IMG/VR virus record: IMGVR_UViG_2541047885_000002
Span: 1 to 26,915 of that record
Length of the DNA: 26,915 nucleotides
Source: a virus
Lineage: Duplodnaviria > Heunggongvirae > Uroviricota > Caudoviricetes
Reading direction: 5' to 3' (one strand)
A program made the position numbers and the translations under genes. The notes under the pieces were generated by a model. It was not told where the DNA came from. It made no database searches and worked only from the letters and a program-made list of their open reading frames with translations. Positions 1 to 26,915 of the stretch are shown one piece after another. Position 1 is the stretch's first letter; the number at the start of each line of letters is the position of its first letter.

Positions 1-92
1 CAGAAAAAGCTTATTATGCTTCCATCGGAAACGATGATCTGGCAGCCTGAGTTCACAGATAAAACACTCTCCAGGAAACCCGGGGCGGTTCA
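1..92 (+). mobile_element. Right-hand terminus of an IS3-family insertion sequence (last transposase codons plus terminal inverted repeat); the element body lies upstream of the window
   Basis: Frame 3 of nt 3-50 translates to [15 protein letters not shown]-stop, continuing the transposase C-terminus read on the minus strand at the other end of the window ([45 protein letters not shown]). Positions 1-92 are the exact reverse complement of 26699-26790. The terminus ends in CA, as in IS3-family ends. I recall this C-terminus as IS3 InsF-like but cannot confirm the exact IS name. Confidence 0.75.
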
Positions 93-1053
93 GTACATCG
101 GCACGGCATCCTACTTCGACCCTGAAGAACTATACAGCGCGCGAGAGTTTTACCATGACACTATCAACGCTTTCTACGGCAAGCAGCAGTATCTGTTTAA
201 TCCACCGTGGGAATCTCTGGCAGATAAATTCCAGTTCCGTGAGGCAGAGTTGACGCTGGTCAATGGTGTGAACGGTCACGGAAAAACGGAGGTTGTCGGG
301 CATATGGCACTTGAGGCAATGCGTCAGGGTGTGAAGACATGCATCGCGTCACTTGAGCTGAAGCCTGGTATTCTCCTTAAGCGCCTTACCCGTCAGGCGA
401 CGTGCTGCAAGATGCCGCCAGTGCTGGAAATTGACTCTGCATTTAAATTTTATGACGAAAGACTTTGGGTGTTTGGCCTGACCGGAACGGCGAAAGCCGA
501 CAGGCTGATCGAAATATTCGACTACGCTCGCCGCCGATACGGGATCCAGTTATTCATCATCGACAGCCTGATGAAATGTGGCATAGGCGACGATGACTAT
601 AACGGGCAGAAGGCTTTTGTTGACTCGATTTGCGACTTCAAAAACAAAACAAACTCCCACGTCATTCTCGTTACTCACTCGCGAAAAGGAGACAGCGAAG
701 AAAAACCAACCGGGAAAATGGACGTAAAAGGCTCTGGAGCGATAACAGACCTGACAGACAACCTTTTCATCATCTGGCGTAACAAGGCTCGCGATAGAGC
801 GTTACAGAGAGTTCAGAGTGGTGAAAAGATGTCAGAGAAGGACGAACAGCTACTGGCATCTCCGGCATCTGTTTTGATGCTTGAAAAACAACGTAACGGC
901 GAAGGTTGGGAAGGTGGTGTCCCGTTGTTCCTTGACGAGCAATCGCACCAGTTCCTGCAACTTGAATCAGGATCGCCATATAGCTACATCGCCAATATGC
1001 CGAAATCGGAATATGACGAGGCGTGGAGACAGGAAAACGTGACGGAGTATTAA
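16..1053 (+). pseudogene. 3' portion of a DnaB-family replicative helicase gene (P22 gene 12 position), 5'-truncated by the IS insertion; the first 25 codons of the ORF derive from the IS end
   Basis: The ORF is open to the window start. From nt 93 on the protein shows a Walker A-like NGVNGHGKTE, a Walker B-like LFIIDSLMKCG and the RecA-fold layout of DnaB-type helicase C-terminal domains. It sits immediately upstream of the nin region. The identity break at nt 92/93 marks the IS junction. Confidence 0.7.
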
Positions 1054-1082
1054 ATGACCATCTACATCACTGAGCTAATAAC

Positions 1083-1114
1083 AGGCCTGCTGGTAATCGC
1101 AGGCCTTTTTATTT
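1083..1114 (+). terminator. Intrinsic terminator after the helicase gene
   Basis: Stem AGGCCTGC (1083-1090), loop TGGTAATC, stem GCAGGCCT (1099-1106), followed by TTTTATTT. Confidence 0.7.
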
Positions 1115-1129
1115 GGGGGAGGGGGAAGT

Positions 1130-1456
1130 GTGGCTGACTGGCAAATTCCAATCATCATTCTTGCCGGAGCGTCGCTGATTGCTGGCTTTATCCTGCTGAA
1201 AAAGCATAAAGACCGTGATCAAAAAGTCGAAGTTCTCTATGGGTATCCAGCGAACAGCACAACATGGCTGACCATTTACCACTACCGAAAATCAGGCCGC
1301 TGGGTATTCGAATGGGATGATCTGTTTGCTGAAAAGCGACCAAAGTCATGGGGAGACATCAGCGAATGCATGATGTTTGAAGAAAGAAAATCCGGCGCAA
1401 CCCGAGAAGAGTTTAACGAAGCGTGGGCGCGATTAAGTGATAGAGGGTATTTGTGA
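1130..1456 (+). CDS. Hypothetical small membrane protein (one N-terminal TM helix)
   Basis: GTG start preceded by the strong SD GGGGGAGGGGGAA. N-terminal hydrophobic stretch IPIIILAGASLIAGFILL. Function unknown. Confidence 0.55.
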   Translation: MADWQIPIIILAGASLIAGFILLKKHKDRDQKVEVLYGYPANSTTWLTIYHYRKSGRWVFEWDDLFAEKRPKSWGDISECMMFEERKSGATREEFNEAWARLSDRGYL

Positions 1457-1650
1457 GCAAGTACGAAAAATTAGATCAAAACATTCTTTCAATGCTGAGT
1501 GAAAGACCAACACCTGTTTTTGATATCTGGCTTAAATGGCGGAGCAATGGAATGTATATCGAAACCATCGATCGCCGTATGCAATACCTGAGAAAGAAAG
1601 GGCTTGTTGCAAATGTGCGTGGGAAGGGTTGGGTGAAAATTAACCTGTAA
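1453..1650 (+). CDS. Hypothetical protein
   Basis: GTG start overlapping the upstream stop (GTGA), SD GAGGGTA 5 nt upstream. 65 aa, basic C-terminus. No family recognised. Confidence 0.45.
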   Translation: MSKYEKLDQNILSMLSERPTPVFDIWLKWRSNGMYIETIDRRMQYLRKKGLVANVRGKGWVKINL

Positions 1651-1664
1651 TAACGGGGGTTGAT

Positions 1665-1985
1665 ATGGACGAATCAAGAAAGCAGTTTGAAGAAAGTTGG
1701 TTGCGACGTGGGGGCGAATCTTCAGACCTTATCCGTTACCCTGAAAATCACCATGAAATTGGCAGCGGTAATATTGGTGGTCAATACGTGATGGACGATG
1801 TTCAAGGCCACTGGCAAACGTGGCAGGCATCGCGATCAGCTATTGAAATAACCGCGCCAAAGTTTATCGACAGCAGAGAAGCATTAGCCAAAGGGTTTAC
1901 TGTTGATTATTCCAATGGCTTCGGTGATGCAATGGATGCTTATGAGGAAAACATCCGCGCTGCTGGAGTCAAAGTGAAGGAGTAA
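1665..1985 (+). CDS. Hypothetical phage protein (pre-nin position)
   Basis: ATG with GGGGG SD; 106 aa; tightly packed in the operon. No family recognised. Confidence 0.55.
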   Translation: MDESRKQFEESWLRRGGESSDLIRYPENHHEIGSGNIGGQYVMDDVQGHWQTWQASRSAIEITAPKFIDSREALAKGFTVDYSNGFGDAMDAYEENIRAAGVKVKE

Positions 1986-1987
1986 CG

Positions 1988-2398
1988 ATGAAGCAAACAA
2001 TCTTCCTCCGTGGTAAACAACAACAGCAAGCCGCAATCAACGCCATCCTCGCAACACCACTCGATAAAGAAAAGCCAGTTACCATCCGCATTACTGACTA
2101 CAAGCGCAATCTTGACCAGAACGCAAAATTTCACGCGATGCTGGCGGATATCGCTCGTCAGGTTCAATGGTGCGGCAAATGGTTAAAACCAGAACAATGG
2201 AAGGTTTTGTTGATCAGCGGTCATGCAGTGGCAACAAAACAGGAAGCTGATGTTTTGCCCGGGCTTGAAGGCGAATACGTCAACATTCGCGAAAGCAGCG
2301 CGCAGATGAGTGTGAAGCGTATGGCAAGTCTTATCGAGTACACAACAGCCTGGGCTATTGGTCATGGTGTCAGATTTACCGACAGGAGGTACGAATGA
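1988..2398 (+). CDS. ninB: NinB (Orf-family recombination mediator)
   Basis: Translation shares the motifs I recall from lambda NinB (LDQN.K, Q..W.G.WL, similar length); sits at the head of a nin cluster. Confidence 0.9.
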
Positions 2399-2571
2399 GA
2401 CGACAGCGACGAAGTATCACCGACATCATCTGCGAAAACTGCAAATACCTTCCAACGAAACGCTCCAGAAATAAACGCAAGCCAATCCCAAAAGAATCTG
2501 ACGTAAAAACCTTCAACTACACGGCTCACCTGTGGGATATCCGGTGGCTTAGAGAACGTGCGAGGAAATGA
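2395..2571 (+). CDS. ninE: NinE
   Basis: 58-aa ORF absent from the supplied track (under 60 aa): [58 protein letters not shown], essentially the lambda NinE sequence as I recall it. ATGA overlap with the ninB stop. Confidence 0.85.
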
Positions 2572-2573
2572 CA

Positions 2574-2933
2574 ATGGATTATTCACAGTTAAGTGATTTT
2601 GAAATTAACGTGGCGGTATTCGAAGCCATTCATAACGGATCACCGGATTACAAAGAAGGTGAGAATGGCGATATGGTGTTTGTCTCATTTGAGGGAGACA
2701 TTGTAAACGGAGACGCAGTTGAAGTAGAAGTTGAGCGCGGTTCCTTTAACCCATGCGCAAACCCAGCAGACGCATGGCCGATTATTGAAAAATACAGGAT
2801 TAGCATTATCAATCTCGATGAAGACGAGTGGGGTGCACGCGGTGTGGCCTACTGTAAATCTAAGCGAGCTATACATGAAAATCCCCTCCGCGCCGCCATG
2901 ATTGTCTTTCTCATGATGCAGAGAATCCAATAA
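2574..2933 (+). CDS. Hypothetical protein in the NinX position (possibly NinX/DUF2591-like)
   Basis: ATG at 2574 is 6 nt after SD GAGGAA; the ATG at 2568 abuts the SD and is less likely. Starts MDYSQLSDFEIN. Lies between ninE and ninF, where P22-like phages carry ninX. Family assignment is from memory only. Confidence 0.55.
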   Translation: MDYSQLSDFEINVAVFEAIHNGSPDYKEGENGDMVFVSFEGDIVNGDAVEVEVERGSFNPCANPADAWPIIEKYRISIINLDEDEWGARGVAYCKSKRAIHENPLRAAMIVFLMMQRIQ

Positions 2934-3109
2934 TGCTTAGCCCATCCCAATCCCTTCAATACCAGAAAGAAAGCGTCGAGCGAGCTTTAACGTGCGCTAA
3001 CTGCGGTCAGAAGCTGCATGTGCTGGAAGTTCATGTATGTGAAGCGTGCTGCGCAGAACTGATGAGCGATCCGAATAGCTCGATGCACGAGGAAGAAGAC
3101 GATGGCTAA
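2933..3109 (+). CDS. ninF: NinF
   Basis: 58-aa ORF absent from the track: [58 protein letters not shown], matching lambda NinF as I recall it; Cys-rich. Confidence 0.85.
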
Positions 3110-3713
3110 ACCAGCGCGAAGACGATGTAAAAACGATGAATGTCGGGAATGGTTTCACCCTGCATTCGCCAATCAGTGGTGGTGCTCTCCAGAGTGTGGA
3201 ACCAAGATAGCACTCGAACGACGAAGCAAAGAACGCGAAAAAGCGGAAAAGGCAGCAGAGAAGAAACGACGACGAGAGGAGCAGAAACAGAAAGATAAAC
3301 TTAAGATTCGAAAACTCGCCTTAAAGCCCCGCAGTTACTGGATTAAACAAGCCCAACAAGCCGTAAACGCCTTCATCAGAGAAAGAGACCGCGACTTACC
3401 ATGTATCTCGTGCGGAACGCTCACGTCTGCTCAGTGGGATGCCGGACATTACCGGACAACTGCTGCGGCACCTCAACTCCGATTTGATGAACGCAATATT
3501 CACAAGCAATGCGTGGTGTGCAACCAGCACAAAAGCGGAAATCTCGTTCCGTATCGCGTCGAACTGATTAGCCGCATCGGGCAGGAAGCAGTAGATGAAA
3601 TCGAATCAAACCATAACCGCCATCGCTGGACTGTCGAAGAGTGCAGGGCCATCAAGGCAGAGTACCAACAGAAACTCAAAGACCTGCGAAATAGCAGAAG
3701 CGAGGCCGCATGA
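3102..3713 (+). CDS. ninG: NinG (Rap-type recombination endonuclease)
   Basis: 203 aa beginning [33 protein letters not shown], near-identical to lambda NinG as I recall it. Confidence 0.93.
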
Positions 3714-3916
3714 CGTTCTCAGTAAAAACCATTCCAGACATGCTCGTTGAAGCATACGGAAACCAGACAGAAGTAGCACGCAGACTGAAATGTAGTCGCG
3801 GTACGGTCAGAAAATACGTTGATGATAAAGACGGGAAAATGCACGCCATCGTCAACGACGTTCTCATGGTTCATCGCGGATGGAGTGAAAGAGATGCGCT
3901 ATTACGAAAGAATTGA
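3710..3916 (+). CDS. ninH: NinH
   Basis: 68 aa [39 protein letters not shown]..., matching lambda NinH; ATGA overlap with the ninG stop. Confidence 0.93.
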
Positions 3917-4565
3917 TGGCAGCAAATACCGAAATATTTGGGTAGTTGGCGATCTGCACGGATGCTACACGAACCTGATGAAAAAACTGGAGACGATAGG
4001 ATTCGACACCAAAAAAGACCTGCTTATCTCGGTTGGCGATTTGGTCGATCGCGGTACAGAGAACGTCGAATGTCTGGAATTAATCACATTCCCCTGGTTC
4101 CGAGCTGTACGTGGAAACCATGAGCAAATGATGATTGATGGCTTATCAGAGCGTGGAAACGTCAATCACTGGATGCTTAATGGCGGTGGCTGGTTCTTTA
4201 ATCTCGATTACGACAAAGAAATTCTGGCTAAAGCTCTTGCCCATAAAGCAGATGAACTTCCGTTAATCATCGAACTGGTGAGCAAAGATAAAAAATATGT
4301 CATCTGCCACGCCGATTATCCTTGTGACGAATACGAGTTTGGAAAGCCAGTTGATCATCAGCAGGTAATCTGGAACCGCGAACGAATCAGCAACTCACAA
4401 GACGGGATCGTAAAAGAAATCAAAGGAGCGGACACGTTCATCTTTGGTCATACGCCAGCAGTGAAACCACTCAAATTTGCCAACCAGATGTATATCGATA
4501 CCGGCGCAGTGTTCTGCGGAAACCTCACATTGATTCAGGTACAGGGAGAAGGCGCGTGGGCATAA
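3894..4565 (+). CDS. ninI: NinI, Ser/Thr protein phosphatase (lambda-PPase, metallophosphoesterase)
   Basis: Starts [28 protein letters not shown] with the GDLHG, GDLVDRG and GNHE metallophosphatase motifs; SD GGAG upstream of ATG 3894. The track's longer ORF from 3819 is rejected as an upstream in-frame extension. Confidence 0.93.
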
Positions 4566-5074
4566 GAGAACTAAACCTCACCAAAGAACAGCATGAGTGG
4601 CTGAATGGCTGGCTTGAACTGTGGGGCGCATGGGTTTATTCAGGTCGTCTGGAAAAGCGCATGAGCAGCGTAATAGCGAAGTTCATGGAGAGCGTAGAGC
4701 CGGGAAGAGTTATGACAAGGCCAATGTGCAATGATGATGATGGAATGTTGATTTCTCAGGTCGTCGATTCCGTCATGTACATTGACAAAAAAGCCTTTGG
4801 CATCCTCCTCAGCTACTACGCTCATGGTTCATCTAAGCGAGCAATTGCATCCTACTATCACGCGACTGCAAAGCCACGCAAGATGTGTGGACGTGGTGGC
4901 GAGGGATGGAGAAAACCTTCACTGGCAACCTGTAGAAACGAAATTGACGACATCCTGAAAGCGTCATTATTTGTTTTATACCAGCCAATGCAAAATGCTT
5001 TCAAAATGCGTAAACGTGTTGAGAAAGTTAAGCATGTTGCTGTTAAAAGCCTTGACATGCAATTAGCCATTTAG
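4556..5074 (+). CDS. Q: Late antiterminator Q (phage 21/933W-type, not lambda-type)
   Basis: Position directly after ninI and directly before a promoter-terminator pair. N-terminal LELWGAW resembles the LERWGAW motif I recall from Q of 933W/H-19B. Start taken as GTG 4556 after GGGAGAAGG; the exact start is uncertain. Confidence 0.7.
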
Positions 5075-5081
5075 CCATAAT
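5052..5081 (+). promoter_or_regulatory. Candidate late promoter PR' (sigma70), overlapping the 3' end of Q
   Basis: TTGACA (5052-5057), 18-bp spacer, CATAAT (5076-5081). Location matches PR' of lambdoid phages, where the qut site overlaps the promoter. Confidence 0.6.
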
Positions 5082-5122
5082 ATTCACATATGCTGCTGCT
5101 TTTGCATTCAGCAACCATCACA

Positions 5123-5146
5123 AGCCCACCTCCTGTGGGCTTTTTT
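5123..5146 (+). terminator. Intrinsic terminator, candidate tR' (target of Q antitermination)
   Basis: Stem GCCCAC (5124-5129), loop CTCCT, stem GTGGGC (5135-5140), then TTTTTT; about 60 nt downstream of the predicted PR' start. Confidence 0.75.
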
Positions 5147-5268
5147 GCATTCGCGTGCAATCAAAACAAGAGTCTTAGTGATATGGGCCTGAGATATGGT
5201 GGTGGAAACATCGCTCCGCTCTTGGCTGTCATATCTACGCGAACAGGCTCTATCCCTAAGGTAAAGCG

Positions 5269-5781
5269 ATGAAAGAAATAAAATTAACGCCAGAAATGGT
5301 GCTTTCTGTTGTTGATTACAATCCATCATCAGGCGACTTTCACTGGAGATGGAGGCAGGGGAGAGAGAGGACCACTTTGACATGGAACTCTCGTTTTGCT
5401 TTCAAGAAATGCTCATCAATAAATTCTGATGGGTATTTAATGATTATGATTAATGGTAAAGCATGCCCTGCTCACAGACTGGCATGGTTGATTGTTTATG
5501 GCACCATGCCCGATGGTTTTATTGATCACATCAACAGGGTAAGAACAGATAACCGGATATCAAATCTTCGTCTTGTCACTCATTCCGAAAATATGCAAAA
5601 CAGGAAAATTCAGAAGAATAATAAATCTGGATACCGTGGCGTGTCTTGGGATGCTAAGTACGGGAAATGGAGAGCAAGAATTAATGCGTCTGGAAAGTGT
5701 ATTAACCTTGGATACCATGACACTGCCGAACTTGCCGCTGCGGCTTTTGAGGCAGCCAGAATGAAATATCATACCGTTTAA
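5269..5781 (+). CDS. HNH endonuclease with C-terminal AP2-type DNA-binding domain (moron)
   Basis: HNH core ...AHRLAWLIVYGTMPDGFIDHINRVRTDNRISNLRLVTHSENMQN... and AP2-like SGYRGVSWDAKYGKWRARINASGKCINLGYHDTAELAAAAFEAA. SD AAGGTAA upstream. Confidence 0.8.
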   Translation: MKEIKLTPEMVLSVVDYNPSSGDFHWRWRQGRERTTLTWNSRFAFKKCSSINSDGYLMIMINGKACPAHRLAWLIVYGTMPDGFIDHINRVRTDNRISNLRLVTHSENMQNRKIQKNNKSGYRGVSWDAKYGKWRARINASGKCINLGYHDTAELAAAAFEAARMKYHTV

Positions 5782-5787
5782 AGATGT

Positions 5788-5832
5788 AAGCTGCCGTTAG
5801 TGACTCTTAAGTTGCAACGGTGGCTTTTTTTA
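5788..5832 (+). terminator. Putative intrinsic terminator after the HNH gene
   Basis: AAGCTGCCGTT (5788-5798) pairs with AACGGTGGCTT (5816-5826) including two G-U pairs, 17-nt loop, then a T7 run. The large loop lowers confidence. Confidence 0.45.
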
Positions 5833-6080
5833 TTTGCACAACAGGTAAGAGCATTGAGTCGATAATCGTGAAGAGTCGGCGCGCCTGGTTAGCCAGTGCT
5901 CTTTCCGTTGTGCTGAATTAAGCGAATACCGGAAGCAGAACCGGATCACCAAATGCGTACAGGCGTCATCGCCGCCCAGCAACAGCACAACCCAAACTGA
6001 GCCGTAGCCACTGGCTATCCTGAATTCATCAGTGATAGTTACGCTGCGGCCTTCTACACATGACCTTCGTGAAAGCGGGT

Positions 6081-6115
6081 GGCAAGAGGTTGCGCTAACA
6101 ACCTCCTGCCGTTTT
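6081..6115 (+). terminator. Strong hairpin plus U-tract in the late leader (candidate terminator or RNA structure)
   Basis: GGCAAGAGGTTG (6081-6092), loop CGCTAA, CAACCTCCTGCC (6099-6110) giving 11 of 12 pairs, followed by GTTTT. Confidence 0.5.
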
Positions 6116-6215
6116 GCCCGTGCATATCGGTCACGAACAAATCTGATTACTAAACACAGTAGCCTGGATTTGTTCTATCAGTAATCGACCTTATTCCTAA
6201 TTAAATAGAGCAAAT

Positions 6216-6231
6216 CCCCTCAATGAAGGGG
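6216..6231 (+). promoter_or_regulatory. Hairpin sequestering the holin Shine-Dalgarno sequence (sdi-like)
   Basis: CCCCT (6216-6220) pairs with AGGGG (6227-6231), loop CAATGA; the 3' arm is the holin SD, 6 nt before ATG 6238. Confidence 0.5.
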
Positions 6232-6237
6232 TAGAGC

Positions 6238-6441
6238 ATGTACCGTATGGACAAAATCAGAGAATGGTTCAGTTACAGCTTCGGAGGACTGACTGCGATG
6301 GGTGGCATTCTCTCCCTGAATGACTGGGCTGTCATCATTGGTATTCTTTGTACTGTCGGCACATTTGGCATCAACTGGTACTACAAGCGCAAAGAGCGCG
6401 AGGACAGATTGAATGGCAATGTCACCGGCACTACGAAATAG
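6238..6441 (+). CDS. Holin, phage-21 S-like class II pinholin with dual-start motif
   Basis: 67 aa, two TM segments (Gly-rich [17 protein letters not shown] and [19 protein letters not shown]), charged C-terminus, N-terminus MYRMDKI paralleling S21 MKSMDKI. Immediately upstream of the endolysin. Confidence 0.8.
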
Positions 6442-6916
6442 CGTAATAGCGGCGATAAGTGGCGGGGCTATTGCTATAGCATCTGTGTTAATCACTGGAC
6501 CAAGTGGTAACGATGGCCTGGAAGGTGTCAGCTACATACCATACAAAGATATTGTTGGTGTATGGACTGTATGTTACGGGCATACAGGAAAAGACATCAT
6601 TCCCAGTAAAACGTATACCGAAGCAGAATGCAAAGCCCTCCTGAATAAAGACCTTGCCACGGTCGCCAGACAAATTAACCCGTACATCAAAGTCGATATA
6701 CCGGAAACAACGCGCGGCGCTCTTTACTCGTTCGTCTACAACGTGGGGGCTGGCAATTTCAGAACATCGACGCTTCTTCGCAAAATAAACCAGGGCGATA
6801 TCAAAGGCGCATGTGACCAGCTACGTCGCTGGACATACGCTGGCGGTAAGCAATGGAAAGGGCTGATGACCCGTCGTGATATTGAGCGTGAAGTCTGTTT
6901 GTGGGGGCAGCAATGA
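6413..6916 (+). CDS. SAR endolysin (T4-lysozyme-like, phage 21 R-type)
   Basis: N-terminal Gly/Ala-rich signal-anchor-release segment ([17 protein letters not shown]) followed by the lysozyme core [25 protein letters not shown]; near-identical to R21 as I recall it. Confidence 0.9.
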
Positions 6917-7350
6917 GCAGGGTAACCGCGATTATCTCCGCTCTGGTTATCTGCATCATCGTCTGCCTGTCATGGGCTGTTAATCATTACCGTGATAACG
7001 CCATTACCTACAAAGAGCAGCGCGATAAAGCCACATCCATCATCGCTGATATGCAGAAGCGTCAACGTGATGTAGCAGAACTCGACGCCAGATACACAAA
7101 GGAGCTTGCTGATGCTAACGCGACTATCGAAAGCCTCCGTGCTGATGTTTCTGCTGGCCGTAAGCGCCTGCAAGTCGCCGCCACCTGTGCAAAGTCAACG
7201 ACCGGAGCCAGCAGCATGGGCGATGGAGAAAGCCCAAGACTTACAGCAGATGCTGAACTCAATTATTACCGCCTCCGAAGTGGAATCGACAAGATAACCG
7301 CGCAGGTTAACTACCTGCAGGAATACATCAGGACGCAATGCCTGAAATAA
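6913..7350 (+). CDS. Rz: Rz (i-spanin)
   Basis: [34 protein letters not shown]... matches the lambda Rz N-terminus; ATGA overlap with the endolysin stop. Confidence 0.9.
7112..7297 (+). CDS. Rz1: Rz1 (o-spanin lipoprotein) embedded in the +1 frame of Rz
   Basis: [36 protein letters not shown]: lipobox LAVSAC followed by a Pro-rich segment; SD AAAGGAG 7 nt upstream; lies wholly inside Rz. Confidence 0.75.
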
Positions 7351-7411
7351 TTTTTTTGCAAATCACAAAGTCAATTTAATGAGTCTCGCGATGCGGGGCT
7401 TTTTGCAATAA

Positions 7412-7436
7412 ATGCGTACCGCAACGCATGTTTTTT
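7412..7436 (+). terminator. Intrinsic terminator downstream of the lysis cassette
   Basis: ATGCGT (7412-7417), loop ACCGCA, ACGCAT (7424-7429), then G plus TTTTTT. Confidence 0.65.
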
Positions 7437-7551
7437 ACACCGAACCTGCCCCTTTGGAATGGGCCTTTGAGGATACCAGTTAGTGCTGGCGAGCCTCGGT
7501 GGGCTGGTTTCCTATGCGGCAAAGGTTCATTTCAAATGGTAGGTAAACGTT

Positions 7552-8073
7552 ATGAATATCGTGCCACTTAATTACAAAGGTGAAATTGTCAGTTTCAACA
7601 CTGATGGTTGGATCAACGTCACAGGTGTTGCTGAGAGATTTGGAAAACGCATTGATAACTGGATGCGTTTGGCAGAAACGCTTGAATACGTTCGTGCTTT
7701 AGACGAAGCGTTGACCGGGAAAGAATCTCAAATTTTACATCCCTCACAATCGAGGTATGTAAAAACCAGCAAGGCACGAAAGGACAGGGGTGGTGGTACG
7801 TGGCTACATCCAAAACTTTCAGTTGCATTTGCCCGTTGGTGTGATGCTCGTTTTGCTGTGTGGTGCGACCTGCACATTGATAGTCTGCTTCGCGGTGAAC
7901 TGACTGAGCAGCAGAAATATGAGCAAGCATGTCGCATTCGCGATGACCGGAAATCAAAAGCCAGCAATGGGGCAAGAGAGATGGCTCGCTGGCGATGGGA
8001 TAAGCCGGTTATTGAAGCAAATGTTGAGTACTGGCGCGAGCAACTGCAGTTGACTCTCGATATCGCGTGCTGA
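7552..8073 (+). CDS. KilA-N domain protein
   Basis: Core GTWLHPKLSVAFARWCDARFAVWC fits the KilA-N/APSES-type motif as I recall it; 173 aa. Confidence 0.6.
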   Translation: MNIVPLNYKGEIVSFNTDGWINVTGVAERFGKRIDNWMRLAETLEYVRALDEALTGKESQILHPSQSRYVKTSKARKDRGGGTWLHPKLSVAFARWCDARFAVWCDLHIDSLLRGELTEQQKYEQACRIRDDRKSKASNGAREMARWRWDKPVIEANVEYWREQLQLTLDIAC

Positions 8074-8430
8074 TGGCAAACGCAAAACTGCGTTATCGGA
8101 AAAATCAAAGCATTACGAGAACTGAGCAACGGCTATCCATTACAAAGCCCATCTACGGGTGGGCTTGATAATGAAACCGGAATTTATTCTGGGTAACCAG
8201 TTACGGCAGTACAGCGAAACAACCCAAGCCAGTAAGAGGGGAAATAACACTGGCAGCCACTGAAAGATGAAGCTCCTGCCTTAAGGCAAAAAAGATTCTT
8301 TGTGGTGGCGGACTGATGGAAAGACATCGGTTATTGCAGAGGCCATTCAATGAGTGGTCTCGACAATGGCTTATACCCTACACGGGATAACTTAACTGAT
8401 ATCCCTTTTAACGGATAAACGGAGCCAACA

Positions 8431-8673
8431 ATGGCAGAGATTATTCCCATGACTGAAGAACAGAAATTCCAGTTAGAGATTTACAAACTGGTCATGAACC
8501 AGAACGCAGCCGCAGAAGAAGCATTTCAATTCATTGGCACTGACGAGCTGAAGCTTGAGCTATTCAAAATTCACTTCCAGTCAGGCGGCGCTAATTCAGA
8601 TATCACGACCCGCACTATCGAAGCGGTGCGTAAATCGAAGGAAGCGTTAGACCTGTTCACCACCGGAGCATGA
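8431..8673 (+). CDS. Hypothetical protein
   Basis: ATG preceded by SD GGAG; 80 aa, acidic. No family recognised. Confidence 0.5.
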   Translation: MAEIIPMTEEQKFQLEIYKLVMNQNAAAEEAFQFIGTDELKLELFKIHFQSGGANSDITTRTIEAVRKSKEALDLFTTGA

Positions 8674-8674
8674 T

Positions 8675-8854
8675 GTGAGCCGCGCAATCAATTTGGGTAA
8701 GGAGAAGAAATTCCCAATTACTCAAGAGCTATACGAGAGGCTGGAAAGCGTCATCCATGATTACGATGGTGAAATCAGTTTATGCGAGGCGATTGGCACA
8801 CTCGAATTGCTGAAGCAGTCACTGATTGAAGGCGCGAAAGAGTCCTCAACCTGA
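8675..8854 (+). CDS. Hypothetical small protein (59 aa, not in track)
   Basis: GTG start 7 nt after SD CCGGAG, abutting the upstream stop; translation VSRAINLGKEKKFPITQELYERLESVIHDYDGEISLCEAIGTLELLKQSLIEGAKESST; followed by a terminator. Confidence 0.4.
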   Translation: MSRAINLGKEKKFPITQELYERLESVIHDYDGEISLCEAIGTLELLKQSLIEGAKESST

Positions 8855-8879
8855 AATGACAATTAAGTGAGATGAATAT

Positions 8880-8906
8880 GGCAGCACTCAACATGCTGCC
8901 TTTTAT
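8880..8906 (+). terminator. Intrinsic terminator between convergent genes
   Basis: GGCAGCA (8880-8886), loop CTCAACA, TGCTGCC (8894-8900), then TTTTAT. Confidence 0.65.
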
Positions 8907-8917
8907 CGTTGATTAGT

Positions 8918-9157
8918 TTAACCGCGAGCTTCACGACCGTTTTCGTCTTCAGGCACACGGAAACGCCAGTACTTATCTGGCTTAACCCAAACAACACTTT
9001 CACCGCTATCAACCCTGAATTTATTAATCACTTTTGTTGATAGCGCTTGGTTGCCATCCGCATTTTCTTTGAGGTGCTGCTCGTTATGTTGTTTAACGAG
9101 ATAATCCACAACATCCTGCTGATAAAGGCAACCCTCTGTTGATAAAACGGACATCAT
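8918..9157 (-). CDS. Hypothetical protein (minus-strand moron)
   Basis: 79-aa ORF antisense to the late operon, downstream of and co-oriented with the DUF2158-like gene. Start (9157 or 9154) uncertain, no strong SD. Confidence 0.5.
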   Translation of the reverse strand: MMSVLSTEGCLYQQDVVDYLVKQHNEQHLKENADGNQALSTKVINKFRVDSGESVVWVKPDKYWRFRVPEDENGREARG

Positions 9158-9201
9158 CCATGATGAAATATCATCAAGAGTTAAGGTTGGTGTGTTTGGG
9201 A

Positions 9202-9384
9202 CTATGGCTTTGGGGTAACGCGCTCAAGAGATTCCGGTTTGAAATATCCTTGCTCAAGCTTCTTGCCAGCAAACCATTGACAAAGAAAAGAGTTACCGTG
9301 GGTAGATGAAAATGACCTGATAGTCATGTCAGGTCCGCCTGATTTCAGTTTAACAATGTCACCTGTTTTAAAGTCATCGTTCAT
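9202..9384 (-). CDS. Small YodC/DUF2158-like protein (minus-strand moron)
   Basis: 60 aa MNDDFKTGDIVKLKSGGPDMTI..., recalled as the KSGGP-motif DUF2158 family; SD GGAG 6 nt upstream of ATG at 9384. The track's longer ORF from 9417 is rejected. Confidence 0.6.
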   Translation of the reverse strand: MNDDFKTGDIVKLKSGGPDMTIRSFSSTHGNSFLCQWFAGKKLEQGYFKPESLERVTPKP

Positions 9385-9410
9385 AACAATCTCCTTATGG
9401 GAAGTAAAAA

Positions 9411-9938
9411 ATGGCACTCACCGACAAACAAGAAATGTTCTGTCGCGAGTACCTCATCGATTTAAATGCCACGCAAGCGGCTATTCGGGCGGGGTACAGC
9501 GCAAAGACAGCTAACCGTACCGCATCCGAAAACCTGTCAAAACCTGATATCAAGTTAAGAATCTCCGAACTGAAAGCGCAACGCAATGATCTTGTTGGTA
9601 TTAATGCAGAATATGTACTTAATCGCCTTATTGAAATCGACCAGATGGATGTGCTCGACATTCTCCTGCAAAACGGCGAGTTAAAGCCAATTAAAGACTG
9701 GCCTAAGGTATGGCGCACAACGCTATCAGGAATGGATGTCGTGGAGATGGTATCCGCAGATAGCGCCGCACTTCTGAAGAAAATCAAATGGCCTGATAAG
9801 GTTAAAAACCTCGAACTTCTTGGTAAGCATGTTTCTGTTCAGGCGTTTAAAGAACAAGCTTCTCACGAATTAACAGGCAAAGACGGCGGCGCAATCCAGA
9901 TTGAAACATCACCGATGAGCACTCTATTCGGAAAATGA
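9411..9938 (+). CDS. terS: Terminase small subunit (Terminase_2 family)
   Basis: N-terminus MALTDKQEMFCREYLIDLNATQAAIRAGYSAKTA is the Terminase_2 signature; directly upstream of and overlapping terL. Confidence 0.85.
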   Translation: MALTDKQEMFCREYLIDLNATQAAIRAGYSAKTANRTASENLSKPDIKLRISELKAQRNDLVGINAEYVLNRLIEIDQMDVLDILLQNGELKPIKDWPKVWRTTLSGMDVVEMVSADSAALLKKIKWPDKVKNLELLGKHVSVQAFKEQASHELTGKDGGAIQIETSPMSTLFGK

Positions 9939-11350
9939 CCTCGATTAATCCTATCTTTGAACCGTTCATTGAGGCGCATCGCTACAAAGTCGCCAAAGGC
10001 GGTCGAGGTAGCGGTAAGTCATGGGCAATTGCGAGGCTTCTTGTTGAAGCGGTGCGTCGGCAGCCTGTGCGTATTCTTTGCGCTCGTGAGCTGCAAAACA
10101 GTATCAGCGATTCGGTAATCAGGTTGCTTGAAGACACCATCGAGCGTGAAGGGTATTCGGCTGAGTTTGAAATTCAGCGTTCAATGATTCGTCATCTCGG
10201 AACGAATGCTGAATTCATGTTCTACGGCATCAAAAACAACCCGACGAAGATTAAATCGCTCGAAGGCATTGATATCTGCTGGGTGGAAGAAGCGGAAGCG
10301 GTAACAAAGGAATCGTGGGATATCCTGATACCAACCATCCGCAAGCCGTTTTCCGAAATATGGGTGAGCTTTAACCCGAAGAACATCCTCGACGATACCT
10401 ATCAGCGATTCGTCGTAAATCCTCCTGATGATATTTGTCTGCTGACGGTGAACTACACCGACAACCCGCACTTTCCTGAAGTTCTCCGTCTGGAGATGGA
10501 AGAGTGTAAACGCAGAAATCCGACACTGTATCGTCACATCTGGCTTGGTGAGCCAGTAAGCGCAAGTGATATGGCAATCATCAAACGTGAATGGCTTGAA
10601 GCCGCAACCGATGCGCACAAGAAACTCGGATGGAAAGCGAAAGGCGCGGTTGTCTCTGCGCATGACCCGTCAGATACAGGGCCAGATGCTAAAGGTTACG
10701 CATCGCGTCACGGTTCGGTGGTTAAGCGCATTGCCGAAGGCCTGCTGATGGACATCAACGAGGGTGCTGACTGGGCTACTTCGCTGGCGATTGAAGACGG
10801 CGCTGACCACTACCTGTGGGATGGCGATGGTGTCGGTGCCGGGCTACGCAGACAGACAACGGAAGCGTTCTCCGGTAAGAAAATCACCGCCACGATGTTC
10901 AAGGGCAGCGAATCGCCATTCGATGAAGATGCGCCTTATCAGGCCGGGGCATGGGCTGATGAAGTCGTGCAGGGCGACAACGTTCGCACTATTGGCGATG
11001 TGTTCCGCAATAAGCGAGCGCAATTCTATTACGCGCTGGCTGACAGGCTGTATCTGACATATCGGGCGGTTGTTTACGGTGAGTATGCAGACCCCGACGA
11101 CATGCTGAGTTTCGACAAAGAAGCGATAGGCGAGAAGATGCTGGAGAAGCTGTTTGCAGAACTGACGCAGATTCAGCGCAAATTCAATAACAACGGGAAG
11201 CTGGAGCTTATGACCAAGGTCGAAATGAAGCAGAAGCTCGGTATTCCATCTCCTAACCTGGCTGATGCGCTGATGATGTGTATGCATTGCCCGGAGTCGG
11301 CTGCGAAACCCGACTATTCCAGTTACTCAATTCCTTGTGGTGTAGGTTGA
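9935..11350 (+). CDS. terL: Terminase large subunit
   Basis: Walker A KGGRGSGKS near the N-terminus, acidic nuclease-domain residues, 471 aa, ATGA overlap with terS. Confidence 0.9.
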   Translation: MTSINPIFEPFIEAHRYKVAKGGRGSGKSWAIARLLVEAVRRQPVRILCARELQNSISDSVIRLLEDTIEREGYSAEFEIQRSMIRHLGTNAEFMFYGIKNNPTKIKSLEGIDICWVEEAEAVTKESWDILIPTIRKPFSEIWVSFNPKNILDDTYQRFVVNPPDDICLLTVNYTDNPHFPEVLRLEMEECKRRNPTLYRHIWLGEPVSASDMAIIKREWLEAATDAHKKLGWKAKGAVVSAHDPSDTGPDAKGYASRHGSVVKRIAEGLLMDINEGADWATSLAIEDGADHYLWDGDGVGAGLRRQTTEAFSGKKITATMFKGSESPFDEDAPYQAGAWADEVVQGDNVRTIGDVFRNKRAQFYYALADRLYLTYRAVVYGEYADPDDMLSFDKEAIGEKMLEKLFAELTQIQRKFNNNGKLELMTKVEMKQKLGIPSPNLADALMMCMHCPESAAKPDYSSYSIPCGVG

Positions 11351-11351
11351 T

Positions 11352-13550
11352 ATGGCAGAAAAAAAGATGACTGACTGGCATCGCAAGGTGCTGTGCAACT
11401 TTGATAATGCCTGGTCAGCAACGCAGGATATGCGTGAGCAGATTATTGAGGCTCAACGTTTCGTCCGGGTATCCGGCGCACAGTGGGAAGGCAGCACAAA
11501 CGCTGGTTACTCATTTGATGAAGGCAGGTTTGAGCATTACCCGCGCTTTGAACTGAATAAGATTGCCCGTGAATGTGATCGCATCATTGGCGAGTATCGA
11601 CAGAATCGCATCAGCGTTAAATTCAGGCCGAAGGACGATAAGGCATCGGAAGCGTTAGCCGAAAAGATGAACGGCAAATTCCGCGCTGACTATCAGGAAA
11701 CATCCGGTGGCGAAGCGTGTGATAACGCATTTGATGATGCTGTAACGGGCGGATTCGGTTGTTTCCGCATGTGTGCCGATTACGAAGATGAAATGGATCC
11801 GAGTAACGATCAGCGACGCATCAGTCTTCTTCCTGTTTACGACCCAGCGACATGCGTCTTCTTCGATCAGGACAGCAAGCAATATGACCGATCTGATGCT
11901 ATGTGGGCTATGGAAATGTTTTCCATGACGCCTAAAGCGTTCGAGGCTGAATACCCTGATTCCATCGCGGCAAGCCTTTCTCGTGATAACACTGGTACTC
12001 AGTATGACTGGTCAACGCCTGATGCCATCTATGTTGGACGCTACTACGAAGTTCGCGTAGAGAAGGTGAAGCTCACAGCATGGCGTAACCCTGTTAGCGG
12101 AGAAACGGCAATCTATGATGAAGATCAAATCAAAGATATTGTCGACGAGCTGACCGATGGCGCATTCGAACTGATTGGTGAGCGGACAGTGAAGAAACGC
12201 CGAGTTTATTGCGGTCTTCTGTCTGGCGCTGAATGGCTGGAAGAACCGAAGCGTATTCCGGGCGAACATATTCCTCTCATCCCGGTATATGGGCGTCGTT
12301 CATTTGTTGATAATCAGGAGCGAATCGAAGGCCACGCAGCAAAAGCGATGGATGCACAGCGTCTTGAGAACCTGATGGTTTCCATGATTGCAGATAACGC
12401 TACTCAGGCTGGCGGCGATGGCATTCCTGTAGTTGATGTTGACATGATTCCTGGTCCTCTTGCCACTCATTGGGCGGAGCGCAACAAAAAGCGCCCGGCG
12501 TTCCTGCCGATGGTCAGTCTGAAAAACAAAAACGGAGATATTACTGCGCAGGCTCAGGTCAGCAGTTATACACCTCCGACACAAATGCCTCCTGCTCTTG
12601 CCGGGCTATTGCAGTACACCGGAACGGCTATTCAGCAAATTACAGGTGCGTCGCAGCTTGAGAATATGCCGAGCAACGTCGCTACCGATACCGTTGATAG
12701 CATCTTTAACCGGATGGACACGCAGTCCTATATCTACATGGACAACATGGCTAAATCCATGCGCCGCGCTGGCGTCGTGTGGCTTTCTATGGCGCGTGAA
12801 GTCTATGGCAGCGATACGCCGATGCGTATCGTTAATGAGGACGGCAGCGATGACGTGGCGCTGATGACTGGTGAAGTGGTTGACCGTCAGACAGGGCAGG
12901 TTATCGCTCTTAACGACCTTTCGCAGGGTAACTATGAAGTGACTGTCGATGTTGGTCAGTCGTTCGCTACTCGCCGTGATGCAACGGTTAAGTCGTTACT
13001 TTCCATGCTGGCACTTATCCCACCGGGAACGCAGAAGCACGACCTTGTATCGTCGATGATTCTCGACAATATGGACGGCGAAGGGATGGACGACCTTAAA
13101 GAATACAACCGCAATCAGTTGCTTCTGTCTGGCGTTATCAAGCCGAGAACGCCTGAAGAACAGCAGATGGTTGAACAGGCGAAACAACAACAGGCCAGTC
13201 AGCCAGATCCGGCTATGGTTGCAGCGCAAGGTCAGCTTCTTGCAGGTCAGGCTGAATTGCAGAAAGCGCAGAACGAACAGGCAGCCATTCAGGTTAAAGC
13301 ATTCCAGGCACAGACTGATGCTCAGGTTGCAGCGGCAAACGTTGTGAAAATCCTCGCATCTGCCGATAGCCAGCAGAAATCTGATATCCGCGAGGCTCTG
13401 AAACTGCTCGGACAGTTCCAGCAACAGCAAGGAGACAATGCCCGTGCTGATGCAGAGCTTGTCCTGAAAAGTCAGGCACAGGGTCATGCGCAGCGAATGG
13501 ACATCAGCAGCATCCTGCAAAAATCAACCCAGCAACAATCACAGCAGTAA
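11352..13550 (+). CDS. Portal protein (P22 gp1-like)
   Basis: 732 aa with GEHIPLIPVYG and a long Gln-rich C-terminal helical region (PDPAMVAAQGQLLAGQAELQKAQNEQ...QRMDISSILQ) matching what I recall of the P22 gp1 barrel. Confidence 0.93.
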   Translation: MAEKKMTDWHRKVLCNFDNAWSATQDMREQIIEAQRFVRVSGAQWEGSTNAGYSFDEGRFEHYPRFELNKIARECDRIIGEYRQNRISVKFRPKDDKASEALAEKMNGKFRADYQETSGGEACDNAFDDAVTGGFGCFRMCADYEDEMDPSNDQRRISLLPVYDPATCVFFDQDSKQYDRSDAMWAMEMFSMTPKAFEAEYPDSIAASLSRDNTGTQYDWSTPDAIYVGRYYEVRVEKVKLTAWRNPVSGETAIYDEDQIKDIVDELTDGAFELIGERTVKKRRVYCGLLSGAEWLEEPKRIPGEHIPLIPVYGRRSFVDNQERIEGHAAKAMDAQRLENLMVSMIADNATQAGGDGIPVVDVDMIPGPLATHWAERNKKRPAFLPMVSLKNKNGDITAQAQVSSYTPPTQMPPALAGLLQYTGTAIQQITGASQLENMPSNVATDTVDSIFNRMDTQSYIYMDNMAKSMRRAGVVWLSMAREVYGSDTPMRIVNEDGSDDVALMTGEVVDRQTGQVIALNDLSQGNYEVTVDVGQSFATRRDATVKSLLSMLALIPPGTQKHDLVSSMILDNMDGEGMDDLKEYNRNQLLLSGVIKPRTPEEQQMVEQAKQQQASQPDPAMVAAQGQLLAGQAELQKAQNEQAAIQVKAFQAQTDAQVAAANVVKILASADSQQKSDIREALKLLGQFQQQQGDNARADAELVLKSQAQGHAQRMDISSILQKSTQQQSQQ

Positions 13551-13640
13551 TTAACCAATAACGTGCAATGGCTGTCTTTATGAGGCCTGGCACCCTATTG
13601 CCTTCCGATGGGCTGAACATCGAGTAAACAGGGGTAACAA

Positions 13641-14537
13641 ATGGACCAGATGGCAGAAAACACACCAGAAGTTGAAATAGAAACCGATACATCAGAGCAG
13701 ATTCCTGATGATGTCGAACTGGCTGAAGAAGTCGAAACAGAAGATGGCAGTGAGTCCTCCGGCAATGATGCAGAGGAAGCTACTGAAACTGATGACGACG
13801 AATCAGAACAGGAATTCTACTTTGGTGACGAAAAGCTGGATTCGCCAACCAGCGAAGATGGCGCTGAGCATGGACTGGTAAAACACCTGCGCAAGACGAT
13901 TAAAGAGAAAGACCGCGAGCTGAAAGAGCTGATGCGTCAGTCCCAGAAACCCGTCGAGCAGCAGCCGGTAATCACTCAACCACCGCGAATGCCAAAACTG
14001 GATGATGAGGACATCGGTTTCGATGAAGAAATCTACCAGCAACGCATGGCTAAGTGGGCGGAGGACAACGGCAAATACCAGGAGCAAGTACGAGAGCGGA
14101 AACGAGAGGAAGAGGCGCGTACCGCAACGCTTCAGCAGAAAGCAGCCAATTACATGCATAGAGTAAAAGCACTGAAAGTGGCTGGTTACCAGGATGCAGA
14201 GCAGGCTGTACGCGAAGATGTTCCTGTTCACATTCAGGACATGATCCTTCTTGAGTCAGAGAAGCCGGAAATCGTTGTTCTGGCACTCGGTCGCAACGCT
14301 GAACTGCGCAAGCAACTGGCAGAAGCTACCAACCCCGTAGCAATTGGTCGTCTGCTGGAACGTATCGAATCGAAGGCCAGAATCATGCCAAAAGCAAAAA
14401 CCACGGCAGCCACAACCCCGACAGTTAAGGGGAGCAACGGCGCAGTAATCAATAACCTCGACAAACTTCTCGAAAAAGCGCGCGACACCGGTGATTACAC
14501 CGAATACCGGGCGGCGAAGAACAAAGCTAAAAAATAA
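13641..14537 (+). CDS. Scaffolding protein (P22 gp8-like)
   Basis: Position between portal and coat; highly acidic N-terminus, coiled-coil middle, basic helix-turn-helix-like C-terminus (DTGDYTEYRAAKNKAKK); SD AGGGG. Confidence 0.8.
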   Translation: MDQMAENTPEVEIETDTSEQIPDDVELAEEVETEDGSESSGNDAEEATETDDDESEQEFYFGDEKLDSPTSEDGAEHGLVKHLRKTIKEKDRELKELMRQSQKPVEQQPVITQPPRMPKLDDEDIGFDEEIYQQRMAKWAEDNGKYQEQVRERKREEEARTATLQQKAANYMHRVKALKVAGYQDAEQAVREDVPVHIQDMILLESEKPEIVVLALGRNAELRKQLAEATNPVAIGRLLERIESKARIMPKAKTTAATTPTVKGSNGAVINNLDKLLEKARDTGDYTEYRAAKNKAKK

Positions 14538-14557
14538 TCCATCGGAGCTAAATACCT

Positions 14558-15817
14558 ATGTCTAACCAGTTAACAAAAGACCTCGAAATCCTCTTTGAGA
14601 GCGTCATTGATAGTTTTGAGGCGTCCAATGTCGTTTCCCGCGAGTGCAGCAAGTTCCGACCGGGCGACATTGAAATGCAGCGCGCTGGCGACGTTGTTTA
14701 TCGCCCTCAGGGCTACCACCTGAAAACCGTGAGCGGACTTGATCTGACTTCGGCCACTGCAAACTCACTCGTTCAGCGTCAGGTGCCTGCTCGCTTCCGC
14801 GAGCCAGAGAACGTCATCTACGAACTGGACGCAAAAGAAATGCGCGATCCGTGGCACAAAGAGCAGGCTGGCAAGGCGGCGGGTCGCCAGTTGGCGGCGT
14901 GGGTTGATAACATGATCGTCGATGAGGTGGTCGCTCGCTCCACCAACGTGGTCACCATTAAATCGGCGTCCACCGGTAGCACTCTCGGCGAAGAACTCTG
15001 GAACGCATCGGCTGACGTTGATGCAATGATGCTGTCCATTGGTGTGCCTCAGGGTGGTCAGCGCAAGGCGTTCTACAACCCGTTCAACTACAAAGACCTG
15101 GCTAAGGAGCTTGGCTCTCGCGCATATGCGGTCGGTGCAACTCTGACAGCCTATGAGAAAGCTCAGATTCCACCTGTGGCATCCTTCGACAGTTTCCGCG
15201 TTGATTATGCTGGCGCAATGAAGGCTGGTTCAGCTACCGCTGTAACTCTCGGCGGCGCAGTAAAACACAAAGTTACCGCGATGGATTCCAACGGCGCGCC
15301 TACCGATAACCGCCAGGGTGACATCACCGTATCCACTGCTGGCGTACTGGCTGTCGGCGATGCATTCACTATCGCAGGCGTTAACAGTGTCCACATGATC
15401 AAGAAGGTGGATACAGGTAAGCCGCAGGTATTCCGCGTCCTGGCAGTAAATGGCACTACCGTTACCATCAGCCCGAAAATTCTGCCACCAGACAACGCGG
15501 ATAAGGCGTCTATTCCTTACCAGAACGTTACCGCCAATCCGGTGGCAAACGCGGCGATCACCATCCTCAACAAGAAGGCTGCGGCTTCCAACATCTTCTT
15601 CGCTGAGGGTTCTGTTGAGCTGATGTATGGCAAGTTGGCATTCCCTACCGGCCAGGGTCCGCAGGTTATGACCGCAACGACCGAGCAGGGTGCGACCATC
15701 ATCATGGCTTACCAATTCGACGCTAAATCTGGCAAAACGTGGACTCGCTTCACCACGCTGGCTGGCGCAAGCGTACTGGTCCCGGAATTCACCGGCCTGG
15801 TACTGGCTAACCAGTAA
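14558..15817 (+). CDS. Major capsid (coat) protein
   Basis: 419 aa directly after the scaffold gene and followed by a strong terminator; assignment by synteny and size. Confidence 0.8.
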   Translation: MSNQLTKDLEILFESVIDSFEASNVVSRECSKFRPGDIEMQRAGDVVYRPQGYHLKTVSGLDLTSATANSLVQRQVPARFREPENVIYELDAKEMRDPWHKEQAGKAAGRQLAAWVDNMIVDEVVARSTNVVTIKSASTGSTLGEELWNASADVDAMMLSIGVPQGGQRKAFYNPFNYKDLAKELGSRAYAVGATLTAYEKAQIPPVASFDSFRVDYAGAMKAGSATAVTLGGAVKHKVTAMDSNGAPTDNRQGDITVSTAGVLAVGDAFTIAGVNSVHMIKKVDTGKPQVFRVLAVNGTTVTISPKILPPDNADKASIPYQNVTANPVANAAITILNKKAAASNIFFAEGSVELMYGKLAFPTGQGPQVMTATTEQGATIIMAYQFDAKSGKTWTRFTTLAGASVLVPEFTGLVLANQ

Positions 15818-15821
15818 TCCA

Positions 15822-15848
15822 AGGGGCTTCGGCCCCTCTTTTTTTTGG
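15822..15848 (+). terminator. Intrinsic terminator after the coat gene
   Basis: AGGGGC (15822-15827), loop TTCG, GCCCCT (15832-15837), then CTTTTTTTTT. Confidence 0.85.
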
Positions 15849-15856
15849 AGATCGAA

Positions 15857-16045
15857 ATGTCTCAAATCATGCTTTATAAGCCGGGAACGATGATCACCTG
15901 CGGCCCCCACTCGCTGGATTACATCATCGTTGATGACGAAGAAGTTAAATCTCACCTGAAAAAAGGCTGGGTAAAAACTCCTGAAGAAACCGCAACGAAG
16001 CAAAAAGTGGCTAAGGCGGAAGAAGATGGCGAAAACGAAGGGTGA
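15857..16045 (+). CDS. Hypothetical small protein
   Basis: ATG 6 nt after SD GGAG; 62 aa; between the coat and gp4-like genes. Confidence 0.5.
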   Translation: MSQIMLYKPGTMITCGPHSLDYIIVDDEEVKSHLKKGWVKTPEETATKQKVAKAEEDGENEG

Positions 16046-16487
16046 TCTCGTTCTAAAGGCTTTACGAAAAGCCGGGCTGTATTCCAATGCCACGTTGACA
16101 GATGCTGACCCTCAGGCAATTGAAGATGCCATTAATGACCTCGAAGACATGATGGCAGCATGGCAGGCTAAAGGTATCGAGCTTGGATATCAGTTTGCTG
16201 ATACAGAAAACGGCATCATGCCGTTACCTGACGATGATTCAGGTATCCCTGCATGGGCAAATGATGGCGTCGCTTTGAAACTCGCTGTGCAAGTGTGCAT
16301 GGATAACGTCATTCAGCCGTCAGACGCTCTCCTTACCGCTGCTGACAGTGCATATCAAACAATCTGTATCGCTTTAACCAAAATACCACCACTTGAGCGA
16401 CGAAATGACATGCCTCGCGGGGCGGGGTTAAAAAGCGCGTTTACGTGGAATCGGTTTTACATCGAGAAAGATGATCCGAGTACGTGA
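16026..16487 (+). CDS. Tail adaptor / head-completion protein (P22 gp4-like)
   Basis: Starts MAKTKGDLVLKALRKAGL...ATLTDADPQAIEDAINDLEDMMAAW, which resembles what I recall of gp4; correct position before the gp10 homologue. Confidence 0.75.
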   Translation: MAKTKGDLVLKALRKAGLYSNATLTDADPQAIEDAINDLEDMMAAWQAKGIELGYQFADTENGIMPLPDDDSGIPAWANDGVALKLAVQVCMDNVIQPSDALLTAADSAYQTICIALTKIPPLERRNDMPRGAGLKSAFTWNRFYIEKDDPST

Positions 16488-16496
16488 GGTGAATAA

Positions 16497-17915
16497 ATGC
16501 CGATTCAGCAACTTCCGCTTATGAAAGGTGTCGGCAAAGACTTTCGAAACGCCGACTATATCGACTATCTGCCAGTGAATATGCTGGCTACGCCCAAAGA
16601 AATACTCAACAGCAGCGGATATCTTCGCTCATTCCCGGGCATTGCCAAACGTTCTGATGTGAACGGCGTATCGCGGGGCGTCGAGTACAACATGGCGCAG
16701 AATGCTGTTTATCGCGTATGTGGTGGTAAGCTGTACAAAGGAGAAAGTGAAGTCGGTGACGTCGCCGGAAGTGGTCGCGTATCAATGGCGCATGGTCGAA
16801 CATCACAGGCGGTAGGCGTTAATGGTCAACTGGTCGAATACCGCTATGATGGCACGGTTAAAACCGTCTCAAACTGGCCTACAGACAGCGGATTCACGCA
16901 GTATGAGTTAGGCTCAGTCCGCGACATTACGCGCTTGCGTGGGCGTTATGCGTGGTCAAAAGACGGCACTGATTCATGGTTTATCACTGACCTTGAAGAC
17001 GAATCGCATCCTGACCGTTACAGCGCACAATATCGCGCAGAATCTCAGCCGGACGGCATCATCGGCATCGGAACATGGCGAGACTTCATCGTCTGCTTTG
17101 GCTCATCGACGATTGAATATTTCTCCCTGACGGGCGCAACCACTGTTGGTGCCGCTTTGTATGTCGCCCAGCCATCGTTGATGGTGCAAAAAGGAATCGC
17201 CGGAACCTACTGCAAAACGCCGTTCGCCGATTCGTATGCGTTCATCAGCAATCCGGCAACAGGTGCGCCGTCTGTGTATATCATCGGCTCCGGTCAGGTA
17301 TCACCAATAGCCAGCGCGAGCATTGAGAAAATCCTCCGCTCCTACACTGCTGATGAACTGGCTGATGGTGTGATGGAATCGTTGCGGTTTGATGCTCATG
17401 AGTTGCTGATTATTCACCTGCCGCGCCACGTCCTCGTGTACGACGCATCTTCAAGCGCCAATGGTCCGCAATGGTGTGTACTGAAAACAGGCCTGTATGA
17501 CGATGTGTACCGCGCTATCGACTTCATTTACGAAGGCAACCAAATTACGTGCGGCGATAAGCTTGAATCGATGACAGGGAAATTGCAGTTCGACATCAGC
17601 AGCCAGTATGGGCTACAGCAAGAACACCTGTTGTTTACACCACTCTTCAAAGCTGAGAACGCCAGATGTTTTGATCTGGAAGTTGAATCATCGACTGGTG
17701 TCGCTCAGTACGCTGACCGCCTGTTCCTCTCTGCAACCACTGACGGCATCAATTGGGGAAAAGAGCAGATGATTGAGCAGAATGAACCGTTCGTTTACGA
17801 CAAACGCGTTTTGTGGAAGCGAGTAGGGCGCATCAGGAAAAATGTCGGCTTCAAATTGCGCGTTATCACGAAGTCACCTGTCACTCTGTCTGGCGCTCAG
17901 ATAAGGATCGAGTAA
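16497..17915 (+). CDS. Tail hub protein (P22 gp10-like)
   Basis: 472 aa, the length I recall for P22 gp10, starting [49 protein letters not shown]. Confidence 0.9.
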
Positions 17916-18616
17916 TGGCTGATTCGAATCTCAACACCCCTGTTATTGTGCAGGCGACGCGGCTCGATACATCAATCCTTCCACGCAATATATTCAGCCA
18001 GTCTTACCTGCTGTATGTCATTAATCAGGGGGCTGATGTCGGCGCAATTGCCGGGAAGGCAAATCAGGCTGGTCAGGGCGCTTACGATGCTCAGGTGAAA
18101 AACGATGAACAGGACGTCGAACTGGCAGATCACGATTCAAGAATCACCGCAAACACAAAAGCGATAAATCTCCTTGAGGTCAGGTTAACAACCGCCGAAG
18201 GGAAGATAGTCGTACTGCGTAGCGATGTTGATTACTTGCTGGATGAGGTTATCGATATTCAGGCGCATCTGGTCACTGTTGACAAAAGACTGGATGGCGT
18301 AGAAAGCGATGTATCTGACATTAAGAGTGATTACGTATCGAAAACCGTAACAGAATCGCAGTCTCTTGCGTCACCGCTGGATGTAAAAACATCATATTCA
18401 GTTGATGGAATTCAGGTTGTTGGAGCAAGAAATACCGGATGGACTGCAGCCACAGGTACGCCACTTCTTGGCTCATTCAACGCTAACCAGTCATACACTG
18501 TCGGCACTACGTACACACAATCCGAAGTCGCAGCTCTCGCTACAGGTTTGCAGCAGGCGCGGCAGCGTATTCTGGCGCTTGAAACAGCACTTAGATTACA
18601 TGGGCTGATTGACTGA
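17915..18616 (+). CDS. Tail needle (P22 gp26-like)
   Basis: 233 aa; [73 protein letters not shown] and the C-terminal ...LRLHGLID match the gp26 pattern. Confidence 0.9.
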
Positions 18617-19071
18617 TGATTACATTCAAACCAACGCGAAACATCGACCTGATAGAAGCCGTGGGAAATCACCCCGACATTATCGCTGGTAGCAACAACG
18701 GTGATGGATACGACTACAAGCCTGAATGCCGTTACTTTGAGGTTAACGTGCACGGTCAGTTTGGCGGCATTGTTTACTATCAGGAGATTCAGCCGCTTAC
18801 ATTCGATTGCCACGCCATGTACCTGCCAGAGGTTCGCGGATTCAGCAAGGAAATCGGGCTGGCGTTCTGGCGATACATTCTGACTAACACCACCGTTCAG
18901 TGCGTCACATCGTTCGCTGCACGCAAATTCCGCCACGGGCAGATGTACTGCGCAATTATTGGCCTTAAGCGTGTAGGAACCATCAAGAAATACTTCAAAG
19001 GCGTGGATGACGTGACTTTTTACAGCGCCACACGCGAAGAACTAATCGACTTCCTGAATCACGGGAGATAG
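18616..19071 (+). CDS. Probable gp14-like assembly/ejection-associated protein
   Basis: Assigned by position only, between the needle and gp7 homologues; 151 aa. Confidence 0.5.
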   Translation: MITFKPTRNIDLIEAVGNHPDIIAGSNNGDGYDYKPECRYFEVNVHGQFGGIVYYQEIQPLTFDCHAMYLPEVRGFSKEIGLAFWRYILTNTTVQCVTSFAARKFRHGQMYCAIIGLKRVGTIKKYFKGVDDVTFYSATREELIDFLNHGR

Positions 19072-19073
19072 CC

Positions 19074-19766
19074 ATGTTATATGCATTTAAGCTGGGCAGA
19101 AAACTGCGCGGCGAGGAACCTTATTGCCCTGAAAAAGGCGGGAAAGGTGGCAGTTCTGATAAAAGTGCAAAGTATGCCGCAGAAGCTCAGAAGTATGCCG
19201 CAGACCTGCAAAATCAGCAGTTCAATACCATCATGAACAACCTGAAGCCGTTTACTCCTCTGGCTGGGAAGTATGTCGGCAGCCTTGAGAACTTATCGTC
19301 TCTGGAAGGGCAAGGTCAGGCACTTAACCAGTATTACAACTCTCAGCAGTACAAAGATCTTGCTGGTCAGGCTCGCTATCAGAGTCTGGCTGCAGCGGAA
19401 GCAACAGGTGGATTGGGTTCCACCGCAACCAGTAATCAGTTAGCAACAATCGCACCAACGCTTGGTCAGCAATGGCTATCTGGACAAATGAACAATTACA
19501 ACAACCTGGCAAATATCGGTCTTGGCGCTCTTCAGGGACAGGCAAACGCCGGGCAAACATATGCCAACAACATGAGTCAGATTTCACAGCAAAGCGCGGC
19601 GCTGGCGGCGGCAAACGCCAACCGACCGTCAGCATTGCGGCAGGGTGTTAGTGGTGCTGCATCCGGTGCGCTTTTGGGTGGTGGTATAGCCAGTGCTCTC
19701 GAGCTATCAACTCCGTGGGGTGCTGGTATCGGTGCTGGTCTTGGTCTGCTTGGCTCGTTGTTTTAA
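19074..19766 (+). CDS. Ejection protein (P22 gp7-like)
   Basis: MLYAFKLGRKLRGEEPYCPEKGGKGGSSDKSAKYAAEAQKYAADLQNQQFNTIMNNLKPF..., Gly-rich C-terminus ending LGLLGSLF; matches gp7 as I recall it. Confidence 0.88.
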   Translation: MLYAFKLGRKLRGEEPYCPEKGGKGGSSDKSAKYAAEAQKYAADLQNQQFNTIMNNLKPFTPLAGKYVGSLENLSSLEGQGQALNQYYNSQQYKDLAGQARYQSLAAAEATGGLGSTATSNQLATIAPTLGQQWLSGQMNNYNNLANIGLGALQGQANAGQTYANNMSQISQQSAALAAANANRPSALRQGVSGAASGALLGGGIASALELSTPWGAGIGAGLGLLGSLF

Positions 19767-19776
19767 GGGGTAATCA

Positions 19777-21120
19777 ATGGCTACGTGGCAACAGGGTATT
19801 AATTCTGGTGGTTTTCTGGCTGGAATTGGTGCGCAAAATGAGAATGCGCCAAAGGCAAGCGACATTAACGCAACGCTTGGTCTGATTCGCGAAAACAATG
19901 AACTGGCTCGCTCAGGTGCAAATAACGTTGGTCTGACCGCGTTACGTGGTCTGGCTGGAGTTGCTGATATTTATAAGCAGCAGCAACAGCAGGAGCGTAA
20001 AGCGGCATTCCAGAAAGGTTATGCGGATGCTTATGCGTCCGGCGACAGGGAGCAGATGCGTAATCTTATTACAGCATTCCCCGAAGAGTTTGAGGAAGTC
20101 CGTAAAGGCATGGGGTATGTCGATGACGCCCAGCGGGATGATTTTGGCAATCTGGCGCTCAAGGCTCAGGTAGCTTCGTCGCTTGGTCCGGGTGCATTTG
20201 GCAGGTTTATGATGGATAGCGAAAAGGAGATGCGTCGTTTAGGTATCCCTCCAGAAACTATTGCTGAAATGCAGGTTAATGACCCGCAGGGCTTCCAGCA
20301 CTTTGCAGGTAATCTGGCACTATTTTCTCTCGGCCATGAGAAGTATTTCGATATCAAAGATCAAATGGAGGGGCGTCGACTTGAGCAAGGGCGATTGGAT
20401 GAAAGCATCCGTCAGGCTGACATGGAGAATGCGAGAGGATGGGCAAATATCCAGAACGCTCAACTAGACAGGGCTCAGCGGGCACAAATGCACTCAGATG
20501 AGATGGGATTGAAGCTAATGGAGCTGGGGCAAAAAGGTAAGCCGTCAGCAGACTTAATTAAGGGATTAAATTCTGACATTACCAATTTTGGCAAAAATTA
20601 TAACTCTGTCAGAGCGGCGGCAAACTCTCTGCAAGCCCTTAGCAAGGTAAATACTGGCGCTGCCCAACTTGGGATTATCTTTAATTACATGAAGTCTCTC
20701 GACCCTCAGTCAGTTGTTCGCGAAGGTGAACAGGTTCAGGTCATGCGCTCTGATGGCATATGGGGGCAGATAAAAGGATATGTAGACCAGCTTAATGCAG
20801 GGAATGGCTTGTCACAGGAAGCGAGGGATAACATTGTCAACGCAGCAAAAATTAACGCCAACGCTATGGGGCAGCAGTTTAACCAGCAGGTAGACGAATA
20901 TCTGGATACGTATGGAGATACTATTCCTCAGGGGCTGAAAAAAAGTTTAGGGAGAAGGAAGGCCAAGCTATTTGACGATGTCCCAGCGCAGCCTACACCA
21001 CAAGGTGGTAATGGGCAGACAAAAGCTGCGCCAAGTGGGATATCAGAAGGCGCGACGGCAACGAACCCTAAAACTGGTCAGAAACTCATTTATAGGAACG
21101 GACAATGGCAACCGATGTAG
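19777..21120 (+). CDS. Ejection protein (P22 gp20-like)
   Basis: 447 aa, by position and size between the gp7 and gp16 homologues. Confidence 0.75.
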   Translation: MATWQQGINSGGFLAGIGAQNENAPKASDINATLGLIRENNELARSGANNVGLTALRGLAGVADIYKQQQQQERKAAFQKGYADAYASGDREQMRNLITAFPEEFEEVRKGMGYVDDAQRDDFGNLALKAQVASSLGPGAFGRFMMDSEKEMRRLGIPPETIAEMQVNDPQGFQHFAGNLALFSLGHEKYFDIKDQMEGRRLEQGRLDESIRQADMENARGWANIQNAQLDRAQRAQMHSDEMGLKLMELGQKGKPSADLIKGLNSDITNFGKNYNSVRAAANSLQALSKVNTGAAQLGIIFNYMKSLDPQSVVREGEQVQVMRSDGIWGQIKGYVDQLNAGNGLSQEARDNIVNAAKINANAMGQQFNQQVDEYLDTYGDTIPQGLKKSLGRRKAKLFDDVPAQPTPQGGNGQTKAAPSGISEGATATNPKTGQKLIYRNGQWQPM

Positions 21121-23261
21121 GTTTACCCGAAGGCTTTGTTCTCGATAATCAGCCTGATAACTCACAGCTTCCTGATGGCTTTGTGCTTGATTCCCAACCA
21201 GAACAGCAGCAATCTCCTTTGGTTTCACCAGAGGAAAATTCCAGACAGGAAAATGTTGTTAATAATGCTAACGGTTTCGACCGTTTTATGTATGGCGTTC
21301 TCAGTGGATTGATGGATGTTGGTAAAGGTGTTGGCCTGTTTCAGGACATGACACCAGAAGAGCAAGCCGCAATTCAGTCTCTACAGCAGAAGTTAGCGGC
21401 AAAACCATCAACCGCACAAGATGTTGGTGAGTTCGTTGGACAAGCAGCACCATTTGTTAGTGGTGGTGGGATTATTTCTCAGGTTCCGAAAGGGGCGGCA
21501 AGGCTGGCTGCCGCCGCAGGGCTTGGTGCTGGAGAAGGGGCTATTGTAGCCAATGGAACAAATAGCGATGTTGCTTCCGGCGCTGCTATTGGCGCTGTGG
21601 CTGGCCCTGTAGCCGAGATTGTTGGTCCAGCGCTTGGGAAGATTGCAGGAAAAATTAAAAATAGTGCCGGAGATATTTATCGCTCATCCGTAGGGATGGG
21701 TAGTAAATCATCTAAAGCAACGTTAAAGAAAGCTGCTGGCGCAATGGATAATAAATTTATTGGTGGGCAACGAGCTATTCAAGATTTCGCCGATGAAGTT
21801 AATCCTGATTTTAACGCGATAAATGCTATTCGTGAGCTAGAACTGGAAAATTATGCCACTCCAGGCATGATCTCTAATAATCCTGCTGTCAGGGCTCTTG
21901 ATAATGCAGTGGCAAGTCTCCCTGGAACAGAGATTAGTGAGGCGCATAAGCGTTTTATTACTGAATTAGGAAGAAAAGCTGATGAAATGATAACTTCATT
22001 TGGGGGAAACCTTGATAAGCAACTGGTTTCTGACAGGCTTGCAGATAATTTTGATAAAACCATTTCATCATTACAAAATCAGTCAGATAACATCTACAAC
22101 AAAATTGCCGAAAAGGTACCTGTAAGAGACCGGATTGAGGCAACTAATACATTGAATTTTTTAGAGGATTTTGCTGATGACATAGGTGGAATTGATGAAT
22201 TATCTCCAATAATGAAGCGGACATTGAACCGACTTGATCCAAACACCTTGCCAACGTATGGGCGTTTAGATCTCGCTAGAAAGCAGGTTGGACAAGCTAT
22301 TGGCAAAGGCTCTGGCCCATTCAAGGATGAAGAAACAGGTGTTCTTAAAAAGTTATATGCAGCCATAACAGATGACCAACAGGCTGTCGCAGAAAAATAT
22401 GGTGCAGGGGAATTATGGACGCTTGGTAAGGAGTTGGTAAAAAAACGAAAATCCATTGAAGATGATGCTGTAACCGTCTTGGGTAGAAAACTTCAGCAAT
22501 CAGCAATTCCAAAAGTTGAAAGTGCCGTTGTTAATATGGCAAAAGGAAACGGTGGTGACTTTAGGCAATTAATGAAGTCAATTCCAAAGGATATGCGGCA
22601 GGAAGTTGCGCTCACCTCAATGAATAAAGCATTTACCAGCTATGCCAAATCACCTGGTCAGCAATTAGGAGTTGATGGATTTGTAAAATGGTATAACGGA
22701 ATGTCACGCAATGGGGCCAATATGAAGGCTCTCCGTGATGCTATTGGCACAGATGCATCAAAGCGCCTTGATACGATTTATCAAGCAGCTAAGGCTATGA
22801 ATAGACTCAATACTGGTAAGCAGTATGCTAGTAGCCTTGTGGATCAGCAAGTTAATAACTTTCTGAAAGAAAAGGGTAGTCTCGCAAAAATTTATGGAAT
22901 AGTCTCAAAAGCTGCTGCGGCGGAAGGAATTACAAGCTCATTTGGCCTTTTGGGAGCAGGTGCTTCAGGGGTAATATCGGCTGCATTGATGTCAGGGAAA
23001 ACAAGCAGGATAAAGGCTGCTGATGCTCTACTGTCTTCTCCTGAGTTTAAATTAATGCTATTTCGCCTGCAAAACGCACCAGTAGACAGAGCAGAAGTGA
23101 GACGCGTAATAGAAAGGAAGCTGATGCGATCTAATGCATTTAAGATATGGGAGAAAACCCTGTCAACAGATGAAGCAAAAACCATTTCTCGCACGGGGTT
23201 TATCACATGGTTATCTCAGCAAGATACTACAGCCAGTGACGACCAACCCAAAATGCAATAA
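21105..23261 (+). CDS. Ejection protein (P22 gp16-like), with an N-terminal tandem repeat
   Basis: 718 aa, last gene of the ejection block, overlapping the gp20 stop. N-terminus carries two copies of LP(E/D)GFVLD(N/S)QP. Confidence 0.7.
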   Translation: MATDVGLPEGFVLDNQPDNSQLPDGFVLDSQPEQQQSPLVSPEENSRQENVVNNANGFDRFMYGVLSGLMDVGKGVGLFQDMTPEEQAAIQSLQQKLAAKPSTAQDVGEFVGQAAPFVSGGGIISQVPKGAARLAAAAGLGAGEGAIVANGTNSDVASGAAIGAVAGPVAEIVGPALGKIAGKIKNSAGDIYRSSVGMGSKSSKATLKKAAGAMDNKFIGGQRAIQDFADEVNPDFNAINAIRELELENYATPGMISNNPAVRALDNAVASLPGTEISEAHKRFITELGRKADEMITSFGGNLDKQLVSDRLADNFDKTISSLQNQSDNIYNKIAEKVPVRDRIEATNTLNFLEDFADDIGGIDELSPIMKRTLNRLDPNTLPTYGRLDLARKQVGQAIGKGSGPFKDEETGVLKKLYAAITDDQQAVAEKYGAGELWTLGKELVKKRKSIEDDAVTVLGRKLQQSAIPKVESAVVNMAKGNGGDFRQLMKSIPKDMRQEVALTSMNKAFTSYAKSPGQQLGVDGFVKWYNGMSRNGANMKALRDAIGTDASKRLDTIYQAAKAMNRLNTGKQYASSLVDQQVNNFLKEKGSLAKIYGIVSKAAAAEGITSSFGLLGAGASGVISAALMSGKTSRIKAADALLSSPEFKLMLFRLQNAPVDRAEVRRVIERKLMRSNAFKIWEKTLSTDEAKTISRTGFITWLSQQDTTASDDQPKMQ

Positions 23262-23324
23262 GGAACGCGATAATCCAACCAACTGTTACCATGTTAATCT
23301 CCATAAAGCCAAGGATGGCTTCGG

Positions 23325-23747
23325 CTAACCATCGGATAGGCGCTCTTTTGCCTCTTCGATTAAATCAGCACAAATAAAAGGTAGCTCTGATGAAACAACT
23401 TCCCAGCCAGATTTTTTAACAACTTCATTTAGCCACTCTTCTCTATCGCGAGTTCCTCTCCTTTTTTCCAAGAGGAAAATTTGCGAGTAAATTTGAATGG
23501 CTTTTTCGTTTAGATAAAACGCATATTGTCTGTTTAAAACAACATCTGCAAGTATATTAACGCCTTCTTGAGTTTTTGCCGCTACATCTGGCTCTACCCC
23601 CATACGAATAGATAGGTCGCATAACTCAACGAATGCACGCTCTTCAGCGTCGTGTTTCATTTTGTAAAAATGTGAAGCTAATTTTTGTGTTTCGGCAAGT
23701 TCCGCCCTTAATTTTTTTATCTTGCTTCTCGTTAATATGCCAAACAC
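23325..23747 (-). CDS. Hypothetical protein, visibly AT-rich gene (accessory)
   Basis: GTG start 5 nt after a strong SD AAGGAGG, giving 140 aa; the track's ATG at 23822 has no SD and is disfavoured. N-terminus charged and probably helical. No family recognised. Confidence 0.55.
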   Translation of the reverse strand: MFGILTRSKIKKLRAELAETQKLASHFYKMKHDAEERAFVELCDLSIRMGVEPDVAAKTQEGVNILADVVLNRQYAFYLNEKAIQIYSQIFLLEKRRGTRDREEWLNEVVKKSGWEVVSSELPFICADLIEEAKERLSDG

Positions 23748-23812
23748 ACCAACCTCCTTAGTTTTGAGCAGGATACCAGATGATAATGTGTAGTTGGAGT
23801 AGCGCGGTTGTA

Positions 23813-23902
23813 ATGCAAGCATTTTGTTTTGGTTTTATGCTTGCTTGTATGTGTGTACAGTGTATATAATGCAAGCATACATCACAACAAAGGTGCTTGC
23901 AT
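23813..23902. promoter_or_regulatory. Divergent promoter region with four copies of a near-palindromic 10-bp motif ATGCWWGCAT, plus a sigma70 promoter for the rightward gene
   Basis: Motif copies at 23813-23822, 23837-23846, 23869-23878 and 23893-23902. Promoter TTGCTT (23841-23846), 18-bp spacer, TATAAT (23865-23870). Motif copies overlap the -35, the -10 and the RBS/start region. Confidence 0.65.
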
Positions 23903-23903
23903 T

Positions 23904-24872
23904 ATGACTGAAAAGAAAAGTGGCGAAGGGAAAGCTAAGGGCGGGATCGCTCGCGCAAAGTCGCTGACTAAAGAGCAGCGTTCTGAAATAGCAAAGAAAG
24001 CAGCTGCTGCAAGATGGAAAAGTAAGATTCTCAGGGCAACTCATCGTGGTAACTTTTTAGATGATTTTGGCATTGATGCTGAATGTTATGTACTGGATGA
24101 CGAGTCGAAAACTGTCGTTGTTACGAAAACTGGATTATCTCAGTTGCTAGGGATTGGTGAACATGCCAGGGATTTAGATCAACTGCTTGGCGCTCAGTAT
24201 ATGAGCAAATACCGAGATCTAGAATTGCAGCGAAAAATGGAAAATCCCTATAAATTTCAACTTACTTCGAAGTCTAAAACCGTTCATCAAGCGTTAGGTT
24301 ATGACATTACAGCAATTGTTGATATTGGTAGGGCACTAATAGAAGCCAAAGATAATGACGATCTACCACAATCACGGTTAAAGGCAGCCGCCGCAGCACA
24401 GAGACTTATTAATGCCTCCGCTAAGGCGGGAATTAAGGGGGTTGCGTATGCGCTTGCTGGTTATCGTCCAGAAGTTCAGGCTGTCATTGACGAGTTCAAA
24501 GCGTTTGTTCGTGAAGAGGCTCGTCAATATGAAAAGGAATTTCCAGATGAGCTATACGAGGAGTGGTATCGACTGTACGGCCTGAATAGGCCAGAGAAAG
24601 GACGGCCTATTCGTTTTGGGCAGCTAACCAACATGCAGATATACACCCCGCTAGCAAAGAGTAAAGGTAAAATCCTTGAACAGATTCGAGCCAGCCGAGA
24701 CGAGAACGGAAAACAATCTGATAAGTTGCATCTGTTCCTTTCTGAAATTGGTGTCAAGGCTTTGCGTCAGCATATCGGTAAGCTTCTTGGTGTCGCAGCG
24801 ATGAGTGAGACAAGAGAAGAATACGAAAAAGGAATAGAAAAGGTTTTCGGAAGAATGAAACCAGAAATCTAA
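23904..24872 (+). CDS. Hypothetical protein, possibly P63C-domain family
   Basis: 322 aa from ATG 23904. N-terminal basic motif KAKGGIARAKSLTKEQRSEIAKKAAAARW followed by ILRATHRGNFLDDFGIDAECYVLDD, which I recall as typical of P63C-domain phage proteins (memory only). Followed by a terminator. Confidence 0.5.
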   Translation: MTEKKSGEGKAKGGIARAKSLTKEQRSEIAKKAAAARWKSKILRATHRGNFLDDFGIDAECYVLDDESKTVVVTKTGLSQLLGIGEHARDLDQLLGAQYMSKYRDLELQRKMENPYKFQLTSKSKTVHQALGYDITAIVDIGRALIEAKDNDDLPQSRLKAAAAAQRLINASAKAGIKGVAYALAGYRPEVQAVIDEFKAFVREEARQYEKEFPDELYEEWYRLYGLNRPEKGRPIRFGQLTNMQIYTPLAKSKGKILEQIRASRDENGKQSDKLHLFLSEIGVKALRQHIGKLLGVAAMSETREEYEKGIEKVFGRMKPEI

Positions 24873-24877
24873 TTATG

Positions 24878-24902
24878 AAACCCACCGTCAGGTGGGTTTT
24901 TT
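24878..24902. terminator. Hairpin terminator between convergent genes (probably bidirectional)
   Basis: AAACCCACC (24878-24886), loop GTCA, GGTGGGTTT (24891-24899), with T-run to 24902; A-rich on the opposite strand. Confidence 0.8.
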
Positions 24903-24927
24903 ATAAGGAGTAATCATGATTTACCCA

Positions 24928-25464
24928 TCAAACAACCCACCAGTTTGCCTGATTGGATACCAGCCTTGCAGTTTTTATGGAATTAATTATGCCATGCTCA
25001 AGAGCCTTGTTAGCATCCAAAATGGTCGAGTCTGCTATCAGGGATGCCCACCTAATATGGGTTCCGATGTCGATATTGAACGTCTCAACGAAGCGATCAA
25101 GATCGTTATCGAGGCATTTCCCGTACTCTCTCAATCTGGCATGGTCGGCGGCTGGGGTGGCAAAGCCCCATAATAGAGGATGTAACAGGAATCTTGATAA
25201 TGGGTTTGCGAAACGTTCTGAGCCAGCCAGGAAAACGATATTAGCTATGGATTCAACATTGCTTATGTTGTGAGTTCTAACGGTAACAGGGAGTGACTTA
25301 AGAAAGTTATACGCAGTAAAGCCAGCGGCAGTTTCCCCTCCCTGACTTGATATATGGATATTTAATTCAGTTGCGCCTTGAGATAATGCGGTGAGACAGT
25401 GGTTCTGAAGTTGCCCAACAGTGGCAGTGTTAACGGGGCATAAGAAATGAATTGTGTGCAGCAT
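24928..25464 (-). CDS. ClpP-family (S14-like) serine peptidase homologue, translationally coupled to the mnt-like gene
   Basis: 178 aa aligning by eye to E. coli ClpP: SQGGETAAG vs SPGGVITAG, catalytic-Ser region ESIANIVFLAG vs ASMGAFLLTAG, His in RFLLHPL vs RVMIHQPL, and an Asp in the IADSTILD region. Its ATG overlaps the mnt stop (TAATG). Confidence 0.65.
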   Translation of the reverse strand: MLHTIHFLCPVNTATVGQLQNHCLTALSQGATELNIHISSQGGETAAGFTAYNFLKSLPVTVRTHNISNVESIANIVFLAGSERFANPLSRFLLHPLLWGFATPAADHARLREYGKCLDNDLDRFVETFNIDIGTHIRWASLIADSTILDANKALEHGIINSIKTARLVSNQANWWVV

Positions 25465-25712
25465 TATTTTTCATCCTTACCATACATGGTCTTTAGCGTC
25501 TCAAGCAGCGCCTCTTTGAATTTGTCAGCTTCTTGCTGAGCAAATGACTCAACTGACTTTGGCGACCTATCTTCATCAATCGCGGCTTGCAAAATCATGA
25601 CGATCTCGGAGTTAACAGAGCGACCATTTTTTGATGCTCTGACAGCAAGAGCCTCGCGTAAAGATTCAGGGATTCTTACCGTAGTTGGAGAAATTGACAC
25701 ACCCTTTGCCAT
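25464..25712 (-). CDS. mnt: Mnt-like ribbon-helix-helix repressor
   Basis: 82 aa with RHH core VRIPESLREALAVRASKNGRSVNSEIVMILQAAI (the NGRSVNSEI signature of the Arc/Mnt family) and a helical C-terminus, same architecture and length as P22 Mnt; divergent from the arc-like gene. Confidence 0.8.
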   Translation of the reverse strand: MAKGVSISPTTVRIPESLREALAVRASKNGRSVNSEIVMILQAAIDEDRSPKSVESFAQQEADKFKEALLETLKTMYGKDEK

Positions 25713-25732
25713 ATCACACCTTTGGTATTCAA

Positions 25733-25744
25733 TTTGATATCAAA
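25733..25744. promoter_or_regulatory. Perfect 12-bp palindrome TTTGATATCAAA in the mnt-arc intergenic region (candidate operator)
   Basis: Lies 21 bp upstream of the mnt start and about 80 bp upstream of the arc-like start, where the P22 immI operators lie; a TTGACT -35-like hexamer is at 25762-25767. Confidence 0.5.
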
Positions 25745-25826
25745 GTGTATGCAAAAAAATTTTGACTAGATATACTCACTTTGCTATCTTTTGTATTCTA
25801 AAAGAGTTGTTTGTGTGGAGGGTAAC

Positions 25827-25979
25827 ATGGAGAAAGAAATAAGTAAGATTTTGGTAAGGATGCCGCAGTCGTTAAAGGATGCTATCGGTAGCAGGGCAAA
25901 GGAAGAGTGCAGGTCGTTTAACTCAGAGGTTATCAAGCGCCTGATAGACAGCCTGAAGAGAGAGGGGATAACGGTATGA
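25827..25979 (+). CDS. arc: Arc-like ribbon-helix-helix repressor
   Basis: 50 aa [50 protein letters not shown], the P22 Arc pattern and size; SD GGAGGG 5 nt upstream. The track's longer ORF from 25791 is rejected. Confidence 0.75.
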   Translation: MEKEISKILVRMPQSLKDAIGSRAKEECRSFNSEVIKRLIDSLKREGITV

Positions 25980-26179
25980 GTAAAGAATGTTGTTTCTGCG
26001 GCATTAGCGAATCAGACGCTGATCAAACATACATTTACTCTAAAGAAACAGGTCGGATGCTGTGTAGTGACTGCGTGTTGGACATCATAAGATACAAGCA
26101 TCTTGGATGTTCTGCCAGCATTAGCAATATAGGTGAAGTATACGAAGGGAAAGATATAACTGATAGAGCAGAAAGTTGA
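25976..26179 (+). CDS. Small Cys-rich (zinc-ribbon-like) protein
   Basis: 67 aa with CCFCG ... CSDC; ATGA overlap with the arc-like stop; between arc and the antirepressor gene. Confidence 0.5.
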
Positions 26180-26241
26180 AGCCCCAACTGCTGGAACAGT
26201 CAGGGCTTCGGTATCAACAAATCGGCTTAGGAAATATTGAC

Positions 26242-26698
26242 ATGAAAAGTATAGCAAAGGCACAAAACGATTTCACCATCTTCAAATTTGGCGACAGTGA
26301 AATTCGCGTCATTAACAAGTGCGGCGAGCCGTGGTTTGTAGCTAAAGATGTTTGTGATGCTTTAGCTTTGACTAACTCACGCAAGGCGCTTACTGCACTT
26401 GATGACGATGAAAAGGGAGTAACTTTAAGTTACACCCTTGGTGGTGAGCAGAATCTAAGCATTGTGAGCGAATCAGGTATGTATACATTGGTTCTGCGCT
26501 GCCGCGATGCAGTCAATAAAGGTTCAGTCCCGCACAAATTCCGCAAGTGGGTAACAGCAGAAGTTCTGCCTTCAATTCGCAAACATGGCGAGTATGTAAA
26601 AGGAAAGAAAACCACTGTTGAGGAAAGAACACCGCTACGCGATGCAGTAAACATGCTGGTAGGAAAGAAAGGACTTCGCTATGACGATGCATACAATA
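26242..26698 (+). pseudogene. ant: Bro-N domain antirepressor (ant position), 3'-truncated by the IS insertion
   Basis: From ATG 26242: [60 protein letters not shown]...[14 protein letters not shown]...[17 protein letters not shown] is a typical Bro-N domain. The ORF runs into IS sequence at 26699. Confidence 0.8.
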
Positions 26699-26915
26699 TG
26701 AACCGCCCCGGGTTTCCTGGAGAGTGTTTTATCTGTGAACTCAGGCTGCCAGATCATCGTTTCCGATGGAAGCATAATAAGCTTTTTCTGCTTCTGCCGG
26801 AGGAGTATGGCCCAGCCTTTCCAGCAATCGTCGATTGTTATACCAGTCCACCCACGTGAGTGTGGCCAGTTCCACTTCTGCACGGTTTTTCCAGCTCTTA
26901 CGGTGTATTACCTCC
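26699..26915 (-). mobile_element. Right-hand end of a second copy of the same IS3-family element, inverted relative to the copy at the window start; the transposase 3' end is read on the minus strand
   Basis: 26699-26790 is the exact reverse complement of 1-92. The minus strand of 26741-26915 encodes ...[45 protein letters not shown]-stop, an IS3-family OrfB C-terminus. The element continues beyond the window. Confidence 0.8.

Follow-up and report, generated by a model that had tools for sequence, protein, structure and literature searches.

Insertion of IS629 splits the antirepressor gene ant of a P22-like Escherichia coli prophage and probably inactivates its product

Organization of the control module

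The window, i.e., the entire stretch of 26,915 nucleotides that was analysed, carries close to its right end a regulatory module composed of mnt, arc, sar and the 5' part of ant, the coordinates of which are compiled in Table 1. Both mnt and arc encode full-length Arc-domain proteins of 82 and 50 aa, respectively, which by their Arc domain are assigned to the ribbon-helix-helix repressors and are divergently oriented as is the case in P22. The preliminary description had considered the switch upstream of ant to be intact and this view was substantiated, as both repressor genes are of full length and a Pant-like site with inverted repeats is present between them; sar, which had not been listed before, was found to be complete as well. 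The sar RNA was identified with a score of 69 bits (gathering score 43; E 1.3e-12), covers the entire model (positions 1-68 of 68), aligns with the sar region of P22 and ends one base ahead of the ant ATG. With mnt, arc and sar being located upstream of the tailspike gene, the position of the module corresponds to that of immI, and the module is collinear with that of O157 lambdoid prophages, to which it is 87% identical. The window did not yield any tRNA gene.

The ant reading frame starts with the ATG at position 26242, which is directly preceded by AGGAAA and aligns with the P22 ant start codon, while the Psar-like site inside the 5' end of ant is offset from the ATG by 6 nt, exactly as is Psar in P22 (P22 coordinates: Psar 15097-15125, ant ATG 15091). 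In the list of open reading frames, ant begins at an upstream TTG (position 26176), which yields a protein of 227 aa. This start, which is the one annotated in phage Kapi1, was rejected, as it resides inside the sar RNA and the ATG at 26242 matches the P22 ant start. Considering the sar RNA, the offset of the Psar-like site and the alignment with P22, position 26242 is taken to be the true ant start. As to Kapi1 Ant, annotated as a 314-aa protein starting from the TTG, the position of sar implies that its start was placed too far upstream.

Located between arc and sar, a Cys-rich ORF of 67 aa overlaps the arc stop codon and matches phrog_7150, a family of unknown function (E 3.4e-50). Its CxxC...CxxC pattern might suggest a resemblance to the ClpX zinc-binding domain; the reading as a ClpX-type zinc finger was found to be unsupported, as Pfam returned no match even at E values up to 10, and a PADLOC match was likewise not obtained. 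Next to mnt, a gene for a ClpP-like serine protease of 178 aa was identified (24928-25464, minus strand; PF00574, E 4e-12; no PADLOC match), which is unusual cargo for an immI region. Its start codon shares one base with the mnt stop codon (TAATG) and joint expression of the gene with Mnt in the lysogen is hence probable. Additional cargo locates to the position of P22 sieA, namely an ORF of 165 aa (23325-23822, minus strand), for which no Pfam, PHROG or PADLOC match was obtained, and a P63C-domain protein of 322 aa (23904-24872, plus strand), which belongs to phrog_2384, a family of unknown function. Neither for the neighbouring cargo genes nor for the ant fusion ORF described below did PADLOC give a match.

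Table 1. Coordinates of the features at the ant locus and at the opposite end of the window
Feature	Position	Strand	Evidence
IRR-side end of the other IS629 copy, inverted orientation, interrupting the primase-helicase gene	1..92	+	inverted repeat, scaffold sequence
mnt-like repressor gene, 82 aa	25464..25712	-	Pfam Arc/RHH E 9.6e-11; P22-like divergent arrangement
Inverted repeats flanking the Pant-like site	25736-25747 and 25777-25788		repeat match only
Pant-like promoter TTGACT-17-TATCTT (sigma-70-like), mnt-arc intergenic	25762..25790	+	consensus match only
arc-like repressor gene, 50 aa	25827..25979	+	Pfam Arc PF03869 E 5.5e-12
67-aa Cys-rich ORF (CCFCG...CSDC), between arc and sar/ant	25976..26179	+	ORF list; phrog_7150
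sar antisense RNA, complementary to the ant ribosome-binding region	26174..26240	-	Rfam RF00262
5' ant fragment	26242..26698	+	translation, Pfam Bro-N, Kapi1/O157 Ant identity
Psar-like promoter site GTGAAA-17-TATACT with TG, inside the ant 5' end, leftward	26248..26276	-	consensus match only
Left copy of the 3-bp target duplication ATA	26696..26698		source scaffold, in-silico excision
IRR-side end of IS629, transposase on the minus strand	26699..26915	-	217/217 nt identity, inverted repeat, N run L005 10675-11874
IS-derived tail of the fusion ORF	26699..26859	+	ORF list, translation, comparison with intact proteins
3' end of the IS629 transposase gene orfB	26741..26915	-	ORF list, 'IS629 ORF2' annotation

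The 5' part of ant and its uninterrupted homologues

The native ant sequence in the window comprises codons 1-152 and the first base of codon 153, from where the reading frame continues into 52 IS-derived codons (...TSPPT), which are antisense to the transposase gene and terminate with a TGA at 26857-26859. As deduced from translation, the fusion ORF encodes 205 aa from the ATG at 26242, whereby the Met of codon 153 is retained by coincidence. Within this product, the Bro-N domain (PF02498) was identified by Pfam to be complete (residues 20-110, E 4.7e-20), with 72.4 bits against a cut-off of 25.6 and coverage of profile positions 1-96 of 96. Bro-N is the sole domain of the 205-aa product, and the P22_AR_C domain expected for a P22-type Ant is missing from it.

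Comparison with intact ant genes, as had been proposed earlier, revealed that the Bro-N protein is not of full length before position 26699. The closest ant homologues (98-99% nucleotide identity) encode proteins of 292 aa which combine Bro-N (residues 20-110) with P22_AR_C (residues 192-264) and are annotated as 'antirepressor Ant' or 'P22AR C-terminal domain-containing protein'; the same gene is present in the viable P22-like phage Kapi1 (Escherichia phage vB_EcoP_Kapi1). As the uninterrupted gene does encode P22_AR_C, the ant gene of the window is, by its domain composition, to be classified as a disrupted member of the P22-type Ant family. Residues 122-292 of the intact Ant are 84% identical to residues 130-300 of P22 Ant, whereas the N-terminal domains of the two proteins are unrelated, being Bro-N in the former and P22_AR_N in the latter. 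Retained in the window are residues 1-153, i.e., Bro-N and 43 further residues, which extend ~31 residues into the module common to P22 Ant, and 152 of these 153 residues are identical to both Kapi1 Ant and the Ant of the O157 prophage. Lost are 139 residues (48%), among them the whole P22_AR_C domain, and this loss amounts to 139 of the 171 residues common to P22 Ant. A family of short phage proteins consisting of Bro-N only (phrog_25722, profile length 150) was found to match Ant residues 10-153, and a sequence search of the PDB with the intact Ant yielded no relatives of solved structure.

IS629 in the ant gene

At position 26699 the sequence switches to TGAACCGCCCCGGGTTTCCTGGAGAG..., and it is exactly there that an element of the IS3 family, namely IS629, starts with TGAACCGCCCCGGG.... 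The preliminary description, which had the Bro-N antirepressor ORF running into IS sequence at 26699, was thereby confirmed to the base: the interval 26699-26915 is identical to IS629 in 217 of 217 nt and corresponds to sequence annotated as 'IS629 ORF2' in Shigella flexneri pCP301. The same interval forms a perfect inverted match of 92 nt (100%) with window positions 1-92, which represent the other IS629 end in inverted orientation and belong to the first copy if that in ant is counted as the second, as in the preliminary description. Judging from these alignments, a perfect match of 217 nt along with a perfect inverted repeat of 92 nt cannot be a product of chance. In a megablast search with positions 26100-26915 as query against 5426 complete E. 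coli genomes, the ant matches were 98.3-98.5% identical and all stopped at query position 601/602. The ant homology hence ends at 26700/26701, the last 2-3 bases coinciding with the IS end by chance.

For both copies both ends were observed, with the terminal inverted repeats beginning TGAACCGCCCCGGG, and both copies are flanked by target-site duplications of the length known for IS629 (3-4 bp), these being ATA in ant and GTAC in the primase-helicase gene. The sequenced parts cover the 3' end of orfB and, in the left copy, the 5' end of orfA (HTH_Tnp_1), while the middle ~999 nt of each copy correspond to an N gap. At ant, the known pieces of 217 and 93 nt leave 999-1000 nt, which fits one 1310-bp copy with a gap of 1200 N; at the primase-helicase gene, the known pieces of 219 and 92 nt with a gap of 1000 N equally fit one 1310-bp copy. 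With an assembly gap in place of the central ~1 kb of either copy, a single 1310-bp element per site is the probable reading, in agreement with the gap sizes. In E. coli AST20, the portal gene of a related P22-like prophage is likewise split by an IS629-like element (L003 15793-17101; 99% identity over the end that both have in common), which adds a further case of the IS629 family hitting prophages of this kind.

The source scaffold and the remainder of ant

Exact-sequence look-up of the 205-aa fusion protein matched one contig only, i.e., scaffold KE701649.1 (1.07 Mb) of assembly GCA_000460275.1, and the window is identical to a stretch of this scaffold. Precisely, it equals one contig between runs of 1000 N (L015 7337-8336) and 1200 N (L005 10675-11874), and since both N runs fall inside the IS629 copies, the window begins and ends in IS sequence. 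Both of its ends are repeat-induced assembly gaps and no biological boundaries. This accounts for the earlier remark that the tailspike gene expected downstream of ant is not in the window, as the latter stops at a scaffold gap inside the IS.

Past the right gap, 93 nt of the IRL end of IS629 (...GGGGCGGTTCA) finish at L005 11967 and are followed by ATA (L005 11968-11970) and subsequently by TGGTTCATCAGCGG..., which is the exact continuation of ant. The target ATA is present twice, at window positions 26696-26698 and at L005 11968-11970. The 3' ant fragment comprises 139 codons, encodes P22_AR_C (PF10548; L005 11970-12392, E 7.1e-29) and lies ~1.3 kb downstream of the 5' piece. It is free of any stop codon or frameshift, and from its undamaged state it follows that the insertion is recent. 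In-silico removal of the IS and of one ATA yields an intact ORF of 879 nt encoding 292 aa, the product of which is identical to Kapi1 Ant in 286 of 293 and to the O157 prophage Ant in 282 of 292 positions. In the best-matching genomes, uninterrupted genes align with the restored one without a break over all of its 879 nt, at identities of up to 98.7%, and matches spanning 80% or more of it are present in 409 of the 5426 complete E. coli genomes. Within the 3' fragment (L005 12190-12260), 6 amino-acid differences from Kapi1/O157 Ant cluster within 14 residues (SGRCHDCGYEFSRIIDMA versus SGRCYDYGHEFSYVIGMA), which looks like a small mosaic patch rather than decay following the insertion.

Directly past ant, a tailspike gene was located (L005 12493-15438), which encodes a protein of 981 aa combining a P22 head-binding domain, endosialidase domains and an S74 peptidase domain. 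By its domains, this tailspike is assigned to the K1-capsule endosialidase type as found in CUS-3-like phages. Following the tailspike gene, the prophage ends near ybhB-bioA-bioBFC (L005 16161-20618). The suggestion to look beyond the IS was thus answered within KE701649.1, as both the rest of ant and the tailspike gene lie directly past the element. When the ant/IS629 junction was looked for as an exact 30-nt string in a collection of species-representative genomes, no match was obtained, the strain evidently not being a representative, and among the 5426 complete E. coli genomes the junction was found at 0 places with at least 80% coverage.

The left junction was located in the scaffold through ORF 1665-1985. 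Here, the other IS629 copy splits a primase-helicase gene of the 626-aa Toprim/AAA_25 type, whereby the N-terminal 308 aa precede the IS and the C-terminal part is found at window positions 93-1053. Outside the window, the split locus extends over L015 6194-7336, and a 4-bp target sequence of its own, GTAC, is duplicated on either side of the copy. ORF 16-1053 (345 aa), an artefactual fusion that begins inside the IS, had no match in an exact-protein look-up, as the gene caller had used another start. Since separate matching duplications are found at both copies, two independent simple insertions have taken place. With its primase-helicase gene being split, the prophage is probably defective for replication.

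Interpretation and alternative explanations

Taken together, it is very probable that ant, a gene of 292 codons in a P22-like prophage (Lederbergvirus, CUS-3-like) of the E. coli strain of assembly GCA_000460275.1, received one IS629 by transposition into codon 153 and that Ant is likely null. The gene is split, its product is C-terminally replaced and its regulators are intact; the event in ant is a simple insertion with a 3-bp duplication and zero deletion. The element entered codon 153 with ATA being duplicated, whereby the 5' piece became joined to 52 codons from the antisense strand of the transposase gene. The immI switch may still fire, and its output would then be a protein devoid of 139 of the 171 residues shared with P22 Ant. 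The preliminary description had assumed Ant to be either non-functional or altered at its C-terminus, of which the C-terminal replacement was demonstrated and the loss of function remains inferential: judged from the loss of the domain, Ant is most likely null for repressor inactivation.

In lysogens, Ant is repressed by Mnt. In P22, furthermore, Ant was reported to be dispensable for induction as well as for lytic or lysogenic growth (PMC3121763). For both reasons the insertion is expected to come at little cost to the lysogen. Late transcription was reported to read through the ant region into the tailspike gene (PMC2629481), and a polar effect of the additional 1.3 kb on the expression of the tailspike gene is thus conceivable.

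A persisting activity of the truncated Ant was considered, where Bro-N, the linker and the new tail together would retain antirepressor activity or would have acquired a new role, such as DNA binding or a dominant-negative effect. In line with this, Bro-N is complete, the ORF is open over 205 aa with its native start, ribosome-binding site and regulators, and the ~150-aa proteins of phrog_25722 span just this N-terminal part. The N-terminal domains of ant are, moreover, swapped (Bro-N here, P22_AR_N in P22, ORF6N in L008), which points to modular proteins, and no published mapping of the repressor-contacting half of Ant was found in the literature. However, what the protein has in common with P22 Ant, the one studied by experiment, is confined to the C-terminal stretch of 171 residues, of which 139 are lost, the 52-aa tail is accidental antisense IS sequence, and with the split allele being found on a single contig and in 0 of 5426 complete E. 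coli genomes there is no sign of its retention beyond the strain. A residual or new function of the truncated protein is hence regarded as unlikely. An even more far-reaching idea, reckoned to be very unlikely, takes the two IS629 hits not as random damage but as the result of selection for a 'grounded' K1-specific P22-like prophage, in which the cargo expressed in the lysogen, namely the ClpP-like and P63C genes beside mnt, was kept and the Bro-N remnant, with Mnt, Arc and sar still controlling it, has a new mode of action, e.g., as a decoy or as a dominant-negative factor against the antirepressors of superinfecting phages.

The remaining alternatives concern the structure of the locus rather than its product. 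As the window ends inside the IS, the window taken alone is compatible with an IS-mediated deletion or rearrangement by which the rest of ant and the tailspike gene were lost or moved, a possibility that the preliminary description had left open, and two inverted IS629 copies could indeed recombine; yet in the scaffold the far IS end is succeeded by the second ATA, by ant resuming exactly where it had been broken off and by the tailspike gene, and the left copy has its own matching GTAC, so that, with matching duplications at either copy, neither an inversion nor a deletion can have taken place between the two. Such a rearrangement is accordingly deemed highly improbable. The same low probability is attributed to an assembly artefact, i.e., a mis-join at a repeat that created the ant-IS junction or the scaffold link. 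It is true that both ends of the window are repeat-induced contig ends beside N gaps and that IS629 is a multicopy element of E. coli, the query with the IS end being matched 3 times per genome in the median, but the ant-IS junction resides 217 nt inside the contig and away from its edge, and the gap sizes fit one IS copy. Besides, both junctions were assembled independently and jointly give a precise 3-bp duplication and a restored gene in frame, which a random mis-join would not do. Finally, inverted IS copies with identical inner ends bracket the segment and formally resemble Tn5 or Tn10, for which reason both copies and the 26.6 kb between them might be taken for a composite transposon that arrived together. 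This is vanishingly improbable, as either copy has a target duplication to itself (ATA/ATA and GTAC/GTAC) and the interrupted prophage genes carry on in the outer flanks, that is, the primase N-terminus on the left and the ant C-terminus on the right; given these own duplications and continuous flanks, the segment is in its native place.

The insertion of a single IS629 into ant thus being the preferred reading, all of the components involved, i.e., IS629, an Ant built of Bro-N and P22_AR_C, immI with sar and a P22-like prophage, were already known, and the allele is an ordinary strain-specific knockout. For annotation this means that the locus is to be described as an IS629-disrupted ant pseudogene in two pieces and not as a 205- or 227-aa 'Bro-N protein' next to a 140-aa 'P22AR C-terminal domain protein', and that the prophage is to be scored as probably defective. 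Next to that, the split allele is a possible natural reagent for determining which half of the mosaic Ant bears the antirepressor activity.

Comparison with known systems

With regard to P22 immI (mnt - Pmnt/Pant - arc - sar - ant), gene order and orientations are as in the window. Mnt and Arc are both Arc-domain proteins, sar is of full length, the offset of the Psar-like site is equal and the C-terminal 171 residues of Ant are 84% identical; likewise, the module sits past the ejection-protein genes and ahead of the tailspike gene. Differences from P22 are the N-terminus of Ant, which is Bro-N instead of P22_AR_N, the 67-aa ORF between arc and sar, which is absent from P22, the ClpP-like gene following mnt and the interruption of ant by IS629. 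Ant of Kapi1 and that of the O157:H7 lambdoid prophage represent the same gene in the same arc-sar-ant arrangement, yet these copies are uninterrupted whereas that of the window is split. Furthermore, the O157 module resides within a siphovirus tail gene cluster, while that of the window belongs to a P22-like late operon.

The inserted element is the one that is known from E. coli and Shigella prophages, e.g., those of O157:H7. IS629 was reported to generate target duplications of 3-4 bp and to strongly prefer prophage DNA, and the present insertions, with duplications of 3 and 4 bp inside a prophage, agree with both characteristics (PMC3271280). Compared to other insertions of IS629 into prophages, the ant site stands apart, being seen in 0 of 5426 complete E. 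coli genomes. The locus itself is known for the loss of ant: the 'ant moron' was described as more fluid than any other part of the P22-like late operon, and for HK620 and Scho1 degraded ant genes were documented (PMC2629481). In these two phages functional ant was lost at the same locus, that is, in the late-operon region of highest gene flux (PMC2629481). The ant genes of HK620 and Scho1 are, however, old decayed remnants, whereas in the window both halves of ant are intact, the event being recent and in principle reversible.
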